Origin: Caldilineaceae bacterium
Lineage (GTDB): Bacteria > Chloroflexota > Anaerolineae > Caldilineales > Caldilineaceae
Direction: 5' to 3'
DNA: 64,000 bases
Assembly (NCBI GenBank): GCA_965200385.1
Contig: OZ241342.1
Location: 2,979,880-3,043,879 of the forward strand
Shown here: one piece after another, positions 1 through 64,000 of the stretch
Layout: the number at the start of each line of letters is the position of its first letter
Position numbering within the stretch: position 1 is the stretch's first letter
The notes under the pieces: model-generated
Databases searched by the model: none
Told to the model about the DNA's origin: nothing
What the model saw: only the letters and a program-made list of their open reading frames with translations
Translations under genes and position numbers: made by a program

Positions 1-1512
1 CCCGGGGCCCGCATCTGGCTGCGGCAGGCACGGCATCCGCTGCTGGATCCGGATGAGGTCGTCCCCCTGAACTTTGAACTCGGTCCGGAACGGGGCCCGG
101 CCGGCTGCCCTCCCAGCCACCTGATGATCATCACCGGTCCCAACACCGGAGGCAAGACCGTAGCCATGAAGACAGTAGGGCTGCTGGTGCTGATGGCCCA
201 GTCCGGTCTCATGATACCGGCCGGTTCCGGCAGTTGCCTGACCGTGTTTGCAGACGTACACGCCGACATTGGCGATGAGCAGAGTATCGAGCAGAGCCTG
301 AGTACATTCAGCAGCCACCTGACCCGCATCGTGACGATCCTGGACGAAGCGACGGATGCCAGCCTGGTCATCCTGGACGAAATCGGGGCGGGCACGGATC
401 CGGAAGAAGGCTCAGCCCTGGCCATCGCCCTGCTGGAGCACCTGCGTCACCAGGGCGTGACCACGCTCGCTTCCACCCATTACAGCGACATCAAGCTGTA
501 TGCCCACAACACACCCAGCGTCTGCAACGCCGCCATGGAGTTCGACGTGGAATCGTTGCGGCCTACCTTCCGGCTGAACATGGGCCTGCCCGGCAAGTCC
601 AATGCCCTGGCCATTGCCCGCCGCCTGGGGCTGCCTGACGCCATCGTGAACCACGCTGCAGCCAACGTACACATCGACGTGACGAACGCCAATGCCATGC
701 TGGACGACATCCGGCAGGCCAAGGAGCGCATCCAGGACCAGGAGGAACAAACACGCCAGGACAGAGAGCGTGTGCGGCTGGCCAAGAGTGAATTGCTGTA
801 CCGGCTGCGCCAGGTCGAGACCGATCGGCGTGCCGTATTGGCTGAAGCCCGTACGGAAGTGGAACGCCTGGTCGCCGCGGCCAAGGCCGATCTGGCCCAA
901 TTGCGCAAGCAGGTGGCAGCCGACATCTGGGATCAGAAACGTCCCCAACGGCTGCAGACCTTGGCCGACACCCGTAGCCACCTGGATCAGCTGGCCACGG
1001 CAGTACCCGCAGACACGGCAGACCCCGCCCCCGTGCAGACCGTCCAGCCCGAAGGTCCCATTGCCCGGGGCGATACAGTCTGGGTGCCCCAGCTGGGCAC
1101 TACCGGCCAAGTCGTGTCGCTGGGAGCAGGACGCGCGGAAGTCCAGGCAGGGGCCATGCGTTTCAAGACCCGGCTGGCGGATTTGGAATTGCGTCACCGA
1201 CCGGCATCCGCCCAGACAGCCAAACAGGTCAAGGTCCGCATGTCACGCCAGCCGCAGACCAGCGTCAGCATGGAACTGGACATCCGGGGCGCGCGGGTTG
1301 ACCCGGGGGTAGCCCGGGTCGACCAATATCTCAACGACGCCTACCTCAACAACATGCCTTGGGTGCGCGTTATCCACGGCAAGGGCACAGGGCAGCTCCG
1401 GGACGCTGTCCGCGCGCTCATGCGGCGTCATCCGCACGTCACCCAGAGCCGGCCCGGCAGTGCGGAAGAAGGCGGCGACGGCGTGACTGTCGCCCACTTC
1501 GATCAAGAGTGA
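1..1512 (+). CDS. mutS2: Endonuclease MutS2, C-terminal part (5' end lies upstream of the window)
   Basis: Frame 1 is open from base 1. Walker A ITGPNTGGKTVAMK, MutS ATPase block LDEIGAGTDPEEG, long coiled-coil region, C-terminal Smr domain (LDIRGARVD...VRVIHGKGTGQLR). Confidence 0.9.
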   Translation, partial: PGARIWLRQARHPLLDPDEVVPLNFELGPERGPAGCPPSHLMIITGPNTGGKTVAMKTVGLLVLMAQSGLMIPAGSGSCLTVFADVHADIGDEQSIEQSLSTFSSHLTRIVTILDEATDASLVILDEIGAGTDPEEGSALAIALLEHLRHQGVTTLASTHYSDIKLYAHNTPSVCNAAMEFDVESLRPTFRLNMGLPGKSNALAIARRLGLPDAIVNHAAANVHIDVTNANAMLDDIRQAKERIQDQEEQTRQDRERVRLAKSELLYRLRQVETDRRAVLAEARTEVERLVAAAKADLAQLRKQVAADIWDQKRPQRLQTLADTRSHLDQLATAVPADTADPAPVQTVQPEGPIARGDTVWVPQLGTTGQVVSLGAGRAEVQAGAMRFKTRLADLELRHRPASAQTAKQVKVRMSRQPQTSVSMELDIRGARVDPGVARVDQYLNDAYLNNMPWVRVIHGKGTGQLRDAVRALMRRHPHVTQSRPGSAEEGGDGVTVAHFDQE

Positions 1513-1628
1513 TACACCCCGATTGCCCATGCTCCGACGCATTGTGGCCGAAGCGGTCTTCATCCTTTTCCTGCTACTGGCAATCTATGTGGGCGTGATC
1601 CTGCAATTTGCCGGCTGAGTCACTGACC

Positions 1629-2279
1629 ATGGTTCCCCTGTCCTGCCGCTTGGATCTGTTCCGCCCCCTGTATCGGCATGCAGATCCTGTCCACGACTTC
1701 GAGCACGTGCTGCGCGTATTGCATGTAGGTGCATGGTTGGCCCGGGCAGAAAGCGCTGACGTGGAGACCGTCCGTCTGGCCGCCTTGCTGCATGACGTAC
1801 CCAGTCGCGACCACACGCGGGATACCCACGAAGAGGGAGCCGCCCGGGCGGCAGAGGCCATGCTGGCCGTCCACGACCAGTCTCCTGCCCTGATTCAGGC
1901 CGTAGCCCACTGTATCCGCAGCCATCGCTTTCGCCGTTCCGCCACACAGCCCCTTTCCCGGGAAGCCAAGTGCCTGTACGATGCCGACAAGCTGGATTGC
2001 CTGGGCGCGATCGGTATCGCCCGCACTTTCGGCTTCGCGGCCATGCATGGCCATCCGCTGTGGCACGGGGACGCCTGTCATCCGGCGGCCATACCCACAG
2101 ACGCCACGGATTGGCCCGACACCCCCGCCCGGGAATGGCATGTCAAACTGCGGCATCTGGCAACCCGGATGCACACCCCCGCCGGACGTCAACTGGCCCG
2201 GGCCCGCCATCGCGTAATGGCGGATCTCCTGGACCAGATGCACCGGGAATGGTCCTTGACCGATATCACACAGGAATGA
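1629..2279 (+). CDS. HD-domain metal-dependent phosphohydrolase
   Basis: HDFEHVLRV ... LAALLHDV ... YDADKLD motifs typical of the HD superfamily. ATG at 1629 preferred over TTG at 1608. Stop overlaps the next start (ATGA). Confidence 0.7.
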   Translation: MVPLSCRLDLFRPLYRHADPVHDFEHVLRVLHVGAWLARAESADVETVRLAALLHDVPSRDHTRDTHEEGAARAAEAMLAVHDQSPALIQAVAHCIRSHRFRRSATQPLSREAKCLYDADKLDCLGAIGIARTFGFAAMHGHPLWHGDACHPAAIPTDATDWPDTPAREWHVKLRHLATRMHTPAGRQLARARHRVMADLLDQMHREWSLTDITQE

Positions 2280-2797
2280 GAGCCATCCATATGAGCACAT
2301 CCGAACACCGTGAAGAGGCACGTGCCTACGGGTCCATTGCCCTGGCTGTATTGACCGTGAGCGACACCCGTACCCGGGCTACCGACAAGAGCGGTCAGCT
2401 CATTCATGACCTGGTCGCCGCCTCGGAACACCATATAGTGGGCTATGAAATCGTCAGGGACGAGCCGCTTCAGATCCAGGCGGCCATCGAGTTGTTCTGT
2501 GCCTCACCGGCGCAGGCCATTCTGACCCATGGCGGTACGGGCATCAGTACCCGGGACCAGACGTGCGACATCGTGGCGACGCTGCTGGAGAAAGAACTGC
2601 CCGGGTTCGGAGAACTGTTCCGTATGCTGAGCTATCAGGAAGTGGGAGCCGCGGCCCTGCTGTCCCGCGCGCTGGCCGGGATCTACCGGGAACGGTTCAT
2701 TTTCTGCATGCCCGGTTCCGCCAACGCCGTGCGCCTGGCCATGACCCGGCTCATTCTGCCAGAGGTGCAGCATCTGGTACGGGAGCTGAACCGGTAG
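2276..2797 (+). CDS. moaB: Molybdenum cofactor biosynthesis protein B (MoaB/MogA family)
   Basis: [12 protein letters not shown]...[13 protein letters not shown]...[10 protein letters not shown] matches the MoaB/MogA fold signature. ATGA start/stop overlap with the HD gene. Confidence 0.8.
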
Positions 2798-3752
2798 GCG
2801 CCGTCTCCGGCCGCGTGTCCCAACCATAGGTCCGGTTGATGATGAAAAGCGGGCGGCCCTTGACCTCGTCGTAGATGCGGCCCAGATAGGCCCCGATAAT
2901 GCCCAGGAAAATCAGCTGCACCCCGCACAGCAGAAGGACCACGACCAGCGTTGTGGCCTGTCCCCCCAGGGCATTGATGCCGGACAGGCGCAAGGCGAAG
3001 ACTCCCACGATCCCGACCAGGGCCAGTATCGCCAGCAGGAAGCCCAGATACGAGGCCAGATACAGGGGCTGGTAGCTGAAGCCCGTCACCGCATCCAGCG
3101 AGATGCGCAGCATGGAGCGCAGGGGATACTTGGTCTCGCCGGCATAGCGTTCCGGGCGATCGAAGTAGACCCCGGTTTGCCGAAAGCCTACCCAGCTGCT
3201 CAGGCCCCGGATGAAACGGTGGCGTTCCTCCATGCGGGCCAGCACCCGTACCACCTTGCGATCCAGCAGGCGAAAATCACCCGTGTCCAGAGGCAGTTCC
3301 ACATTCATGAAGTAGCGCATGAGGCGATAGAACACACGGGAAGTCAGACGCTTGAACCAGGTTTCTCCCTCCCGGGAGCGCCGGACGGCGTACACCACTT
3401 CATACCCTTCCTGCCATTTCGCAATCAGGTCATTCACCACTTCCGGCGGATCCTGCAGATCGGCATCCATGATAATGACGGCGTCCCCCTGCGCGTAGCT
3501 CAGCCCGGCGCTGGTCGCAATCTGCTGGTTGAAGTTGCGGCTCAGGTCGATCACCTTGACCCGCGGGTCCGCGCGGTGCAGTTCCAGCAACAGCTCCAGG
3601 GTACGGTCACTGCTGCCGTCATTGATGCAGATCAGCTCCCATTCTGTGCCGGGCTCCACCTCGGCCCGGGACCAGAACGCAGTCAGGCGCTCATAAAGGG
3701 CCGGCACCACGCCTTCTTCGTTAAACAGTGGTATGACCACTGAAATCAGCAT
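2751..3752 (-). CDS. Family 2 glycosyltransferase, polyprenyl-phosphate sugar transferase type (GtrB/ArnC/DPM1-like)
   Basis: [32 protein letters not shown] (DxD) and two C-terminal TM helices. Start moved to the internal ATG at 3752. 3' end overlaps moaB convergently. Confidence 0.8.
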
Positions 3753-3936
3753 GCAGGGGCGTCCGTTAACAGGGTGGAAGCCAGCGCTCACCCTGTATCA
3801 TGTCCGGGTGGCACCAATAGGCTATATTATAGGAGACTGGACAGAGAAGCAACACACCTGAAGGCAAAACTGGCATGTTTCCATCAGCCTGTACAGGCAA
3901 TCCCGCTGTGCAGCCCCACGCGTATCCCAGAACCTG

Positions 3937-4587
3937 ATGCGCCTGGCAGGATTGCTCTTCGGTCTCTATCTGGGTCTGCGGCTCCACTGGTTCCAACAGC
4001 CGCGGCCCTTTCCCCGGCAACTGGCCGCGCTGCTGGACGTCACGGCCCGGATGCAGTACCTGGATCCCGAGAGCCTGGTGGAACTCTTTGGCATCGTCCC
4101 GGGCATGACCGTACTGGAGCTGGGTTGTGGCACCGGTGCCATGACGGAGCCCCTGGCCCGGCAACTCCAGGGCTCCGGCCAGATCCTGGTGCTTGACATT
4201 CAGTCCGCCTTCGTGGAGCATGCCCGTCACCGCATTGCGGCGGCCGGCCTGGAAGAGCAGGTGCACTTTTACCTGTCGGATCCCCAGTCAGCGCCCATAG
4301 GCCCACATACGACGGATCTGCTGGTCCTGGGCTCCGTATTGGGGGAAATTCCCGATCTGCATACCTGCCTGACGCGCCTGTTTGAAATCGCCAAGCCGGA
4401 CAGCCGGCTCGTGGTGTACGACGAAGTGCTGAATCCGGCTGCCATGTCTCCGGCCCGGACGCGCATGCACCTGCATGCCGCCGGTTTCCGTTTCGGAGGC
4501 CAAATCCGCCAACTGACCCACTACGTGGCCATGTACTACAAGGATGAAGTCGCCTTCAATCCGGATCAGGTCATCGGCCTGTCATGA
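3937..4587 (+). CDS. Class I SAM-dependent methyltransferase
   Basis: Motif I VLELGCGTGAMT followed by VLDIQ acidic loop. N-terminal hydrophobic segment. Confidence 0.7.
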   Translation: MRLAGLLFGLYLGLRLHWFQQPRPFPRQLAALLDVTARMQYLDPESLVELFGIVPGMTVLELGCGTGAMTEPLARQLQGSGQILVLDIQSAFVEHARHRIAAAGLEEQVHFYLSDPQSAPIGPHTTDLLVLGSVLGEIPDLHTCLTRLFEIAKPDSRLVVYDEVLNPAAMSPARTRMHLHAAGFRFGGQIRQLTHYVAMYYKDEVAFNPDQVIGLS

Positions 4588-5699
4588 ACACCGTTCAGTC
4601 CGCGGCTGCCTGCCCTGCCGACCCCTTCCATCTGACGGGACAGGACCTACCGTATCGCACGCCGGACCTGCCGGGCACAGGCGGTCAAATCCGGGTATAT
4701 CCCCATGATTTCCGGGTCGTCGAAATTCCGGCCTATCAACCGGCGGGTACAGGCTGCCACCTGTACCTGACGTTGAGTCGGGAAGGACTGACCACGCCCG
4801 ACGTCGTGAAAATTCTGAGCCGGCACCTGGGTGTACCTCCGGCGGCCATCGGCTACGCCGGTCTCAAGGACAAGCACGCGCACACCACCCAGACCTTCAG
4901 CGTCCTGTGTGCAGATCGCGATCCCACCGCGGGTGTGGATCTGCAGGCTTGCCTGGAAGCCGACACCCCTTTTCAGGTGCACGCCATCAACTGGCACCGC
5001 AACAAGCTCCGGGCTGGCCACCTGTACGGCAATGCCTTTGAAATCCTGATCCGGCACCCGGTGTGCTCCCTGGCTACCGCCGAGGACCGGGCCCAAGCCA
5101 TTGCCACCCGTCTGCGCCGGCAGGGCCTGGCCAACTTTTTCGGCTCCCAGCGCTTTGGCCATGAAGGCCGCAACGTCCAGCAGGGCTGGCGCATTGTGCG
5201 CGAGGGCTGGCGCGAGCGGCGCCGCTGGCTGCACAAGCTGTTCGTCTCGGCCTACCAAAGCTATCTTTGCAACCAGTACCTGGCTCTGCGCCAGGCAGAA
5301 AACGGCCTGGACAACATGGTCCGGGGTGACGTGGCCCGCAAGCAGACGACAGGGGGCATGTTTGTCGTATCCGATCCGCAGCAGGACACCAAACGCCTGC
5401 AAGCAGGTGAAATCAGCTTTACGGCGCCCATGTTTGGACATAAGATGTGGACAGCCGAACAGGATGCGCAGGACTGGGAAACCCGCATTCTGGCGCAGGC
5501 CGGCCTGGAGCAGCATGACTGGAAACGGGATCGCATTGCCGGCACCCGGCGTACCGGGTTGCTGCGCGTACCGGATCTGGTCGTAACCCGCAGGCCGGAT
5601 GGCATCTGCCTGACTTTTTCCCTGCCCAAGGGCAGTTTTGCGACGACTCTGCTCCGCGAGATTATGAAGCCCCCGGGCAGGCCCTTCCCCCGTGCATAG
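4584..5699 (+). CDS. truD: tRNA pseudouridine(13) synthase TruD
   Basis: GLKDKHAHTTQ catalytic-Asp motif and TruD-like length. ATGA overlap with the upstream gene. Confidence 0.85.
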   Translation: MNTVQSAAACPADPFHLTGQDLPYRTPDLPGTGGQIRVYPHDFRVVEIPAYQPAGTGCHLYLTLSREGLTTPDVVKILSRHLGVPPAAIGYAGLKDKHAHTTQTFSVLCADRDPTAGVDLQACLEADTPFQVHAINWHRNKLRAGHLYGNAFEILIRHPVCSLATAEDRAQAIATRLRRQGLANFFGSQRFGHEGRNVQQGWRIVREGWRERRRWLHKLFVSAYQSYLCNQYLALRQAENGLDNMVRGDVARKQTTGGMFVVSDPQQDTKRLQAGEISFTAPMFGHKMWTAEQDAQDWETRILAQAGLEQHDWKRDRIAGTRRTGLLRVPDLVVTRRPDGICLTFSLPKGSFATTLLREIMKPPGRPFPRA

Positions 5700-5708
5700 G
5701 AAACGACC

Positions 5709-6374
5709 ATGGAAATTCCCGTTTTTCCCCTCAACACTGTCCTGTTTCCCGGTATGATCCTGCCCCTGCACATCTTTGAGGAGCGCTACAAGATCATGAT
5801 CAACATGTGCCTGGCGGATCAGAAGCCGTTTGGCGTGGTCCTGATCCGGGAAGGGGAAGAAGTCGGCACCATGGCCACTCCCCATCGCGTAGGCACCATG
5901 GCCGCCATCCGCAGTGCGGATCAGCTGGAAGACGAACGACTCAATATCGTTACGGTCGGCCTCAGCCGCTTTCGCATTCAGGAGCTCCTGACCACCCGCG
6001 CCTATCCTGCCGCCCGGATTGCCGATTACCCCATCCGGGTGGAAGACCAGACACGTTCCGAACAGCTGGCAGCGCGTGTGCGGCCCGCCTTTCTGGAATA
6101 TGTCGACCTGCTGGAAAAGGGCGCCAACCTCAAGCTCAAGATCAACGAAGTGCCCGAGGATCCCGAGACGCTGGCCGCCCTGATCGCCATTGCCATGCAG
6201 ATCGAACTGCGGGACAAACAGACGGTGATCGAGCGTACTACGGTCGAAGATATGCTGATCACCGAATTCAATTTCCTGTCCCGGGAAAAGATGATCCTGC
6301 AGTACGGCATCGACACCATGGACCAGCAGGATCGGTACCAGTTCGGCCCCACAGGGCAGATGTTTCTCAACTGA
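5709..6374 (+). CDS. LON N-terminal (substrate-binding) domain protein, no ATPase or protease part
   Basis: FPLNTVLFPGMILPLHIFEERYK is the typical Lon N-domain start. Only 221 aa. Confidence 0.75.
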   Translation: MEIPVFPLNTVLFPGMILPLHIFEERYKIMINMCLADQKPFGVVLIREGEEVGTMATPHRVGTMAAIRSADQLEDERLNIVTVGLSRFRIQELLTTRAYPAARIADYPIRVEDQTRSEQLAARVRPAFLEYVDLLEKGANLKLKINEVPEDPETLAALIAIAMQIELRDKQTVIERTTVEDMLITEFNFLSREKMILQYGIDTMDQQDRYQFGPTGQMFLN

Positions 6375-6528
6375 AGGTACAGCGATCCCGGGGGCCTGAT
6401 TTCCTGACCGGCATGACACACGGGGAGGCCTTCCGGGCTGTCCGTACGGCTGAACCCCGGTCCGGTCGTCCCCGACCGGATTAGGGCGCGACACCGGCAA
6501 GTCTGATATACTGTTTGTCCCAGACCAA

Positions 6529-6602
<74 letters not shown>

Positions 6603-6649
6603 TTGGCCGTTGCGGTGCCTGTGGGTGCCCACGGTAGCAAAGCCGAGAT

Positions 6650-6889
6650 CGGGCCGAGTAGTACGCAAGGCCCCACTGCCAGAGAATCCTGTCCAGCGGC
6701 TGGAAGACAGGTCAGTGGATGCGGACGAACACCCCCCGTGAGCGGACGTACCAACGATCGATTCGGATCCAGTAGTACGTCCCGGATGCCCTCCGTTACC
6801 GGGGCGCACAAGGGGCACCCGTACGGGTGCAAGCCGGGTGGAACCGCGGAGCCATGCTTCGTCCCTGCAAGGATGAAGCATGGTTTTTT
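6650..6889 (+). promoter_or_regulatory. T-box riboswitch leader of thrS
   Basis: T-box sequence AAGCCGGGTGGAACCGCGG (6831-6849) overlaps the 5' side of a 13-bp terminator stem. AGTAGTACG boxes at 6656 and 6771. AGAGA motif at 6681. ACC (Thr) triplets at 6731 and 6797. Confidence 0.75.
6852..6889 (+). terminator. Intrinsic terminator of the T-box leader
   Basis: CCATGCTTCGTCC (6852-6864) pairs with GGATGAAGCATGG (6871-6883), 6-nt loop, followed by TTTTTT. Confidence 0.8.
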
Positions 6890-6932
6890 CGATTCCGGGA
6901 GACAGGCCCGCCCAACAGGGAGTGTGTGCACA

Positions 6933-8762
6933 ATGGCGCAGGCAGCAGGCTCAAAACAGGAAGAACGCTTGTATCGGGTACGGCACAGTGCCGCCCACGT
7001 CATGGCCCAGGCCGTGCTGGAACTGTATCCCGATGCCAAGATCGCCATCGGGCCCCCCATTCAGGACGGGTTCTATTACGATTTCGATCTGGGACCGGAC
7101 GAAACGGGGCGGCCGCGGACGTTCCTGCCCGACGATCTGGCGGCCATCACGAAAGGCATGCGCCGCATTATCGGGGGCCAGCACGCCTTTCACTACCGGG
7201 AAGTGTCGGCCCGGGAAGCCCGGGAGCTCTTTGCCGAGCAGCCCTACAAGCTGGAACTCATTGCGGGACTGGAAGCCGGCGCCGAAGACGAGTATGGCGC
7301 CGAAACCGATGCCCCGCCGGTCATCAGCACCTACACCCAGGACAGCTTCGAGGATCTGTGCCGCGGTCCCCATGTCGAGCATACAGGCCAGATCCCCATA
7401 GAGGGTCTGCAGCTGATGAGTGTGGCCGGCGCCTATTGGCGCGGGGATGAAACGCGCCCCATGCTGCAACGCATCTACGGCACGGCCTGGCTGAACCGCA
7501 AACAGCTGACCCAGCACTTGCAAAGGCTGGAAGAAGCCCGCAAGCGGGATCACCGCCGGCTGGGACGCGAGCTGCAGATTTTTGCCTTTGACGAGGAGGT
7601 GGGGCCCGGCCTGCCCCTGTGGCTGCCCAACGGCACCGTCATCATTCAGGAACTGGAAGCCCTGGCCCAAGCCACGGAAACAGCGGCCGGCTACCAGCAT
7701 GTCCGTACCCCCCATATCACCAAGGAAGATCTGTTTCACCACAGTGGCCACCTGCCCTATTACGCCGACAGCATGTTCCCGCCCATGGAACTGGACGGGA
7801 CAAAGTATTATGTCAAACCGATGAACTGTCCGATGCACCACAAGATATTCCTGAGCCAGCCGCGCAGTTACCGGGATCTGCCGCTGCGGCTGGCGGAATA
7901 CGGTACCTGTTACCGCTTCGAGAAGAGCGGGGAGCTGTTCGGTCTCCTGCGGGTGCGGTCCATGCAAATGAACGATGCCCACATTTACTGCGCGGAAGAC
8001 CAGTTCGAGAGCGAATTCATGGGTGTCATCGGTCTGTACCTGCACTACTTCGACCTGTTCGGGATCGAGCAGTACCAGATGCGCCTGTCCACCCACCATC
8101 CCCGCGGTCTGGGCAAGAAATACGTGGACAACCAGCGGCTTTGGGAGAAAACCGAGGACATGGTGCGCACGGCCATGCAAAACGGGAACGTGCCCTATGT
8201 CGAGGAGGCGGACGAGGCGGCCTTCTACGGCCCCAAGATCGATGTACAGATTTGGAGTGCCATCGGCCGCGAATTCACCCTCGCCACCAACCAGGTGGAT
8301 TTCGCCCAGCCGCAGCGCTTCGACCTGTCCTTCACCAACGCCGCGGGGCAGGACGAGACGCCGCTCTGCATCCACCGGGCTCCTCTGAGCACCCACGAAA
8401 GGATGATCGGCTTCCTGATCGAGCATTTCGGCGGCGCCTTTCCCGTCTGGCTGGCCCCGGAACAGGTGCGCATCATCCCCATCACGGACGCCCACGTGGA
8501 CCATGCCCGCCACTTGCAACAGGCCTGTGCGGATCTGGGCCTGCGGGCCTCCATGGACAGTTCCGCCAACCGCATGAACGCCAAGATTCGGCAGGCCCAG
8601 TTGTACAAGATTCCCTATATGGCGGTGATTGGGGACCGGGAACAGGCGGACGATACGGTCGCTCTGCGCCTGCGCAGCGGCGAACGCCGCAATGGCCTGG
8701 CCCGCGCGGACTTCCTCCAGCATGTGCAGACGCAGGCCCGCACCCGGGCCCTGACGCTCTGA
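6933..8762 (+). CDS. thrS: Threonine--tRNA ligase (short form without N-terminal TGS domain)
   Basis: RHSAAHVMAQAV, CRGPHVEHTG, MNCPMHHKIF, RVRSMQMNDAHIY, CIHRAPLSTHERMIGFLIEHF. Start set at the ATG after the T-box terminator. The 6603-6932 part of the ORF is leader RNA. Confidence 0.9.
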   Translation: MAQAAGSKQEERLYRVRHSAAHVMAQAVLELYPDAKIAIGPPIQDGFYYDFDLGPDETGRPRTFLPDDLAAITKGMRRIIGGQHAFHYREVSAREARELFAEQPYKLELIAGLEAGAEDEYGAETDAPPVISTYTQDSFEDLCRGPHVEHTGQIPIEGLQLMSVAGAYWRGDETRPMLQRIYGTAWLNRKQLTQHLQRLEEARKRDHRRLGRELQIFAFDEEVGPGLPLWLPNGTVIIQELEALAQATETAAGYQHVRTPHITKEDLFHHSGHLPYYADSMFPPMELDGTKYYVKPMNCPMHHKIFLSQPRSYRDLPLRLAEYGTCYRFEKSGELFGLLRVRSMQMNDAHIYCAEDQFESEFMGVIGLYLHYFDLFGIEQYQMRLSTHHPRGLGKKYVDNQRLWEKTEDMVRTAMQNGNVPYVEEADEAAFYGPKIDVQIWSAIGREFTLATNQVDFAQPQRFDLSFTNAAGQDETPLCIHRAPLSTHERMIGFLIEHFGGAFPVWLAPEQVRIIPITDAHVDHARHLQQACADLGLRASMDSSANRMNAKIRQAQLYKIPYMAVIGDREQADDTVALRLRSGERRNGLARADFLQHVQTQARTRALTL

Positions 8763-8904
8763 CCGGCAGGCCCCTACATCCGATCGCTATGTTGAATTTG
8801 TGACCGGGGAGTGATAGACTGATACATGGGCTGTCACAGGCTCATGTATGAGCGCGCGTCTTGCGCCTCATGTTCCTTGTCCTTAGCCAACAGGAGTTCG
8901 GGTC

Positions 8905-9504
8905 ATCAGAAGAGGTCGCCGCAGCAATCAGAAACGTCCTGCAATCGTATTGCCGGAAGTGCGTGTCAACGAGCACATCGTAGCCCGGGAAGTTCGGGTT
9001 ATTGACCAGGATGGCAAACAAATCGGCATTTTGCCCCTGGAAGAAGCCCGTGCCCTGGCCCGCAGGCGCAACCTGGATCTGGTGGAAGTGGCCAGTGTTG
9101 CCACGCCGCCTGTGTGCCGGGTCATGGATCATGGCAAATTCATGTTCGACCGGCAGAAACGGGAACGGGACAAACGGAAGGTGCAAACGCGCATCGAGGT
9201 CAAGGAAGTGCGCCTGAGTCCCCGGACGGGGGAGCACGACCTGCAGATCTCGCTGAACAAGATCAAGCGTTTCATTGCCGATGGCGCCCGGGTCAAGGTA
9301 CGCATCCGTTTCCGGGGCCGTGAACGTTTCAACCCGCAGGTTGGCCTGGATCAGCTGCACAAGATTTCGGAAGCCGTAGCCGATATTGCCCAGATCGAAT
9401 CCGCCCCTTCCCCCGAAGGCAACACCATTCTCATGACCCTGGGTCCCATTTCGCCCGCCAAAAAGAAACAGCAGGCCGAACCCGCCCTGACGGCCAAGAG
9501 GTAG
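8905..9504 (+). CDS. infC: Translation initiation factor IF-3, probable non-canonical ATC start
   Basis: VRVNEHIVAREVRVIDQDGKQIGILP... is typical IF-3. In-frame basic extension IRRGRRSNQKRPAIV starts at ATC 8905, 8 nt after AGGAG (8892-8896). The ORF-track start (TTG 8950) has no SD. Confidence 0.85.
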   Translation: MRRGRRSNQKRPAIVLPEVRVNEHIVAREVRVIDQDGKQIGILPLEEARALARRRNLDLVEVASVATPPVCRVMDHGKFMFDRQKRERDKRKVQTRIEVKEVRLSPRTGEHDLQISLNKIKRFIADGARVKVRIRFRGRERFNPQVGLDQLHKISEAVADIAQIESAPSPEGNTILMTLGPISPAKKKQQAEPALTAKR

Positions 9505-9511
9505 TAACACC

Positions 9512-9721
9512 ATGCCCAAGATGAAAACCCACAAGGGAGCGGCCGCCCGCTTCCGGATTACCAAGAACGGCAAAGTGATCCGCCGCACCCAGGGAGGCGG
9601 TCACTTGCGTCGCAACAAGCACTCACGCATGCGCCGGATTTACCGCAAGAACCAGTCCGGTAACGTCAAGAGCATGCGCCGGATGGTCAAGCGCGTCGCA
9701 CCTGTAGTCAATCACAGCTGA
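9512..9721 (+). CDS. rpmI: 50S ribosomal protein L35
   Basis: MPKMKTHKGAAARFRITKNGKV signature. Position between infC and rplT. Confidence 0.95.
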   Translation: MPKMKTHKGAAARFRITKNGKVIRRTQGGGHLRRNKHSRMRRIYRKNQSGNVKSMRRMVKRVAPVVNHS

Positions 9722-9779
9722 CCTGATCCCGGTTTCCTGATTCCTGTTACCCCCAGAACCTGCAGTTCAAGGTTGTCCC

Positions 9780-10136
9780 ATGCCCCGATCCCGACCCAAG
9801 GTGTACGCGCACCGACGGCACAAGAAAGTCCTGAAAGCCACCAAAGGCCAGTTTGGCGGCCGTTCCCGTCTGTACAAGACGGCCCATGAAGCCCAACTGC
9901 ATTCCCTGCACTACGCGTACCGGGATCGTCGGGCACGCAAGCGGGATCTGCGCAAGCTCTGGATCATGCGGATCAATGCCGCTGCCCGCTCCCATGGCCT
10001 GTCCTACAGCCGTTTCATGTACGGTCTCAAGGAAGCCGAAGTCGCCATTGACCGCAAGGCGCTGGCCGACATCGCCGTACACGATCGCCCGGGCTTTGCC
10101 CACCTGGTGGATCTGGCCAAAGCCCAGCTGGCCTGA
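9780..10136 (+). CDS. rplT: 50S ribosomal protein L20
   Basis: [26 protein letters not shown]...[11 protein letters not shown] signature. Confidence 0.95.
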
Positions 10137-10180
10137 TCCCGGCCACATCCATATTTCGTACCCTGCCGGAACCGCCCGCG

Positions 10181-11104
10181 CTAGCGCGGCGGTTCCGGCC
10201 GAAATCCGACTCCCAGCGTGTCCCGGTTTTCCTGTACCCAGACCGACAGCCGGGTCGTGCCCGCAGGGGTTTCGTCGGATCCCAGCAAATCGGATGCCAG
10301 CCCCTCGAGTTCGTCGCGCGACAGAATGGTGTCCCGCAATACCTGACCGGCCATTTGGTACAGGATCAGGCACAAGGGTATGGGCAACGGCACCACGCGT
10401 GGCCTGCGCCCGGTCAGCCACCTGCCTATCTGCTGTACCAGCTCGTCGAACAAAAACTGTTCCGGGCCGCAGGCATCCCGCACCACGTCATCCTGCACGT
10501 CTCCGTACCTGCACATCACGGCCGCCATGTCCTTGACGTGAATGGGTCGAATCCGATAGCCCAGCGGACCGGGCAGAAAAAAGGCCGGAAACCGTCGGGC
10601 GGCAAACGCAATGTTGTTGATCAGAACGTCATGGGCACCAAAGAAACAGGAAGGACGCAAAATAGCGTATGACAGACCGCTGCGCTGGATGTAGGCTTCC
10701 ACCTCGGCCTTGCCCTGAAAGTAGGGCAAGGCACTCGCGGGATGGGGCTGGGTAATGCTGACATGTACCAGCCGTGACACCTGGGCGGCCACGGCGGCGT
10801 CGATCAGGTACCGGGAATTCTCTACGGCTGTGGCATGTGAGGTCCACGGCCCGCGATGCCCGATGGGCGGACGCGTGTGCCGCACCCAATAGGTGTTGTA
10901 CAGCGTATCCACGCCTGCCAGAGCCCGGGTCAGGCCAGTCAGTTCCCAGGTCCAGGGAGAGGCAGTGACCGCACCGCGGAACGGATCGTCAGCTGGAACC
11001 GCACGGGAGGTCAGGGTGCGCACCGTATGACCTCGTGCCAGCAACTCGTGGGTAATGTGGCGACCCAGGTAAGACCAGGCACCCGTAACCATTGCAACTG
11101 CCAT
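10181..11104 (-). CDS. NAD(P)-binding SDR-family protein (NmrA / atypical epimerase-like)
   Basis: N-terminal Rossmann VTGAWSYLGRHITHELLARGHTV. 307 aa. Confidence 0.65.
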   Translation of the reverse strand: MAVAMVTGAWSYLGRHITHELLARGHTVRTLTSRAVPADDPFRGAVTASPWTWELTGLTRALAGVDTLYNTYWVRHTRPPIGHRGPWTSHATAVENSRYLIDAAVAAQVSRLVHVSITQPHPASALPYFQGKAEVEAYIQRSGLSYAILRPSCFFGAHDVLINNIAFAARRFPAFFLPGPLGYRIRPIHVKDMAAVMCRYGDVQDDVVRDACGPEQFLFDELVQQIGRWLTGRRPRVVPLPIPLCLILYQMAGQVLRDTILSRDELEGLASDLLGSDETPAGTTRLSVWVQENRDTLGVGFRPEPPR

Positions 11105-11226
11105 GAAGCCCTCCGGCTGTGTGTCGCTACAGGATAGTAATATAGATCACACCCGTCACCCTGCGGGATCTTGCCTGTATCCAGGGTGCGGCTGTCTGCA
11201 TCCAGCGCCATTCCGGATTTCAGGAT

Positions 11227-11240
11227 GGGGGGGGGGGGGG
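11227..11240. repeat. G14 homopolymer tract in a divergent intergenic region
   Basis: Direct count: 14 consecutive G at 11227-11240, 123 nt upstream of the minus-strand gene start. Confidence 0.95.
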
Positions 11241-11521
11241 TGCATGACCGACCGCCAAGAACAACGTGCGCCCGGTGCGTTTCCGGATCGACATCAGGTT
11301 TTGTCCCTGCCGCCGGCCCTGCAGAACCCACCGCCGGCGTGGGGATCTGAACAGTCTATGTCCACTGCAGGTACGCATGCAGCATGCCGATGGGACTGTC
11401 CCGCACCCGGCATCCCGGAAGCGGTTGGCACAGCAGCATTATCTGCAGGACATGGGACCAGGGGCCTTTACCCTACTCTTATCGCCCCTGGAGTCAGCAA
11501 CAGACCCCAATTGTATGTTGC

Positions 11522-11550
11522 TTGGCAATCACCTGCATCTTTGCTACGAT
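11522..11550 (+). promoter_or_regulatory. Putative sigma-70-type promoter of the sugar ABC operon
   Basis: TTGGCA, 17-nt spacer, TACGAT, about 100 nt upstream of the binding-protein start. Confidence 0.3.
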
Positions 11551-11649
11551 GAGGCACCATTGCGCTGTCACCGTTTGTTCATGGTCTTTCCCCTGCGTGG
11601 GGAAGTCTTGGGGACAGCCATGTTTTGCATGCCCTGCAAGGAGTTTGTC

Positions 11650-13002
11650 ATGTCTCAATTCCTTACCCGTCGCCGGTTTCTGCAAGCCACTGGTACCTTC
11701 GCCGCTACCGCTGCCCTGGCAGCCTGTACCATAGCCGCCCCTGCCGCGGAAGAAGGCGCCATGACGGAAGAACCCATTGAGCTGGTGTTTGTCACGACTT
11801 CTTCCAGCGACTCCAGTGCTGCCCTGTACGATCCCATCAAACAGCAATTCCGCGAGGAAAACCCCAACATCGACATCCGCTTCCTGGGTGTCGTGGGCGC
11901 CGGGGGCTGGGGCGGCTATTTTGACAAGCTGAGCGTTATGATAGCCGGGGGCGAAACGGTGGACATGGGCAAGATACCCACCGAAGGCGGACGGCTGGCC
12001 GTGGCCCGCGGTCTGGTTCGGCCCCTGGACGAATTCATCGAAGCCACGCCCGAACTGGACGCGTATTTCGAGGATGTCTCCCCCGAACTGGCTACGGTGT
12101 TCACGTATGGCGGCAAAACCTACGGCCTGCCCTATGATTACAACAACATGATGATCTGGTTCAATGTCAACCGGCTGGCGGAAGAAGGCCTGGAAATGCC
12201 GCCGGAAGACTGGACGTTCAGCGACTTCCGGGAATATGCCTTGGCGCTGACCAAACGGGACGGCGCGAATACCACACATTATGGCTTCAGTTTCTGGTAC
12301 AGTCCGTTCGGTCTTTGTCCGTGGCTCTTCAACAATGGTCTGGCCGGCATGATGGACGGGGACGATCTGTCCATTCCGCTGCAGACCGAACCGGCGTACG
12401 CCGAAGTCGTGCAGCTGCTTTACGACATGATGTATGAAGACGAAACGGTGCCCAAGCCCGATGCCCAAACAACCGGCAATTTCGAAGCGGGCACCCAGGC
12501 CATGATGATGGCTGGCCGCTGGCCCCTGAGCGGTTTTCTGCAGAATGACTTCCGGGACTGGGACGTCCAGTATTGGCCCCAGGGCACCCGGCGCGTGACA
12601 GAAGTCGGCTGTGGTTCCTGGCCCATCTTCAAGGGCTCCCAGCATCCGGAAGCAGCCTGGAAGTTTGAAGTGAAACTGCTGGAGCGCGACTCTATTGCCT
12701 ACTTCGTTTCCACAGGCGCCAACATTCCCTCCCTGCGCAGCGTCGGCTATTCGGAAGATTTCCTGGCGCTGCACGACCGGAGCGGACGGCTCTGGTACGA
12801 GTCGATTGACCGTGAGGACATTCCGGTCATGTCAGTGACGTCTCCTCCGGAATTCAGTGAAATGGAACAAATCAGTGCACGCTACATGTCCCAGATCTTC
12901 GCCAATGAGATGAACATCAGTGAAGCCCTGGGCCTGATCCAGCAGGAACTGACCGACATGGTGGGACGCCGCCCGGCCGAGTGGGCAGCCCAGTTTGCAT
13001 AA
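11650..13002 (+). CDS. ABC transporter extracellular solute-binding lipoprotein (family 1, carbohydrate type)
   Basis: Tat motif TRRRFLQ plus lipobox LAAC, then typical CUT1 binding-protein sequence. Start moved to ATG 11650. Confidence 0.85.
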   Translation: MSQFLTRRRFLQATGTFAATAALAACTIAAPAAEEGAMTEEPIELVFVTTSSSDSSAALYDPIKQQFREENPNIDIRFLGVVGAGGWGGYFDKLSVMIAGGETVDMGKIPTEGGRLAVARGLVRPLDEFIEATPELDAYFEDVSPELATVFTYGGKTYGLPYDYNNMMIWFNVNRLAEEGLEMPPEDWTFSDFREYALALTKRDGANTTHYGFSFWYSPFGLCPWLFNNGLAGMMDGDDLSIPLQTEPAYAEVVQLLYDMMYEDETVPKPDAQTTGNFEAGTQAMMMAGRWPLSGFLQNDFRDWDVQYWPQGTRRVTEVGCGSWPIFKGSQHPEAAWKFEVKLLERDSIAYFVSTGANIPSLRSVGYSEDFLALHDRSGRLWYESIDREDIPVMSVTSPPEFSEMEQISARYMSQIFANEMNISEALGLIQQELTDMVGRRPAEWAAQFA

Positions 13003-13068
13003 ATCGGCCCGTCCGGTCGAGCTGGCCTTCGGCTCCGGAAGCCAGCTCGACTGCAGGACGCTTGCATT

Positions 13069-14001
13069 ATGACAGCTTCCGGCGTTCCGGCTGCCGCTTC
13101 CTCTTCCCAACGCCCAACCCGGTCCCTGCGCCGTCATGAGACGGTAGCGGGCTATCTGTTTACCCTGCCCACGGTGCTGGGCTTCCTGGTATTTGTCCTG
13201 GGTCCCATCCTGGGGGGACTGGCCCTGGGTTTCATGCGCTACGATCTGCTCAACGAACCCAGCTGGATTGGTTTCGACAACTTCGGCAAAATGCTGGCGG
13301 ACGACCGGGTGCTGCAGATCTTCGGGAACACGGTCTACTATGTCGTGGGCATGATTCTGCTGGATCTGGTGTGGGCCCTGGCTTTGGCCATAGCGCTGAA
13401 CAGTTTTATCCCGGCCCTGTTCAAGGTCATCTTCCGTGCCGTATTCTTTTTCCCGATCCTGGTGTCCGGCGCCGTGATATCCATCGTGTGGCTCTACCTG
13501 TTCAACATGGATCTGGGCATTGTTAACTACTACCTGACCCAGATTGGATTGCCCAAGGTCCCCTGGCTCATTGCGTCGGACTGGGTCAAGAACAGCGTGA
13601 TCATCATGACCGTCTGGAACGGCGTGGGCTTCAATATGCTGCTGTTGCTGGCCGGCCTGCAGAACATCCCCCGGGAACTGTACGAAGCCGCGACTATAGA
13701 CGGGGGCGGACGCTGGGCCAATTTCCGGAAAATCACGCTGCCCATGCTGTCTCCCGTCATCTTCTTCATTCTGGTCAAGGGGGCCATCGGCGTGTTTCAG
13801 CTCTTCGATTCGCCCTTCGTCCTGACCAGGGGCGGTCCCGGCGACGCCAGCCGCACGATCCTGATGTACATCTGGGAAAAAGGGTTTCAGGTGCTGGAAT
13901 TCGGGTACGCCGCCGCTTTGGGCCTGATGCTGTTCGCCGTCATCCTGATCGTGACCCTGATTCAGTTCCTGACCAGCGATGCCTGGGTTTTCTATCGCTG
14001 A
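13069..14001 (+). CDS. Carbohydrate ABC transporter permease (MalF/UgpA type)
   Basis: Six predicted TM segments. EAA loop YEAATIDGGGRWANFRKITLPML. Confidence 0.85.
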   Translation: MTASGVPAAASSSQRPTRSLRRHETVAGYLFTLPTVLGFLVFVLGPILGGLALGFMRYDLLNEPSWIGFDNFGKMLADDRVLQIFGNTVYYVVGMILLDLVWALALAIALNSFIPALFKVIFRAVFFFPILVSGAVISIVWLYLFNMDLGIVNYYLTQIGLPKVPWLIASDWVKNSVIIMTVWNGVGFNMLLLLAGLQNIPRELYEAATIDGGGRWANFRKITLPMLSPVIFFILVKGAIGVFQLFDSPFVLTRGGPGDASRTILMYIWEKGFQVLEFGYAAALGLMLFAVILIVTLIQFLTSDAWVFYR

Positions 14002-14010
14002 CACCGCCTG

Positions 14011-14895
14011 ATGTCTGCCCCCGCTACCCGTCCGTTGCCACGCCTGCGACTGCGCTGGAATCAGGGATATTGGCGTACCTCCACCCTTCTTACCCTGCTG
14101 GCCCTGGGTGTGCTCAGCCTCTTCATGGCTTTCCCCTTTATCTGGATGCTCAGTGCCTCCCTCAAAGTACCGGCCAATGCCTTCAAAATCCCGCCGGAAC
14201 TATGGCCGTACGAGTGGCGCTGGCAGAACTATACCTATGTGCTGACCCATCCCACGGTCCCCATTCCCCGTTTCTTCCTGAACAGCCTGAACATTGCCCT
14301 GCTGGTCACTGGCGGCCAGCTGGTAACCTGCACCATGGCCGCGTATGCCTTTGCCCGCCTGCATTTTCCCGGCCGTGACATTCTCTTCGTCGTCCTCCTG
14401 ACCGCCCTCATGGTGCCCGTACAGGTCACCATCGTACCGCTGTATATCGAAATGCGCTTTTTCAAGCTGATCGATACCCACGCGGCCCTGGTCCTGCCTG
14501 CCCTGACCAGCATCTTTGGCGTATTCCTGCTCCGGCAATACCTGCTGACCATCCCGGACGAACTGGAAGACGCCGCCCGCATGGATGGAGCAGGTCCCGC
14601 GCGCATCCTGATCCAGATCATGCTGCCCCTGATTGGCTCAGCCCTTACCACCCTGGCGATCGTGGTCTTCACCGGCACCTGGAACAGCTTCTTCTTTCCC
14701 TTGATCTTTCTGAACGACTGGGAGAAATTCACCTGGCCGCTGGGTATCACCATGCTCCGGGGACAGTACAGCCAGGGCAGCGTGACCGTGATCATGGCGG
14801 GCATCACCCTGGGCGTCCTGCCGATCCTGCTGGCCTTCCTGATTCTGCAACGGCGCATGATCGAAAGCATCGGCTTTACCGGAGGCATCAAGTAG
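14011..14895 (+). CDS. Carbohydrate ABC transporter permease (MalG/UgpE type)
   Basis: EAA loop LEDAARMDGAGPARILIQIMLPL. Multi-TM. Confidence 0.85.
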   Translation: MSAPATRPLPRLRLRWNQGYWRTSTLLTLLALGVLSLFMAFPFIWMLSASLKVPANAFKIPPELWPYEWRWQNYTYVLTHPTVPIPRFFLNSLNIALLVTGGQLVTCTMAAYAFARLHFPGRDILFVVLLTALMVPVQVTIVPLYIEMRFFKLIDTHAALVLPALTSIFGVFLLRQYLLTIPDELEDAARMDGAGPARILIQIMLPLIGSALTTLAIVVFTGTWNSFFFPLIFLNDWEKFTWPLGITMLRGQYSQGSVTVIMAGITLGVLPILLAFLILQRRMIESIGFTGGIK

Positions 14896-14899
14896 CCCC

Positions 14900-17341
14900 A
14901 TGCCCCAGCTCCAGAACGATCACCTGCGCATCCAGGTACACGACGCGACGGAAGCCGTCTGGTTCAGCGTAGGCCTCCGGGAACCGGACGGCACCTGGAC
15001 CGACATCCTGCTTTCAGGCGCCTGGGGCTCCTCCAGCATCTGGAGCCAAGACCAGGTTCCCCTGTGTGAAGATCCCGAGCTGGAGTGGCAGCCCGCGGTC
15101 GCTCCCCGGTCGGAACGGCAAACAGGAGTGTACCGTATGGTGACGGCCACGGCCGACCGCATCGTGCTGGAGGGCGGTTTCGGTTCCCATCAGGTGGCTA
15201 CTTGCCTGGCCCTGACCCCGGACCAGACCGTTCACGTCACTACCACGGTGCAGATCACGGAACCCACCCGTTTGGGCAAGTGTCTGAATCACCTGTACTT
15301 CGCTCCAGGCGGCAAGCTGGCCTACAGCTGTCTGCCCCTGGATTTCGCCTGGCTGCCAGCCCTGCATCAGCGACCCGAACACGTATGTGCGGATCACTTC
15401 TTCCGGGCGCCGGTGGCCATTGTCATGGCCCGTGGCTACTATGCCGCCCTGCTTCCGGATCTTGACCGTTTCGCCTCCGGTCAGGGCATGCAGTGCGCCT
15501 TGGACCTGCGGGTGACGGGCACGCTGCTGGAGGGACCACGGCTCTCCTACGGGTTCTGCCACAGTGAACCGGATGGCCATGTATATTTCGCCTATCGCCC
15601 CGCAACAGCACCGCGTTTCCACAGGGCCGAACTGACCTATGCCTTTGCGATCCTGGCAGGGCACAGTGATTCCGCGGCGCACGTCACCCAGCGCGTCACG
15701 ACACACCAGTGGCGAACGTACGGGCATCCCCTCATGCAGGATCCCAGGCCCCAGGTATTGCCTTTTGCCACCTATGGCCAACGCTACACGTTTCAGCATG
15801 AACTTCCTGCCAGCCTACGTACGGTCCAGCAGGCTGGCACGACGTGTATTGGCATCGAGAACCGCAGCCGACGCGGTGCGCAGTTCCATGCTTGGGAAAA
15901 TGACATGCACGTGGGCTACGGTCTGCACTACTACGGCCTGCGGCTGCCGAACCCTGAACTCCAAAACATCGCGGCGGGCATGCTGAACCTCATGCGCCAC
16001 GCGCCGCGGCGCCGGGGTGCGTTCCCCTGCATCTTCAACTTCGACACGGAACAATACGAAGGGTCCCTGTTTTGGACTGCCCGCAGTGCCGATGCCCGCC
16101 ACGGCTATGACACGGCGGCCATGGGCGTAACCATCTGGTGGCTGCTGCAATGGATCGAGGATTTTGCCGATCTCGATCGGGCCCCCTTGCTGGCCCTGGC
16201 CACGGCGTACTGCGACTTGCTCATGGCAGTGCAGCTGCCTTCCGGGGCCATTCCCACCTACTTGCAGCCCGATCTGACACCAGCGGCCCCGCTGCAGGAA
16301 AGTGCGACTACGGCCATCAGCGGTGCGGTCCTGGCCAAATGTGCCCACCTGGTTCGCAATCCGGCCTATACCCGGGCGGCCCTGCAGGCGGGATACTTCA
16401 TCGAGACCCACTGTCTGCCCGGACTCAATTTCAACGACTTTGAAACGTTCTATTCCTGCAGCCCCAAACCCCTGCACGCGATCGACTACTGGTCAGGCAT
16501 CCTGCCCCACAACAACCTGTCCATGGGCTGGGCCTGTGACATGTACCTGGCTCTGTACCAGCGTACGGGGGAGGAACTCTGGCTGGAATCCGGGCGCTAT
16601 CTGTTGAGTGTCCTGTCGCTGTACCAGCAGGTGTGGAATCCCTCACACCTGGCGGGGTACCTGTTTGGCGGCTTTGGCGTCATGAACACCGATGGTGAAT
16701 GGAACGACGGCCGCCAGGCCCGTTTCGTCTCCGTCTATGTCGACTATTACCTGGCCACGGGCCATACCGAATACCTGGAACGGGCCGTGGCCGCCTGCCG
16801 GGCGGCATTCGCCCTCATGGACATGCGCGAGAACCATGCAAACGGGATCAACGACGTGGTCATGCCCCATCTGGGGGCCGGTCTGGGGTATGCCCCGGAA
16901 AACATCCACCATGGTGGTGCGGATTCCGGATATGGCTGGTCCGGCATGAACTGGAGTGCGGCCGGGGGGCTGGCCGCCAGTGCCTACCTGGAACGGCATT
17001 TGGGCTCGGTATTCCTGGACATGGCACGGCGTACCGCCCATGCCCTTGACGGCGTGGCCGTACAGGTTGTGAACTGGCAGGAGGACGTCATCGAATTGCA
17101 GGTGCAGTCAACCCTGGACGCCTTGCCGCTACCCTTTGCCGAAGCACGCGAAATCGTGATCCGGGCCGGGGGCTGGGACTGGATAGACCAGGATCCGGAG
17201 GACTTCACCCTGATACTCAACGGAGAGCCCCCACTGCGGATCGAACCGGACGATCAGGAAACCGCGATCCGGTATCGCCTGCCCGCAACGGCCCGGCACG
17301 ACCATGCTGTCCCCTCTCCGGATAACCGACATACAGATTGA
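14900..17341 (+). CDS. Large hypothetical protein in the sugar-uptake operon (possible carbohydrate-active enzyme, family not recognised)
   Basis: 813-aa ORF starts 5 nt after the permease stop. No signal peptide. No motif I can name. Confidence 0.55.
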   Translation: MPQLQNDHLRIQVHDATEAVWFSVGLREPDGTWTDILLSGAWGSSSIWSQDQVPLCEDPELEWQPAVAPRSERQTGVYRMVTATADRIVLEGGFGSHQVATCLALTPDQTVHVTTTVQITEPTRLGKCLNHLYFAPGGKLAYSCLPLDFAWLPALHQRPEHVCADHFFRAPVAIVMARGYYAALLPDLDRFASGQGMQCALDLRVTGTLLEGPRLSYGFCHSEPDGHVYFAYRPATAPRFHRAELTYAFAILAGHSDSAAHVTQRVTTHQWRTYGHPLMQDPRPQVLPFATYGQRYTFQHELPASLRTVQQAGTTCIGIENRSRRGAQFHAWENDMHVGYGLHYYGLRLPNPELQNIAAGMLNLMRHAPRRRGAFPCIFNFDTEQYEGSLFWTARSADARHGYDTAAMGVTIWWLLQWIEDFADLDRAPLLALATAYCDLLMAVQLPSGAIPTYLQPDLTPAAPLQESATTAISGAVLAKCAHLVRNPAYTRAALQAGYFIETHCLPGLNFNDFETFYSCSPKPLHAIDYWSGILPHNNLSMGWACDMYLALYQRTGEELWLESGRYLLSVLSLYQQVWNPSHLAGYLFGGFGVMNTDGEWNDGRQARFVSVYVDYYLATGHTEYLERAVAACRAAFALMDMRENHANGINDVVMPHLGAGLGYAPENIHHGGADSGYGWSGMNWSAAGGLAASAYLERHLGSVFLDMARRTAHALDGVAVQVVNWQEDVIELQVQSTLDALPLPFAEAREIVIRAGGWDWIDQDPEDFTLILNGEPPLRIEPDDQETAIRYRLPATARHDHAVPSPDNRHTD

Positions 17342-18056
17342 GGAGCGCACCTTCGCGCACTTCACGTTCCGGCTGATCTGGAGCGAAGCCCCGCTGCTCC
17401 TGCTGGGAGCCCTGTTGCTGGGTCTGTCAGCAGTTCCCGGTTGGTATATCTGGGCCAATCTGGGATACGTACCGGTGGTCAGCCTGCTGGCCCTGCTGGG
17501 TCCTGTCCCTGTCTGGACGGCCCTGTGCTATCCCCTGGGACGCGCTGCTACAGGACGCATCGCCCACGTACGTGACACCGGCATCGCCTTCTGGCACGGG
17601 TACGGGCGGATTCTGTGGACCGGTCTGCCGGTACTGGTGGGCCTGAACATATGGCTGGCCTCACTGCCTCTCCTCGCGCAGGACCCGCCCCTGATCGTAA
17701 TTGCAGGCATCACGGTCAACTTCGGTGTAACCCTGTTGCTGGGCCTGGTTACACTGTTCGCCCTGCCGGTGCTGATCATGTTCGACCTGCCTGTCGTCCG
17801 AGCCTGGCTGTACGGTCTGGCGCTGGCCCTGCGCTGGCCGATGGTGTCAATGGGCAACCTGGCCCTGGCCTTCTTGCTGGCTCTGGGTGCCCGCGCCCTC
17901 GGCATGCTGGGCTGGATGCTGCTGCCCATGGTGCTGTTGCCCTTCACCGTCACGTCTGCGCTGCTCCTGATGCGGCGGGGGTACGACCGGGAACAGGCCG
18001 CCAAGGCAACAGGATCCGGACGGGAAAACCAGACCCGTACCCGGCACAGTGTGTAG
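17304..18056 (+). CDS. Polytopic membrane protein (DUF624/YesL-like by context)
   Basis: About 6 hydrophobic helices. Overlaps the end of the upstream gene. YesL-like proteins commonly follow CUT1 sugar operons. Confidence 0.45.
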   Translation: MLSPLRITDIQIEERTFAHFTFRLIWSEAPLLLLGALLLGLSAVPGWYIWANLGYVPVVSLLALLGPVPVWTALCYPLGRAATGRIAHVRDTGIAFWHGYGRILWTGLPVLVGLNIWLASLPLLAQDPPLIVIAGITVNFGVTLLLGLVTLFALPVLIMFDLPVVRAWLYGLALALRWPMVSMGNLALAFLLALGARALGMLGWMLLPMVLLPFTVTSALLLMRRGYDREQAAKATGSGRENQTRTRHSV

Positions 18057-18248
18057 CGGGATACGTCCAGGCAGGGACATACACTCCGGCCCCAAGGATG
18101 ACAAGAGACTCATGCCGCGTGCCGGGATGACACACCACAGCGACTGTAATACGATTTGGGCACTGACAGTCATGGGCTTGTACCCAACAACCAATTCCAA
18201 GATGGAAGATCTGTGGGGATCTATATATATTTGCCGATAGCAACTGTA

Positions 18249-19585
18249 GGGGGTTATATATGTACCCACACCACGCAGTGTAGACAGGAGAGGGCAAGCT
18301 AGAATAGGGTATGAACATAGAAGAGACAATGGTTTGCCGGGGCGTTACCTTACGGGTGCGACCGGGGTCCAAAAACAAGCACGACAAAGATGATGCGGAG
18401 CGGCGGGGCTTGTCGCAAGGTGTGGAACGAAGTATTGGCAATCTGTGAAAAGCGGTGGCAAGACTACAAGGCCGGTAAAGGCGATAAATCATCGGTTTCG
18501 TTCTTCTCTCTATGTAAGTTGTACGTACAAGTCAAGCAGGAATTGCCCTGGTTGGGCGCGTTGCCATCGAACACTGTGCGCTATACCGTAAAGCATCTGG
18601 CAGAAGCCTATAAGCGGTTCTTTGATGGCGCAGGGCGGCCGGTCTGGAAGCGGAAATGCAAGGACACGCCAAGGTTTACTGTGCCCGGTAATAGTAAGAT
18701 TAAGGGCAAGAAGATCTACATCCCCAAGCTTGGGTGGGTGAAGCTGACAGGCAAGAATCCGTACGCCGATTGTAAGCCCAAGCAGGCCACGTTCAAGTAT
18801 GAGGCGGGTAACTGGGTATGTGTCCATCCTGTACGAAGAGCCAGCCCCGCGCCCGGATAGACCTGCCAAGCCTATTAATCCTGTAGGCATCGCTCGGAAC
18901 GTGGGGCAAGTGGCATTAAGTACTGGTGATATGTACGAACTGCCGACGCTATTGGAGCTTGACGCCAAACTGCGCAGGTTGCAAAAGAAGTTAGCTCGTC
19001 AAGAGTTCAAGAGTAACGGGTGGCAATATACCAAACTACGCATACAAAAGGTGTACAGGGAGATACGGAATGTCATAAAGAACTGGTGTCACCAGGCCAG
19101 TCGCACCATTGCTGATATACACGATCTAGTTATCTTTGAAGACCTGAACATTCAGGGTATGACCAAGAGTGCCCGTGGCTCTTTGGAAAACCCCGGCAAG
19201 AATGTGGCTCAGAAAAGAGGATTGAATCGTGCTATCTTGCGCAGCGGGTGGGGGCGACTGGAACGGTATATGGCTTACAAGACTTATACAGAAAAGTATA
19301 GATCCGAAGTACACATCACAGCGTTGTCATAACTGCGGGGTAGTACGTAAAGCTAACCGCAAGTCCCAGTCTGTTTATCACTGCAGTAAATGTGATGTGG
19401 AAAAGAATGCCGACGTGAACGCGGCTTTAAACATACGGGACAAGTGGTTGGATAAGAGTATGGCGTCCGGGGACGGCGCAGCTGCAGGTGGAGATTGCAA
19501 CATTAGTTGGTCTGCGAAGCCTGAAAATGTATATGGAAAAGCATCACAGCCTGCAGGCGTGGTGTGAGTACGTATATAGTCCCCC
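18249..19585 (+). mobile_element. TnpB insertion element, copy A (decayed), with terminal inverted repeats and an 8-bp flanking direct repeat
   Basis: Left end GGGGGTTATATATGTACCCACACC. Right end GGTGTGAGTACGTATATAGTCCCCC. CAACTGTA at 18241-18248 and again at 19585-19592. Collinear nucleotide homology to 40706-42038. Confidence 0.8.
18311..19567 (+). pseudogene. tnpB: tnpB pseudogene (three frameshifts, RuvC-I Asp replaced by Ala)
   Basis: Four ORF pieces in frames 2/0/1/2. Extra bases relative to copy B near 18386-18388, 18814-18816 and 19297. GIARNVG here versus GIDRNVG in copy B. Confidence 0.85.
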
Positions 19586-19819
19586 AACTGTATTGGTCTA
19601 ACACTGAAATAGTGGTTCAAGGCTGGAAAACCCGGTTGCCTTGGGGAGCATGCCACTGCACGCAAGTCGTGCAACGGATTTCGGATAGGGTCGACAATCG
19701 GTGCGGATCGGCCTGTTGACAGCACAAGGCCGACCAGGGTGTGGTATCCAGATCGGCCGTGCCATGTGATGTTGTTGCCCAAGGGCAGGTCCCCTCAGTC
19801 CAAGGGGCAAAGTCCCATA

Positions 19820-21034
19820 CTAGCTGACGTAACCCCTCTCGCCATGTTCGGAACTGTCCAGACCTATCGATTCATCGTCGGCGGACACCCGTACACCTAC
19901 TACTAGATCCACAACCTTGAAAATAATCCAGGTCATGGCGAAGGCGTATATCCAGGTGACCACAGTGGCAATGAGCTGGGACATGAACTGGCCGGGATTG
20001 CCATTCAGCAGACCCCCGCTGGCCAGGGTGGTGGAAGCGAAGATGCCCACGGCCAGAGCCCCCCACGTACCGGACATGCCGTGAATGGCCCAAACGTCCA
20101 GTGACTCGTCGATCTTGAAGTGGATCCGCAGTTCCGCCGCAAAGAAGGACACGATGGAAGCCACAATGCCGATGATGAGAGCGGGTATAACCTCGACGAA
20201 ACCGGCGCCCGGTGTAATGGCTACCAGTCCGGCCACGGCGCCCGAGGCTGCACCCAGAGCACTGGGTTTCTTGACAACCAGCCAGGCCAGAATCATCCAG
20301 GTCACCGCACCGGCGGCAGCGGCGGTGTTGGTGGTGACCAGAGCGTTGACTGCAATTTCGTCCGCAGCCAGGGCCGAGCCGCCGTTGAAGCCAAACCAGC
20401 CAAACCAGAGCATGCCGGTGCCCAGCAGAACGAACATCAGACTGTGTGGTTCCATGGGCACGCGTCCGAAGCCTGTCCGGCGACCGATAATCAGAGCTGC
20501 GGCCAGGGCACCTATGCCGGATGACATGTGGACTACGTTACCACCGGCAAAGTCCAGGGGAGACGGGCTGAGGACCGTGTGCAGCCAGCCACCGCCCCAT
20601 ACCCAATGGGCGATGGGCGAGTAAACCAGCGTGGACCAGAATACGACGAACACGAGATAGGCCTTGAACTTGATGCGTTCCGCAAAGGCGCCTGCCAGCA
20701 GGGCCGGGGTAATGGCTGCGAACATGCCCTGGAACATCATGAACAACAGGGCCGGTATATCCATACCGTCCAGGGGTTCCAAACCCACACCCCGCAGGCC
20801 CAGATGCCGCAAATCCCCGATAATCCCCCCGAGTGTGCTGGGACCGAAAGCCAGAGAATAGCCCCACAGGATCCAGACCAGACCGACGACGCCCATGCAA
20901 ATGAAACAATGCATGACTGTGGCCAGGACATTCTTGACGCGGACAAGACCGCCGTAGAAAAGCCCGAGTCCCGGAATCATCAGCATAACCAAGGCTGTTG
21001 AAACCATTATCCAGGCCGTGTTCGCACCGTTCAT
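19820..21034 (-). CDS. amtB: Ammonium transporter
   Basis: GLFYGGLVRVKN, DFAGGNVVHMSSG, HGMSGTWGALAVG. Start set at MNGANTAW (21034). Confidence 0.9.
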   Translation of the reverse strand: MNGANTAWIMVSTALVMLMIPGLGLFYGGLVRVKNVLATVMHCFICMGVVGLVWILWGYSLAFGPSTLGGIIGDLRHLGLRGVGLEPLDGMDIPALLFMMFQGMFAAITPALLAGAFAERIKFKAYLVFVVFWSTLVYSPIAHWVWGGGWLHTVLSPSPLDFAGGNVVHMSSGIGALAAALIIGRRTGFGRVPMEPHSLMFVLLGTGMLWFGWFGFNGGSALAADEIAVNALVTTNTAAAAGAVTWMILAWLVVKKPSALGAASGAVAGLVAITPGAGFVEVIPALIIGIVASIVSFFAAELRIHFKIDESLDVWAIHGMSGTWGALAVGIFASTTLASGGLLNGNPGQFMSQLIATVVTWIYAFAMTWIIFKVVDLVVGVRVSADDESIGLDSSEHGERGYVS

Positions 21035-21302
21035 GGTAATTCCCTCTCTTTGTCTGCGCCGGAAACCCGGCAGATCACCATAGTGGTCAGGAGGCAGACA
21101 TGACGTCTGGTACACTTCGGGATATATAATATCTATAAAGAGAGAGGATTTTATTTGTGCAGAATCAACAATACAATCCGGGGAAAATCGTCAGGTATGC
21201 CCAAAAAAACCGATTTGTCCCGTGGATATGGTGGGCGCGGAGTGGGCACTATAGCCAACATCCAGCCAATATAGCCAAAGTGTTGCCACCATATCCCTAA
21301 AG

Positions 21303-21386
21303 TAGGAAGGGTGGGATTTGAACCCACACGAGGGTTTGCCTCGGCGGATTTTAAGTCCGCTGCGTCTACCGTTCCGCCACCTTCCC
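21303..21386 (-). tRNA. tRNA-Leu (anticodon TAA)
   Basis: Minus-strand read: GGGAAGG TG GCGG...GGACTTAAAATCC (loop CTTAAAA), long variable arm, T-arm GTGGGTTCAAATCCCAC, acceptor 3' CCTTCCT A. Confidence 0.9.
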
Positions 21387-21580
21387 CGGCCTGTGCGATT
21401 GTAGTAGCCGTGACGTGCGCTGTCAAGGAGATCCGAGCGACCGTGCGGCAGTCGATGCCCGCGCCCTTGTTTCCCTGTTCGGGGGCAAAACCATGAGCAC
21501 TCCCCGGCCCGCGCTACGTGCCTGTTTGTCTTTGTGCCGGTACCGGGTTCTGTTCCGCGCAGGCTTGCCGGCCAGCTGCA

Positions 21581-22678
21581 TCACTCCTGTACCACCTCTT
21601 GCCATAGAGCTATATTGTCCAGATGCTGTTCATAGGTTGTGGCAAACAGGTGGGCGCCACTGCGGTCCGGATTGACGACAAAGTACAAGTAGTCATGGCT
21701 TTCGGGATAGAGGACAGCCTCAATGGCAGCCAGACCGGGGTTGGCGATGGGACCGGGCGGCAATCCCCGCACCTGGTAGGTATTGTAGGGGCCCGGTACC
21801 TGGAAATCAGCTTCGGTGAGTTGGGTCCGCCACCAAGTCTGGATCGTGGCGTCGTACCCGAGAGCGTACTGGACGGTGGCATCGATCTGCAGATGCATGT
21901 CACGGGCGAGCCGATTGATCAACACCCCCGCGATACGGGGCATTTCTGGCTGCAGGTAGGCTTCCCTTTCCACCAGGCTGGCCAGGATCAGCACTTCGTA
22001 CAGAGTCAAAGACACAGCCTTCTGACTGCGGGCTTCCTCGTAGCGCGGGAGTACCCGCGCCTGGAATTGTTCCAGTTGGGCCAGGACAAGACTGTGCGCG
22101 GGATCGTCCTGATCCGGCACGAAGTAGGTGTCGGGGAACAGGAAACCTTCCAGGGACTGGAGCGGCGGATTCGTATCCAGAAAGGGGAAGCGCTGGGTCC
22201 ACCGGGCGATCATGCCCGGCTCCTGCACCAGGGTCAGGAACCGTGTCGCCAGCCCCAGACCGTGCGCTTCCTGGCGCTGCGCCAGCTCTTCCAGCCGCAA
22301 TCCCTCCGGCAGCATCACGCTGGCGCTCAGGGGACGGTCCTGCTGCAGGGCCCGGGCCAGATCCGGAATGGTCATGCCGGCACTGAGAGGATGGCTGCCG
22401 GCCTTCAATCGGGTGTCTACTCCCAGCACCCGGACATAGGCTTCAAACAGGGCAGGGTTGGCGATAAGATTGTGGTCCGCCAGTGCCTGGGCAATGGTTT
22501 GGGCACTCTGGCCGGGTTCGACAATGAAGTCCTGGTACGGGGCATGGGACTGCAGAGGCTGATGCAACTCGTCCTCATGCTGTATCAGATAGCGTTCGGG
22601 TGATGTCCGCAAACAGCCGGCAAGAGTCAGGCAAACCAAGAGCAGACAGCAAGGAGACAACCGGCGGAGGAAGTGCAT
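21581..22678 (-). CDS. mltG: Endolytic murein transglycosylase MltG (YceG-like)
   Basis: N-terminal TM/signal segment, LILASLVEREA, GLPPGPIANPG motifs. Confidence 0.85.
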   Translation of the reverse strand: MHFLRRLSPCCLLLVCLTLAGCLRTSPERYLIQHEDELHQPLQSHAPYQDFIVEPGQSAQTIAQALADHNLIANPALFEAYVRVLGVDTRLKAGSHPLSAGMTIPDLARALQQDRPLSASVMLPEGLRLEELAQRQEAHGLGLATRFLTLVQEPGMIARWTQRFPFLDTNPPLQSLEGFLFPDTYFVPDQDDPAHSLVLAQLEQFQARVLPRYEEARSQKAVSLTLYEVLILASLVEREAYLQPEMPRIAGVLINRLARDMHLQIDATVQYALGYDATIQTWWRTQLTEADFQVPGPYNTYQVRGLPPGPIANPGLAAIEAVLYPESHDYLYFVVNPDRSGAHLFATTYEQHLDNIALWQEVVQE

Positions 22679-22711
22679 TGCAAGGGTGGGCGTCAGATGG
22701 AGCAGCGGGCT

Positions 22712-23656
22712 TCAGACTGCGGGAGGCGATGAGCGGCGAAACGCGGGATCCCGATCGTACAAGCACTTCAGACCGGTAGGCAAATCCACACGCGGCTGAA
22801 ACTGCAGCAGATCCTGGGCGCGGGTGATGTTGGCGACCAAACGGGGCGTTCCCGGAATGGCGTCCCGGTTGTGCAATACATTCGGCTGCAAACCGACGGC
22901 GGCACCGATTTCCGCCACCAGTTCATTGATGGAAACCTCACGCCCGCTGCCAATGTTGATGACTGCGCCCTTGGCGGCTGCGGCAACCGCGGCCTTGACC
23001 AGCGCGTCCACCACGTCGTCCACGTAAACGAAGTCCCGGGTTTGCTGACCATCCCCGAACACCACTACCGAACGACGGCTGAGGGTGTCGCGCATGATAC
23101 GGGGAATTACAGGGGCATGGGTATGGGGTATGGCCTGGTAGGGACCGTAAGCGTTGAAAATACGCAGGGCCACAGCCTCGAAGTGGTTGCGCCGGGCCAT
23201 CGCAAACAGGTAATTCTCGGCAGCGACCTTGGACACGGCATAGGGGACACGGGGTGCCAGCACCACGTCTTCCGGCACGGGCTGTTGGACCTGGGTACCA
23301 TATACGGTGGCACTGCTGGTCAGCACCACGCGTTGCACACCTACATCCCGACAGGCTTCCAGCAAAGCCACCGTCCCCCCCACGTTGACCTGGTTGTATT
23401 CCCGCGGGTAGTGATCGGAAGTAGGGACACTGACCAGAGCAGCCAGGTGAAACACCACGTCCACGCCCGGCAACAGTGACCAGAGACCGGGAATGTCATT
23501 CACATCTCCCTGATGCAGGACGATGCCGGGATCCAGATGTTCAGGCTGGCCCCGGCTCAGATTGTCAAGTACATGGACCTGCCAGCCCTGTCTGTGCAGC
23601 CGATTGGCCAGATGGGTTCCGATAAAGCCGGCGCCACCGGTGATCAGAGTTTGCAT
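22712..23656 (-). CDS. NAD-dependent sugar-nucleotide epimerase/dehydratase
   Basis: MQTLITGGAGFIGTHL Rossmann and YAVSK (YxxxK). Start at the internal ATG 23656. Confidence 0.8.
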   Translation of the reverse strand: MQTLITGGAGFIGTHLANRLHRQGWQVHVLDNLSRGQPEHLDPGIVLHQGDVNDIPGLWSLLPGVDVVFHLAALVSVPTSDHYPREYNQVNVGGTVALLEACRDVGVQRVVLTSSATVYGTQVQQPVPEDVVLAPRVPYAVSKVAAENYLFAMARRNHFEAVALRIFNAYGPYQAIPHTHAPVIPRIMRDTLSRRSVVVFGDGQQTRDFVYVDDVVDALVKAAVAAAAKGAVINIGSGREVSINELVAEIGAAVGLQPNVLHNRDAIPGTPRLVANITRAQDLLQFQPRVDLPTGLKCLYDRDPAFRRSSPPAV

Positions 23657-23821
23657 GATGAAGGGTTTGTTGTTCCATACTATGGGCACTGGCCTGTATA
23701 TCGCCTGTGGCTACAGGGCATTTTGCCAGGATCATCATAAAACATTTTCCTGATTTCCGACCCTGAAACAGCTGTGGGCGTGGTGGTTTGACGCCAAGTC
23801 CCAGCTTTATTCTGTCTGCCC

Positions 23822-24766
23822 ATGTCCACCCTGATATCCGGCATGTCCGGCTTCCTTGGTTCGCGCCTGGCCCAGACCCTGGTGGCATCCGGGCCCGGTC
23901 CTGTCTATGGAACCGGGCGGTATCGCCCGAACACGAAACGGGAACCTTCGGCTCTGCACTGGCTGCAGGGCGATCTGCAGAACGCTGCGTGGACGGAGGC
24001 CAGTGTGCGCCGCGTCCAGCCTGACCAATGTTTTCACTTGGCGGCCCAGAGCAATGAAGGACGCAGCTGGACGGCGCCCTGGCACACCTATGCCACCAAC
24101 CTGCAAATTCAGCTCAACCTGCTGGAAGCACTCAGGCAGCACAGTGCGCATTGCCGTGTCCTGATTGCATCCAGCAGTGCCGTGTATGGCTTCATGCAGG
24201 GGGACAGCATTGACGAGACCCATCCGTTGCAGCCAGTGTCGCCCTACGGTGTAAGCAAGGCGGCCCAGGAGCTGATGGGGCGCCAATACGCGCAGATCTG
24301 TCCCCTGTCCCTCGTAGTGTCCCGCACCTTCAACATCATTGGGCCCGGCCAGTCGTCCCAATACGCGCTCAGTTCGTTTGCCTGCCAGATTGCCATGGCG
24401 GAAGCCGGCCGCCAGGAGCCTGTCTTGGCGGTGGGCAATCTGGATGTGACACGTGACTTTCTGGACGTGCGCGATCTGGTGCGGGTCTGGCGGCGGCTGA
24501 TTACGGAAGGGCAGAGCGGGGAAGCCTATAATGTAGCCCGGGGACAGGCCCACCGGTTGCGTGACCTGGTGCATCTGCTGTTGCACCAGGCACGAATTCC
24601 GATGACGATCCGGGAAATGCCTGGCCGGATCCGGCCGGGCGATCCGAACAGGCTGTGTGCCGATATCCGGAAACTGCAGACCCGGCTGGACTGGACACCC
24701 ACCATTCCGCTGGAGCAGACCTTGCAGGACATGCTGGAGTATTGGCGCCAACAGCTGGCGCCTTGA
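23822..24766 (+). CDS. NAD-dependent GDP-4-keto-6-deoxy-D-mannose reductase-like protein (Rmd-like)
   Basis: [11 protein letters not shown] Rossmann and YGVSKAAQE. Sits immediately upstream of gmd. Confidence 0.6.
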
Positions 24767-24810
24767 GCCTGGCCCTGATTTGCCGATTCACGCAACCGCA
24801 AGGAAGACCC

Positions 24811-25785
24811 ATGTCGCAACCCGTGGCGCTCATCACCGGTATTACGGGACAGGACGGCAGCTATCTGGCGGAGTTCCTGCTGGCCAAGGGCTATACCGTC
24901 GTCGGCATGGCCCGCCACACCAGTTCCGTCAACCACGAACGCATCAAGCACATCCTGGACCGCATCCACCTCGTACAGGGCGACTTGCTGGATCAGTCCA
25001 GTCTCATCAACATCCTGCGTACCTTCCAGCCTGCCGAAATCTACAATCTGGCGGCCCAGAGTTTCATTCCTGCCAGTTTCGAGGCCCCGATTCTGACCGG
25101 CGAAATCACAGCCCTGGGCGTCACGCGCATGCTGGAAGCCGTACGCACGGTGAATCCGGCGATCCGCTTTTACCAGGCCAGCAGCAGCGAAATGTTCGGC
25201 AAGGTGCAGGAGACGCCACAGACGGAACGGACGCCTTTCCATCCACGCAGCCCCTATGGTGTCGCCAAGGTATACGGGCACTGGATTACGGTCAACTATC
25301 GTGAAGCCTACGATCTGTTTGCCTGCTCGGGTATCCTGTTCAATCATGAGAGTCCGCGCCGGGGCCTGGAGTTCGTCACGCGCAAGATTACCTACAACGT
25401 GGCCCGGATCCGCCATGGTCTGATGGATACCTTGCCTATGGGCACCCTGGATACATCCCGGGACTGGGGATATGCCCCGGACTATGTGGAAGCCATGTGG
25501 CTGATGCTGCAGCAGGAAACGCCGGATGACTACGTAGTCGCCACGGGCCACACCCACCTGATCCGGGAATTCCTGGAAGCGGCCTTCGCCCTGGTGGATC
25601 TGGACTGGCAAAACCACGTCGTGCAGGACGAGCGGTTCATGCGCAAGGCGGACGTGGATTTTCTGGTGGGCGATCCGGCCAAGGCACATGCCAGACTGGG
25701 TTGGGAACCGTCCCTAGATTTTGCCGGACTGGTGCAGGTGATGGTAGAAGCCGATATGGAACGGATCGCCAATGCACTGAAGTAG
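24811..25785 (+). CDS. gmd: GDP-mannose 4,6-dehydratase
   Basis: [44 protein letters not shown]. Confidence 0.9.
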
Positions 25786-25813
25786 ACCTGAGTTGTGCGG
25801 CCAGGCAGATGGA

Positions 25814-25842
25814 TTGAAACCCGGGGACAGCTGGCATATAAT
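25814..25842 (+). promoter_or_regulatory. Near-consensus sigma-70 promoter
   Basis: TTGAAA, exactly 17 nt, TATAAT. Lies 83 nt upstream of ATG 25925. Confidence 0.5.
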
Positions 25843-25924
25843 GCAGGTTGCTTGAGGGATTGAGGGAACTGTTGTCTGGCGCAAACGGCACAGTTTGGAC
25901 CGCTCGGGAGTTGTAATTTCGTCT

Positions 25925-26506
25925 ATGGCTGAAACCTTGCGCTTGTTTGTCAGTGCCACTGCGGATCTGGAGGCGGAACGCAGTATCGTCGCTACTACCC
26001 TGGCTTCACTGCCGGCCCACAACAAGGTGGAGATTCGGCGTACCCCGGTGCGGGGCGACACCTACGACAACATCTTTGAAAACATCGCCAACTGTGACCG
26101 TGTCTTCTTTCTGCTGGGTCAGGACATCACGGCTCCGGCTGGCCAGGAGTGGTATTTGGCCCTGGATCTGGAACGCCAGGTCATCCCTTTGCGGAAGGAA
26201 GGACCGATGACACCGGCAGGACGTTCCTTTCTGCACGGCACGACCCACCTGCCGTGGCAGGTGTTCCGCACTGCCAGTGGCCTGGAACAGCTTGTGGGTA
26301 CCCAGCTCGTGCGCATTTTGCTGCATCCCCGGAACCGCTACGGTCTGACCTGGCAGGAGAGGACCTTGCTGCGGGCCCATCGTTTTGCGGGCACTGAAGG
26401 GGAAAGCATTGAACCCGGCGGTGCCGAAGGCGGAGGCATTCTGCTGGATGAACGGGCCCCGGACACGGTAATCGGTGCCGTGCTGGATCAGGACGACCAA
26501 GGCTGA
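25925..26506 (+). CDS. Hypothetical protein with DUF4062-like N-terminal domain
   Basis: LRLFVSATADLEAERSIV...IANCDRVFFLLGQDITAPAG resembles the DUF4062 pattern as I remember it (recall only, no search). Confidence 0.5.
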   Translation: MAETLRLFVSATADLEAERSIVATTLASLPAHNKVEIRRTPVRGDTYDNIFENIANCDRVFFLLGQDITAPAGQEWYLALDLERQVIPLRKEGPMTPAGRSFLHGTTHLPWQVFRTASGLEQLVGTQLVRILLHPRNRYGLTWQERTLLRAHRFAGTEGESIEPGGAEGGGILLDERAPDTVIGAVLDQDDQG

Positions 26507-26578
26507 GAGACGCAAATCGTCTCTGTGCACGGCCCGTCGGCCTTGTATACGCCCAAGGGAGGATCAGGAGTATTGCGC

Positions 26579-26980
26579 ATGTTGACGATTAAGCATTTGG
26601 CGATCCGCTGCCGGGATCTGGCCCGGGCCCGCACGTTTTATGAAGCGGGGCTTGGTTTTTCGTTCGTGGCTTTTCGGCGTGACGGCATTGCCATGGATCT
26701 CAGTGATGGCCATGTCAACCTGACGCTGCTACCCTTTGAAACGCAGCCCAGTCCACCGCATGCCGAAGGCGATGAGCATATGCACTTTGGTGTGATCGTG
26801 GAGAGTCTGGAGCCCATTTTCGCGCGCCTCCGGGCCGTGGAGGCGCCGATCATCAAGGAAGATGTCAAGCAACGTCTGGACTATGACCGGGACACGGTAC
26901 CCATCGGGTCTTTCAAGGTGCTGGACCCGGATGGCAACGTCGTAGACGTCTCCGAGCGGCGCGAGGAGTGGCGTACCTGA
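26579..26980 (+). CDS. VOC (glyoxalase/bleomycin-resistance/dioxygenase) family protein
   Basis: IKHLAIRCRDLARARTFYEAGLGFSFV ... HFGVIVESL pattern. GGAGG SD upstream of ATG 26579. Confidence 0.7.
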   Translation: MLTIKHLAIRCRDLARARTFYEAGLGFSFVAFRRDGIAMDLSDGHVNLTLLPFETQPSPPHAEGDEHMHFGVIVESLEPIFARLRAVEAPIIKEDVKQRLDYDRDTVPIGSFKVLDPDGNVVDVSERREEWRT

Positions 26981-27118
26981 AGCCCCGGGTATTCTGGCCA
27001 TCGGCAGGAACACTTGCAACCGGCTGAATTTGGTCTGTTTGCCCAATCGCAATAGACTAGGCAGAGCACTGCCTGGAGACGGCAGTGGCTGTTCAGCATC
27101 AGGTGAGAGGCCAACACC

Positions 27119-27754
27119 TTGGCCAGTTGCGTGACAAACTCCGATGTACCGTGCCTGCCGGTATACGAGGACGAAGTAACCGAGTTGAGTGCGTGCTATG
27201 GTGTGCCCATCCGCCGCCATTTTGACATGGAACTGGATCATTACATGTTGGCACGGCGCCAGTCACGGCGCCATGATCGCCGGGCCGAGGTCCTGTTTGT
27301 GATCTCACGGCCGAACGGCAAGATTCTGCTGCATACCAAGCGCCATTATCCACCTGGCGTGTTCCGGCTGTTTACCGGTGGCATTGGCTTGCACGAGTCG
27401 GTACAAAACGCCCTGTGGCGCGAGGTGGAGGAGGAAACCGGTCTGGATTGCACACTCCAGCGTTTCCTGGCCCTCAGCACCTATTGTTTTCGGCGCGGTG
27501 ACTTCATGGCACGTTTCGCGACATACAGTTTTCACCTGGTGACGGACAATGAGCAGATGCCCCAACCCCGGGATACGGTGGAAGTAGCCTGCATCGGTGA
27601 AACTACGCTGTCCGGTTTGCCTCATGTGGCCCAGCGTCTGCACAGCCTGGCTCCGACAAAGCGCAGGGTTTGGGGGCAGTGGCGGGCCATTGGTCATGAG
27701 CTGGTGTATGAGGCCCTGCGCCAGACGGAAGCGAAGGAAGACGTGCCATGCTAG
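27119..27754 (+). CDS. NUDIX hydrolase
   Basis: Nudix box GGIGLHESVQNALWREVEEETGL. Start codon uncertain (TTG at 27119). Confidence 0.75.
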   Translation: MASCVTNSDVPCLPVYEDEVTELSACYGVPIRRHFDMELDHYMLARRQSRRHDRRAEVLFVISRPNGKILLHTKRHYPPGVFRLFTGGIGLHESVQNALWREVEEETGLDCTLQRFLALSTYCFRRGDFMARFATYSFHLVTDNEQMPQPRDTVEVACIGETTLSGLPHVAQRLHSLAPTKRRVWGQWRAIGHELVYEALRQTEAKEDVPC

Positions 27755-30315
27755 TACCCCTGTCCTGGTTGCGCGAGTATGTGGAATGGACCCAGTCAAC
27801 AGACGAACTGGCTGAGATCCTGACGCTGGCCGGTTTGGAAGTCACGGGTCTGGAGCATGTGGGTGACTGGTGGGATCGGGAGCACATCAAGGTAGGTGAA
27901 GTGGTAAGCGTGCATCCGCATCCGGATGCCGATCGCCTGGTACTCGTGACAGTGAATGACGGGGCGGATGAACCCGTTCAGGTCGTGACTGGAGCGCCCA
28001 ACCTGCTGGCGTACCGTGGACAAAGCACTTTGCCTGTACTGAAAGTGGCCTTCGCCCGCGTGGGCGCGGTCTTGGTGGATGCCTACGCCAAGCAGCCCCG
28101 GCCCCGCAAAAAATTGAAGCGCGCCAAAATCCGCGGGATCCCCTCGACCGGCATGGTATGTTCCGAGCGGGAGCTGGGCCTGAGCGAGGAACATGAAGGC
28201 ATTCTGTTGCTGCCGACAGATGCGCCCACCGGTATGCCTCTGGCCGACTATCTGGGCGAGACCGTTCTGGAACTGGATCTGACTCCCGATATGGCCCGGG
28301 GCCTCAGCCTGATGGGCGTAGCCCGGGAAGTGGCGGCCCTGATGCACGGGCGCCTGCAGCCCCTGCCCCCCATCCCACCGGAGCCGTTCACCCAGTCAAC
28401 CCCGCCGCTGGCGGCCCTGCAGATCGATGAACCGGAGCTTTGTCCCCGCTACGTGGCCGTTGTCGTCCGGAATCTCACCACAGCGCCATCTCCGGTCTGG
28501 ATGCAACAGCGTCTGCTGCGGGCAGGCATGCGACCAGTCAACAACCTGGTGGACATCACGAATTATGTCATGCTGGAACTGGGACAGCCTTTGCATGCGT
28601 TCGACTATGACCTGTTGCAAAGCCGCAGCCGTGTCACAGGCACGGACAGCCCCTGCATTATTGTACGCACGGCCGAGGCCCAGGAGACCCTCACCACGCT
28701 GGACGGTGTGGAACGGACCCTGAACACAAACATGCTGCTCATCACGGATCAGTCCGGTCCCATTGCCATAGCCGGTGTCATGGGCGGGGCCGCGACCGAG
28801 GTACATGGAGAAACCCGGAGCGTGCTTATTGAATCCGCGACGTTCGAGGGTATCAACAACCGCCGGACGGCGCAGGCACTGCGCCTGCACAGCGAAGCCA
28901 GTCGTCGCTTTACGCAGGGTGTGGCACCACACCTGAACCTGCCTGCAGCCCTGCGGGCCGCCAGCCTGATGTGCGACTTGGCCGGAGGCCAGATCGCCGG
29001 GCCGGTGCTTGACGCCTATCCGCGTCCCCAGGAAACCGTCACCATTTGCCTGACGGCCAGTGAAGTGAATCGGCAGCTGGGGCTGGAGCCGCCCCTGGAG
29101 CTGTCCCGGATCCAGGCGGCCCTGGAGAAACTGGACATTGCCTGCCAGACAGTGGCCGATATCCCCACCGACAATTCGCCCCAGGCGCAATTCGGTCTGC
29201 AACGTCAGGCCGGGGAACCGGTACTTGTCTGCACGCCACCGTGGTACCGGCTGGACCTGCGGATACCCGCGGATCTGACGGAGGAAGTAGCCCGCGTTGT
29301 GGGGTACAACCAGGTAGGGCTCACCTACATGCATGATGAGGTGCCGTGTCACGAGCCCGACATGATTTTAGAGACGGAAGAGAAGATCCGGGACATCCTG
29401 AGTGGCATCGGCTTGCAGGAAGCGATCGGCTATTCCTATACCAGCGCAGAAAATCACGCCAAGCTGTACGCCCACGTTCCGGGTGCTGCCACAAGGGACG
29501 AGCTTGTGGAACTGGCCAATCCGCTTACACAGGATCGCAGTGTCATGCGGCGGGACCTGCTGGTGAGTGCCCTGGAAAACCTGGCCTTCAACTTGCGGTA
29601 TGAGGCACGCCTGGCGGCTTTCGAGATTGGTTTGGAGTTCGTGCCTGACGCCTCTACGGCACCCTATCCGCAGGAATTGCGCAAACTGCAGCTGATTATG
29701 ACGGGGTCCCGTCATCTTGCGCACTTTGAAACACCTGCCACCGATGCCCTGTTCGATTACTACGATCTGAAGGGGGTCCTGGAGACGCTGTTCCAACGCC
29801 TGGAACTGGAGGATCGAATCACGTATACTGCGGATCAGGATGCCCGATATGGACCCTACTGTGCACGCATTGAATTGGACGGTACACCCATCGGCTGGGC
29901 CGGTGAATTGCATCCCAGCGTACGGGCTGCCTATGATCTGCCAGCCCAAACCGTAGCCATAGCCAATATCGCTGTCCCGTCTCTGGTGTCACCAGCCTGG
30001 TCCGTGCGCCAGATGAACCCCATCAGTCCCTATCCCGCGGTCATCGAGGATCTGGCGTTCCAGGTGGATGCAGGCATTACCGCCCAGCAGGTAGTGACCG
30101 CCATGCATGCCGGAGGCGGTGCTACCCTGATCGGAGTGGACCTGTTTGATCTGTACGCAGGTGATCCCCTGCCTCCCGGCACCAAATCCCTGGCTTACCG
30201 GGTAACGTATCAGTCCCACACCGGGAGCCTGAGTGAAAAAGCCATTGCCCGGATCCGGCGCCGGATTGTCAGCAGGGTGGAACGCGAGACCGGTGCTGTG
30301 TTGCGCTCGGTGTAA
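27748..30315 (+). CDS. pheT: Phenylalanine--tRNA ligase beta subunit
   Basis: MLVPLSWLREYV start. 855 aa with tRNA-binding, B3/4, B5 and C-terminal FDX-ACB-like regions. Confidence 0.9.
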   Translation: MLVPLSWLREYVEWTQSTDELAEILTLAGLEVTGLEHVGDWWDREHIKVGEVVSVHPHPDADRLVLVTVNDGADEPVQVVTGAPNLLAYRGQSTLPVLKVAFARVGAVLVDAYAKQPRPRKKLKRAKIRGIPSTGMVCSERELGLSEEHEGILLLPTDAPTGMPLADYLGETVLELDLTPDMARGLSLMGVAREVAALMHGRLQPLPPIPPEPFTQSTPPLAALQIDEPELCPRYVAVVVRNLTTAPSPVWMQQRLLRAGMRPVNNLVDITNYVMLELGQPLHAFDYDLLQSRSRVTGTDSPCIIVRTAEAQETLTTLDGVERTLNTNMLLITDQSGPIAIAGVMGGAATEVHGETRSVLIESATFEGINNRRTAQALRLHSEASRRFTQGVAPHLNLPAALRAASLMCDLAGGQIAGPVLDAYPRPQETVTICLTASEVNRQLGLEPPLELSRIQAALEKLDIACQTVADIPTDNSPQAQFGLQRQAGEPVLVCTPPWYRLDLRIPADLTEEVARVVGYNQVGLTYMHDEVPCHEPDMILETEEKIRDILSGIGLQEAIGYSYTSAENHAKLYAHVPGAATRDELVELANPLTQDRSVMRRDLLVSALENLAFNLRYEARLAAFEIGLEFVPDASTAPYPQELRKLQLIMTGSRHLAHFETPATDALFDYYDLKGVLETLFQRLELEDRITYTADQDARYGPYCARIELDGTPIGWAGELHPSVRAAYDLPAQTVAIANIAVPSLVSPAWSVRQMNPISPYPAVIEDLAFQVDAGITAQQVVTAMHAGGGATLIGVDLFDLYAGDPLPPGTKSLAYRVTYQSHTGSLSEKAIARIRRRIVSRVERETGAVLRSV

Positions 30316-30393
30316 CCTCGACAGGAGCAATTTCCTGGATGCTGATAGTAACCATTGTGGGCGGATGGTTATGAACATGAAGAGAGTATCGCT

Positions 30394-30633
30394 TCAGGCC
30401 CGCGTGAACGCCTCGCTCACCATGTCACTGATGACATCGCCATCGTAGGTCAAAGTCGCTGAGACGTCCAGATCGCGCGCCAGGTCGATCCCGTCCAGCG
30501 TCACACTGGCCGTTCCCAGCGCCTTGTTCACCGCTGTGATCTTCTTGTTGGCATCGTCTTCCACGATCACCGTGCCGAAGCTCAGACTGCCCAGGCCCAG
30601 CATGCCCGCCAACAGTGCATTCCACCAGCTCAC
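30394..30633 (-). CDS. Small hypothetical protein (hydrophobic N-terminus, acidic C-terminus)
   Basis: 79 codons with high third-position GC. GTG start overlaps the stop of the upstream 55-codon ORF (GTGA). Confidence 0.45.
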   Translation of the reverse strand: MSWWNALLAGMLGLGSLSFGTVIVEDDANKKITAVNKALGTASVTLDGIDLARDLDVSATLTYDGDVISDMVSEAFTRA

Positions 30634-30797
30634 CCTGATCGCGTCGGTCTCATCCGTACCAGTCCTGTGATGCCGTCCAGGTGCTGGCGGGAGACATGGC
30701 TGTCGTAGTTGTTGCGGTCAAAGGGAGCCGCCAAGATCAGGCTCCCCAAGGCCACCAGGACCGCGCTGCGGATCAACCGTATTGCCATCTTTTGCAT
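30630..30797 (-). CDS. Small ORF with signal-peptide-like N-terminus (may be the 5' part of a frameshifted single gene with 30394-30633)
   Basis: Hand translation MQKMAIRLIRSAVLVALGSLILAAPF... Third-position GC drops over the last ~12 codons, while the downstream frame looks coding there. Confidence 0.35.
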   Translation of the reverse strand: MQKMAIRLIRSAVLVALGSLILAAPFDRNNYDSHVSRQHLDGITGLVRMRPTRSG

Positions 30798-30871
30798 GAT
30801 CCAACGCCGTCAGCTTCATGCCTTTGTTATAATCGACACATTAATCGCTGTCCTGCCCCGGGGAGGGAAGC

Positions 30872-31213
30872 ATGAAAAAGATTCAAGCCATCATTCGTCC
30901 TGAAAAACTTGAAGATGTCAAAAACGCCTTGATGGACGCCGGTATCCGTGGCCTGACCGTGTCCCAGGTAACTGGGCGCGGCCAGCAGCGTACACGGGTG
31001 TTGAGCGGCCGCGCTTCCGTAGAGATCGAAACCGACATGCTGCAACGTCTGAAGATCGAGGTATTCGTGCACGCGGCACGGGCGGATCAGGCATGCGAGG
31101 TCATTCGTGCCGCAGCCGCTACAGGCAATGTGGGTGATGGCAAGATCTTCGTCCTCCCTGTAGAAACAGCCATCCGCATCCGGACAGGTGAAACGGACGA
31201 CGCAGCCATCTAG
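30872..31213 (+). CDS. glnB: P-II family nitrogen regulatory protein with divergent T-loop
   Basis: MKKIQAIIRPEKLEDVK...GDGKIFVLPVETAIRIRTGETDDAAI. TGTTATAAT extended -10 at 30825-30833. Confidence 0.85.
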   Translation: MKKIQAIIRPEKLEDVKNALMDAGIRGLTVSQVTGRGQQRTRVLSGRASVEIETDMLQRLKIEVFVHAARADQACEVIRAAAATGNVGDGKIFVLPVETAIRIRTGETDDAAI

Positions 31214-31401
31214 TCCTTGCGGTCCCCTACTGCTTGACTGCTGTCGCCAATCATGACGCATCGCCCATTGCGCGCGTCTTTCGGGAAAAGCGCCCCGACG
31301 GTGACCGACATCTACAACTCATCCACAACCAACAAGATTCGTGAAATCCGATGAGAAAATTCCTCCCTGAGCTGCTCCACGCAGACCGGGAACAGTATCA
31401 C

Positions 31402-31446
31402 GAACAGACCCAACCGCCGCGCCCGCAGAACAGACCCAACCGCCGC
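31402..31446. repeat. Direct repeat, 2 x 19 bp (GAACAGACCCAACCGCCGC), period 26
   Basis: Copies at 31402-31420 and 31428-31446. CAGACC also recurs at 31382 and 31448. Confidence 0.9.
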
Positions 31447-31469
31447 TACAGACCAGGTCGCTCTGGGGT

Positions 31470-32084
31470 ATGAACGACGCGGCACTGCCCCCTGGCGATG
31501 CCGCGAGCTGTATCGGCTATGTGCAGGTAGGCCTCAATGCCGGCATCGATCCCGTATGGGCGCTACCGGCGCTGGTGCAGTGCGGCGTGGACGCGCTGGG
31601 CCGTTTTGGGCAGGAGGTTACATTGACCGGACTGGAGGTGGTCATACACGATCTGGTGCTCGCCCCAGCAGGGGACGAGGAATTCGAGGGGCTCTGTAGG
31701 GTGCAAAACTGGTTCCACGTGGCGGACCCGTCCTGGCCACAGGTGCATATCGCCATGGACCAGGCGTTGTTGGCACAAGACAAGCTCCCGCTCTTGGCTG
31801 ACTGGCTGCTCCGGTACGGTCGTTTCGAACCTGAAATGGGTGGACTCACGTGCGAGACATCCGTGGTCACGCTGCCACCGGCGCACCGCATACGGGGGAA
31901 GGTACCTCACCAGGTCCTGACACCCGCCGCGCAGGGCTTGGCGCTCCGCCTGCCCGCGTGGACGGCCAGTGCGGCGGTGTGGGCCCTCGCCGTCCTGTTC
32001 GCGGTGGTCCGCGAAGAATTCACCCCCTTGCGCAGGGTGCAGGCACGACGTTGCTGCGCCCTGCGCAAGACCCGCGTGGCTTGA
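31470..32084 (+). CDS. Hypothetical protein
   Basis: 204-aa ORF with high third-position GC through its 3' end, including the part overlapped by the minus-strand ORF. C-terminal hydrophobic helix. Confidence 0.5.
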   Translation: MNDAALPPGDAASCIGYVQVGLNAGIDPVWALPALVQCGVDALGRFGQEVTLTGLEVVIHDLVLAPAGDEEFEGLCRVQNWFHVADPSWPQVHIAMDQALLAQDKLPLLADWLLRYGRFEPEMGGLTCETSVVTLPPAHRIRGKVPHQVLTPAAQGLALRLPAWTASAAVWALAVLFAVVREEFTPLRRVQARRCCALRKTRVA

Positions 32085-32614
32085 CCGACCCTACTTATTG
32101 CATTGATAAGGAAAGTCCCTGAAACATCCAGATCTTTGCCTGCATACTCTTTCTCATCCGCGATACGATGTATCCATTCATTGTTATATTCTCTCATCTC
32201 CGGCGGTGCAGCCGTGAATGGACCGCGCTCGTCGTCCGGGAAAACGAAGTTCAGGACATCCCAGACCACACCCATTTCTCTTTCATCGTAGTCAAGCCCT
32301 TGATCCCGGCTGAGTTGGCGCGCTTTGGCATGCTTGTATAAAAATGTGTCCTCAATGTCGATTTCCGGCTTGAAGTGGTAGTGCAAGGTTTTGCCATTGA
32401 GCCACCGGAAGTAGCCAGGACGGTGAGTGACGCTGATCTCACCTACGTACAGACGACTTACCAAAGGTGAGAAAACGATGCCTATGAGCTCGTGCAGTTC
32501 GGCAATCTGGTCACCGTTGAAAGCTCCGGTCTCCTGCACGTACCGCAGGATCTCATTGCGCAGGGCTGCCATGTCCAGCGTCTTGCTGCCATGCTTGCTG
32601 CTACAGTTGGTCAT
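31907..32614 (-). CDS. Orphan hypothetical protein encoded on a low-GC segment; last ~60 codons are probably read-through
   Basis: AGGAG 8 nt before ATG 32614. Body 32090-32614 is visibly AT-richer than its surroundings. No recognisable domain. Confidence 0.5.
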   Translation of the reverse strand: MTNCSSKHGSKTLDMAALRNEILRYVQETGAFNGDQIAELHELIGIVFSPLVSRLYVGEISVTHRPGYFRWLNGKTLHYHFKPEIDIEDTFLYKHAKARQLSRDQGLDYDEREMGVVWDVLNFVFPDDERGPFTAAPPEMREYNNEWIHRIADEKEYAGKDLDVSGTFLINAISRVGQATRVLRRAQQRRACTLRKGVNSSRTTANRTARAHTAALAVHAGRRSAKPCAAGVRTW

Positions 32615-32764
32615 GTGTGTTGCTCCTGAATGTGTGCTGAGCGCGACGCGCACGTTGAGTCCATGCGGCTCGCTTACGCTTGCCTCAGACTGAAATTGAT
32701 ATGGGTTATATACGAGCAGACACCGCTGGCAGAACTGGTGCCGGGAAGCTGTGCATGGTTCCTG

Positions 32765-33300
32765 TCATCCCCCCGGGGTCAGCATGGTATAGGTGAGACG
32801 CTTGCCGATAGCCCCCTGCACCAGGAGCCGCAACTGCTTTTGTGTGTCCAGCGGCCGCACGTTGTGGCGCCCTGTGCATGCATTGATGTAGCGGTGCCGA
32901 CGCTTGAGACTCATGTGGTGGTACACACCCATGTAACCCCGTTTGCGCAGGGCCCAGAACGACTCCAGACCGTTGCTGTGGGCCTGCCCCCGAACACATT
33001 CGCCTACGCTGTGCCGCACCACCGCGCGCGTCCGCTGCACTTGGCGGTAGGCCGTGGCGTCGTCCGTGTACACCAGGGCCTCGCGTGCCGTGCGCACATA
33101 TACGAACTGGCGCAGCATCCGTCCTGGCCACCACCGCGGCGTCTATCCGGTGGGTCGGTCGGTCCTTGACCCCGGCCACGGCCGTAACCAGCGCAGGGGC
33201 TTGTCCCGCACTGCCGGCGCATAGACTCCACGCACACCCCGGAACCTCGTGCCGTCCAGTTTCGGGTTCCAGGCCACCGGCACGAACAGGTCGATGCTGG
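32765..33300 (-). pseudogene. IS1595-family (ISXO2-like) DDE transposase, frameshifted C-terminal two thirds
   Basis: ALVYTDDATAYRQ...VRHSVGECVRGQAHSNGLESFWALRKRGYMGVYHHMSLKRRHRYINACTGRHNVR matches the DDE_Tnp_IS1595 pattern. Upstream parts (IDLFVPVA..., VKDRPTHRIDAAVVARTD) lie in two other frames. Confidence 0.7.
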
Positions 33301-33499
33301 CCGCGAACAATCTGGCGCCGCGCGCATGTCCAGACCGGTGTCCGCCTGCATCAGGATGCCCAGCCGCTGCAGAGTTGCCGGCGGGTTGTGCGCTGTTCTG
33401 CGTTGCCCGCAAGACGCACGGGAATGTCTGTGGCACACCCGGCACGCGCCGGACTATGCGTTCCAAGGCGGGCTCGCGGTCAAGCACAGGAAATATCCG

Positions 33500-33640
33500 A
33501 AGATACACAACCTGCACAAGCTGGCTCCGCTGATGGACGGCTTGATGACCTTGGCCCTGGAACCCGGACGCAACCGGAACGTCACACCTTTGTACGTTTT
33601 CCTGTTCTTGCTCGGTGATACCCTGGTATACCCTTGCTTG
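33500..33640 (-). pseudogene. tnpB: tnpB 5' remnant
   Basis: GVTFRLRPGSRAKVIKPSISGASLCRLC parallels GITLRVRPGSRTKHNKMMRIAGACRKVW of copy B. Nucleotide-level similarity by eye. No start codon retained. Confidence 0.5.
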
Positions 33641-33730
33641 CCGTCTACACCCCATCCCCTGCCTCGCGGGTGAATTCGTATGTAATTCCCTTCGGATAGT
33701 TTGCCAGGTGGGAGAAAGTCCCAACAGCAG

Positions 33731-33759
33731 TTGGCTTGCCGCAAGACATGGTGTATGAT
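33731..33759 (+). promoter_or_regulatory. Putative promoter of the LysM/YkuD gene
   Basis: TTGGCT, 17 nt, TATGAT. A 7-bp inverted repeat CAGGGAC t GTCCCTG (33843-33857) lies between it and the start codon. Confidence 0.3.
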
Positions 33760-33886
33760 AAATATAAGGCAGGGCACAGCCTCTGGCAAGTATATAGTGA
33801 CTCTTCCGGCTTTTCTTCGTTGCACACACTAGATTGACCAGACAGGGACTGTCCCTGGATTGCAGGACAGGCACCGAAGGTGTGTA

Positions 33887-35302
33887 ATGAAGTTCTATTC
33901 CTTGACAACCAGATTCCTCATATCCATGGTCTGCGTGACCGCTTTGCTGTTCGGTACCGTCAGCCAATCGGTTCTGGCCCTTGAAAAAATCCATGTAGTC
34001 AAGCGGGGCGAAACTCTCGCCAGCATTGCCCGGCAGTACGACGTGGGCATATCCCAGCTCGCTGCCCACAACGCCATCGATCACCATGACTACATCTTTG
34101 TGGGACAGCGGATGCTGGTACCGGGTACCAGTGACCAGGAAGTACAGCCGCTGGGTATTCACACGGTGCGTGTAGGTGACGATCTCGGCCACATCGCCCA
34201 GGCGCATGGCGTAGCCCTCGACAAGCTCCTGAGCTACAACGGACTGTCCAGCCCGACTGAAATTTGGGTTGGGCAACCCATTCTGGTACCCGTAACGGTC
34301 AATCCGGCAGACACGAGCCAGGCGCATCACGTGCACACGGGCGAAACGCTTTTCTCCATTGCCCGGCGCTATGGAGTGGGGCTGGAGACATTGGCTGCGC
34401 ATAATCAGCTTGCAGATCTGAGCACCATTCAGGCAGGCCAAACGCTGTCCATACCCCGGGTGGCCAGTCCGGTTCCGGAATTGCGCAACGCGAGCCGCGG
34501 CCCCATCAGGCTGGCTCAAACCCGGCATACGGTCACCCTGAGCGAATCTCTGTCCCTGATAGCCCGCAGCTACGACCTGCCGATGGCGGATCTGATGCAG
34601 GTCAACGGCTTGGCGCTCGATTCCCTGATCTGGGTCGGCCAGTCACTGCGGCTGCCCTTGCATGCGGATGGTTCCGAACCGGTCCAGACCATCCTGCCAA
34701 CGCCTGTCACCCCTCTCCCACAGCCTGCGGCAACGGCCAGTGTTGAAGAGCCGCCGGCCGAAACTCCCGACATACCCGGCTTTTTGCATATCGTGCGACC
34801 GGGGGAAAGCCTGGCCAAGCTTGCCAAACGCTTCGGTATCACCGTGAGCGAGATCAGCCAGGCCAACCAGCTGCCCTCACGGGATCTCATCCACGTGGGC
34901 CAGCGCCTGCGCATTCCTGCCAAGCAGCCCAACGACAACGGGTACCAGGGCAGCCGCTGGATCGAGGTCGATCTCTCCGAGCAGACGGTTACCGCCTGGG
35001 ACGGCGAGGAAATCTTTTTGCATGCCCATATCAGCAGTGGCCTACCGGGATACAACACACCGGTAGGCCACTATAATATCTGGCACATGAATCCGTCCCA
35101 GACCATGTCGGGCCCCGGCTACAGCCTGCCAGGCGTAAAGCACAACATGTATTTTTACGGCGACTACGCCTTGCACGGTACCTATTGGCACAACAATTTT
35201 GGCCAACCCATGTCCCGCGGCTGTGTCAACATGACGGATGCCGATGCGGCCCGCCTGTACCAGTTTGCCGCGTTGGGCATGGAAGTCTGGGTTCATCATT
35301 AG
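33887..35302 (+). CDS. Secreted LysM-repeat L,D-transpeptidase (YkuD domain)
   Basis: Signal peptide, five LysM repeats (H.V..GETL..IA..Y.V), C-terminal YkuD motif HGTYWHNNFGQPMSRGCVNM. Confidence 0.85.
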   Translation: MKFYSLTTRFLISMVCVTALLFGTVSQSVLALEKIHVVKRGETLASIARQYDVGISQLAAHNAIDHHDYIFVGQRMLVPGTSDQEVQPLGIHTVRVGDDLGHIAQAHGVALDKLLSYNGLSSPTEIWVGQPILVPVTVNPADTSQAHHVHTGETLFSIARRYGVGLETLAAHNQLADLSTIQAGQTLSIPRVASPVPELRNASRGPIRLAQTRHTVTLSESLSLIARSYDLPMADLMQVNGLALDSLIWVGQSLRLPLHADGSEPVQTILPTPVTPLPQPAATASVEEPPAETPDIPGFLHIVRPGESLAKLAKRFGITVSEISQANQLPSRDLIHVGQRLRIPAKQPNDNGYQGSRWIEVDLSEQTVTAWDGEEIFLHAHISSGLPGYNTPVGHYNIWHMNPSQTMSGPGYSLPGVKHNMYFYGDYALHGTYWHNNFGQPMSRGCVNMTDADAARLYQFAALGMEVWVHH

Positions 35303-35507
35303 ATCCCGACCCAGCCTGCCGCCGACCGCCACCGGGCCTGGTTGGCTTTGCGCCTGACTTGTCAGTGGGCGCAGGCGCTTTGGCCCTGACCCGCTTCCGT
35401 TGGAACACTTGCACCGGATGGCATCTGGCTGAATCTTCGCCCGGTAGCACTTCCGTCATGTAGAATCAGGCTTGGTGGCATGGATCGGGTCAGGCAGCAG
35501 GACGGTT

Positions 35508-38015
35508 ATGGCAGGAACGGTACAGGCATCCCCTACGCTCACCGGTGAACCGGTTCAGATTCGTTTGCCTGTACAGGGCATGCACTGTACGGGTTGTGCC
35601 CAATCCATCGAATTGACGCTGGGTCAGGATGCGGGCATTGATCGGATCGCGGTTCACTATCCAGCCGCCCAGGCCGAGATTGCGTACCATCCCGAAATCC
35701 TTGCCCTGCCCCAGATCATCGAACGGATCGGGGCCCAAGGCTTTGCCGTGCCCCAAGAAGAAATCCGGATGGCGGTGCAGGGTATGACCTGCACCGGCTG
35801 CGCCGACAGTGTGGAACGTACGCTGGCAGGCACAGCCGGCGTGGTTGCGGTTGAGGTCAGTTTCCCCCGGGAAGAAGCACACGTCACGTATCTTCCGGAT
35901 CAGGTCGGCGTACCGGCCCTGGAGGCACAGGTAGCCCGTGCCGGTTACACGCTGGTGCCCTTGTCCGCACAGCCCGCGGCGGCGGACCGGCGGGAGGCGT
36001 CAGTCCAGGCCGATTTGCGCCAGCGTCGCTTCAAGCTCGGGGTCGCCCTGGCTTGCAGTGCCGTCATTTTCAGCCTGAACATGATCCTGCCCTTGTGGCT
36101 GGACTTGTCCCCGGTTTGGTCCGAGTGGACAGTGCTGGGTTTGGCCAGCATCGTCCAGATCTGGATCGGACAGGAATTTCATGTTCGGGCCTGGCGTTCC
36201 CTGCACCTGCTTCATCCCAACATGGACACGTTGGTGTCCCTGGGCTCGAACGTGGCTTTTTTCACGGGGCTGGCCACACTGCTTCTGGACCTGGATCGCA
36301 GCATATTCCCCCTCTTTTTTGAATCGGCCGCCTTCATCGTTACTTTCATCTACCTGGGCCGTTTCCTGGAGGCACGGGCCCGCCATCAGACAGGCAGGGC
36401 CATAACGCAACTGCTGTCCCTGCAGCCTGCTGTGGCCTGCGTGGTGCGCGACAACCGGGAACATACCGTAGCGCTGGAACAGGTCCAGCTGTCCGACACG
36501 CTGGTGGTGCGTGCCGGCGATACGGTACCGGTCGACGGGGTGGTGATTGAGGGCGAAAGTGCGGTGGACGAGTCCATGCTGTCAGGGGAAAGCCTGCCCG
36601 TGTACAAGCAGGTGGGAGACTCGGTCTGGGGCGGTACCGTAAATCAGGAAGGTACGTTCCGGCTGGAAGCCCGGGCTGTCGGTGCGGATACCGCCGCTGC
36701 CCGGATTGCGGAGACTGTACAGAACGCACTGCTGAGCAAGGCTCCCGTTCAGTCCCTGGCCGACCGTGTAGCCCGCGTCTTTGTGCCCGTGATTTTGGTT
36801 CTGGCCCTGTTGACCGGACTGGTATGGACCTTCGTGGGCGCGCCTTTTCACTTTCCCGGTATCTCACCCCTGAGCATCGGGCTCATGTTCGCGTCTGCCG
36901 TATTGCTGATCAGCTGCCCCTGCGCCTTGGGTTTGGCAACGCCCACGGCCATGATTGCCGGGACTACCCGGGCGGCCCGGGACGGTATCCTGGTCAAGGA
37001 CGCATCGGCCCTGCAGCATCTGGCCGGAGTGGATGTGCTGGCCTTTGACAAGACAGGGACCGTCACACAGGGTGAACCCGAGGTACAGGTGATCGTGGTG
37101 TCGCCGGCGGTCAGTGCCACCATCGAGGAGCATGATCTGTTGCGGTGGGCGGCCAGTGCCCTGCAAGGCAGCGCGCATCCCATCGGGCAAGCCATCCGCA
37201 CTGCAGCCGAAGCCAAGGGGCTGGATCTGTACAGGATGCAGGGATTCCAGAGTCATACGGGACGGGGCGTGACCGCACAGCAGGGCACTCATCGCATCTG
37301 TGTAGGCAGCCGGGATTTTCTGGCGACCCAAAAACTGGATCCGGAAGATCTTGAGGCCCTGACCCACCCGCTGGAGACGGAGGGCCTCAACGTCACGTAC
37401 GTCGCGGACAACGATCAGGTGCTGGGCTGCTTTGGCATTGCCGACTCGCTGCGGCCGGATGCACGCGCACTGGTGGAAGCCCTGCGCAACCGGAAGCTGG
37501 CTATCCACATGCTCTCGGGGGACACGGAAGTGACAGCCCGCACAGTCGCACACCAGATGGGATTGGATCCGGACACGGAAGTAGCGTGGGCAATGCAGCC
37601 GGCGGACAAGGCGGCCGTCATCCAGCGCCTGCAGGCCAAAGGTCATGTTGTGTGCATGGTAGGAGATGGCGTCAACGATGCCCCGGCCTTGGCCCAGGCC
37701 AACGTGGGCATGGCCCTGGTATCCGGCCAGAACCTGGCCCTGGAAGCCGCGGACGTAGGCATCCTCCATCAAACCCTGTCCCGCATTCCGGCCGCGCTGC
37801 GCCTGGGCCAGAAAACCTTGCGTGTGGTGAAACAGAATTTGTTTTGGGCCTTTTTCTACAATACGGCGGCCATTCCCCTGGCAGCTGGCTGTTTTGTTCC
37901 CTTCCTGGGTCCTGCCTTCAAGCTAAACCCCGCGGTGGCCGCCGGAGCCATGGCTCTCAGCAGCATCTTCGTCGTGTGGAACAGCCTGCGCATCCGCCAG
38001 TCCCGCCGGCAATGA
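35508..38015 (+). CDS. copA: Copper-translocating P1B-type ATPase
   Basis: Two HMA domains (GMHCTGC, GMTCTGC), CPC in the TM helix, [13 protein letters not shown]. Start uncertain (TTG 35472 / ATG 35508). Confidence 0.9.
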
Positions 38016-39601
38016 GGATTCCGCTTGGCGGGTGGACCGGACAGGTGGATGGGCGTAGTCGGTCCGGAGTCTGGATGGCTGCGTTTCTGCTCATACTGCT
38101 CCGGCCGGCGCCGGCCTGGGCCCAGGATCCACCCTTGTTGCCAACTGACGCGCCGGACAGGGCATGGGCCACGCTGGGAGCACCTGTCTTTGAGGCCAAC
38201 TGCCAGCCCTGTCACGGCCCCCAAGGGCAGGGCGACGGTCCCGTCATGGTGGATCAGGAACATGCCATGATTGACTTCACGGATCCGGTCCAGGTGGCGG
38301 ACCGGTCCCCCGCCCAATGGGTTGAAATTACCCGTACGGGACGCATCGAGGCACTGATGCCACCCTGGGAAAACCAGCTCACGCCGGAAGAGCTATGGGA
38401 CGTGGTCGCCTACCTCTGGCAATTGTCCACAACGGAGGAAGACCTGGTCCAGGGGGCTGCCGTATGGCAGTCTCTGGCTGCGCAGGGCGATCCGGTACCG
38501 GATGTCACCGCATGGGCCCACAGTGCTCTGGCCCAGACGCCTGCTGCATGGCAATCCACGGTGCGCGAAGATTTGCACCTGCCCGCGGACGCGATCCTGA
38601 CGACAGCCGAACTGGATCTGCTCCAGCGCTATTTGCAGTCTTTGGTACTCACGCCCACCTGGGCCCCTCCCCTGCACACAGGATCTGCCAGTCTGGCAGG
38701 ACAGGTCAAGCCCCGCTCCCCAGGCCAAACTCTGCCTCCGCAGCTGCCGATCCGGCTCACGGCAGTGACGGGATCCACCCTTCTGCAGGAACGCCAGGCG
38801 GAGACAGACGCCCAAGGCCATTTTGTGTTTCGGGATCTGGACTCCTCGGCCCGCCTGGCCTACCAGGTCCAGGTACAGCTGGAGGACCTGGTTTTCACTT
38901 CCCCCGCCGTGACCCTGTCACCGGATACGGCCCCCAACGAAGTGCACCTGGATGTCTTCCGACCGTCAGCGGTCGGCGACGCTCTTGAAGTCCACCGCAT
39001 GCATGTGATCCTGTCTGTCAGTGCCGAGCAAATTCTGGTGGGACAAACCACGTGGCTGGTCAATGCCACACCTTATGTATTCACGGGGCTCCCGGATACC
39101 GCCGCGTCCCATCCCGTAACGGCCCGCATCCCGCTGGCACCCGGGGCCACGGAGCTGACCATTGCCGAGGACACCGCCGACCGGTTCACCCGAGCCGGAA
39201 ATGTCCTGCTTGATTCCCGGCCCGTCTATCCCGCCCCCACCGGCCATTGGGTGACTCTCGGTTATCGTTTGCCCCTGACCCGGGCCGTGTGGATCCAGGA
39301 ATGGGATTATCCGCTGCAGGACGTGACAGTCCGGATCAATGAGCACCCCGGACTGGCGGTGCGTCTTCCCGGCTTTGAGCCAGCCGGCCAGGAAGTCCTG
39401 AATGACCAGACTTTTTCGATTTGGCAGGCCGCCGCATTGCCTGAAGGCCAACTGGCGGTACACTTTGACGGACTGCCTGTCGTGAGACAGCTGACGTACC
39501 AGATGCCTTGGTGGATGCCTTGGGCCGTGGTCGTCTTCTTGCTGTCACTGATCACCGTGACCGTGTGGCGGTTCCGGAGTCCATCGGCCTTGTTTTCCTG
39601 A
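38012..39601 (+). CDS. Membrane-anchored c-type cytochrome domain protein with large extracytoplasmic region
   Basis: Signal/TM segment, heme motif CQPCH, MPPW downstream, C-terminal TM anchor. ATGA overlap with the copA stop. Confidence 0.65.
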
Positions 39602-39615
39602 CCGGATCGGATACC

Positions 39616-40032
39616 ATGCGACACTGCCTGCAATGGCTCGCCTGCCTGCTCTGCCTTGGGGTCTGGCTGCCTGCAACCGTCTGGGCCCAATCTGCCCTGG
39701 AAGATGAAATGTATACGATTGCCCGGGAGCTTTGGTGTCCCTTGTGCGCCGGTATCCGCCTGGACGCCTGTGAACTGCAGGCCTGCATCCAGATGCGGGA
39801 AGAAATCATGGTGCTGTTGCAGGAAGGGCACGATACGGCCTACATCATTCAGTACTTTGAAGAACAGTACGGTCATCAAATTCACGGCGAACCACCCCGG
39901 ACCGGCTTTCACAGTCTGGCCTGGATCATGCCGCTGGTCGTAATCGTGGCACTGGGGATCGTGCTGGGGACGCGCATGCGCCGGGCAGCCGGCAGCCGGG
40001 CCAGGGCCCGGCCGCCGGTAGCTGCTCCCTAG
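39616..40032 (+). CDS. ccmH: Cytochrome c-type biogenesis protein CcmH
   Basis: Signal peptide, LWCPLCAG (CxxC) motif, C-terminal TM helix. Confidence 0.8.
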   Translation: MRHCLQWLACLLCLGVWLPATVWAQSALEDEMYTIARELWCPLCAGIRLDACELQACIQMREEIMVLLQEGHDTAYIIQYFEEQYGHQIHGEPPRTGFHSLAWIMPLVVIVALGIVLGTRMRRAAGSRARARPPVAAP

Positions 40033-40058
40033 ATCTGTAGCTTGCACCTGCCAATACC

Positions 40059-40625
40059 ATGACCGACACACCAGCTCCCGGAACCACGTCTCCCGTTCGT
40101 CTCGCGGTTTCTTCCAGCCTGCTGATTGCAGGCGGCGTGCTGGTCTTGATCCTGTTTGTCATCGGTCTGCTCACCTGGCGCGTCCTGCGTGACAACGTAT
40201 CAGTCCTGCAGCCGCACGAACCGGCTCCGCCCTTCACCTTGGAAACTTTCAATGGGGACAGCGTGTCCCTTGACGATTTGCGGGGTCAGGGCGTGGTACT
40301 GAATTTCTGGGCCAGCTGGTGCAACCCGTGCCGCGAAGAGGCAGAACTGCTGGAAGCGGCTTGGCAGGCCGAACAGGATCAGGGGGTGATGTTCGTGGGT
40401 GTAGCCTATCTGGATCAGGGACCTGCCGCCCGGCGTTACCTGGACGAGTTCAACATCTCCTATCCCAACGGCCGGGACAAGGGTGGAGACATCGCCCGCC
40501 GCTATGCGGTCACCGGAGTGCCTGTAACCTATTTCATCGACCCCAACGGCCAGATCCAGGGCCACTTCACAGGGCCGCTGGCCCCTGACAGGCTCCATGC
40601 GTTCCTGGCCGTGATTCGGCCCTAG
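40059..40625 (+). CDS. TlpA/ResA/CcmG-type thiol:disulfide oxidoreductase
   Basis: N-terminal TM anchor and thioredoxin motif [13 protein letters not shown]. Confidence 0.85.
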
Positions 40626-40767
40626 GCCTGTCTGCAAACTCAAAAGAAGCGAGTCGACCCACTGTCTTGAGAACGTAATTGTTTGAACAAGCAAGCAATT
40701 AAGAAGGGGACTATATACGTACCCACACCGCGCAGTGTGGACAGGAGAGGGCAAGCTAGAATAGGGC

Positions 40768-42021
40768 ATGAACATAGAAGAGATTATGGTGCACCGGGGT
40801 ATCACCTTGCGGGTGCGCCCAGGCAGTAGAACCAAGCACAACAAGATGATGCGCATTGCCGGGGCCTGCCGCAAGGTTTGGAATGAGGGACTGGAAATCT
40901 GCGAGAGGCAATATCAAGAATTCAAGGCCGGTAAAGGCGATAAACCTAACGTTACACACTTCGGACTGAACAATCTGTATGTACAAATCAAGCAGGAGTT
41001 ACCCTGGTTGGGTGAGCTGCCGGGCCATACTGTGCGCTACACCATGAAACACTTGTCGGAAGCTTATAAGCGGTTCTTTGATGGCGCAGGGCGGCTGGTC
41101 TGGAAGCGCAAATTCAAGGACGCCCCAGGGTTTACTGTGCCCGGTAATATTAAGATTAAAGGCAAGAAAATCTACATCCCCATGCTTGGGTGGGTGAAGT
41201 TGACAGGCAAGAATCCGTACGCCGGTTGTAAGCCCAAGCAGGCCACATTCAAGTATGAGGCAGGCAACTGGTATGTGTCCATCCTGTATGAAGTGCCCGA
41301 CACACGGCCGATCAGACTGGGTAAACCTGTTAATCCTGTAGGCATTGATCGCAACGTAGGACAGGTTACGCTAAGTACAGGCGATATGTATGAACTGCCA
41401 AAGTTGTTGGAACTAGACGCCAAACTGCGCAGGTTGCAAAAGAAGTTGGCCCGCCAACAGTACAAGAGCAACGGTTGGCAACATACCAAGCTACGTATCC
41501 AGAAGATATACAGGGAGATACGCAATGTCACAAAGGACTGGTGCCACCAGACCAGTCGTACCATCGCTGACATACATGATCGAGTCATCTTTGAGGACCT
41601 GAACATTCAGGGTATGACCAAGAGTGCCCGTGGCTCCAAGGATAAACCCGGTAAGAGTGTAGCTCAGAAAAGAGGCTTGAATCGTGCTATCTTGCGCAGT
41701 GATTGGGGACGGCTGGAACGGTATATGAGTTACAAGACTTATACAGAAAAGATAGATCCCAAGTACACGTCACAAAAGTGTCATAACTGTGGGGTAGTAC
41801 GTAAAGCTAACCGCAAGTCCCAGTCTGTTTACCATTGCAGTAAATGTGATGTTGAAAAGAACGCTGACGTGAATGCGGCTTTAAACATCCGGGACAAATG
41901 GTTAGGTAAGAACATGGCGTCCGGGGACGGCGCATCTGCGGGTGGAGATTGCAACACTAGTTGGTCTGCGAAACCTGAAAATGTATCCGGTGTAGCATTA
42001 CGCCCTGCGGGTGTGGTGTGA
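40768..42021 (+). CDS. tnpB: TnpB RNA-guided endonuclease (IS200/IS605-family OrfB)
   Basis: RuvC-I GIDRNVG, RuvC-II VIFEDLNIQGM, zinc ribbon CHNCG...CSKC, RuvC-III NADVNAALNI. N-terminal RVRPGS...ACRKVWN. Confidence 0.9.
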   Translation: MNIEEIMVHRGITLRVRPGSRTKHNKMMRIAGACRKVWNEGLEICERQYQEFKAGKGDKPNVTHFGLNNLYVQIKQELPWLGELPGHTVRYTMKHLSEAYKRFFDGAGRLVWKRKFKDAPGFTVPGNIKIKGKKIYIPMLGWVKLTGKNPYAGCKPKQATFKYEAGNWYVSILYEVPDTRPIRLGKPVNPVGIDRNVGQVTLSTGDMYELPKLLELDAKLRRLQKKLARQQYKSNGWQHTKLRIQKIYREIRNVTKDWCHQTSRTIADIHDRVIFEDLNIQGMTKSARGSKDKPGKSVAQKRGLNRAILRSDWGRLERYMSYKTYTEKIDPKYTSQKCHNCGVVRKANRKSQSVYHCSKCDVEKNADVNAALNIRDKWLGKNMASGDGASAGGDCNTSWSAKPENVSGVALRPAGVV

Positions 42022-42038
42022 AAACGTATATAGTCCCC
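41860..42038 (+). ncRNA. Predicted omega/right-end RNA scaffold of TnpB (guide would continue into 42039 onward)
   Basis: By analogy with characterised TnpB loci, the RNA overlaps the tnpB 3' end and right end. This stretch is highly conserved with copy A and has a hairpin with compensatory changes (42001-42013 vs 19547-19561). Confidence 0.35.
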
Positions 42039-42094
42039 TACGCTTCGAACAGACATTGTGACTTTTCAAACAGGCCTGGACAACCGCACCTGAC

Positions 42095-44071
42095 ATGATT
42101 ACGGATCTGGCCTACCTGGGATTGATCGCGGGCCTTGTTCTGTCCTGCCTGGGTGCGCTGACCGGGGTACGAGGCGGCCTGACGGACATGGTTGTCTGGA
42201 GTCGGGTCAGCCAGCGCGCTACGGTGGCCACGGCCGGTCTGGTGGCCATGGCCACCGCCATTCTCTGGTGGGCTCTCTGGCAGGATCGCTTCGAACTGCT
42301 CTATGTCTGGAATCAGTCCGAACACGCTCTGCCCCTGTTCTACAAATTCGCGGCGCTCTGGAGTGGTCAGGAAGGGAGCCTGCTGTTTTGGGCCTTCATT
42401 TTGGCTGCCTACGCGCTGGCCGTCAATCGCCTGTTGACCCGCTCCCTGGCGCCGCTCATGCCCTGGGTCAATGCCGTGCTGTGCGCCAATCTGGCGTTCT
42501 TTCTGCTGCTGGTTGCCATACCGGCCAATCCGTTTGTCACGATTCCGCTTAAACCGCCCGACGGTGCCGGCCTCAATCCCTTGCTGCAGAACTACTGGAT
42601 GGTGATCCATCCCGTTATGCTGTATCTGGGGTATGTAGGCCTGACCATTCCCTTTGCCCTGGCTGTGGCCGCCCTGGCCCAGCGCCAGCTGCACGTGACC
42701 TGGCTCCGCCTGATGCGCCGCTGGACTCTGAGCGCCTGGCTGTTTCTCTCTGTCGGCATCCTGATGGGCAGCCAGTGGGCCTACATGGAACTGGGCTGGG
42801 GCGGCTATTGGGCCTGGGATCCGGTAGAGAACGCCAGTCTGCTGCCCTGGCTTACCGCCACCGGTTTTCTCCACAGCCTCATCGTGCAGGAACAGCGCGG
42901 CACCATGAAACTGTGGAACATGATCATGATCGGCGCCACCTATTTCCTGGTCCTGCTGGGCACCTTCACCACCCGCAGCGACATCGTGGCCAGTGTTCAC
43001 AGCTTTGCCAAAAGTGCCATTGGCCTCTATTTTGTGGGCCTGCTCGTGGCTGTGCTGCTAGGCTTTCTCGCCTTGCTCTGGATGCGGCGCGACGTGCTCG
43101 GGGAACCGGTGGCCGGCGCCGCCTGGCTGAGCCGGGAATCGGCCTTTCTGACCAATAACTGGCTGTTCGCCGGGATTACCTTCGCTACGCTGTGGGGCAC
43201 CTATTTCCCGGTGTTCAGCGAGGTGCTCACGGGTGAGCAGATTGCCGTGGCCGCACCCTATTTCCAGAAAGTCAATGGCCCTCTGTTCCTGCTGTTGCTG
43301 CTTCTGATGGGAATCGGTCCCCTGCTCCAATGGCGGGTGACCCGGCTGGCCGTGCTGCGTGCCAAACTGGTCTGGCCAGCGGGAGTGGCCTTGGCCGGTG
43401 CCCTGAGCTGGAGCTTGCTTTGGCCCTTCTCGCCGTTTGCCGTAGCCGGATTTGGGGTCTGCCTGCTGGTTTGTACGGCCATTGTGCAGGAATTCGTGTA
43501 CGGGATTCAGGCCCGCCAGCAAGCCCGCTCGGAATCCCTGCTCGTTTCCCTGCAGCAACTGTGCCGACGCCAGGGACGTCGCTATGGCGGATACCTGGTG
43601 CATCTGGGCATCGTCTGCATGGGCGTGGCCATCATCGGCAATGAGTTTTACCAGGACGTGCGTCACATTACGCTGGCCCGGAACGAGACCCAGGTCATAG
43701 GTCATTACCACCTCACCTACCAGGGCATGCAAGTGACCGATCAGGCCAACCTGACCGAATACCGGGCTCTCCTGGCCGTGCACCAGGACCAGGGTTCGTT
43801 GCTGACAGTTCTGGCACCCCGCCGCAACGTGTATTTCAAGACGCCCGATGCCCCCACCAGTGAAGTCGGCCTGTACACAACCTGGCGGGAAGATCTGTAT
43901 GTAGTCCTGAACGGCTGGGAAGAGGGAGCCGTCGCTGCCACTTTCTCGATTTACCTGAACCCGCTGATGGTCTGGCTGTGGATAGGCGGGATCATTCTGG
44001 TCCTGGGTACCCTGATCGCACTCTGGCCCCATCCGGCTGCCCGCGGTGACGATACGGCCGCAGTCCCCTGA
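42095..44071 (+). CDS. ccmF: Cytochrome c-type biogenesis heme lyase CcmF
   Basis: WGGYWAWDPVENASLLPWL (WWD domain). About 15 TM helices. Confidence 0.9.
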   Translation: MITDLAYLGLIAGLVLSCLGALTGVRGGLTDMVVWSRVSQRATVATAGLVAMATAILWWALWQDRFELLYVWNQSEHALPLFYKFAALWSGQEGSLLFWAFILAAYALAVNRLLTRSLAPLMPWVNAVLCANLAFFLLLVAIPANPFVTIPLKPPDGAGLNPLLQNYWMVIHPVMLYLGYVGLTIPFALAVAALAQRQLHVTWLRLMRRWTLSAWLFLSVGILMGSQWAYMELGWGGYWAWDPVENASLLPWLTATGFLHSLIVQEQRGTMKLWNMIMIGATYFLVLLGTFTTRSDIVASVHSFAKSAIGLYFVGLLVAVLLGFLALLWMRRDVLGEPVAGAAWLSRESAFLTNNWLFAGITFATLWGTYFPVFSEVLTGEQIAVAAPYFQKVNGPLFLLLLLLMGIGPLLQWRVTRLAVLRAKLVWPAGVALAGALSWSLLWPFSPFAVAGFGVCLLVCTAIVQEFVYGIQARQQARSESLLVSLQQLCRRQGRRYGGYLVHLGIVCMGVAIIGNEFYQDVRHITLARNETQVIGHYHLTYQGMQVTDQANLTEYRALLAVHQDQGSLLTVLAPRRNVYFKTPDAPTSEVGLYTTWREDLYVVLNGWEEGAVAATFSIYLNPLMVWLWIGGIILVLGTLIALWPHPAARGDDTAAVP

Positions 44072-44097
44072 TACCACCTGCCTTGCCACTTGGCGTT

Positions 44098-44298
44098 ATG
44101 GCTGACTGGACTACTTGGCTGCTGCTGGCCGTCGCCATGGTGCTTTTTGGCCTCATTACCCTCTGGGTCGTGTGGCCGCTCCGGTCACGGCAGGATGTGG
44201 AAGCGGCTGCCGGACCAAAGCCTCCAGTATCTTGTCCCGGGGATACCACAGATCCCGGGCCTCCCCCACCAGATACACCGAACCCGTCACCACAATGA
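44098..44298 (+). CDS. Possible small membrane protein downstream of ccmF (CcmI N-terminus-like); 3' part probably non-coding read-through
   Basis: MADWTTWLLLAVAMVLFGLITLWVVWPLRSRQ is one TM helix followed by a basic patch. Codon bias decays after ~33 codons. Overlaps the folC 3' end. Confidence 0.25.
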   Translation: MADWTTWLLLAVAMVLFGLITLWVVWPLRSRQDVEAAAGPKPPVSCPGDTTDPGPPPPDTPNPSPQ

Positions 44299-45637
44299 CC
44301 TGATTCGGTGCCACTGTACGCCGGGCATGCGCCAGCGCGTGGCGCACGGTCCGGAACAGGCCTTCCATGCGGTCCCGGGCGGGATCCGGCAGAACGGTGG
44401 CCAGATCCCCGGGGGGATGACTAGACTTGCCGAAGACATGAGGTTGGCAGAAAAGAAACGATCCGGGCAGGCGGGCCAAAGCCTGCAGAATGCCCGTCGC
44501 GTCCTTGGTTCTGAGCATGCCCACTACAAACAGGAATTGCCGGTCCGGATAGATCGCCTGCAGGGCCGCGGCCAGAGCCCGGGCCTTGGGTGGATTATGT
44601 GCACAATCCAGGATGATCACAGGGTCTTCCTGTATAACTTCCATGCGCCCGGGGCCAGGGCCCTGGCGCAGGCCTTGGCGGAAAGCCGCGTCGGGCACCT
44701 GCACCCGGCCCTGTGCCTGCAGCAGATCCAGGGCCGCCACGACCAGCGCGGCATTGCCCGCCTGGTACGGAGCTTGATCCGCCAGCACCAGGTTCTCATG
44801 CCGGGCGAAGCGACTGGTGAGCGTGAGCGTCTGTTGCCCCTGGGGCAGACGGGCCGTCGCATAGCGGAAGGTGCAGTTTCCCGGAGCCGTCAGGGATCCA
44901 ACCCGGTGCAGCGTGACCCCCTGGCGGTCTGCTTCCCGCTGCAGCACCGCCAGCAAGTCCGGCTGCCATACCCCGGTCAGGGCCAAACTGCCGGTCTTGA
45001 TGATACCCGCCTTATGGTGGGCGATACTCTGCAGGGTTCCACCCAGTGACACCAGATGGTCCGCCCCCACGTTGGTGATGAGACTGACCACGGGCTGCAT
45101 CACATTGGTGGGATCCCATCGTCCACCCAGCCCGCACTCGACAATACCCCAGTCCACGGCCTCCTGTGCCAGGAAAAGGAAGGTCAGGGCAACCCAGGCT
45201 TCCCCGTAACGCAGACGGGCATAGCGGGGCTGCGCCTGTTGCCAGCGTCCGTAATCCCGGGCAAACGTGGCCAACAGATGATTGAAAGCCGGGACCGGAA
45301 TCATGCCGTTGCGGGCTACCAGCTTTTCCTGGGGCAGCTGCAGGTACGGGCTGATGTGATATCCCGTCGCGTAGCCCGCTGCCTCCAGTACGCGGGACAG
45401 CAGAATCGTCACCGATCCCTTGCCGCTGGTACCGGCCACCAGCAGACCGGGAAACCGGGTCTCGGGTGATCCCACAAAATCCAAAAAGGACTGCAGGCGG
45501 CGCTGGTAGAGACCGGGGTCCGGCTGGACCGGTGACACGCGCTCGCCGATCAGGTGCGGCGACTGGATCAGGCCCCACAGCCAGGCATAGCGCTGCCGGT
45601 ATTCCTGTAGGGCCGCATGTACGTGCAAGGTGTGCAA
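44156..45637 (-). CDS. folC: Folylpolyglutamate synthase / dihydrofolate synthase
   Basis: Mur-ligase P-loop VAGTSGKGSV. FolC-like central and C-terminal domains. Confidence 0.85.
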   Translation of the reverse strand: MHTLHVHAALQEYRQRYAWLWGLIQSPHLIGERVSPVQPDPGLYQRRLQSFLDFVGSPETRFPGLLVAGTSGKGSVTILLSRVLEAAGYATGYHISPYLQLPQEKLVARNGMIPVPAFNHLLATFARDYGRWQQAQPRYARLRYGEAWVALTFLFLAQEAVDWGIVECGLGGRWDPTNVMQPVVSLITNVGADHLVSLGGTLQSIAHHKAGIIKTGSLALTGVWQPDLLAVLQREADRQGVTLHRVGSLTAPGNCTFRYATARLPQGQQTLTLTSRFARHENLVLADQAPYQAGNAALVVAALDLLQAQGRVQVPDAAFRQGLRQGPGPGRMEVIQEDPVIILDCAHNPPKARALAAALQAIYPDRQFLFVVGMLRTKDATGILQALARLPGSFLFCQPHVFGKSSHPPGDLATVLPDPARDRMEGLFRTVRHALAHARRTVAPNQVIVVTGSVYLVGEARDLWYPRDKILEALVRQPLPHPAVTGAATRPRG

Positions 45638-45658
45638 GTGAGAGGGGCCTCCCGGGCG

Positions 45659-46915
45659 TCAGGCCGGCACCGGAAAATCCTGCACCATGTCCAGGACGTC
45701 ACGCCGCACCCGCGCCTGCAAGTCCGTGTCACCCGGATCATGGGCAATTTCACCGATCCAGACACCAATCTGGCGGAATTCTGCCGTGCCCATGCCGCGG
45801 GTCGTAGCCGCAGGGGATCCCAGACGAATGCCGCTTGTGACCAGCGGCGGACGCGGATCGAAAGGAATCATGTTCTTGTTGCAGTGGAGATGCGCCTGAT
45901 CCAGAGCCAGCTCCACGGTTTTGCCGGTTACGGCTTCATCCTGGACACTGTTGAGATCCACCAGCACCAGGTGATTGTCCGTCCCCCCCGACACCAGGCG
46001 CAAGCCGGCTTCGGCCAGTGCACTGCCCAGCGCACGGGCATTGGCCAGCGTTTGGCGCTGATACGCCCGAAACTCTGGCTGCAAGGCTTCCCCCAGACCT
46101 ACGGCCTTGCCCGCAATCATATGCATCAGAGGCCCTCCCTGCTGGCCCGGAAATACGGCCCGGTTGATCCTGCGGGCAAACTTCCGGCGGCAGAGAATCA
46201 TCCCGCCGCGCGCGGCGCGGAGAGTCTTGTGGGTGGTCGTGGTCACCACGTCGCAATACGGCACGGGATCGGGATGCAGACCGGTAGCCACAAGCCCCGC
46301 CACATGGGCCATGTCCATCATAAGCAGGGCATCCGTGGCATCGGCCACCTGCCGCAGCTGTTCAAAGTCAAAATGGCGCGGATAGGCGCTGGCGCCGGCC
46401 ACGATCAGCTTGGGCTGGAAACGGAGCGCCAGTTCCATGACCTCTTCGTAATCCAGCTGCTCCGTCTCGGGATGTACGCCATAGTGCTGGAATTCATACA
46501 GTTGGCCCGAACTGTTGAGATGAGAGCCGTGCGTCAGGTGTCCGCCATGATCCAGCTTCAGGGCCAGCACCCTGTCCTCGGGTTTGAGCAGGGCCAGGTA
46601 GACTGCGGCATTCGCCTGGGCTCCGGCATGGGGCTGGACGTTGACATGCTCGGCGTTGAACAGGGCTTTGGCGCGGTCAATGGCGATTTGCTCAACCATG
46701 TCCACGTACTGGCAACCACCGTAGTAGCGTTTGCCCGGATATCCCTCGGCATACTTGTTGGTGAGTACGCTGCCCATGGCTTCCAGTACGCCGCGCGAGA
46801 CGTAATTCTCGCTGGCGATCAGCTCGATGCCGTCCGCTTGTCGGCCCTGTTCCAGGGCAATGGCGTCGAAAACTTCGGTATCCCGCTTTACGTCCGTCAG
46901 AACAGATGCTGTCAT
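45659..46915 (-). CDS. glyA: Serine hydroxymethyltransferase
   Basis: ELIASENYVSRGVLEAMGS, YYGGCQYVD, TTTTHKTLRAARGG (PLP lysine). Confidence 0.95.
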   Translation of the reverse strand: MTASVLTDVKRDTEVFDAIALEQGRQADGIELIASENYVSRGVLEAMGSVLTNKYAEGYPGKRYYGGCQYVDMVEQIAIDRAKALFNAEHVNVQPHAGAQANAAVYLALLKPEDRVLALKLDHGGHLTHGSHLNSSGQLYEFQHYGVHPETEQLDYEEVMELALRFQPKLIVAGASAYPRHFDFEQLRQVADATDALLMMDMAHVAGLVATGLHPDPVPYCDVVTTTTHKTLRAARGGMILCRRKFARRINRAVFPGQQGGPLMHMIAGKAVGLGEALQPEFRAYQRQTLANARALGSALAEAGLRLVSGGTDNHLVLVDLNSVQDEAVTGKTVELALDQAHLHCNKNMIPFDPRPPLVTSGIRLGSPAATTRGMGTAEFRQIGVWIGEIAHDPGDTDLQARVRRDVLDMVQDFPVPA

Positions 46916-47139
46916 AGTGTGCCTGCCTTCTCCCCATCCCCGGGAAGCACTGTCTCCATGCCGGCCATTACATTATATGGCCTGTTACCCTGAGGTCGGG
47001 CGCTTTCCGCCCTGCTGCCAGTGCGGACGCATCCCGACCGCACATGCCCCCAAACGGTCCGGGACTGCACCATGCCGGGCACGACTGCCGCAGAAGGTAA
47101 CCCTTTGTTCCGATCCACCACCGGAATCCCCTATACTAC

Positions 47140-47772
47140 ATGGCTGTGTTCCAGTGGCGAGAAACTGAGGTGTCCTCCATTTCATTTCCTGAATCCCACG
47201 CTGATTTTATCAGGCAGAGCCCTACTTTTGCGCTGGGTTCCACCTATACCTTCGCGACCTTCATCCGGGAATCCGGTGAACCCCAACGCCAATGGCGAGG
47301 CCGGTACGCAGACATCCGGCTGGAACCGGACGACCAGGAATTTTTCCTCCGGTTTCCCGCTCCGCGCTACTTTTTCCTGCAGATGTCGGCGCACGATCCC
47401 GTGGCGCAAGCCTATGCCCCGGCCCTGGCCGTGCTATGTGATCTGAACGTCCAGCTGGAACTGCGCATCGTGCCCGCCGTACCACCGTACCTTGCCGTGC
47501 TCCCAACTCTCACGGAATCCGCGGCCCCCGCCGGGAAAGCCCAGTGCCATGCGTATCTCTTCCAGGGTGACTGGACGTTGGCCGCCGATTGGGCCCCCCT
47601 GCGCAACGAGCTGTCACGCGGGCCCAAGCTGACCCTGAACCGCTACGACACCTTGCGCCTCCAGCTCAATTCACGTCGCAATCGACCCATTGTGCAGGGC
47701 GTGCGGCGCCAACTGGAAGCCAGTCTGCCCGCCGAAGCCGCACCTCCGGACGAAGCCGGGGCAGCATCTTGA
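47140..47772 (+). CDS. Hypothetical protein, translationally coupled to the SCO gene
   Basis: 210-aa ORF with no recognisable motif. Its TGA overlaps the TTG start of the next gene (TTGA). Confidence 0.5.
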   Translation: MAVFQWRETEVSSISFPESHADFIRQSPTFALGSTYTFATFIRESGEPQRQWRGRYADIRLEPDDQEFFLRFPAPRYFFLQMSAHDPVAQAYAPALAVLCDLNVQLELRIVPAVPPYLAVLPTLTESAAPAGKAQCHAYLFQGDWTLAADWAPLRNELSRGPKLTLNRYDTLRLQLNSRRNRPIVQGVRRQLEASLPAEAAPPDEAGAAS

Positions 47773-48392
47773 CCGGCCGTGATCGCAAGCCATGGTCGCG
47801 TCGCCTGCAGCGCGTCGGCCCATGGCTGATCAGCCTATGGCTGGTCGCCTGCGGCGGACTGGGATCCTATCAGGGTACGCACCTGGATCCGGCCCAGGAG
47901 ATGCCTCCCATCACTGGTCTTGACCATAAAGGACAACCCTTCGACAGCGAGGGCGCGGACCTGAATGACAAGATACTGGTAGTATTCTTCGGATACGTGT
48001 TCTGTCCGGATTACTGCCCCCTCATCATGCATGAGATCACGGAAGCCTATGAGGATCATCTGGTCCGCCAGCAGGACGCGATCGAGGTGTTGTTCGTGAC
48101 CATCGATCCGGAACGGGACTCACCGGCCCAGCTGGCGCAGTACACAGCCAGCTTTCACGCGGATTTCACCGGCGTCTACATCGCGGATACCGCCGCTCTG
48201 GAAATTCTCAAGACCCGGTACGGCGTCTTCGCCGAAACCCACGTCCCGGAAGGCAACACCGCCTCCCAATACCTGGTAGATCACTCGACACGGACCTATG
48301 TACTGAATCGTAAAGGCAAGCTGGAGCTGGCCTATGGTCCGGACATACAGGCCCGGGACCTGGCCCGTGATCTGAAACGATTGCTGCGATAG
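47769..48392 (+). CDS. SCO1/SenC family copper chaperone
   Basis: TM/lipoprotein-like N-terminus (LWLVACGG), CPDYCP motif, conserved His in LVDHSTRTY. TTG start inferred. Confidence 0.8.
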   Translation: MTGRDRKPWSRRLQRVGPWLISLWLVACGGLGSYQGTHLDPAQEMPPITGLDHKGQPFDSEGADLNDKILVVFFGYVFCPDYCPLIMHEITEAYEDHLVRQQDAIEVLFVTIDPERDSPAQLAQYTASFHADFTGVYIADTAALEILKTRYGVFAETHVPEGNTASQYLVDHSTRTYVLNRKGKLELAYGPDIQARDLARDLKRLLR

Positions 48393-48407
48393 GCCCTCCA
48401 GGACACC

Positions 48408-49028
48408 ATGGCGCCCCGGTCCCACACCGTTTTTCTGGGCTGTCCCCCGGATCCGGAAACAGTCGTTGCGCTGTCCGCCTGGCAGACCCGCCTGCAGGCG
48501 GACCTGACCACCGGCCCGGCGGCCCTCGCTGTACGCTGGATCCGGCGGCCTGCCCTGCATCTGACAATCCACTACCTGGGTACCCTGGCCGCGCCGCAAA
48601 TCCAATCCGTACAGGCCCGTGTGGCCGCCATCCTGGCCGACAGGGCCGCCATTTCCTGCTGCCTGGGTGAACCGGGTGTCTTCCCGCAGGCATCCCGTCC
48701 CCGCGGCATCTGGGTTGAACTCCACGATATACAGGGACAATTGCGACAGCTGCACGCAGATCTGTACGGGGCCCTGCTGCACCTGAAGCTGGCGCGTCTC
48801 TCCGCACACCTGCGACCCCATATCACCATAGGCCGTCTGTCCCGTTCTGTCCCTCGCAGCCAGCAGCGGGTGATCGCGTACTCCGTACAGACAGCCCACA
48901 GCTGGCGTCCTGGCCCATCAGTCCAGGGCGTGCTGGACAGGGTACACTTGTATGAAAGTCTCCAGCGTCCCGGCGGCAATGCCTACCATCCTCTTGCAAC
49001 ATGGCCTCTTGTTCACACCCCGGCATAA
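48408..49028 (+). CDS. thpR: RNA 2',3'-cyclic phosphodiesterase (2H phosphoesterase, ThpR/LigT)
   Basis: Two HxT motifs: LHLTIHYLG and PHITIGRL. Confidence 0.75.
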   Translation: MAPRSHTVFLGCPPDPETVVALSAWQTRLQADLTTGPAALAVRWIRRPALHLTIHYLGTLAAPQIQSVQARVAAILADRAAISCCLGEPGVFPQASRPRGIWVELHDIQGQLRQLHADLYGALLHLKLARLSAHLRPHITIGRLSRSVPRSQQRVIAYSVQTAHSWRPGPSVQGVLDRVHLYESLQRPGGNAYHPLATWPLVHTPA

Positions 49029-50152
49029 AACGTTTTCGGCACCCCCGTGCCACCTACCGGCGCGTAGTCGTCAAACTGGGCACCTCAGTTCTGACCGATG
49101 GGTCCGAAGCGCTCAATCAGGCCCTTATGCGTGACCTGACCCGCCAGGTCGTACACCTGCGCCATGCCGGGTATGAAATGCTGGTGGTCACTTCCGGGGC
49201 CAAGGCTGCCGGCCTGGAACGCCTGCAAACCGACGCCGTCACGCGCCGCGGCAGCACGCGCCAGATGCTCAGTGCGGTGGGACAGGCACGGCTGGTGTGG
49301 CACTGGGATCGGTATTTTGCGGCCCAGGGCGAGTGTGTGGGACAGGTGTTGTTGACCCGGCACGAGCTGGAAGATTCCACCAGTTACCTGAACGTCCAGG
49401 ATACGCTGGAAGAAATGCTGACCTGCAATGTCGTGCCGCTCATCAATGAAAACGACGTGGTGGCTACACCCAAGGTGCGGGTGGGAGACAACGACAGCAT
49501 TTCGGCCATGGTGGCCGTCATGGTACAGGCCGATCTCCTGCTGCTGCTCACCGATCAGCAGGGACTGTACGATCAGGATCCGCGTATCCACCCGCAGGCC
49601 CGGCTCATCCGGGAAGTGTCCCGGATTGACGAAAAAGTCTTTGCCTTGGCTGGCGACACCTCCTCGGCCCTGGGCACCGGTGGTATGCATACCAAGCTGA
49701 ATGCCGCCATGATGGCCCAGCGCGCAGGCATCGACACGATCATTTGCGCCGGCCTGGAACCCGACGTCATGCCCCGCCTGGTACAGGCCCAGGAAGCACT
49801 GGGGACGCTCTTCCCCGGTACGGGCAGCCTGCTGGAAAATCGCAAGAAACGCATTCTGATCGGTGTGCCCACGGGGACCGTCATTGTGGATCAGGGCGCC
49901 CGCAATGCACTGGTGAATCGTGGACGCAGTCTGTTGCCCCCCGGCATCACCGGGGTCACCGGCTCCTTCGACCGGGGCGACACGGTACTGATCAGCGTCG
50001 ACGGACACAAAGGCTTCGCCCGGGGCGTCACCCGGTATTCCCATAGCGAGCTGGACGCCATCAAGGGCCACCAGTCATCCGAGATCAGTGCGCTTTTGGG
50101 CTATGATTACGGCAATGCCGCCATACATCGCAATGACATGATTCTGCTGTAA
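49001..50152 (+). CDS. proB: Glutamate 5-kinase (with PUA domain)
   Basis: RVVVKLGTSVLT, VTSGA, INENDVV, GTGGMHTKL. PUA-like C-terminus. Confidence 0.9.
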   Translation: MASCSHPGIKRFRHPRATYRRVVVKLGTSVLTDGSEALNQALMRDLTRQVVHLRHAGYEMLVVTSGAKAAGLERLQTDAVTRRGSTRQMLSAVGQARLVWHWDRYFAAQGECVGQVLLTRHELEDSTSYLNVQDTLEEMLTCNVVPLINENDVVATPKVRVGDNDSISAMVAVMVQADLLLLLTDQQGLYDQDPRIHPQARLIREVSRIDEKVFALAGDTSSALGTGGMHTKLNAAMMAQRAGIDTIICAGLEPDVMPRLVQAQEALGTLFPGTGSLLENRKKRILIGVPTGTVIVDQGARNALVNRGRSLLPPGITGVTGSFDRGDTVLISVDGHKGFARGVTRYSHSELDAIKGHQSSEISALLGYDYGNAAIHRNDMILL

Positions 50153-50171
50153 CCACAATCCGTTCACCCTT

Positions 50172-51461
50172 ATGCACAATGCCATGGACAAGCTCTCCGA
50201 CTACATCCTGCAGATAGGCCAGGCCGCCCGCCAGGCCAGTCGTTATCTGGCCACCCTGTCCACTGCTGCCAAGAACGACGCTCTCCTCAGCATTGCCGAG
50301 GAAGTAGACAGACAGCACGACCTCATTCTGGAGGCCAATCAGATCGACATGGTCCGGGGCCAGGCCGCGGGCCTCTCCGCCAGTCTGCTGGATCGCATGC
50401 TCCTGAATCCGGACCGCCTGACCGCACTGGCCCAGGACATCCGCAACGTCGTGCGCCTGCCCGATCCGGTGGGTGCCGATCAGGAAGGCAAGATGTTGGC
50501 CAGCGGCCTGCGCCTGACCAACCGGCGCATTCCCATCGGCGTGATCGGGGTTGTCTACGAAGCACGGCCCAACGTCACCCTGGACATTGCCTCCCTCTGC
50601 CTGAAGACAGGCAACGCCGTCATTTTGCGTGGGGGCAGTGACATCCAGCACAGCAACCGCGCCCTGATGCAGGTCATCCATGCCGGTCTGGAACGGGTGC
50701 ATGTGGCAACCCAGGCCATTCAGAGCATTGAGGATACCGACCGCGATCTGGTACGGCAGCTTTTGCAAATGGATGACTGCGTGGACATGATCATTCCCCG
50801 CGGGGGCGGGGCGCTGCATGCCCTGTGCCGGGAACAGGCCACCATGCCCGTAATCACCGGCGGCATAGGGATTTGCCACTTCTTCGTGGATGAAAGCGTA
50901 GCGCAGGAAGGGGCCCTCAATGTCATCGAGAACGCCAAGGTGCAGCGTCCCAGCGTCTGCAATGCCCTGGACACCTTGCTGGTGCACCGCGCCATCGCTG
51001 CCGAATTCATTCCCAAGGTGGTGGACCGCATGGCTGCGTGCAATGTGGAACTGCGCCTGACTGCGGATGCCATGGCGGCCCTGGACGGCCACACACATAC
51101 CGCCTGTGTCGAGGAAGCCGGCACCAACGACTTTGCCACGGAATGGATGGATCTGATTCTGGGCATCAAGGTCGTGGATACCCTGGAGGAAGCCATTACA
51201 CACATCCAGGACCACAGCCTGGACCACTCCGACGGCATTCTGACCAACAACATGGCCAACGCCCGGCATTTTGTGGATGCGGTCAACTCATCCGCCGTGT
51301 TTGTGAACGCCAGTACGCGCTTCAACGACGGCGGGCAGTTTGGCATGGGTGCCGAAGTCGCTGTCAGTACCCAGAAGCTGCATGCCCGGGGACCGCTGGG
51401 CCTGGAGGCCTTGACCACCTACAAGTGGATTGTCGAAGGTGACATGCATGTAAGGCCCTGA
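50172..51461 (+). CDS. proA: Glutamate-5-semialdehyde dehydrogenase
   Basis: ILRGGS, catalytic-Cys block RPSVCNALDTLLVH, ASTRFNDGGQFG. Confidence 0.9.
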   Translation: MHNAMDKLSDYILQIGQAARQASRYLATLSTAAKNDALLSIAEEVDRQHDLILEANQIDMVRGQAAGLSASLLDRMLLNPDRLTALAQDIRNVVRLPDPVGADQEGKMLASGLRLTNRRIPIGVIGVVYEARPNVTLDIASLCLKTGNAVILRGGSDIQHSNRALMQVIHAGLERVHVATQAIQSIEDTDRDLVRQLLQMDDCVDMIIPRGGGALHALCREQATMPVITGGIGICHFFVDESVAQEGALNVIENAKVQRPSVCNALDTLLVHRAIAAEFIPKVVDRMAACNVELRLTADAMAALDGHTHTACVEEAGTNDFATEWMDLILGIKVVDTLEEAITHIQDHSLDHSDGILTNNMANARHFVDAVNSSAVFVNASTRFNDGGQFGMGAEVAVSTQKLHARGPLGLEALTTYKWIVEGDMHVRP

Positions 51462-51495
51462 AGGCTGGCTGGACCCTGCACGCGCGCCAGCCAGT

Positions 51496-52215
51496 TCATC
51501 CACCCTGCACGTACGAACTGGCGCTCGCGTCGTCTTCGTCCTGGTCCACGTCCACCACTTCCCGGAGTTCCAGAATCCGGTCCAGCCGCCGGACCTTGCC
51601 ACTCAGCCCCAATACATGGGGAATGCGGTTGATTTCCTGCCGCGAACGTGAATCCCGGACAATCAGCGTCCCGGCTCCCCAACCCAAAATCCATTCCAGC
51701 AGATCCGGATACTCTGCCTCCACGGTCTTGGCACCGCGGGCAAAGGCCCGGCGGCGCCGGAAAAGCACTTCGTGCTGCAATTCATTGGGCGTCATGGTCC
51801 AGCGCCCGTCGTACACCATGCGGCAAAAACTGTAAAGCACCAGTATCACGCCCAAACCACACCACAGCAATGCCGTTTGCTGGCTGAACTGCAGGTTCAT
51901 ATTGGTCAAGGCCGTGCCTACCTGGCTCCACACCGGAACCGAGAAAGCATAGCCAAAAGCCAAACTGCCCAGCACAACGACCAGCATCACCAACCCGCCG
52001 ATGACCAGGGCCTGAATATCGATGTCCAAGGCCATGGTCAGAAAGACCCCGGCCAGCACCAGGAATTGTCCCCAAGCCAGCCACTCCGGGTTTACGCCCG
52101 TGTGATAAAGCACAAAGAACAGAAAACTGAAGACGGCCAAGGGCCAGGCGAATACAGCTTTGGGAAACTCCCGAATATGGACCACCATGGAACGGTCGGA
52201 GTGGTTCGCCATCAC
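51496..52215 (-). CDS. Membrane protein with C-terminal soluble (bacterial PH-like?) domain
   Basis: Four hydrophobic helices, then a ~90-aa charged domain. Confidence 0.5.
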   Translation of the reverse strand: MMANHSDRSMVVHIREFPKAVFAWPLAVFSFLFFVLYHTGVNPEWLAWGQFLVLAGVFLTMALDIDIQALVIGGLVMLVVVLGSLAFGYAFSVPVWSQVGTALTNMNLQFSQQTALLWCGLGVILVLYSFCRMVYDGRWTMTPNELQHEVLFRRRRAFARGAKTVEAEYPDLLEWILGWGAGTLIVRDSRSRQEINRIPHVLGLSGKVRRLDRILELREVVDVDQDEDDASASSYVQGG

Positions 52216-52461
52216 CTGACACCCTTCATTCTCGCCAAGTACGCTGCAGTGTCCGCCGACTGCCTTGCAGGCACCATCGGGCCATTATAGTCCAATAGTC
52301 CCGCATCGGAACTTGGTATCCGGAACTGCCGACAGGACAACTGCCAGGGAATAGGCGCCCCTGGTCCGTTGAACAGGGGCATTGACGTGTTCCGTTATGC
52401 TGCAGACTGCAGCAGCTTGTGGGATATTGTCATTGTTCGTCTTCACAACAGGAACCGACGC

Positions 52462-53178
52462 ATGAAACGTGTCGCAGGTATTCTGGGCGGGATGGGACCG
52501 GCCGCCACCGTTGATCTTTTTGACCGCATTGTGCGCGCCACCCCCGCCCGGACGGATCAGGAACATCTGCACATCCTGATCGACAACAACACGGCCATCC
52601 CGGACCGTACAGAAGCCATTCTGCACCAGGGCCCGGATCCCCTGCCCGCTCTCCAGGCCGGGATCCGGGGCCTGGAGAGTCAGGGCGCGGAAGTCATTGC
52701 CATTCCCTGCAACACAGCCCATCATTACCTGCCAGCCTTGCAGCAGGTCTGTGACTGCCCCATCCTGAACATGATCACGGAAACAGCCCAGGCTATTCGG
52801 CAGCGGTACGGGCACGTCAGCCACGCCGGGATCATGGCCACCCGCGGTACCCTGGCGGTGCGCCTGTACCAGGATGCCCTGGAGGCCGTGGCGCTGCAGC
52901 CCGTGTTGCCACAGGCTGCGGAAATCGACAGCCTGATGCAAGCCATTTACGGTTCGGACGGCATCAAGGCAGGTGCACCTGCCCATTTGCCCCGTGCACG
53001 GCTGCTGGATGTCGGCACGGCCATGATACAGCGAGGGGCTGAGGTCATCATCCTGGGCTGTACGGAATTGCCCCTGGTTCTGGCCGCGGGTGATTTGCCT
53101 GTGCCCCTGATCGCCTCCAACCAGGTGCTGGCGGAAGCCGTGGTGCGCGAGGCCATGCCGGCCGCAGTGCCAGCCTGA
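52462..53178 (+). CDS. Aspartate/glutamate racemase family protein
   Basis: GILGGMGPAAT and GCTELPL motifs (the two catalytic-Cys regions; the first is PCNTAH). Confidence 0.8.
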   Translation: MKRVAGILGGMGPAATVDLFDRIVRATPARTDQEHLHILIDNNTAIPDRTEAILHQGPDPLPALQAGIRGLESQGAEVIAIPCNTAHHYLPALQQVCDCPILNMITETAQAIRQRYGHVSHAGIMATRGTLAVRLYQDALEAVALQPVLPQAAEIDSLMQAIYGSDGIKAGAPAHLPRARLLDVGTAMIQRGAEVIILGCTELPLVLAAGDLPVPLIASNQVLAEAVVREAMPAAVPA

Positions 53179-53322
53179 CAATCCACACCCCCTGTCCGTG
53201 GCCGTGAGCTATGGGCGGGATCCGGTTGCCTGCCCAGCGTCCGCACCGGGTACAGTGCTGGCCGCGGGCCGACTCCGGTCCCGCGATCCCTTACCTCCGG
53301 GTTTCCCGGGCAGGGTGGTGGC

Positions 53323-54516
53323 TTACGCCAGTGTCAGCGTTCCGTTGCGGACTTTCCAGCACGATGCCTGCCCCAGAAACTCGTCCGTGTAATGGGACCA
53401 GTCCGTGGTCGTCATAATCACCTGATCCAGGACTCGGATGGCCTCCACTACCGTCGTGCGGCGCACCTCGTCCAGCTCGCTCATGACATCATCCAGCAAC
53501 AGGAGGGGCGCTTCCCGGCACTGCTGCCGGATCCCCTCGACCTCGGCCAGACGATACGCTATGACCGCCGTGCGCTGCTGGCCGCGGCTACCAAACTCGC
53601 TCAGGAGCAGGTCATTGCTGCGGAACAGGAAATCATCCCGGTGTGGTCCCACCGAGGTTGCACTCTGGCCCAAGTCCCGCCACCGCGCATCTTGCAGGCG
53701 CTGGTCAAAGGCAGCCTGCCATTCCGCCAGGGAGATGCCCGCCGGTTCCTGCCACTTCGGATCCTGACTGCCCCGGGGCCGGATGGAAGGGCGATAGACC
53801 AGATCCAGGTATTCCCGGTTGTGGGTCATGCGGGCGTGGTAGGCACGGGCAATCTCCACCAGCTGCTGCAGCCATTGGGCACGCCGGTAGGTCACCTCGG
53901 CCCCATACCGGATCAGGGACTCGTCCCAGAACCGGGTTTCGGCCGCCACCCGCGTGGAATCCGCCCCCTGCCCGGCAGCTCGCAGCTTCTTCAGGAGGGC
54001 ATTGCGCTGCTTCAATACTTTCTGATACTGCAGCAACGCATCGAAGTAGGCCTGATCCACCTGGCACAGGGTAATGTCCAGGTAGCGGCGGCGTACCCCC
54101 GGCCCTTCCGCCACCAGGCGCGTGTCTTCCGGAATGAAGAGTACGGCACGCAGGCGTCCCATCAGGTTGCGGGCGGTCATGCGTTCACCATTCACCTGCA
54201 GGACTTTCATCACCCGGCCCCGCAGTTCGCGGGGCCCATAGTACACACGCAGGCGCTGCGGCAGTCCGGTCCGGTCCTGCACATGACCCTCTATCTGGAA
54301 ATAGGGTATCGATTCGCGACTCACGCTGGCCGCAATGGACTGGGTGTCCGTCTGGGACTTGTGGGAACGGCTGGTCGCCAGATAGCAGATGGCATCCAGC
54401 AGATTGGTCTTGCCGGCTCCGTTCGGGCCCTGCAAGACGGTAAAAGGGCGTGCAAACGCCAGATCCAGATGCTGGAAGTTGCGAAAGTGGGTCAGCTGCA
54501 GCTGGGAAAGAAACAT
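53323..54516 (-). CDS. recF: DNA replication and repair protein RecF
   Basis: LTHFRNF...GPNGAGKTNLLDAI Walker A. SMC-like signature and LLLDDVMSELD Walker B. Confidence 0.9.
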   Translation of the reverse strand: MFLSQLQLTHFRNFQHLDLAFARPFTVLQGPNGAGKTNLLDAICYLATSRSHKSQTDTQSIAASVSRESIPYFQIEGHVQDRTGLPQRLRVYYGPRELRGRVMKVLQVNGERMTARNLMGRLRAVLFIPEDTRLVAEGPGVRRRYLDITLCQVDQAYFDALLQYQKVLKQRNALLKKLRAAGQGADSTRVAAETRFWDESLIRYGAEVTYRRAQWLQQLVEIARAYHARMTHNREYLDLVYRPSIRPRGSQDPKWQEPAGISLAEWQAAFDQRLQDARWRDLGQSATSVGPHRDDFLFRSNDLLLSEFGSRGQQRTAVIAYRLAEVEGIRQQCREAPLLLLDDVMSELDEVRRTTVVEAIRVLDQVIMTTTDWSHYTDEFLGQASCWKVRNGTLTLA

Positions 54517-54537
54517 GGCCGGCTGCCAACAGTCCGC

Positions 54538-55584
54538 TCAGTGGACTGCGGACACGTCAGGCCAGGATACAGGAAAGACCATGCGCCCAATCAGGACCTC
54601 CAGCACCAGTTCGGCATCCGGCTGGGACTTCATGGCGTAATCCGCTTCCAGCAGCATGTCGCTGAGCGCAACCACCTGGGCGGGTGTGTAGCGATTGACG
54701 TTGCGCCGGGCCGCCGTGACGGCAAAAGGTTTGACCCCCATCTGCCGGGCGATGTCCTGATCCGAGTAGCGGGGGGAGAACCGGATAGCGGCCAGGAGAC
54801 GCACCTGGGTACCCAGCGTCGCCAGGATCTGGATCGGATTCAGGCCCTGCTCCAGCAGCTGGGCCAGCGTGGACAGGGCCTCCCGCCGCTTCTGTTGGAA
54901 CACCGCATTCCCCAAGCGGAAAACAGGTTCTTCCCGGTAATCCGTGACCAGCGCCTGTACGTCACGCGGAGTCAACTCAGCCCCATCGGCATAGGCCCCC
55001 AGTTTGTCCAGTTCCAGATCCAGCAACTGCAGATCGTGACCTGCCCGCTCGGCCAGCATGCGGCTCACCTGCGCGCCACAGGACAGTTTCTTGGCCCGGC
55101 AGCGCGCATGGACCCAGGATTCCAGATCCCGCGGTCCCGGCCGCGCCAGGTCCACGACCGCCATGCGTCCGTCCGTCAGGAGTGCACCCAGCTTGGGTGT
55201 CAGGCCGCGGCTGGCCTTCTGAAAGCGACGGCTCCAGTCCGTGCGTGTACCATCCAGCGCTTCGGTCAGGATCAACCGAGACTCGACCGGCAGACTGGCC
55301 AGGGTCTGGAGCAGCAATTGGGCTTCGGTCCGGGCACGCTCCGCTGTGTGCGCTGTCTCCAGTTGCCGGGTCAGCCGGGCCAGCAAGCCGTGTACTTCGA
55401 CAATGCGCAGATCGGACATGAGGGGCATGGCGGTCACGGTCTGCACCAGTTCCGGAACCGGATAATTGGCGTCTGTGACGACCTGATAGTTGAAATCAGC
55501 CATCGTCGGATCCAGCTCCGCCTTCTGCTCCCGGATCCAGAGCCGATAGCGAAAGGGGTCGGGCCGCTGGCAGAGGAAGATCAC
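54538..55584 (-). CDS. holA: DNA polymerase III delta subunit
   Basis: HolA-like length and N-terminal pattern (IFLCQRPDPFRYRLW..., PLMSDLRIVEVHG). Confidence 0.7.
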   Translation of the reverse strand: MIFLCQRPDPFRYRLWIREQKAELDPTMADFNYQVVTDANYPVPELVQTVTAMPLMSDLRIVEVHGLLARLTRQLETAHTAERARTEAQLLLQTLASLPVESRLILTEALDGTRTDWSRRFQKASRGLTPKLGALLTDGRMAVVDLARPGPRDLESWVHARCRAKKLSCGAQVSRMLAERAGHDLQLLDLELDKLGAYADGAELTPRDVQALVTDYREEPVFRLGNAVFQQKRREALSTLAQLLEQGLNPIQILATLGTQVRLLAAIRFSPRYSDQDIARQMGVKPFAVTAARRNVNRYTPAQVVALSDMLLEADYAMKSQPDAELVLEVLIGRMVFPVSWPDVSAVH

Positions 55585-56114
55585 GGCGCCTCCTCCATAC
55601 AGACACGTACGCCGCGGCGCCCCAGTATTTCAATGCCGTATATCGCGCCCGGCTGGCGCCCCCTGACGTCAGCCAGGGTCGTGTATGCCTGCAGCCGTTC
55701 CCCCAGAGCCCTGCCATACAAGCCAATAGCCATAAAGCCCAACAGCGCCAGACTCAGAGTCGTCAGGGAGAGCGTGCGCCGGGAACCCAGCAGGGTCCAC
55801 GCCAGGCACAGGGACAGCACAGCCTGGGTGAGCAGGTTGGTGCCGCAGTGGGGATGAATGGCCCATTGGACCTGGCCCTGTTGCAAAATCTCCAGGGCGC
55901 GCGTCACGGCCGGCTCCACCTGGGACGGGGTCAGGTCACCCAAGAGCACAAAGCCGCTCGGGTCGCTGAAGCCACCGACGAGGGCTAGGTCCTCCGTCTG
56001 GCCCGACAGGATCTGCAGGGTTGCATGTTCCAGGGCATGGTGCTGGCGCGTGGCCCGTACTGCACGCCCCAGGGCCTGCCAGTTCAGGGCGGATACAGAC
56101 GCGAAACCGGACAT
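55581..56114 (-). CDS. Conserved hypothetical membrane protein with HHALEH / HPHCGTN motifs
   Basis: N-terminal soluble part with His/Cys motifs, two C-terminal TM helices. Stop overlaps the holA start. Confidence 0.5.
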   Translation of the reverse strand: MSGFASVSALNWQALGRAVRATRQHHALEHATLQILSGQTEDLALVGGFSDPSGFVLLGDLTPSQVEPAVTRALEILQQGQVQWAIHPHCGTNLLTQAVLSLCLAWTLLGSRRTLSLTTLSLALLGFMAIGLYGRALGERLQAYTTLADVRGRQPGAIYGIEILGRRGVRVCMEEAP

Positions 56115-56116
56115 GC

Positions 56117-58120
56117 TCAGTGCAGCAGGGACAGGGCCCGTTCCACAATATGCTGGGCCGAGATGCCAAATTCCCGGTATAGGCGTGCATAAGGCGCACT
56201 GGCACCAAAGTGATCCAGTCCGATCACGGCCCCCCGGGAGGGATCGTTGCCTACCCAGCGTTCCCAGCCCAGCGGTGAGGCCGCCTCCACCGCGATGCGG
56301 GGCACGTCCGGCGGCAATACCTGGTCCCGGTAGGCCTGGTCCTGCTGGCCGAAGAATTCCCAGCAGGGCATACTGACCACCCGCACTGCTATGTCCCGGG
56401 TCGCCAGCTGTTGGGCGGCTTCCATGGCGATAGCCACTTCACTGCCGCTGGCGATCAGCACGATCCGGGGTGCGGCACCCGTGTCGTGCAAAACATAGGC
56501 GCCCTGCTGCAGTCCGGCAGCGGCCCCGAACCGGTCATGCCCGTGATCCCATTCCGGCACCGTTTGCCGGGTCAGGGCCAGCACCGTGGGTCCGGTGCGA
56601 TTCGTCACCGCCGCCCGCCAGGCCTCGGCGGTTTCGGCGCCGTCCGCCGGGCGGATCAGAGTCATGTTGGGCATGGCCCGCAACGCGGCCAGATGCTCCA
56701 CGGGCTGGTGGGTCGGCCCGTCTTCACCCAACCCGATACTGTCGTGGGTAAGCACGTAGATGACCCGGAGACCCATGAGCGCCGCCAGGCGCATGCTGGC
56801 GCGCATATAGTCCGTGAACACCAGGAAGGTACCGCCATAGGGAATGAGGCCACCATGCAGGGCCATGCCGTTGAGCATGGCCGCCATGCCATGCTCCCGG
56901 ACTCCAAAGCGCAAGTTGCGCTGCTGGCGATCTGCAGCCGAGAAATCACCGGTACCTTTGAGGTCGGTCTTGTTGCTCCCGGCCAAATCGGCGCTGCCGC
57001 CCATCAGCTGGGGCAAATACGCGGCCAGGGCATTCAGGACCTGGCCCGATGTATTGCGGGTTGCATCGCCCTTGCCCGGTAGGAAAACGGGAAGTACGGC
57101 GTCCCAATCCAGCGTAACGTCTTCCTGCATCACCTGCTGCCATTCGGCGGCCAGCGCCGGATGTGCCTGGCTGTAGGCCTGCATGAGCTCGGCATGCCGG
57201 GCTTCCTGTTCCTGCCCCTGGGCCACGGCAGTCGCCATATGCGCCGCCACTTCCTCCGGTACCCAGAAAGAGGTGTCGGGCCACTCCAGGTTGGCGCGTG
57301 TCAGGATCACTTCCGCAGCTCCCAGCGCCGCACCGTGGGCATCGGCCGTTCCGCCCTTGTTGGGACTGCCGTATCCAATCGTCGTGGTACAGCCAATGAT
57401 ACTGGGGCGGGGATCCTGCCGGGCCGCTTCAATGGCCTGCGCCACGCCATCCGCATCCAGGCCATCTGTCTGCTGCACGTGCCAGCCATAGGCGGCAAAC
57501 CGGGCTGCCCAGTCCTCGGACATGCTCAGATCCGTACTGCCGTCGATCGTGATGCGATTGTCGTCGTACAGATAGATCAGACGGCCCAGACGCAGGTGTC
57601 CCGCCAGACTGGCCGCTTCACTGGCTACGCCTTCCATCAGATCCCCGTCGCTGACGATGCCGTAGATGAAATGGTCCACGATGGGATACCCTTCCCGGTT
57701 GTAGCGGGCCGCCAGCCATTCAGCCGCCAGCGCCATACCCACCCCATTGCCAAAACCCTGGCCCAGGGGGCCCGTGGTCGTTTCCACCCCCGGCGTGTCA
57801 CCGTATTCCGGATGCCCGGGTGTGGGACTGCCCCACTGCCGGAACTGCCTCAGATCGTCCCGGGAAACCGCGTAACCGGTCAGGTGCAGGAGCGCATAGA
57901 GCAACATGGAACCATGGCCGGCACTCAGCACAAAGCGATCCCGATCCGGCCACTGCGGGTTGGCCGGACTGTGCCTGAGATATCTTGTCCACAGTACATA
58001 GGCCGCCTGTGCCATGCCCATGGGCATGCCCGGATGGCCCGAATTGGCTTTTTCTACAGCATCTACCGCCAGCATGCGAATGGTGTTGACGGCTTTGTGA
58101 TCCAGTGCCGACAGCGGCAT
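56117..58120 (-). CDS. tkt: Transketolase
   Basis: [19 protein letters not shown]-like [24 protein letters not shown]. Start at MPLSALDHK with AGGAG upstream. Confidence 0.95.
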
Positions 58121-58262
58121 AGAGACCGTTCTCCTTGTTGGGTGACTTGATAACTTCATTCTAATCAGAAGGACAGATCTTGGCACAAGAATCGGAAGCG
58201 CACGGTGCAGCCGCATCCCGGCAGGCTTGCCGTTGGCGCGCGGGAACCGGCAACCTGTGTGG

Positions 58263-59894
58263 TCAGACGCCTACCGCCATGCCGTCGGTGCCTGTGTCCG
58301 CGCCCCCTGTCACCTGACCTGTAGCTGGATCGACGGCAATGGCATGTACGAGAGCCAGGCCTCCATGACTGTAGGCCAGGCGCCTAACCGGATGCCAGGC
58401 CGCGATGGCTTCACAGGTACGTCGGGGAATGCGGGCCTGGAGCAGGATCTCGTCGCCCTGACAGTCAATACGGGGTGCATGGACCGCCGTGGCCACATCC
58501 ATGTTCCACATCAGGACATTCAGGATTACCTGGGCCACCGAGGTGATGATGCGCGTCGAACCCGGTGCGCCCAGTGCCAGCACAGGCTGTGACCCGCGCG
58601 ACACAATGGTGGGTGCCATGCCTGTGGTGCGGCCTTTGCCCGGCGCCATCGAATTGGGATGACCGGCCAGGGGATGGAAATTGACCATGGAATTGTTGTA
58701 CATGAAGCCCAGCCCCGGCGTAATGACGCCGCTGCTGGAGCCCAGCGAATGCGTCAGGGCTACACACATGCCTGTGCGGTCCACCACAGTGACGTGCGTA
58801 GTGTCCCGGGGGCCTTCAGGTACGAAGGACACGCGGATGGGATCCCCCGCCATGATCACGTCATGCCAATGCCGGGCCCGGTCCAGGGATGTCATCCAGT
58901 CTACCGGTACCTCGGCAAAGTGGGGGTCGGCCATGTGCGGATTCCGATCGGCAAACGCCGCCTTCATGGCCATGCCCAAGAGATACAGATACCGGGGCGA
59001 GTTCGGTTCCAGGCCGGGCTCATCCCGGAACGTGGCCATGATGTTGAGAATGGCCACCAGGGTGGCACCCCCATGGGGTACCGGTGCCGTAGTGATGCTG
59101 TACCCGTCAAAAGTGCCACATACCGGAACGACCGCGGGCAGACGGTAGTTCCGGAAATCCTCCGCCGTGACATAGGCGCCGTGCCGGGCCAGATCCGCAG
59201 TCATGCGCTGTCCCAGTTCCCCGGCATAAAAATCGTCCGCGCCGGCCGCGGCCAGATGTGCCAGCGTCTGGCCATAGTCCGGGTTGCGGAACCAGTCGTT
59301 CACCCGCCAGGGACCGCCGTCTGCCTTCAGGTAAAGGCGTGAGGCCTCGGCGTTCTGCCGGATGCAGTCCAGGGGCGTCATTTCCTCCGGACATTCCGGC
59401 GTACGCTGCCATACGCTGGCCGTGCGTGCCATGACGCGGTGTCCCTCCACAGCCATTTCAATGGCATGCGGAAACAGCTCTGGCCAGGGCAATGTCCCCC
59501 ACTGCTCCTGCATGGCCTGCATGCCCCTGATGGATCCCGGCGTACAGATGGCAGTGTAGCCGGCATCATTCACATGATCCCGGAGAAAATAGCCCCACCC
59601 CATGGGATTGGGGCGCAGGTACCGGTCTTCCCACATATCGGGACGTGTCAGGGAACCGGCCAGGGCCGGAGCATCCAGCACGACGGGGGCTGCATCACCG
59701 GGACACTGCAGCGTCACCAGCAGATAACCGCCCAGCCCGCACATATGTGGATCTATCACCCCTTGCACCAGGGCCGCCGCCAAGGCTGCATCCACGGCGT
59801 TGCCTCCCTGCCGCAGAATATCCGTCCCCGCATCCACCGCATACGGCTGGGGGGCACATACCATACCTTGATCAAGAACACGGGGGGCGGACAT
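58263..59894 (-). CDS. ggt: Gamma-glutamyltransferase family protein (no obvious signal peptide)
   Basis: Autoprocessing-site region [14 protein letters not shown]-like small-subunit motifs ([16 protein letters not shown]). Confidence 0.85.
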
Positions 59895-60198
59895 AGCGTG
59901 AAACTTCTCCTGGAGATGCAGGGTACACAACCGGCTCGGGTCGGGCTGCAGCCCATCGTCTTTACAGCATATTGCTGCCCGTATCCAGCGCCGTTACGCC
60001 GGGCTCAGGGTTGCAGCCGTTGCCTCATTGTACTGTCTGTCTCCCCTGTGCCCCATGTCCTGCGCCGGGCCCGACATAAACCCTGCCCCTGGGCACACGC
60101 CGAGTGCAACCTACCGTATCGAGGCTTCGGTGCCATCTCCGATAACTTCCGGCGCCACCGAGACACAGCTGCTGCCCGGCTGGATGTCCAGGCAAGCC

Positions 60199-61227
60199 TC
60201 ACAGGCCCAAGCGCTGGGCCACGTCCTCGTAATCCGGTGCTTCTGCATACAGTTTGCCATATTCCGCGCGTGCACGCTGCCGCTGCCGCAGCTGTTCATA
60301 TACCCCGGCCCGCTCATAGCGCAGAGCCCTGAGCAACAGGTCAGGGCGGTCTTTCTTGCGCCTCAGCGTGTAGGTCAAGGTATCGCGGGCAGCCTCCTGC
60401 AAACCCAAATCGCGCAGTGCGCGGGCTTTGTAGAGTAGCAGAGCACCGTGCAGTTCGGTTTCATTCTGTACATCCTGGGCCAACTGCACCACTCGCCGGC
60501 AATCATGTCCATCCGCCGGCCGGGCTTCCATCAGGCACTCGGCCAGCGACAGGCGCACCACCACATCATCGGCGTCAAGGCGCAACAGCTTCTCCAGACA
60601 GGCAATCGCATCCTGGCGCTGGCCCAGCCTCTGATACACTTCCACCAGTCCCAGCAATACCCCGCGCACCCCGGGCTCTATACGCGCCACCACTTCATCG
60701 GTAACGGGCAACATGGTTTGGGACTCCATGCCGTATTTGGCAAAGTACCGACCCAGATGGTCGGACTTGTCCAGGGCACTCTGCAAACAGAGCGCAGCAG
60801 TGTCCAGCTGCAGCTGACGCAAGGCCAGAAATCCAGCCAGATACGCACCGTCTGCCAGATGCATGGCCTCCTGCAGGATCGCCAGGGCCCCGGTTTCATC
60901 ACCCTGGCACAGCCGCTGACAGCCTTCCACCAGTTTCTGTTCTTCCTTCGGTGTGCTCAGGCGCTGAAAAAAATTCAGGGTCAATTTCTCAGCTCCGGAA
61001 CTGGCAGGTTCAGGTGCGGGCTTCCGGGTCGCCTGTGCCCCTGCCGGGGCGAGTTGCTTGGTGTAGTAGATGCCGGTTCCCGGCAACCCGGCGGATACCC
61101 GTTTGCCACGTGGCCCAACCGTCAGCTTGGCTCCGCGCGGACCCAGCGAAACGGATCCCCCGGATTTGCTCAGGTTCAGTGAGACACCCGGCGCGATCCG
61201 TACACGCCGGAAAAAACGAATGGACAT
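60199..61227 (-). CDS. DUF4236-domain protein with C-terminal TPR-like repeats
   Basis: MSIRFFRRVRIAPGVSLNLSKSGGSVSLGPRGAKLTVG is the DUF4236 pattern as I recall it. Helical repeat region follows. Confidence 0.6.
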   Translation of the reverse strand: MSIRFFRRVRIAPGVSLNLSKSGGSVSLGPRGAKLTVGPRGKRVSAGLPGTGIYYTKQLAPAGAQATRKPAPEPASSGAEKLTLNFFQRLSTPKEEQKLVEGCQRLCQGDETGALAILQEAMHLADGAYLAGFLALRQLQLDTAALCLQSALDKSDHLGRYFAKYGMESQTMLPVTDEVVARIEPGVRGVLLGLVEVYQRLGQRQDAIACLEKLLRLDADDVVVRLSLAECLMEARPADGHDCRRVVQLAQDVQNETELHGALLLYKARALRDLGLQEAARDTLTYTLRRKKDRPDLLLRALRYERAGVYEQLRQRQRARAEYGKLYAEAPDYEDVAQRLGL

Positions 61228-61518
61228 GACTTATTCACATAGGGTGGCAACGAAGCCGGGACTGTCTCCGGTACAAGGTACGCCTTACCTTACTCCATGC
61301 CCTGAGCGAGAAGAAAGTTTCATCCATCGTGCCCGCTCTGGCATACAGGATTTCTGCCCACAATCCTGTGTGCAGGCCCGGGCCTGCAGATTGTCGTGGC
61401 AACGGGACACGAGGTGCGCCTGGGCTATGGCATAATGGTCATGCCTCGTCGTCAATGGTTGGTACCTCCCAGGAGTGGCTGTGGCCAGCTCCGGAACCGA
61501 TCCCGGTGAGGTTTTTTA

Positions 61519-62793
61519 TTGCTCGTCTGTGGCGATTTTCACTTCGTTCCGGAGAAACTTCTGACTCGCTCTTCCCTTTCTCCTGGGCTTGACCCGGCCG
61601 TGGTCACCAAGTGGGCCATCTGGCTCTTGATGCTGACGTCAGCATCCTTGACCAGTGCCGCGCCGCGCATGGCCCTGGCCGTCCTGTTTCCGGAAATCGC
61701 GCAGGATCTGCAACTGAACCTGGTCCAGATTGGCCTGATTTGGGGTACGGAAACCCTGACCGGGATCGTGGCCTCGGTACTGGGGGGCAGCCTGAGTGAT
61801 CGGTATGGCGCCCGTGCCTCCCTCGTGACCGGTTGTGTGCTGGCCGGGCTGTTTGGCCTGGCCCGGAGTTATGCACCCAATTTCGCCGTCCTGCTGGCGA
61901 CGTCCTTCCTGATGGGGCCCTTCCTGGCCCTGATTCCGATCAACCTGCACAAGGCCGGTGCCCAGGTGTTTCCCCGCCACCAGCTGGCAATTGCCAACGG
62001 TGGCGTGTCCCTGGGCATGGCCTTCGGGTTTATGGCCGGCGCCTTTGCCGCCGCCACCTATCTGTCCCCGGCTTTGGGCGGCTGGCAGCCGGTGCTGCGC
62101 CTGGCCGGCGGCACCAGCGTCCTGATAGGCCTGCTCTGGGCCCTGCTGCCCCGCCGGACCGGCGTGGCGAACGTCAATCAGCGTACCCTGCAGGTGGGCA
62201 TGCGACAGAGCATTCTCCATGTCTGGCGAATTCGGGATGTCCGTTTTATCTGTCTGGGGGTCGTGGGCTACGGTGCCTGCGTCGAAGGCACCCTGGGGTA
62301 TCTGCCCCTGTACCTGCGGGATATAGGCTGGCTCGAGAGCCGGGCCGATCTGGCCCTGACCACATTCCACACCGCCAGTATGGTGGCGACGATACCGCTG
62401 ACCCTGCTGTCGGATCGTTGGCGCAACCGCCAGGGGTTCCTGGTGCTGGCAGCCTGTCTGCTGGCCGCGGCGACGGCCAGCGTGCCCCTGCTGCCCGGTT
62501 CTGCCCTGTTTGTGGCCATGCTGGCCGGCGGCCTGATGCGGGATGCCTTCATGAGCATTTTCATCACCCGGCTCATGGAGAGCCCAGGCGTCGGTCCGGC
62601 CTATGCCGGGGTTGCCCTGGGCCTGGCCATGACGGGGCTGCGTCTGGGCGGTGCCCTGTCGCCGCCGACGGGCAATGCGCTGGCCACCTACGGCGCCGGT
62701 GTACCTTTCCTGTTCTGGACCCTGTTTTGTATCCTCCCCATTCTGGTCCTGGCCCGCCTGCCGGATCCCTCGCCGGAGCCGCAGACAACGTAA
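61519..62793 (+). CDS. MFS transporter
   Basis: About 12 TM helices with an MFS-like loop (LSDRYGAR). Start uncertain (TTG 61519; internal GTG/ATG possible). Confidence 0.75.
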   Translation: MLVCGDFHFVPEKLLTRSSLSPGLDPAVVTKWAIWLLMLTSASLTSAAPRMALAVLFPEIAQDLQLNLVQIGLIWGTETLTGIVASVLGGSLSDRYGARASLVTGCVLAGLFGLARSYAPNFAVLLATSFLMGPFLALIPINLHKAGAQVFPRHQLAIANGGVSLGMAFGFMAGAFAAATYLSPALGGWQPVLRLAGGTSVLIGLLWALLPRRTGVANVNQRTLQVGMRQSILHVWRIRDVRFICLGVVGYGACVEGTLGYLPLYLRDIGWLESRADLALTTFHTASMVATIPLTLLSDRWRNRQGFLVLAACLLAAATASVPLLPGSALFVAMLAGGLMRDAFMSIFITRLMESPGVGPAYAGVALGLAMTGLRLGGALSPPTGNALATYGAGVPFLFWTLFCILPILVLARLPDPSPEPQTT

Positions 62794-63107
62794 TGCACAG
62801 CGCGCTGTGCGTTGCCTGCAGTCCGAGCCCCGGTCCTGGCCGCACGGTACCCGGACAATCTGGCTGGTCCGCCTTGACGTTCTGGCCTGAGCGGGGCTGT
62901 TGACGTGGACTGCCTGATGCAGGTGCAGATGGCGGTGGGCCGCCGGTTCTGCTGCAGGTGGTCTGCCACCCGGGCAACGCCGTTCCGTCCCGGGGCCCTG
63001 CCTGTCATCGGCACAAATTATAAAAGTGTCGCTCATGACAGACCCCGCAGATTCCCGATCCATGCCGGTGCGGGGCCAATATGCCTTTGCCCGGCTTGGC
63101 TGAAAGC

Positions 63108-63136
63108 TTGGCAGGGATGCGCAAATCTGACATAAT
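63108..63136 (+). promoter_or_regulatory. Putative sigma-70-type promoter
   Basis: TTGGCA, 17 nt, CATAAT, about 90 nt upstream of ATG 63227. Confidence 0.35.
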
Positions 63137-63226
63137 AGCGCACAGTCCTGTCCCGGCATACCGGTGTACCCAATTCCCCATCGGCATGCCCGCGGGCTAT
63201 ACGGACAACCAAAACCAGGAGGTTCC

Positions 63227-64000
63227 ATGAACACTCGGAATTTGTCAAGACGTGGATTTCTGCGCAGTATGGCCGGTGCCGGTGCGGCAGCAGCCCTGGT
63301 TGCCTGTGTACCTGCGGCACCAGCCGGAGACCCGGCCGGGATGGCGAGTACAGACGAAGCGGTCGTGGAAGTCCTGATGTTCGATCGCAACGTGGTGCAG
63401 GATCTCGAGTACCGCAAGGAACTGGCCGAGCGGTTCAACGCCTCCCAGGAGGGTATCCAGGTCACCGTGGACGTCATTCCACAGGGCTACGACCAAACCA
63501 TCATGGCCCGCATCGCCGGGGGCACGGCCGGTGACGCCTTCCGTCACGCCTCGCACTTTGGCATGAGCAAGTTCACCACCCGGGGCCTGCTCCAGGAACT
63601 GGATGAATTCGTAGCCCTGGACGACTACGACCTGTCTGTGTTCATTGAGGGACCACTCAGTTCCAACCGGATAGACGGCAAGCTCTATGCCTTGCCTGTC
63701 AACGGGCACGCCGGGCATGCCGGCCTGTATTTCGCACCCGAGATCTTTGCCGACGCCGGGGTCGATCTGCCCACGGAAGACTGGACTTATGACGATTTCC
63801 GTGACGCCGCACTCCTGTTGACCCGGGACACCGATGACGATGGCAAGGCGGACAGCTGGGGTACCTGGTTCGGGGCCTGGTATCAGGCCAACCTGACCCT
63901 GATTTCCGCGCACGACGGCTGGCCCCTGAACGAGGACGGTACCAAGGCCACCTGGGGCGAGCCGGGTGCCGTGGCGGGCATGCAATGGATTCAGGACATG
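63227..64000 (+). CDS. ABC transporter solute-binding lipoprotein (carbohydrate type), 3' end beyond window
   Basis: AGGAGG 5 nt upstream. Tat motif SRRGFLRS and lipobox LVAC. Frame stays open to the window end. Confidence 0.8.
   Translation, partial: MNTRNLSRRGFLRSMAGAGAAAALVACVPAAPAGDPAGMASTDEAVVEVLMFDRNVVQDLEYRKELAERFNASQEGIQVTVDVIPQGYDQTIMARIAGGTAGDAFRHASHFGMSKFTTRGLLQELDEFVALDDYDLSVFIEGPLSSNRIDGKLYALPVNGHAGHAGLYFAPEIFADAGVDLPTEDWTYDDFRDAALLLTRDTDDDGKADSWGTWFGAWYQANLTLISAHDGWPLNEDGTKATWGEPGAVAGMQWIQDM

Follow-up and report, generated by a model that had tools for sequence, protein, structure and literature searches.

A dead tnpB element of a Caldilineaceae bacterium, with IS1595-type inverted ends and an 8-bp target-site duplication, probably moved in trans by an IS1595-family DDE transposase

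How does a TnpB element move that ends in inverted repeats and lies between two copies of the same eight bases? TnpB is the ancestor of Cas12, and its role has been worked out for the IS200/IS605 elements, where it cuts the scarless excision site again and thereby causes the transposon to be copied back. Elements of the IS200/IS605 and IS607 groups show neither inverted ends nor target-site duplications (TSDs) (PMC13565253). The question was raised by a 64,000-nucleotide stretch of DNA from a Caldilineaceae bacterium (the window; all coordinates are counted from its first base), for which a preliminary description had proposed that a decayed tnpB copy, here copy A, was flanked by an exact 8-bp direct repeat, possessed inverted termini, and was mobilised by a DDE transposase rather than by Y1 peel-and-paste chemistry. 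Copy A and its immediate surroundings comprise the following features.

18216-18233, + strand: solo end-like sequence GGGATCTATATATATTTG, 33 nt upstream of copy A, an exact match to the 12-nt end motif
18241-18248, + strand: left TSD copy CAACTGTA, abutting the left end of copy A
18249-19584, + strand: copy A, a non-autonomous TnpB element of 1,336 bp; homology to copies B and C-E stops exactly there
18249-18265, + strand: left terminal inverted repeat GGGGGTTATATATGTAC, 17 nt, with an imperfect extension to about 18275
18311-19567, + strand: tnpB pseudogene of copy A, divided by three 1-base insertions into four overlapping ORFs
19568-19584, - strand: right terminal inverted repeat, + strand sequence GTACGTATATAGTCCCC; the omega-RNA scaffold presumably has its 3' end here
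19585-19592, + strand: right TSD copy CAACTGTA, abutting the right end of copy A

The direct repeat was found exact at both junctions of copy A, and the base directly before its left copy, at 18240, is G. The preliminary description had allowed for a repeat of 7 bp if the fifth C belonged to the element; comparison with copy B and three further copies set the ends of copy A at GGGG... (18249) and ...GTCCCC (19584), so that the disputed C is flank and the repeat is 8 bp, touching both ends. The inverted repeats at these termini are 17 nt long, or about 27 nt when imperfect matches are included. An exact 8-mer in the abutting register would arise by chance with a probability of about 4^-8 (1.5e-5). 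Within the window CAACTGTA occurred 4 times, versus 0.87 expected from shuffles, and the surroundings of the other two sites (32602, and 46497 on the minus strand) were unrelated. The empty site of copy A, as reconstructed, reads ...GCCGATAGCAACTGTATTGGTCTAAC...; no empty site was found among about 30 contigs of related metagenome samples collected by exact look-ups of genes flanking copies A and B, each junction-reaching contig of which either contained the insertion or broke inside the repeat. The junctions themselves were reproduced in independent short-read contigs (left, L001; right, L006 and L008). Most short-read contigs aligned to the window with 0 gaps over tens of kb of flanking sequence, and two contigs had a single gap, which indicates that assembly indels are rare; this independent coverage comprises the flanks and junctions of copy A, and its interior is known from the window assembly alone.

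The decay of copy A was assessed by alignment to copy B, an intact sister element in the same window.

40706-42038, + strand: copy B, 84% identical to copy A, with tnpB at 40768-42021 (417 aa)

The alignment yielded exactly three insertions in copy A, in the AAA run at 18386-18388, in the GGG run at 18814-18816, and of a T at 19297, all positioned as had been claimed; the asserted loss of the RuvC-I aspartate was likewise present, the codon at 18892-18894 being changed from GAT to GCT (GIDRN to GIARN). Copy A retains the motifs of RuvC-II (IFEDLN, with the Glu) and RuvC-III (NADVNAALN, with the Asp). Compared with the architecture of a TnpB nuclease, copy B is complete and copy A is not, and from its sequence copy A is a dead member of its family, its tnpB having been lost through three frameshifts and the catalytic Asp-to-Ala change. 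The copy B protein matched the OrfB_IS605, Cas12f1-like TNB and HTH_OrfB_IS605 domains of Pfam and the NCBIfam TnpB model, and aligned over its full length with the ISDra2 TnpB structures 8H1J and 8EXA (E ~2e-19). Residues D194, E276 and D367, together with four Cys, were invariant in copy B and 20 homologues. Among intact tnpB copies dN/dS was 0.11-0.14 at dS values of 0.67-1.06, and the gene is thus under strong purifying selection across them. These features identify the predicted protein as a canonical RuvC-type RNA-guided nuclease, and not as the transposase. The termini of copy B (GGGGACTATATACGT / ACGTATATAGTCCCC) are complementary at 15/15 positions, with an imperfect match continuing to about 27 nt; its flanks (ATTAAGAA / TACGCTTC) showed no duplication.

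We examined if other copies in the same organism carried flanking repeats. A homologue search returned about 50 paralogues of copy B on one 3.79-Mb contig, 72-87% identical and many of them fragmentary; an IS1595 fragment of the window, described below, had an exact match on the same contig, which assigns the window to this genome. Copy C (L023) was flanked on both sides by an exact CAACCAAT, and copy D (L024) by an exact AATTATAT, whereas the flanks of copy E (L025), AATTACAG / AAATTGTG, held no clean repeat. The preliminary description had asked for all copies in the genome to be surveyed, and had named a consistent lack of duplications at other copies as evidence against its reading. Five copies of the one genome were compared, and the duplication, although not universal, was exact at A, C and D and missing at B and E.

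The survey was extended to 80 related loci, taken from the matches listed by an alignment-based scan with one genome per species, whose TnpBs are 35-42% identical to that of copy B; a single-protein query of the same genome collection gave no match, and the source genome was not among these genomes. At least 490 of the 575 candidate stretches of the genome scan encode relatives. The 80 loci lie in metagenome-assembled genomes (MAGs) labelled Caldilineaceae, Porisulfidus, Rhodothermales, Dadabacteria, Gammaproteobacteria, Thermodesulfobacteriota and others. With locus ends called only by the motif GGGRNYTAYA and its complement, flanking 8-bp repeats beside conserved GGGRNTTATATA ends were exact (8/8) at 38 loci and agreed at 7/8 positions at 11 more, and a control offset by 10 bases gave 0 among the 80. 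The 8-mers were A/T-rich and all different between loci, and their length was constant. A sequence that varies, has a length of always 8 bp, and always abuts conserved inverted ends is a true target-site duplication, and the 8-bp TSD is a property of the whole TnpB lineage.

These data bear upon two simpler accounts of copy A. The repeat could be a coincidence or an artefact, since copies B and E lack it and the source is a metagenome assembly; with a chance of about 1.5e-5 per junction, the same pattern at no fewer than 40 independent loci, none in the control, and the junctions of copy A confirmed in independent contigs, we find this hardly credible. Alternatively, copy A could be an ordinary IS200/IS605 (IS1341-type) element moved by a Y1 TnpA, beside a repeat that is coincidental or was present before insertion. 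The protein does score on IS200/IS605 TnpB models, and TnpB-only elements are usually filed in IS200/IS605. Such an element would not be expected to carry the 15-17 nt inverted repeats seen here, nor the exact TSDs of copies A, C and D and of 38/80 relatives; dozens of independent insertions combine inverted termini with different 8-mers, and a conserved target motif of 4-5 nt is lacking by the left end. We regard mobilisation by Y1 chemistry as extremely improbable. The called genes looked at included none with a Y1 transposase domain. Variable 8-bp TSDs next to conserved inverted ends are instead the signature of staggered cleavage by a DDE transposase, in support of the mode of mobilisation first proposed for copy A.

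The elements measure 1.25-1.6 kb, with space for tnpB only and none for a second gene, and having no room for a transposase gene they must be mobilised in trans. Their sole gene is tnpB; genes for DDE_Tnp_IS1595 were seen only in separate, co-resident elements. The Rhodothermales MAG OY760427.1 also holds a 170-bp MITE with the same ends (L073:1185-1354).

A candidate source family of the transposase that moved copies A and B is represented within the window.

32704-33690, - strand: decayed IS1595-family element, 987 bp, with ends matching those of the TnpB-element type; C-terminal part of the transposase at 32765-33118 (-)

One end of this element, GGGTTATATACGAGC, is at 32704, and the other, ...CGTATGTAATTCCC (reverse-complemented GGGAATTACATACGAATTC), finishes at 33690. 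The reading frame at 32765-33118(-) scored 50.9 bits on Pfam PF12762 DDE_Tnp_IS1595 (cut-off 27) and also matched the NCBIfam IS1595 model NF033547. Exact matches to the 12-nt end motif numbered 6 in the 64-kb window: the 4 TnpB ends, one end of this IS1595 element, and the solo site upstream of copy A. Further IS1595 genes and remnants were sought by tblastn with the near-complete transposase of L111. Two more remnants were located near copies D and E of the same organism, one with the end GGGGATTACATACGAG before it, and matches were also obtained in the same Rhodothermales MAG (L041, L052/L111) and a gammaproteobacterial MAG (L086). The GGGRNTTATATA ends match the IS1595 ends of the window (32704, 33690), L025, L041 and L086, and in each genome the alignment placed IS1595 ends closer to the co-resident TnpB-element ends than to the ends of other genomes. 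In the window's organism TnpB-element and IS1595-remnant ends agree at about 13/17 terminal bases and share a short CAC(A/C)C block, with no long identical stretch. At the gammaproteobacterial locus L086 the IS1595 transposase gene, at 7702-8643, is intact; its 313-aa product combines a Zn ribbon with a DDE_Tnp_IS1595 domain (158 bits), and the first 15-16 nt of the IS1595 left end are identical to the local TnpB element. Within the Rhodothermales MAG, the first 91 nt of a TnpB element are 93% identical to an IS1595 element end; and at L041 one exact AATACTAT brackets a mixed pair of ends, the left one (1552) from IS1595 and the right one (5250) from a TnpB element, which seems to have transposed as a single unit. 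As cargo, the IS1595 elements encountered in this work have DNA methyltransferase genes.

The bacterial IS1595 family is related to the Merlin superfamily of eukaryotes. The end consensus of the ISNwi1 subgroup of IS1595, which we take to be ggnnatTAT (ISfinder table), fits GGGAATTAT. Members of the IS1595 family usually make 8-bp TSDs and have ends that start with GG (PMC8101967); ISApl4, for example, has GGGGCTGTACTAGA (GGGG...) ends and A/T-rich 8-bp repeats, and a circular intermediate has been reported for it (PMC12561309). The elements described here have an A/T-rich 8-bp TSD and GG-starting inverted ends in common with transposase-encoding members; full members encode a DDE_Tnp_IS1595 transposase, which in most groups has an N-terminal Zn ribbon, and having no such gene of their own, the elements are IS1595 derivatives and not full members. 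The remnant in the window and the end matches of two further genomes point to IS1595 as the likely transposase family.

Two other transposase sources were weighed. The first is an IS630-family DDE transposase, corresponding to the published DDE-6 branch, which would make the elements descendants of a composite of IS630 and TnpB. Altae-Tran et al. 2023 (PMC10691335) describe TnpBs that are linked to IS630 and have symmetrical ends, and one locus, L031, has an HTH ORF and a DDE_3 ORF (NCBIfam IS630) between the left end and tnpB, the 2,521-bp unit being bracketed by an exact TTATATAA. The IS630 part of L031, however, has its own inverted repeats (AGCACGYGGCC) and lies within CTAG with a TA duplication, the pattern also displayed by ordinary IS630 relatives in L108 and L110; and its removal restores a 24-nt match between both ends of the TnpB element. 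Its own ends, the CTAG/TA site and the restored match mark the IS630 of L031 as a nested, secondary insertion. It was present in 1/80 loci, and IS630 makes 2-bp TA duplications, not 8-bp ones (PMC13565253). A metagenome scan and a homologue search with the L031 DDE_3 ORF returned only ordinary IS630 elements at CTAG/TA sites. An IS630-associated TnpB would have the IS630 transposase and HTH protein inside the same ends and would make a TA duplication; neither holds for this family, and an IS630 partner is very unlikely.

The second is some other DDE (or other) transposase, with the likeness to IS1595 ends being convergent or derived from shared insertion of the elements into each other. It draws on the partial similarity of the ends in the window's organism, where the part of the genome scanned held three remnants and no intact IS1595 transposase with these exact ends, and on an ISAzo13-family transposase gene 35 bp beyond copy D. 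That the ends of IS1595 and TnpB elements match and vary in concert between three unrelated organisms, one of which has the 91-nt match at 93% and the mixed-end compound element with its exact duplication, argues against convergence, and we judge a different transposase to be rather unlikely. Individual candidates were also set aside: no matching ends accompany the ISAzo13 gene, which is located beyond the duplication of copy D; a 484-aa DDE gene in L046 belongs to a nested IS with its own short duplication; and a 421-aa gene in L097 is presumed nested.

We conclude that copy A is probably a dead, non-autonomous tnpB element with IS1595-family ends, which depended for its movement on an IS1595-family DDE transposase supplied in trans. 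Its inverted ends and its TSD of eight bases match a nearby IS1595-family DDE transposon, and it is thus very probable that this TnpB lineage spreads by borrowing the IS1595-type transposase, and not by its usual partner. The following sequence of events is consistent with the data. A family of 1.25-1.6-kb elements holds tnpB and a presumed guide RNA between IS1595-type terminal inverted repeats; an IS1595-family transposase, provided in trans, would recognise and bind the GGGRNTTATATA... ends and, either by cut-and-paste or by copy-out/paste-in, join them to A/T-rich target DNA cut with an 8-bp stagger; and filling of the staggered cuts by repair would produce the 8-bp duplication. TnpB, with a guide derived from the right end, would most likely serve retention or spread of the element and not its transposition. 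If, as with other TnpB elements, the RNA extends outward through the right end, the right TSD copy would supply the first 8 nt of the guide, which would thus correspond to the duplication plus the right flank.

Signals of the guide RNA itself were modest. No omega-RNA family of Rfam was matched; DNA conservation between copies A and B is highest in the 3' 290 nt (87%). In one long-range helix C-G occurs in 15 sequences and G-C in 12, a weak covariation that may represent a single event. The right-end tip GTCCCC was predicted to pair with a GGGGAC lying upstream; this pairing was found in 4/55 elements versus 2 in the control, and is not general.

Reconstruction of 42 empty sites revealed an asymmetry of the target. 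The base directly 5' of the duplication was G in 38/42 sites, whereas the mirrored position after the duplication was C in only 9/42. The first three duplicated bases were mostly A (27-29/42); the last three were A or T, with no strong bias. A longer motif (4-5 nt) next to the left end was not detected, nor was one when a single subfamily of near-identical elements was taken alone. The target preference of a symmetric DDE transpososome is expected to be palindromic, which would not explain a G on the left only, and the asymmetry therefore counts against the mechanism set out above. The context of a Shine-Dalgarno sequence and start codon was considered as the cause of the G and rejected: a co-oriented ORF starts at the site in only 14/53 cases (an opposite-orientation ORF in 6/53), and the G was kept in 35/39 sites without a co-oriented ORF start. 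For a guide that starts directly beyond the right end and is aimed at the allele without insertion, the G occupies the position of the last base of a TAM. Tentatively, the left-only G could be the TAM of these TnpBs, with a guide made of the TSD and right flank, so that the nuclease would recognise and cut the unoccupied allele (G, 8-mer and flank); we think this possible, if doubtful. Were it true, a DDE-mobilised element would gain an RNA-guided drive for homing or retention, and either the IS1595 transposase or selection would confine surviving insertions to TAM-adjacent sites in one orientation.

A link between prokaryotic TnpB and DDE transposons is already known. Six DDE-associated TnpB branches with inverted-repeat ends, DDE-1 to DDE-6, are described by Altae-Tran et al. 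2023 (PNAS; PMC10691335). Like the family reported here, these are prokaryotic TnpBs outside IS200/IS605/IS607, and their solo TnpBs share ends with transposase-carrying relatives, from which mobilisation in trans was proposed (PMC10691335). They differ in that the families named are IS630, ISL2 and IS1031 (PMC13565253), whereas here the ends and remnants point to IS1595, and in that no copy here encodes its own transposase. The main text of Altae-Tran et al. 2023, with which the comparison was made, contains no mention of target-site duplications (PMC10691335). The IS1595 link would be the new part, set apart from the published branches on the basis of that main text; in the literature covered, which took in the main text of Altae-Tran et al. 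2023, no report linking TnpB to IS1595 was found.

Several other systems are similar in part. Eukaryotic and viral Fanzor elements (SfAV Fanzor1; Yoon et al. 2023, PMC10711439) likewise have a nuclease as sole gene, terminal inverted repeats, TSDs and a transposase acting in trans, and their guide RNA runs through the right end and on across the TSD (PMC10711439); unlike the elements here, a bacterial canonical TnpB between IS1595 (Merlin-related) ends, they have eukaryotic or viral hosts, other transposon superfamilies and derived proteins. IS1595-family elements that carry passenger genes (Siguier et al. 2009, cited by both PMC8101967 and PMC12561309) are described in those sources with the same GG/GGGG ends, A/T-rich 8-bp TSDs and cargo; the present element differs in carrying tnpB as its sole gene, without transposase. 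IS1341-type and ISDra2 derivatives resemble it in protein architecture, in similar size and in having a single gene, but possess asymmetric hairpin ends, make no TSD and insert 3' of a fixed TAM, in place of the inverted repeats and 8-bp TSD found here. MITEs and mobile insertion cassettes are also transposase-less, bounded by terminal inverted repeats and dependent on a resident IS; the elements described here differ in their cargo, an RNA-guided nuclease that is under purifying selection and may in its own right benefit the element.

According to a 2026 review, links between TnpB and DDE transposons in prokaryotes are rare and their benefit is unclear (PMC13565253). The present family offers a large natural test case, spread over many phyla, with IS1595-type ends, 8-bp TSDs and a tnpB under strong purifying selection, and it supplies candidate ends and a candidate transposase for experiments, such as the intact IS1595 gene in L086. 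The orientation-specific target bias could reveal a guide and TAM logic adapted to a target-duplicating transposon, and, given the kinship of IS1595 and Merlin, the case may help to explain how nucleases of the Fanzor type became passengers of DDE transposons.

We examined the bases surrounding the TnpB-element insertions in 42 empty sites reconstructed from L028–L096 (loci with related TnpBs), from position 18240 of the window, and from L023 and L024 (the loci of copies C and D in the same organism). G directly preceded the left copy of the 8-bp target-site duplication in 38 of the 42 insertions, while the mirrored C followed the right copy in only 9/42; the 5' G bias is orientation-specific, and duplicated bases 1–3 were A-biased. 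A Shine-Dalgarno or start-codon context was considered as the cause of the insertion-site bias and did not account for it. The duplication sites compared within the one organism were:

window 18241-18248, decayed copy A
L023:9931-9938, copy C
L024:9913-9920, copy D
L025:9931-9938, copy E (without a clean repeat)

By their first bases these duplications form two pairs: A and C share G|CAAC, and D and E share G|AATTA. The pairing may represent chance or a local target preference. An exact match to the element-end motif, GGGATCTATATATATTTG, lies at window 18216-18233, 33 nt upstream of copy A, and the short-read contig L002 breaks off precisely at this sequence, which could represent a solo end or just an A/T-rich target region.

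Elements sharing ends with the TnpB elements were found in a Rhodothermales MAG:

L041:1552-5250, 3.7 kb compound unit, delimited on the left by an IS1595 end and on the right by a TnpB-element end
L073:1185-1354, 170 bp MITE with the same inverted ends as TnpB elements; flanking repeat matching at 7/8 positions

The compound unit is flanked by an exact 8-bp duplication and contains an IS1595 transposase with one frame break, a methylase-like fragment, and pieces of the left end of the TnpB element in inverted orientation; its structure resembles that expected if a compound transposition had later been rearranged. In the TnpB elements of Rhodothermales, a further sequence resembling the left end occurs internally, about 176 bp in from the true one. 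Two IS1595 elements near TnpB elements have a passenger gene directly 3' of the transposase stop (L086:8644-9114, in a gammaproteobacterial MAG, and L111:5558-6058, Rhodothermales). Pfam identifies the former as an N6/N4 DNA methyltransferase; the latter ORF gave no match in a Pfam search but, judged by eye, has an NPPF-type motif similar to that of the L086 passenger.

Other mobile elements, and the tRNA genes of the window, were as follows:

window 32704-33690, decayed IS1595-family IS; transposase remnant with multiple frame disruptions
L024:11297-12487, ISAzo13-family transposase gene (214.7 bits)
L031:2780-3803, IS630-family element with separate HTH and DDE_3 ORFs
window 6529-6602, + strand, tRNA gene (Rfam)
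window 21303-21386, - strand, tRNA gene (Rfam), about 1.7 kb from copy A, past an ammonium transporter gene

The decayed IS is the sole IS1595-family transposase in the window, and its flanks, AATTGATA and TTCGGATA, have GATA alone in common. The ISAzo13-family gene begins 35 bp past the copy D duplication and is followed by an IS1595 remnant (L024:12827-13115), so that IS debris is clustered locally here. The IS630-family element has inserted at a CTAG in a TnpB element's left inverted repeat, an arrangement that could pass for a true IS630-TnpB composite. The two tRNA genes were the only Rfam matches in the window at the gathering threshold.

By the titles of the L027–L106 records, the TnpB lineage occurs in MAGs of many phyla, and one Rhodothermales genome holds more than 25 near-identical copies. 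The names of several hosts (Porisulfidus, Dadabacteria and Caldilineaceae bins) suggest marine-sponge symbionts; if they are, the TnpB lineage would have spread horizontally within one habitat.

Follow-up and report, generated by a model that had tools for sequence, protein, structure and literature searches.

The nuclease TnpB is directed by a guide RNA made from the 3' end of the tnpB gene itself, and its accepted role is homing, the re-cutting of the emptied donor site beside a fixed motif. Elements of the IS200/IS605 type have neither terminal inverted repeats nor target duplications and insert beside a fixed motif of 4–5 nt (PMC13565253). According to the main text of Altae-Tran et al. 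(PNAS 2023, PMC10691335), TnpB also occurs within DDE transposons, in branches designated DDE-1 to DDE-6, where it is enclosed by inverted terminal repeats, and solo TnpBs found within the same ends are taken to be moved in trans. A 2026 review gives IS630, ISL2 and IS1031 as the DDE partner families of TnpB (PMC13565253). The former's main text does not contain the name IS1595 (0 occurrences), nor does the review use it; within the scope of these two texts, a partnership between IS1595 and TnpB appears to be unreported. The IS1595 family itself is characterized by a DDE domain recognized by PF12762 and NF033547, inverted repeats, AT-rich 8-bp duplications and compound transposons (ISfinder), all of which recur in the elements described below; its member ISApl4, for example, generates AT-rich 8-bp repeats and pseudo-compound transposons (PMC12561309). 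Here we describe a remnant that, together with related genomes, indicates that a group of TnpB genes rides as passengers of IS1595 and not by the usual IS200/IS605 route.

The window analyzed, a stretch of 64,000 nucleotides from a Caldilineaceae bacterium, contains on its minus strand a 988-nt remnant (32703–33690) in which a decayed IS1595-type element is joined to the front of a TnpB element. Read directly from 33690 downward, it starts with GGGAATTACATACGAATTCACCCGCG and closes at 32703 with the inverse of GGGTTATATACGAGCAGACACCGC, in agreement with the original prediction, which had also placed the same type of inverted ends around it. The left terminal repeat (33659–33690, minus strand, GGGAATTACATACGAATTCACCCGCGAGGCAG) pairs over about 30 nt with the right one on the IS1595 side (32703–32734, minus strand, the inverse of GGGTTATATACGAGCAGACACCGCTGGCAG), forming an imperfect inverted repeat of the type that bounds the two TnpB-only elements of the window. 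The motif GGGNWNTAYATACG, with at most one mismatch, is found five times in the window versus 0.39 expected, a count reached in 0 of 100 shuffles. Similarity of the left repeat to the TnpB left ends, and to the corresponding repeat of a second IS1595 relic of the same assembly (L165:15036–15927), is in the range z 5.8–6.9, and the right repeat equals that of the relic's left end at 15 of the 18 positions that follow the G run, by our own count. The flanks (TATCCGAA and ATATCAAT) contain no 8-bp target duplication, as is expected for a remnant that is old or rearranged. Two candidate features of this region were rejected. The 9-mer ACTATATAC upstream of the remnant (33790–33798), which as an IS1595 left repeat would have signified nesting, is attributed to chance because it scores z 1.3 or less against IS1595 left ends and has no matching duplication. 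A reading of the left repeat as transposase residues 16–27 ('YPKGITYEFTR', E ~2) was discarded since the transposase N-terminus begins about 100 nt past the repeat in real elements.

What remains of the IS1595 transposase, all on the minus strand, is its C-terminal 145 residues, with at least one frameshift and an internal deletion. An open reading frame of 117 amino acids (32765–33118) matches Pfam PF12762 (E=2.3e-13, profile positions 69–149 of 153) and NCBIfam NF033547, the latter with 49 bits against a cut-off of 75, because only the C-terminal half of the transposase is left. In a family profile of 308 positions, built from 53 full-length relatives, positions 197–307 align at 33118–32786 (i-E 2.5e-45) and positions 164–197 at 33108–33209 (hmmsearch i-E 7e-7; tblastn E 1e-6 to 4e-8); the two pieces lie in different frames and hence require at least one frameshift, which bears out the frameshifted IS1595-type transposase of the original prediction. 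The open reading frame, 76–92% identical in nucleotides to the L165 relic, retains two residues of the DDE triad, the second D (VYTDD) and the E (NGLESFW), and the first-D region is lost. The stop codon is followed by 62 nt to the end of the element, one fewer than first counted. Profile positions 1–163 are undetected in the remnant, where the N-terminal half of the protein has left a weak trace: the probable remains of codons ~6–28 (33318–33381), a nucleotide match colinear with offsets 121–190 of the L165 relic (z 4.4, 2/1000) and accompanied by weak colinear tblastn matches to the N-termini of full-length relatives (E ~1–3). By its catalytic domain and its repeats the remnant belongs to the IS1595 family; since the zinc-ribbon/HTH region and the complete D-D-E triad are absent, it is a dead derivative and no functional member.

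At the other end, a TnpB-type leader and some 22–26 N-terminal tnpB codons (…KGVTFRLRPGSRAKVIK…) occupy 33541–33658 of the minus strand, as judged by nucleotide alignment and a TnpB profile. The first 150 nt of the remnant (33690–33541) match the left ends of the window's TnpB copies A and B with z=10.7–10.9 (0/1000 shuffles), and TnpB profile positions 3–24 align at 33606–33541 with an i-E of 0.0012 in a small search space. The nucleotide similarity fades past ~33540, so the parallel to the TnpB N-terminus that had been predicted is real and about half as long, ~22–26 codons and not 50. Little of the remnant is specific to TnpB, and the protein-level evidence for that stretch is by itself weak. 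One might therefore read the remnant as an internally deleted IS1595 without any TnpB part, its left-end sequence being merely common to both types of element. The first 150 nt indeed score 61 against the left end of the L165 relic and 58–59 against the TnpB left ends, and over the first ~95 nt the similarity to the two is about equal and does not discriminate between them. This reading is nevertheless improbable, as it has to contend with offsets 95–160, which reach z 5.7–6.5 against TnpB copies A and B (0/500) versus 3.0 against the relic and encode VTFRLRPGSRAK, the strand conserved at the TnpB N-terminus, with the right spacing relative to the repeat. Moreover, the relic and the TnpB left ends show no significant likeness beyond the repeat itself, and ~190 nt more separate the repeat from the probable transposase N-terminus than in the relic.

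Between the two parts lies a junction (33382–33540, minus strand) for which comparison with TnpB elements and with the IS1595 relic gave nothing significant. Its best local match is the subterminal right end of the TnpB copy at L164 (z 3.5, 3/500), the match to the other four TnpB copies being weak, and positions 33434–33465 may, with marginal support, represent a scrap of a tnpB 3' end.

The TnpB-only elements provide the context for this fusion. Copy A (40706–42038, plus strand) carries an intact tnpB (40768–42021, 417 aa) between 25-nt inverted repeats (GGGGACTATATACGTACCCACACC). The protein matches PF01385, PF07282 and PF12323, scores 212.7 bits with guided_TnpB against a cut-off of 100, and stays under the NCBI cut-offs for IS200- and IS607-type TnpB. 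Residues D194, E276 and D367 of the RuvC domain and the zinc-finger cysteines C338, C341, C357 and C360 are invariant in the TnpB alignment A4; copy A thus has the D-E-D triad, zinc finger and domain set of RNA-guided TnpB nucleases. Copy B (18241–19592 with its duplication, element 18249–19584, plus strand) has its tnpB broken into four frame pieces. An 8-bp duplication had been predicted for copy A, where none was found; it is copy B that has one, the perfect CAACTGTA at 18241–18248 and 19585–19592. Across the clade, TnpB-only elements end in inverted repeats of 24–30 nt of the form GGG(G/A)nTTA(T/C)ATA, and perfect AT-rich 8-bp duplications flank six of eight elements from at least four organisms (CAACCAAT at L003, AATTATAT at L164, AAAGTATT at L171, AAAGATGA at L084 and CTTAGTCC at L085, in addition to copy B); the element at L165:9939–11256 has no target duplication. 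One perfect 8-bp duplication has a probability of 1.5e-5 by chance. Taken together, the duplications have an A+T content of 77%, with 18 of 24 positions A+T in the three from this 61% GC genome (P=4e-4), and our own reading of the flanks revealed no motif common to the 4–6 nt that precede the eight duplications.

About 45–50 distinct TnpB paralogues are present on the 3.79-Mb contig, and no DDE homology was found inside the TnpB-only elements. Having repeats and a duplication length of the IS1595 type, many copies and no transposase, these elements would qualify as non-autonomous. Their ends are not of the IS200/IS605 type, and on sequence grounds they do not fit that group, including its tnpB-only IS1341 branch. 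They resemble IS1341-type elements in their size of ~1.3 kb, their single tnpB, their many copies per genome and a conserved 3' region that has a covarying stem at the expected place of the guide RNA scaffold; they differ in possessing repeats and duplications and in the lack of a shared insertion-site motif. The stem, in which eight pairs are changed on both sides, closes at a CC(G)TGAAA motif, the right repeat sits between this motif and the flank, and no Rfam family matches the region. The close TnpB relatives L167 and L168 are without these repeats, as are all TnpB relatives of 30–35% identity from metagenomes, so the repeats are limited to a sub-clade; a scan of a genome collection of species representatives with the copy A protein gave no match, which places this genome and its close kin outside that set. 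A 400-aa open reading frame ahead of the DDE fragment at L001 was dismissed as a spurious antisense frame that is not TnpB.

Comparison of these ends with those of IS1595 elements elsewhere, the check proposed in the original prediction, showed the same type. Intact IS1595 relatives have termini of the GGGG(A/C)TTATATA(C/G) type: GGGGCTTATATAC… at L060, GG(G/T)GATTATATAG… at L077 and L078, a 32-nt perfect repeat GGGGCTTATATACAATCC… at L065 and a 30-nt perfect repeat GGGAGTTATATAGC… at L042. These five independent elements are 1.26–1.78 kb long and carry the IS1595 gene alone, and three of them (L060, L077 and L078) are flanked by 8-bp duplications. A GGG(G)nTTATATA start is common to the five, the remnant and the L165 relic, which starts GGGGATTACATACG / GGGGATTACATACGAG / GGGGATTACATACGAGTATACAC and has a single gene, the IS1595 transposase, whose start follows the repeat at a distance of ~105 nt. 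The ends presumably correspond to the 'ggnnatTAT' listed in the ISfinder table for the ISNwi1 subgroup of IS1595. Most of the 80 IS1595 loci examined for termini have no recognizable repeat of this type, and the motif is present at both ends, under a strict pattern, in only 7 of the 80. The two outcomes named in the original prediction as contrary to it, IS1595 copies with clearly different termini and a separate IS1595 inverted repeat inside 32703–33690, were both looked for; the termini are not different, and no internal repeat is detectable. Most elements with these ends here differ from the described IS1595 family in that they carry tnpB and no transposase; the remnant further differs in lacking the zinc ribbon, which intact relatives carry at the N-terminus, the first catalytic D and a duplication.

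In the same assembly, a third IS1595 relic is located at L164:12821–13121, and the best matches listed included no intact gene of this IS1595 lineage on the 3.79-Mb contig. The three relics are heavily decayed and have 62–66% GC, against 49–52% GC in the TnpB copies, some of which still have perfect duplications. By composition, the relics thus look older than the TnpB copies they would have moved. Searches of plasmids returned generic 'IS1595 family transposase' and ordinary TnpB matches only.

Since insertion sequences nest often, an IS1595 might have landed by chance in or beside a TnpB element and been fused to it by deletion, TnpB being moved by a different enzyme, such as an IS256-family transposase or a Y1 TnpA acting in trans. 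Elements of the IS256 family make 8–9-bp duplications (ISfinder), and an end of this type was found at L171:758, 168 nt after an IS256-family transposase gene, while an ISAzo13-family gene adjoins the TnpB copy at L164. The latter lies outside that copy's duplication, however, and elements of the IS200/IS605 type lack both inverted repeats and duplications (PMC13565253). A chance landing would also leave unaccounted for the five IS1595-only elements with these termini, the three 8-bp duplications among them, the repeat of this type that the remnant's IS1595 side and the L165 relic share at the canonical spacing from the gene, and the compound insertions, described next, in which an IS1595 end is paired with a TnpB end. 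We regard it as very unlikely. The earlier alternative of an 'unrelated' IS1595 nested in a third TnpB copy likewise does not fit, because both types of element share their ends.

In the Rhodothermales MAG OY760427.1, an intact IS1595 transposase (L061:4659–5619) is found together with an intact TnpB that is 39–41% identical to the TnpB of the window. The copies in the MAG are 97% identical to one another, and both partners are 51–52% GC in a background of 59% GC. The IS1595 and TnpB units are separate, each with its own repeats, and the whole formed by IS1595, a spacer and the TnpB unit is flanked by an 8-bp duplication, CATACTAT at L042 and TAACAAAT at L061, its individual parts having no duplications of their own. 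Whole-unit duplications at two loci are what a single transposase acting on both types of ends would be expected to leave, and the two units probably moved together twice as compound transposons.

These insertions bear on a further possibility, namely that the remnant goes back to one two-gene element in which a pair of repeats enclosed tnpB and then the IS1595 transposase gene, internal deletions having removed most of the former and part of the latter, and that the TnpB-only elements are its derivatives without transposase. It is in favor of this idea that the remains of both genes have the same orientation between one matching pair of repeats, that the remnant has no detectable internal repeats, that the possible tnpB 3' scrap precedes the probable transposase N-terminus by ~50 nt, and that two deletions suffice where a neighboring pair needs three; for other DDE families, the main text of PMC10691335 also describes two-gene elements that carry both a DDE transposase and TnpB. 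Remains of tnpB and a DDE transposase within one repeat pair occur only in the decayed remnant, however. No two-gene element was found among 80 IS1595 and 80 TnpB loci, where the two are separate or compound, as in the Rhodothermales units; the L165 relic is a one-gene element, and the 3' scrap is marginally supported. Descent from a two-gene ancestor is accordingly unlikely, if deserving of consideration.

We favor, with a probability of roughly 75%, the explanation that the TnpB genes are passengers borne by IS1595 and that the remnant is a collapsed fusion of a compound or adjacent TnpB–IS1595 pair. The ~1.3-kb TnpB-only elements would be non-autonomous DDE-type transposons with ~25–30-bp repeats as on IS1595, to which the IS1595 transposase, supplied in trans, would bind; the enzyme would excise the element and insert it at AT-rich sites by an 8-bp staggered cut, TnpB itself, probably an active nuclease, not being the transposase. 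Because the ends are common to both types, one end of each can act together, which would give rise to compound elements, and the remnant is most simply such a compound or adjacent pair that was later collapsed by deletions. The dead fusion would then consist of the left end of a TnpB-only element, with its repeat, leader and first ~25 codons, and of an IS1595 that has lost its own left repeat, its leader, ~95 internal codons and its reading frame and has kept its right repeat. The central proposal of the original prediction, which tied the TnpB-only elements to an IS1595-type transposase, is supported by these comparisons.

As in the DDE-1 to DDE-6 branches, judged from the main text of PMC10691335, the inverted repeats are symmetrical, the 3' end of tnpB is near the transposon end, and solo TnpBs are found in similar ends. 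The system differs from those branches in its IS1595 partner, in 8-bp duplications of variable sequence, and in its forms, which are separate elements, compound insertions and a fused relic, with no intact two-gene element found. Fanzor proteins on DDE transposons offer another parallel, an RNA-guided nuclease gene in cut-and-paste transposons with repeats and duplications; here, in contrast, the host is prokaryotic, the TnpB is compact and the 8-bp duplications are variable, whereas the carriers of Fanzor mostly have fixed short duplications that are able to form part of the recognition motif (PMC13565253). MITE-like elements are similar in having the repeats and duplication length of an autonomous partner, in lacking a transposase, and in outnumbering and outliving that partner; unlike them, the TnpB-only elements are not short and non-coding and contain a large, often intact gene.

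If, in this clade, the scaffold of the guide RNA stops short of the right inverted repeat, a guide of 16–20 nt would consist of the repeat, or of fixed sequence on its inner side, and not of flanking DNA, and TnpB would be aimed at IS1595-type ends. Candidate targets would then be the element's own left end, sister copies, the autonomous partner and the joined ends of circular intermediates. We offer this fixed-guide reading as a long shot. Such a role, if true, would not be the site-restoring 'homing' demonstrated in IS200/IS605 elements, and it would explain the use of an RNA-guided nuclease in a transposon without an insertion-site motif.

The homing model is in any case put to the test by these elements, which occupy variable AT-rich 8-mer sites without a neighboring motif and belong to a type whose cut-and-paste excision already leaves a break. 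For annotation, solo tnpB genes of this kind are routinely filed as IS200/IS605, which their ends contradict. The history of the genome is one in which the passengers, at ~50 copies with some of them intact, outlived the driver, of which three wrecks are left, and the Rhodothermales MAG OY760427.1 represents a living pair with both partners intact. TnpB is the ancestor of Cas12, and the Merlin transposons of eukaryotes have their prokaryotic relatives in IS1595; with the partnership described here, IS1595 joins the few DDE transposons known to carry that ancestor.

Two elements in the window carry tnpB alone. Copy A (40706-42038, plus strand; 1333 bp) holds an intact tnpB for 417 amino acids between 25-nt inverted repeats (GGGGACTATATACGTACCCACACC), and copy B (18249-19584, plus strand), 78–87% identical to it, has its tnpB in four frame pieces. 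The end motif GGGNWNTAYATACG occurs five times in the 64-kb window, against 0.39 expected. The TnpB protein has a complete domain set with every catalytic and zinc-binding residue present; among the NCBI models it passes the general 'guided_TnpB' but scores too low for the IS200-type and IS607-type ones. This genome (3.79-Mb contig) encodes about 45–50 TnpB paralogues, and the N-terminal read-through of its protein P0090 (…AWCEYVC followed directly by IGGYIRTHTT…), in which translation passes from a right end into a left end without a break, suggests that the genome contains tandem copies or joined ends. The window also contains a tRNA gene (6529-6602, plus strand) directly 5' of a T-box leader (6636-6869; its 85 bits fall slightly short of the Rfam threshold of 93) that lies upstream of a long ORF, and a further tRNA at 21303-21386 (minus strand).

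Judged by their footprints in sequence, the TnpB-only elements are DDE-type transposons. Copy B is flanked on both sides by CAACTGTA (left, 18241-18248), an 8-bp duplication, and duplications also bracket the TnpB elements of comparison loci L003 (CAACCAAT, L003:9931-9938) and L164 (AATTATAT), which derive from the same organism or from an assembly that also holds the window locus (as contig L002; sample ERZ25068762); none was found at copy A or at L165:9939-11256. The same architecture recurs around TnpBs of other organisms at 38–41% identity, with terminal repeats GGGGATTACATAC…, GGGAATTATATATC… and GGGAATTA(C/T)ATACAAAAGTCACAT and 8-bp duplications AAAGATGA, CTTAGTCC and AAAGTATT in L084, L085 and L171, respectively. 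The chance probability of each perfect 8/8 match is 1.5e-5, and the duplications are AT-rich (77% overall; 18/24 positions in this 61% GC genome, P=4e-4). CAAC starts two of the three duplications of this genome (CAACTGTA and CAACCAAT), a sample too small for a target preference, and no motif just before the duplication is common to the eight insertion sites, as read by eye. Solo tnpB genes are usually filed under IS200/IS605, whose elements lack both repeats and duplications (PMC13565253), whereas the TnpB-only elements described here have both. Repeats of this type are absent from more distant TnpBs (30–35% identity) and from the closer relatives in L167 and L168, whose gene neighbourhoods are conserved. 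At L171:7735-9221, 2.5 kb away from the TnpB element of that locus, is a large gene with Csx12/Cas9 C-terminal-like domains.

Four lines of sequence evidence point to an IS1595 transposase as the partner of these elements. The remnant (32703-33690, minus strand), originally predicted to join a TnpB left end to an IS1595 transposase, is real, with corrections. From its left repeat (33690-33659) it begins with a segment (33690-33541) homologous to the left ends of copies A and B (z ~10.7, 0/1000 shuffles), in which the N-terminal TnpB strand …VTFRLRPGSRAK… matches TnpB profile positions 3-24 (i-E 0.0012, small search); as TnpB likeness is not significant past about 33540, some 22–26 N-terminal codons are supported instead of the 50 claimed. 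About 160 nt without assignment follow (33540-33382; a tnpB 3'-end scrap is at best marginal), then a weak, colinear trace of transposase codons 6-28 (33381-33318, z 4.4) and clear homology at 33209-33108 and 33118-32786, spread over two frames and covering positions 164-307 of the 308-position profile. Roughly codons 70-163 are missing, the first catalytic aspartate among them. The right repeat (32734-32703) lies 62 nt past the stop codon, base pairing between the ends extends over ~30 nt, and the flanks show no target duplication. The remnant would be what is left of an IS1595 copy and a TnpB element that were once together and became fused via deletions. Its source may have been a compound pair of the kind found in a Rhodothermales genome (below), although the internal repeats of such a pair, also named in the original prediction as the mark of simple nesting, were not detected in it; it may instead have been a two-gene element, with which this absence agrees but of which no intact example was found.

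In the remnant, the IS1595 gene adjoins a right repeat of the TnpB-element type at the usual distance. A second relic in the same assembly (L165:15036-15927) starts with GGGGATTACATACGAGTATACAC, has its transposase start ~105 nt further on, covers codons 3-257 in three frames and is 76–92% identical in DNA to the DDE part of the remnant; its left repeat matches the right repeat of the remnant at 15/18 positions after the G run, counted by eye. It includes a 65-bp tandem duplication (L165:15697-15790, with GGTTCGTACATGCGCGTACAGCGCAGG at 15697 and 15762). A third, poorer relic lies at L164:12821-13121, and an ISAzo13-family transposase gene (L164:11297-12487) stands between it and a TnpB copy that has a duplication of its own. 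Of four neighbourhoods examined, three have an IS1595 relic within 1.5–7 kb of a TnpB copy.

Intact IS1595 elements elsewhere bear out the predicted likeness of termini. Among 80 IS1595 loci from named MAGs, repeats of this type are recognisable in a minority only, and those loci with clear repeats mostly share the start of the TnpB-element repeats: L060 (GGGGCTTATATACTTG…, perfect 8-bp duplication), L065 (perfect 32-nt repeat GGGGCTTATATACAATCC…), L077 and L078/L081 (GG(T/G)GATTATATAG…, perfect 8-bp duplications in L077 and L078) and L042/L061 (perfect 30-nt repeat GGGAGTTATATAGC…). These elements measure 1.26–1.78 kb and contain the IS1595 gene alone. L171:591-758 also has an end of the IS1595 type (GGGGATTACATACGAAAGCAACG, at 758 on the minus strand), which lies 168 nt past the stop codon of a transposase gene of the IS256 family (PF00872) extending off the locus edge; either a nested insertion or a second type of partner could account for it.

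Both partners occur together in the Rhodothermales MAG OY760427.1, where an intact copy of the IS1595 gene (L061) is accompanied by intact tnpB units (ends GGGAATTATATACGTGAGTGACC, internal GGGAGTTATATATCACAGTGCC) and by a ~170-bp IS1595 deletion derivative joined to a tnpB unit, the copies being 97% identical to one another. At two unrelated loci an IS1595 element, 460–490 bp or so of differing DNA and a TnpB unit, in arrangements that are not alike, lie together inside one 8-bp duplication (CATACTAT in L042, TAACAAAT in L061), and no such duplication surrounds the separate parts. A footprint like this would be expected of a single transposase able to pair one end of an IS1595 with one of a TnpB unit. 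Compound transposons of this sort, and AT-rich 8-bp repeats, are already documented for the IS1595 family (PMC12561309). Both partners have a GC content of 51–52%, in a genome of 59%. The transposase gene is split in L042 and intact in L061, and ~690 bp 3' of its stop (L042:5620-6313) have no assigned function.

Most likely, the TnpB-only elements are passengers: an IS1595 enzyme made elsewhere would recognise the repeats common to both element types and mobilise these passengers by a cut-and-paste reaction with a stagger of 8 bp, to whose chemistry TnpB would contribute nothing. The shared repeats, the 8-bp duplications and the OY760427.1 compounds lend comparative support to the original proposal of mobilisation in trans or descent from a two-gene ancestor. 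The driver seems to have died out in this genome, with no intact IS1595 relative among the best matches on the 3.79-Mb contig to the remnant ORF or the reconstructed relic protein. The three relics have a host-like GC content (62–66%, the DDE part of the remnant 66%; host 60–61%) and are badly decayed, whereas the TnpB-only elements, at 49–52%, lie ~10 points lower and some retain untouched duplications; the relics therefore probably represent an earlier wave than the TnpB copies now present.

The principle of TnpB in DDE transposons is already known. Altae-Tran et al. (2023) described six DDE-transposase-linked TnpB branches, all with inverted terminal repeats, and also solo TnpBs bounded by such ends, 'mobilized by transposases in trans' (PMC10691335). 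A 2026 review names ISL2, IS630 and IS1031 as the partner families and calls the associations rare (PMC13565253); the proposed partner here is instead IS1595, a name absent from the main text of PMC10691335, and full-text literature searches found no paper in which TnpB is linked to IS1595, to ISXO2 or to the Pfam name. What seems to be new is the pairing with IS1595, together with the compound insertions and the 8-bp duplications of variable sequence.

Within their last ~250 nt, nine elements have in common a stem closed by the conserved motif CC(G)TGAAA (alignment A5; window 41974-42038 and equivalents), with eight pairs changed on both sides, although these represent few independent events, since the sequences come from few lineages. 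The motif lies 51–65 nt from the element end in repeat-bearing elements and ~22 nt from the gene end in the repeat-less L167 and L168, whose mutual homology stops there, so that the right repeat looks like an add-on 3' of the putative RNA scaffold. Downstream of the repeat-less tnpB of L168 (Dadabacteria, P0124), which keeps the same gene neighbourhood across the contigs shown, two direct copies of GTTGCAATAAGCGGGCGTTTGCCCGGTTCTATTCCCAAG stand ~27 nt apart (L168:7200-7330), possibly as a mini-array or repeated element. In other DDE-linked TnpBs the guide is assumed to be flanking DNA (PMC10691335); here it may be either flanking DNA or the right repeat.

Follow-up and report, generated by a model that had tools for sequence, protein, structure and literature searches.

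Within a ccm operon of the window (the whole 64,000-nucleotide stretch of Caldilineaceae DNA that was analysed) lies copy B, a 1333-bp element that we read, with a probability of about 0.78, as a non-autonomous, IS1595-ended element carrying tnpB and an omegaRNA and mobilised in trans. The ends of such elements and their 8-bp duplications are of the IS1595 type and not of the IS200/IS605 type, so that they most likely move with the transposase of another element. An IS1595-family transposase supplied in trans would bind the ends and move the element. The features discussed below are collected in Table 1.

Table 1. Positions in the window of copy B, its parts, its flanking genes and related elements.
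Feature	Position	Strand	Basis or remark
Copy A, paralogous element, ~83% identical to copy B	18249..19584	+	tnpB broken, three 1-base indels
Decayed IS1595-family element with cognate ends	32703..33690	-	GGGAATTACATACGAATTCAC at 33690; GGGTTATATACGAGCAGACACC at 32703
C-terminal part of DDE_Tnp_IS1595 transposase	ORF 32765-33118	-	tblastn, Pfam PF12762
TlpA/ResA-like thioredoxin gene	40059..40625	+	Upstream of insertion; Pfam
Outer inverted repeat, left arm AGGCCTGTCTGCAAACTCAAAA	40624..40645	+	Begins in tlpA stop codon
Copy B, TnpB-only element, 1333 bp	40706..42038	+	IS1595-type inverted ends
Left terminal inverted repeat GGGGACTATATACGTACCCACACC	40706..40729	+	Repeat search; matches IS1595-element ends
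tnpB, intact, 417 aa, RuvC D194/E276/D367 and C4 zinc finger	40768..42021	+	
Predicted omegaRNA (reRNA) scaffold	41917..42038	+	Overlaps tnpB 3' end, through right inverted repeat
omegaRNA helices	41917-20/41930-33, 41939-43/41973-77, 41952-55/41960-63	+	Covariation
Right terminal inverted repeat	42015..42038	-	Reverse complement of left end; repeat search
Putative omegaRNA guide segment	42039..42058	+	Inferred from TnpB-system analogy and -9 G position
Outer inverted repeat, right arm, including TTCAAACA	42056..42077	-	Repeat search
ccmF, intact, 658 aa	42095..44071	+	Pfam; 91% identical to nearest relative

An intact TnpB gene inserted in a ccm operon

The original prediction described copy B as an intact TnpB-only unit, and the protein analyses agree. 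The 417-aa product matches Pfam OrfB_IS605, Cas12f1-like_TNB and HTH_OrfB_IS605, exceeds the NCBIfam guided_TnpB threshold (212.7 bits, cutoff 100), and resembles the ISDra2 TnpB structures 8h1j and 8exa along its full length (E 2e-19). Its RuvC-like D-E-D triad and the zinc finger cysteines C338, C341, C357 and C360 are invariant in a 26-sequence TnpB alignment, and with about 400 aa the protein has the make-up of a TnpB/OMEGA nuclease. As judged from these residues the copy B TnpB is catalytically intact, with RNA-guided, TAM-dependent cleavage as its putative activity. The protein falls under the cutoffs of the two NCBIfam models for TnpBs of known partners, IS200_TnpB (162 vs. 425 bits) and IS607_TnpB (99.5 vs. 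350 bits). Exact look-ups of the window TnpB and of proteins P0001 and P0006 retrieved no record, and a cluster look-up retrieved no names. The tnpB gene is the only gene of copy B; there is no DDE transposase gene with an N-terminal zinc ribbon inside it, and as a result the element can be at most a non-autonomous IS1595 derivative. Its GC content, 0.45-0.53, is lower than the window mean (0.61).

The placement within a ccm operon, also part of the original prediction, is borne out by the TlpA/ResA-like and CcmF products of the flanking genes and by three related genomes (L005-L007), in which the spacer between tlpA and ccmF is 13 bp long; the DNA between the genes flanking copy B is therefore an insertion. 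Copy B does not fill this insertion but is nested in a 1454-bp insert bounded by a 22-nt inverted repeat, whose arms match at 18/22 positions (82%; 2 matches vs. 0.29 expected) and whose sequence is missing from the relatives. The inverted 8-mer TGTTTGAA/TTCAAACA that had been noticed in the flanks is indeed present, but it is only a part of this longer repeat (40624-40645/42056-42077).

This arrangement makes it possible, at somewhat under even odds, that copy B did not enter the operon directly but came in as cargo of a second small element delimited by the outer repeat (40624-42077), or jumped into that element, which would explain the missing duplication described below. The outer repeat stands exactly at the borders of the DNA absent from the relatives, and the TnpB element does not account for about 120 bp of additional low-GC flank. 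Against this, neither the outer repeat nor the additional flank recurs in the window or the fetched loci, and there is no clear duplication around the outer unit apart from an ambiguous palindromic AGGCCTG.

Terminal repeats, target duplications and the link to IS1595

The ends of copy B are 24 nt long and match at 21/24 positions, the first 15 perfectly. A 15-mer of this end occurs three times in the window where 0.01 occurrences are expected, and the end repeat is also present in copy A and in three fetched paralogs (L001, L002 and L004). Homology of copy B to copy A and to these paralogs begins and ends at 40706/42038, that is, exactly at the repeats, which upholds the claim that they are real terminal inverted repeats. 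The multi-copy alignment that the original prediction had set as its refuting test likewise gave ends that terminate at the inverted repeats, with no extension beyond them. The tnpB stop codon (42019-42021) falls within the right repeat of copy B, in which positions 16-18 depart from the family consensus (TTT).

An alignment-based scan of genome contigs, used where a query-only peptide scan had found nothing, retrieved 26 TnpB relatives with paired GGGRMTTATATAC ends, at 30-41% identity and mostly from MAGs. Sixteen of these are flanked by 8/8 duplications and four more by duplications matching at 7/8 positions, while mismatched flank pairs, used as a control, gave no perfect 8-bp duplication in 650. 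All elements with GGGRMTTATATAC-type ends belong to one TnpB clade, in which the 24-nt inverted repeats are kept throughout and the elements measure about 1.25-1.45 kb. The other TnpBs retrieved lack such ends, and five of the loci (L050, L057, L062, L065 and L066) form a separate TnpB clade with a different inverted repeat. The host MAGs are mostly from taxa that we take to be sponge symbionts, and one 3.8-Mb genome holds about 50 diverging TnpB paralogs. Closer to copy B, copy A, L001 and L004 each lie between perfect 8-bp duplications, i.e., 3/5 family copies (2/3 of the fetched paralogs). The original prediction overlooked the perfect duplication around copy A, CAACTGTA, at 18241-18248 and 19585-19592; it was right that copy B has none (ATTAAGAA vs. 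TACGCTTC). The architecture of inverted ends with an 8-bp duplication is a family trait and not peculiar to copy B, and it is the missing duplication that is peculiar to copy B and not to the element type.

These results bear directly on the possibility that copy B is an ordinary IS200/IS605 element of the IS1341 type, moved as ssDNA by a Y1 TnpA encoded elsewhere, with an inverted repeat that is incidental or part of subterminal hairpins. In favour of this are the homology of the protein to the TnpB of ISDra2, its OrfB_IS605 match, and a short palindrome (CCACAC..GTGTGG) next to the left end of copy B, on the inner side. However, this palindrome is lost in copies A, L002 and L004. Conserved hairpins of the IS605 type were not found in the clade, nor was a fixed 4-5-nt 5' target motif, a single conserved G being all that is kept at that position, in line with the earlier view that the architecture is unlike that of IS200/IS605. 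The 24-nt repeats are symmetric and held in common with DDE elements, the IS200_TnpB score is far under its cutoff, and most copies of the clade have 8-bp duplications, which IS200/IS605 does not make (PMC13565253). The explanation by a Y1 TnpA is largely refuted, and we leave it hardly any probability.

No tnpA lies near copy B, as had been reported, and the element has no room for a Y1 TnpA. When ORFs of at least 150 aa were compared among the 3-kb flanks of 80 loci, short-chain dehydrogenases, which are not transposases, were the one family to recur; with this minimum length a Y1 TnpA would be missed in the flanks, and the elements leave no room for one. The report that no tnpA is nearby nevertheless needs one addition, namely that a transposase remnant does exist: 7 kb upstream of copy B is a decayed DDE element of the IS1595 family. 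Compared with an intact IS1595 transposase, the decayed one is 48% identical over 114 aa (tblastn, E 5e-26), and it matches Pfam PF12762 (E 2e-13); its score of 49 bits against NCBIfam transpos_IS1595 is under the cutoff of 75 because the sequence is a fragment. The first ~200 nt of this element (32703-33690) align to the left end of the TnpB elements, so that the decayed copy, which has the closest ends, is chimeric with a TnpB-element left end. A second decayed copy with ends of the same kind (GGGAATTACATACG.../GGGGATTACATACGAG...) is found at L002:10036, on a contig that also carries an identical TnpB paralog.

The likeness extends to transposase-encoding members of the family. One locus (L089) combines ends of the TnpB-element type and an 8/8 duplication (TAAGAAAA) with the domains Zn_ribbon_IS1595 and DDE_Tnp_IS1595, and in the genes of intact IS1595 transposases of 314-315 aa, GGGAATTATATACGAAACTAGACAA precedes the start codon by about 83 bp. 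The left repeat of copy B matches IS1595-element ends at 16-17/24 positions and at 12 of the first 14, and in some TnpB elements and IS1595 elements the first 15 nt (GGGAATTATATACGA) are identical. Inverted repeats of the IS1595 type are therefore present in copy B itself, and the 8-bp duplication of that family in its relatives and L089 but not in copy B. Members of the ISNwi1 subgroup of IS1595 make 8-bp duplications and have the ends ggnnatTAT, and some of them carry passenger genes; on this end consensus of ISfinder, we tentatively assign the ends of the TnpB elements to the subgroup.

It is unlikely, though less so than movement by a Y1 TnpA, that these are cut-and-paste or replicative elements that depend for their movement on a different DDE transposase or on a so far unknown activity of TnpB itself, their likeness to IS1595 ends being convergent. 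Such a partner would fit the fact that the window and the fetched loci contain decayed copies only and no intact IS1595 transposase with these exact ends in the same genome. An element with both tnpB and a DDE gene, which would have favoured the IS1595 reading, was not found either. An ISAzo13-type DDE gene also lies 44 bp from the L004 element; it was considered as the partner and rejected, being next to one copy only and outside the duplication, and ISAzo13 elements are not known to duplicate 8 bp. Against convergence stand the identical first 15 nt, the duplication length common to both element types, and the chimeric decayed copy in the window.

Copy B itself looks like an old copy that is probably immobile, since it has no duplication, no G at position -9 (see below) and three substitutions in its right end, and is nested in the 1454-bp insert. 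With the duplication and the G both missing, its own arrival by the IS1595 route is presumptive. One could also see in it a domesticated, immobile TnpB put to use by its host, perhaps in RNA-guided regulation inside the ccm operon, with which it is co-oriented. The intact ORF would suit this role, tnpB being broken in copy A and many other paralogs, as would the mutated right end and missing target duplication. We nevertheless consider domestication very improbable: the three nearest relatives do not have the insertion, the gene belongs to the set of ~50 diverging paralogs, no conserved gene partner was seen among flanking ORFs of at least 150 aa, and the catalytic triad is intact, unlike that of the inactivated TnpB derivatives reported with tyrosine recombinases.

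A structured RNA at the tnpB 3' end and a TAM-like base

In a 28-sequence alignment of the tnpB 3' region, three helices were identified in which 97.3% of cells are paired. Their covariation score is 0.66, compared with 0.21 in shuffles, none of 500 shuffles reaches that value, and control helices slid along the alignment pair at 43% or less. A structured RNA is thus conserved by covariation at the tnpB 3' end, and the omegaRNA scaffold predicted from it, as in TnpB/OMEGA systems, overlaps the 3' end of the gene and ends at the element boundary. A fourth helix, in which the alignment paired a GTATAC motif with the right end, was not retained, since its register varies among loci; a test of matched against mismatched duplexes took its place, and in this test the segment after helix 2 pairs better with its cognate right end than with non-cognate ones (p 1e-6). 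By minimum free energy, the 3' region of copy B alone is not exceptional (z = -1.08), and the omegaRNA region had no Rfam match at the gathering threshold or at E<=1.

The guide of this omegaRNA would be the flank just outside the right end, i.e., the duplication plus the DNA downstream of it. A second match to the putative copy B guide was not found in the window. Just 5' of the left duplication, at position -9, 21/23 elements have a G (binomial p 5e-9). The signal is specific to orientation, with a C at +9 in only 8/23 (Fisher p 1.5e-4), and the left ends of transposase-encoding IS1595 elements have a G at -9 in 2/5, a control that consists of five oriented ends only. The exceptions with an A at -9, L012 and L014, make up one sub-clade with L010; copy B does not have the G. 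From its position, the -9 G looks like a TAM, although it could also be a target preference of a particular transposase lineage.

If it is a TAM, the TnpB-omegaRNA complex would read a short motif ending in G 5' of the duplicated 8 bp, and by analogy with IS605-type TnpB it would cut unoccupied or vacated sites, after which recombination would restore the element. We offer as a tentative proposal, to which we give rather less than an even chance, that the TnpB-omegaRNA unit of this clade is the sole cargo of IS1595 (Merlin-related) DDE ends and that the nuclease shapes where the elements persist, survival being favoured at sites with a TAM ending in G (or, for one sub-clade, in A) just 5' of the duplicated 8 bp, so that the guide, made up of the duplication and the right flank, can target the empty allele. 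If true, this would place RNA-guided homing or retention alongside a prokaryotic DDE cut-and-paste transposon and would be a bacterial counterpart of the Fanzor-bearing TIR transposons.

Comparison with known TnpB carriers and IS1595 elements

Cas12 descends from TnpB, which is itself a compact enzyme for genome editing. What is known in detail of the biology of TnpB comes from IS605 and IS607 partners alone, in which the target motif of the transposase is also the TAM. Like the IS1341 group of IS200/IS605, the present elements code for TnpB only, the protein has ~400 aa, and a guide RNA, predicted in the present case, overlaps the 3' end. They differ in having inverted repeats and 8-bp duplications; in that group the ends are asymmetric hairpins, the target is not duplicated and its motif is fixed. 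With the IS1595 family, they share ends beginning GGGRMTTATATAC that match those of transposase-encoding members, 8-bp AT-rich target duplications and their size. In contrast to that family, they have no DDE gene and carry only tnpB and the omegaRNA, their right end also belongs to the predicted RNA scaffold, and an orientation-specific G stands beside the duplication.

TnpBs associated with DDE transposases have already been surveyed. In the parts of the survey by Altae-Tran et al. 2023 in PNAS (PMC10691335) that bear on this case, six DDE-associated TnpB branches, DDE-1 to DDE-6, are described, which like the present clade are prokaryotic TnpBs in elements with inverted terminal repeats and have the TnpB 3' end near the transposon end; solo TnpBs with the ends of transposase-bearing elements are there proposed to be mobilised in trans. 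The DDE families named with TnpB are IS630 in that paper, and ISL2, IS630 and IS1031 in a review (PMC13565253). In the main texts of both, as far as compared, IS1595 is not mentioned; this clade may be one of DDE-1 to DDE-6. Searches on IS1595 with TnpB, on ISNwi1, on ISPna2/ISSod11 and on TnpB with sponge symbionts found nothing relevant, and an IS1595 case was not found in the literature searched.

The same review attributes the rarity of DDE partnerships to the break that cut-and-paste excision makes in any case (PMC13565253). The clade is a natural test of this argument, i.e., of whether an RNA-guided nuclease benefits a DDE transposon and how, for it has inserted independently dozens of times and kept the duplications intact, its predicted guide RNA, which covariation supports, takes in the end that the transposase would bind, and one base of the flank is orientation-specific. 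It also supplies TnpBs with a possibly minimal TAM. The Fanzor elements of eukaryotes are similar in that non-autonomous TIR/TSD elements have a TnpB homologue as their only gene, and the guide-RNA scaffold of Fanzor-carrying cut-and-paste TIR transposons includes the TIR (Bao and Jurka 2013; Yoon et al. 2023, PMC10711439). The present case differs in being prokaryotic and in having a compact TnpB, and the position of the -9 G suggests that, unlike in Fanzor, the guide would begin at the duplication rather than after it.

The tnpB gene, its ends and its relatives

The TnpB-only element between the tlpA-like thioredoxin gene and ccmF (copy B, 40706-42038) is a 1333-bp block of low GC content (0.45-0.53 versus a window mean of 0.61). 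Its product carries the Pfam domains OrfB_IS605, Cas12f1-like_TNB, and HTH_OrfB_IS605, aligns over its full length with the solved ISDra2 TnpB (8h1j, 8exa; E 2e-19), and scores 212.7 bits against the NCBIfam model for RNA-guided TnpB, above its cutoff of 100; it falls below the cutoffs of the IS200/IS605-specific (162/425) and IS607-specific (99.5/350) models. The RuvC residues D194, E276, and D367 and four zinc-finger cysteines are invariant across an alignment of 26 homologues. The inverted repeats originally reported for this copy were borne out, with the first 15 positions perfect and 21 of 24 matching overall. The stop codon of tnpB falls within the right repeat, and the window contains the terminal 15-mer three times where 0.01 occurrences are expected, the third being the right end of a paralog, copy A.

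Copy A (18249-19584) is ~83% identical to copy B, and its tnpB is broken by three 1-base indels. When the two copies are aligned to locate their termini, the similarity starts and stops exactly at the inverted repeats. A perfect 8-bp direct repeat, CAACTGTA, lies on either side of copy A (18241-18248 and 19585-19592); the original prediction had overlooked it, having been correct that copy B has no target duplication (ATTAAGAA versus TACGCTTC). Among the fetched paralogs, the L001 and L004 elements have CAACCAAT and AATTATAT, respectively, on both flanks, and the flanks of the L002 element differ (AATTACAG versus AAATTGTG). These three contigs carry proteins identical to ones on a 3.79-Mb contig which, in the protein database, holds ~50 TnpB clusters with 60-87% identity to copy B, many of them truncated; beyond these clusters, the nearest relatives in that database are only ~44% identical. 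That database contains neither the TnpB nor the CcmF of the window, and its CcmF matches include none from the 3.79-Mb contig, so the window probably derives from the genome with that contig. The copies observed, 75-87% identical and mostly broken, point to an old burst. L004 also has an ISAzo13-type DDE transposase gene, beginning 44 bp past the right duplication of the TnpB element, and, 8 kb downstream, another truncated TnpB fragment (11297-12487 and 19334-20212).

Using the TnpB alignment to scan 185,579 species genomes, we recovered 80 loci. The closest matches (30-41% identical) come mostly from MAGs of Porisulfidus, Arenicellales, Paracoccaceae, and Caldilineaceae, which we take to be sponge-symbiont taxa. 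The named CcmF and TnpB matches indicate that the window probably comes from a Caldilineaceae-related Chloroflexota bacterium, and from the taxa concerned we infer a sponge association. The tnpB genes of these relatives are bracketed by 22-26-nt inverted repeats starting GGGRMTTATATAC, and the elements measure 1.25-1.46 kb around a tnpB of ~1.2 kb, leaving no room for a second gene. With element ends anchored on this motif, 8-bp duplications are perfect in 16 of 26 elements and match at 7/8 positions in 4 more, compared with 0 of 650 perfect matches when left and right flanks are mispaired; the duplications are AT-rich and vary in sequence by site. In a neighbour-joining tree, one TnpB clade holds all elements with GGGRMTTATATAC-type ends, the window family included, and the other retrieved TnpBs (actinomycetes and others, 30-35% identity) lack such ends. 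In a separate small clade (L050, L057, L062, L065, and L066), the inverted repeat is another one, GGSGCTTCAG...GTGTGGAA, and 8-bp duplications are present where scorable (L066 8/8, L050 7/8); this clade may represent a second, independent DDE-type partnership. Two Caldilineaceae MAG loci, L016 and L017, share a right TnpB-element junction (ATTCCAAA and AATCCAAA) and have different left ones; the right flank in L016 includes the reverse complement of its left-flank 8-mer, which suggests that an inversion between copies may have taken place.

IS1595-family transposases and shared ends

In ISfinder, the IS1595 family includes an ISNwi1 group, whose members have 8-bp duplications and the ends "ggnnatTAT". 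An exact-pattern scan of JGI metagenomes for a consensus end returned six contigs, among them L089, whose element contains a gene with Zn_ribbon_IS1595 and truncated DDE_Tnp_IS1595 domains; intact homologues of this transposase, 314-315 aa long, are common. In all fetched cases, representing four different insertion sites (L094-L112), GGGAATTATATACGAAACTAGACAA lies ~83 bp upstream of the transposase start codon (AGGAATT... in L094), and some TnpB-element ends (L022) are of this same GGGAATTATATACGAAACTAGACAA type, with the first 15 nt identical. Passenger genes sit beside the transposase gene in the IS1595-family elements with these ends, an N6 DNA methylase in L094-L112 and additionally a Methylase_S specificity subunit in L105; the L089 transposase is truncated.

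Searched by tblastn with an intact transposase, the window gave a match at 33115-32780 (E 5e-26; 48% identity over 114 aa), as did L002 at 10135-10927 (E between 1e-26 and 2e-28 by query protein). The decayed copy in L002 begins with GGGGATTACATACGAGTATACAC, and the ends of the decayed copies match those of the TnpB elements at 15-17 of 24 positions, with the inner ...ACAC motif in common. Over its first ~200 nt, the window remnant can be aligned to the TnpB elements, in their left end and N-terminal coding region (~70% across the best 40 nt). The remnant is thus a chimera, with the left part of a TnpB element and the right part of an IS1595 transposase within one pair of ends; it would be either a recombinant of both element types or the deletion relic of a composite. 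Taken together, the matching ends and the nearby decayed copies argue, at the level of sequence, that the ends of the TnpB elements are IS1595-family ends and that the same lineage hosted IS1595-family transposases. The window and the fetched paralog loci yielded decayed copies only and no intact cognate IS1595 transposase. At 10927-11239 of L002, the decayed IS1595-like copy has an internal duplication and runs into sequence resembling another, IS4/IS5-like, transposase.

The tlpA-ccmF insertion site

That copy B is an insertion is upheld by three Caldilineaceae-like genomes without it, in which only 13 bp separate the thioredoxin stop from the ccmF start (CcmF of related genomes is 91% and 85% identical to that of the window). 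The corresponding gap in the window is 1469 bp, made up of 80 bp, the 1333-bp element, and 56 bp. The extra ~120 bp around copy B are low in GC and have no second copy in the window or any fetched locus. An outer inverted repeat, likewise found nowhere else in the window or fetched loci, brackets copy B and the extra DNA exactly where the relatives have their 13-bp spacer. The inverted 8-mer originally described in the flanks of copy B is present, but as part of this longer repeat and not as a unit of its own. Three histories are conceivable for copy B: insertion into a small foreign element, transport together with one, or subsequent rearrangement. As copy B is co-oriented with the operon, no terminator-like site was predicted on the + strand at copy B, and ccmF is intact, a polar effect on ccmF is possible.

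Coordinates of the features discussed (window positions unless a locus is named)
Feature	Position	Strand	Details
tnpB ORF of copy B	40768-42021	+	417 codons, uninterrupted; ORF reading
Left inverted repeat of copy B	40706-40729		GGGGACTATATACGTACCCACACC; inverted copy at 42015-42038
RNA helices of copy B	41917-20/41930-33, 41939-43/41973-77, 41952-55/41960-63		RNAalifold prediction
Outer inverted repeat	40624-40645, partner 42056-42077		AGGCCTGTCTGCAAACTCAAAA; 22 nt, 82%, 18/22 matching
DDE_Tnp_IS1595 ORF	32765-33118	-	transposase C-terminus; domain match E 2e-13
Decayed IS1595-family unit	32703-33690	-	988 bp; bounded by GGGAATTACATACGAATTCAC (33690, -) and GGGTTATATACGAGCAGACACC (32703, +)
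L089 element	3898-5818 (L089)		1921 bp; ends GGGAATTATATACGTAACTTGAC / GGGAATTATATACGAAACTAGAC; perfect duplication TAAGAAAA

Predicted omegaRNA, flank base and known systems

In an alignment of 28 elements over their final ~150 nt, RNAalifold predicted three helices with compensatory changes in 10 of 13 pairs. Helix cells are paired in 97.3% of cases versus 71.9% in shuffles, the covariation score of 0.66 (0.21 in shuffles) was reached by 0 of 500, and moving the partners by 1-3 columns lowers the pairing to 29-43%. In copy B, the helices sit within the C-terminal tail of the ORF, which is poorly conserved, and an Rfam search of the RNA region gave no family match. The duplex between the stretch following helix 2 and its own right end is more stable than those with right ends of other loci (mean -8.3 versus -6.0 kcal/mol; Mann-Whitney p 1e-6), which suggests that the transposase-binding end doubles as part of the RNA scaffold; Fanzor reRNAs likewise have a scaffold that includes the transposon end (PMC10711439). 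The copy B duplex is weak (-3.8 kcal/mol), with TTT at positions 16-18 of the right end and GTATCC as the upstream motif.

Among 23 TnpB elements with intact or near-intact duplications (left flanks from L008-L074), the base directly 5' of the left duplication (-9, counted from the element end) is G in 21 (binomial p 5e-9 versus 32% G at neighbouring positions). At -10, A occurs just once among the 23, and the mirror position, +9, carries C in just 8 of them (Fisher p 1.5e-4). Since the two ends are near-identical, the transposase should act symmetrically, and a bias tied to tnpB orientation therefore points to the asymmetric cargo. In keeping with this, a small control of five oriented left ends from IS1595 elements that encode a transposase has G in only 2. 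The left G is kept despite a lost duplication in L002, L016, L018, L025, L039, and L049. Two exceptions with A, L012 and L014, group with L010 as one TnpB sub-clade, a pattern expected of a lineage-specific TAM; copy B also has A at -9 and no G. We infer that the guide would begin at the element boundary, that the protospacer would consist of the duplication together with the right flank, and that the TAM would end at -9.

IS200/IS605 and IS607 elements have neither inverted repeats nor target duplications (PMC13565253), unlike the copy B family with its inverted repeats and 8-bp duplications. Altae-Tran et al. 2023 (PMC10691335) describe six DDE-transposase-associated TnpB branches, all with inverted terminal repeats, and solo TnpBs that share the ends of transposase-bearing elements and are proposed to be mobilised in trans, so the general principle of TnpBs on DDE-type ends is already known. 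The DDE partner families named in excerpts of these two sources (PMC10691335, PMC13565253) are IS630, ISL2, and IS1031, with IS1595 not among them. The partnership with IS1595, the TnpB-only state across the clade, the RNA embedding the inverted repeat, and the orientation-specific flank base all appear to be new, and TnpB elements with IS1595-family ends should be of interest to OMEGA-system researchers.
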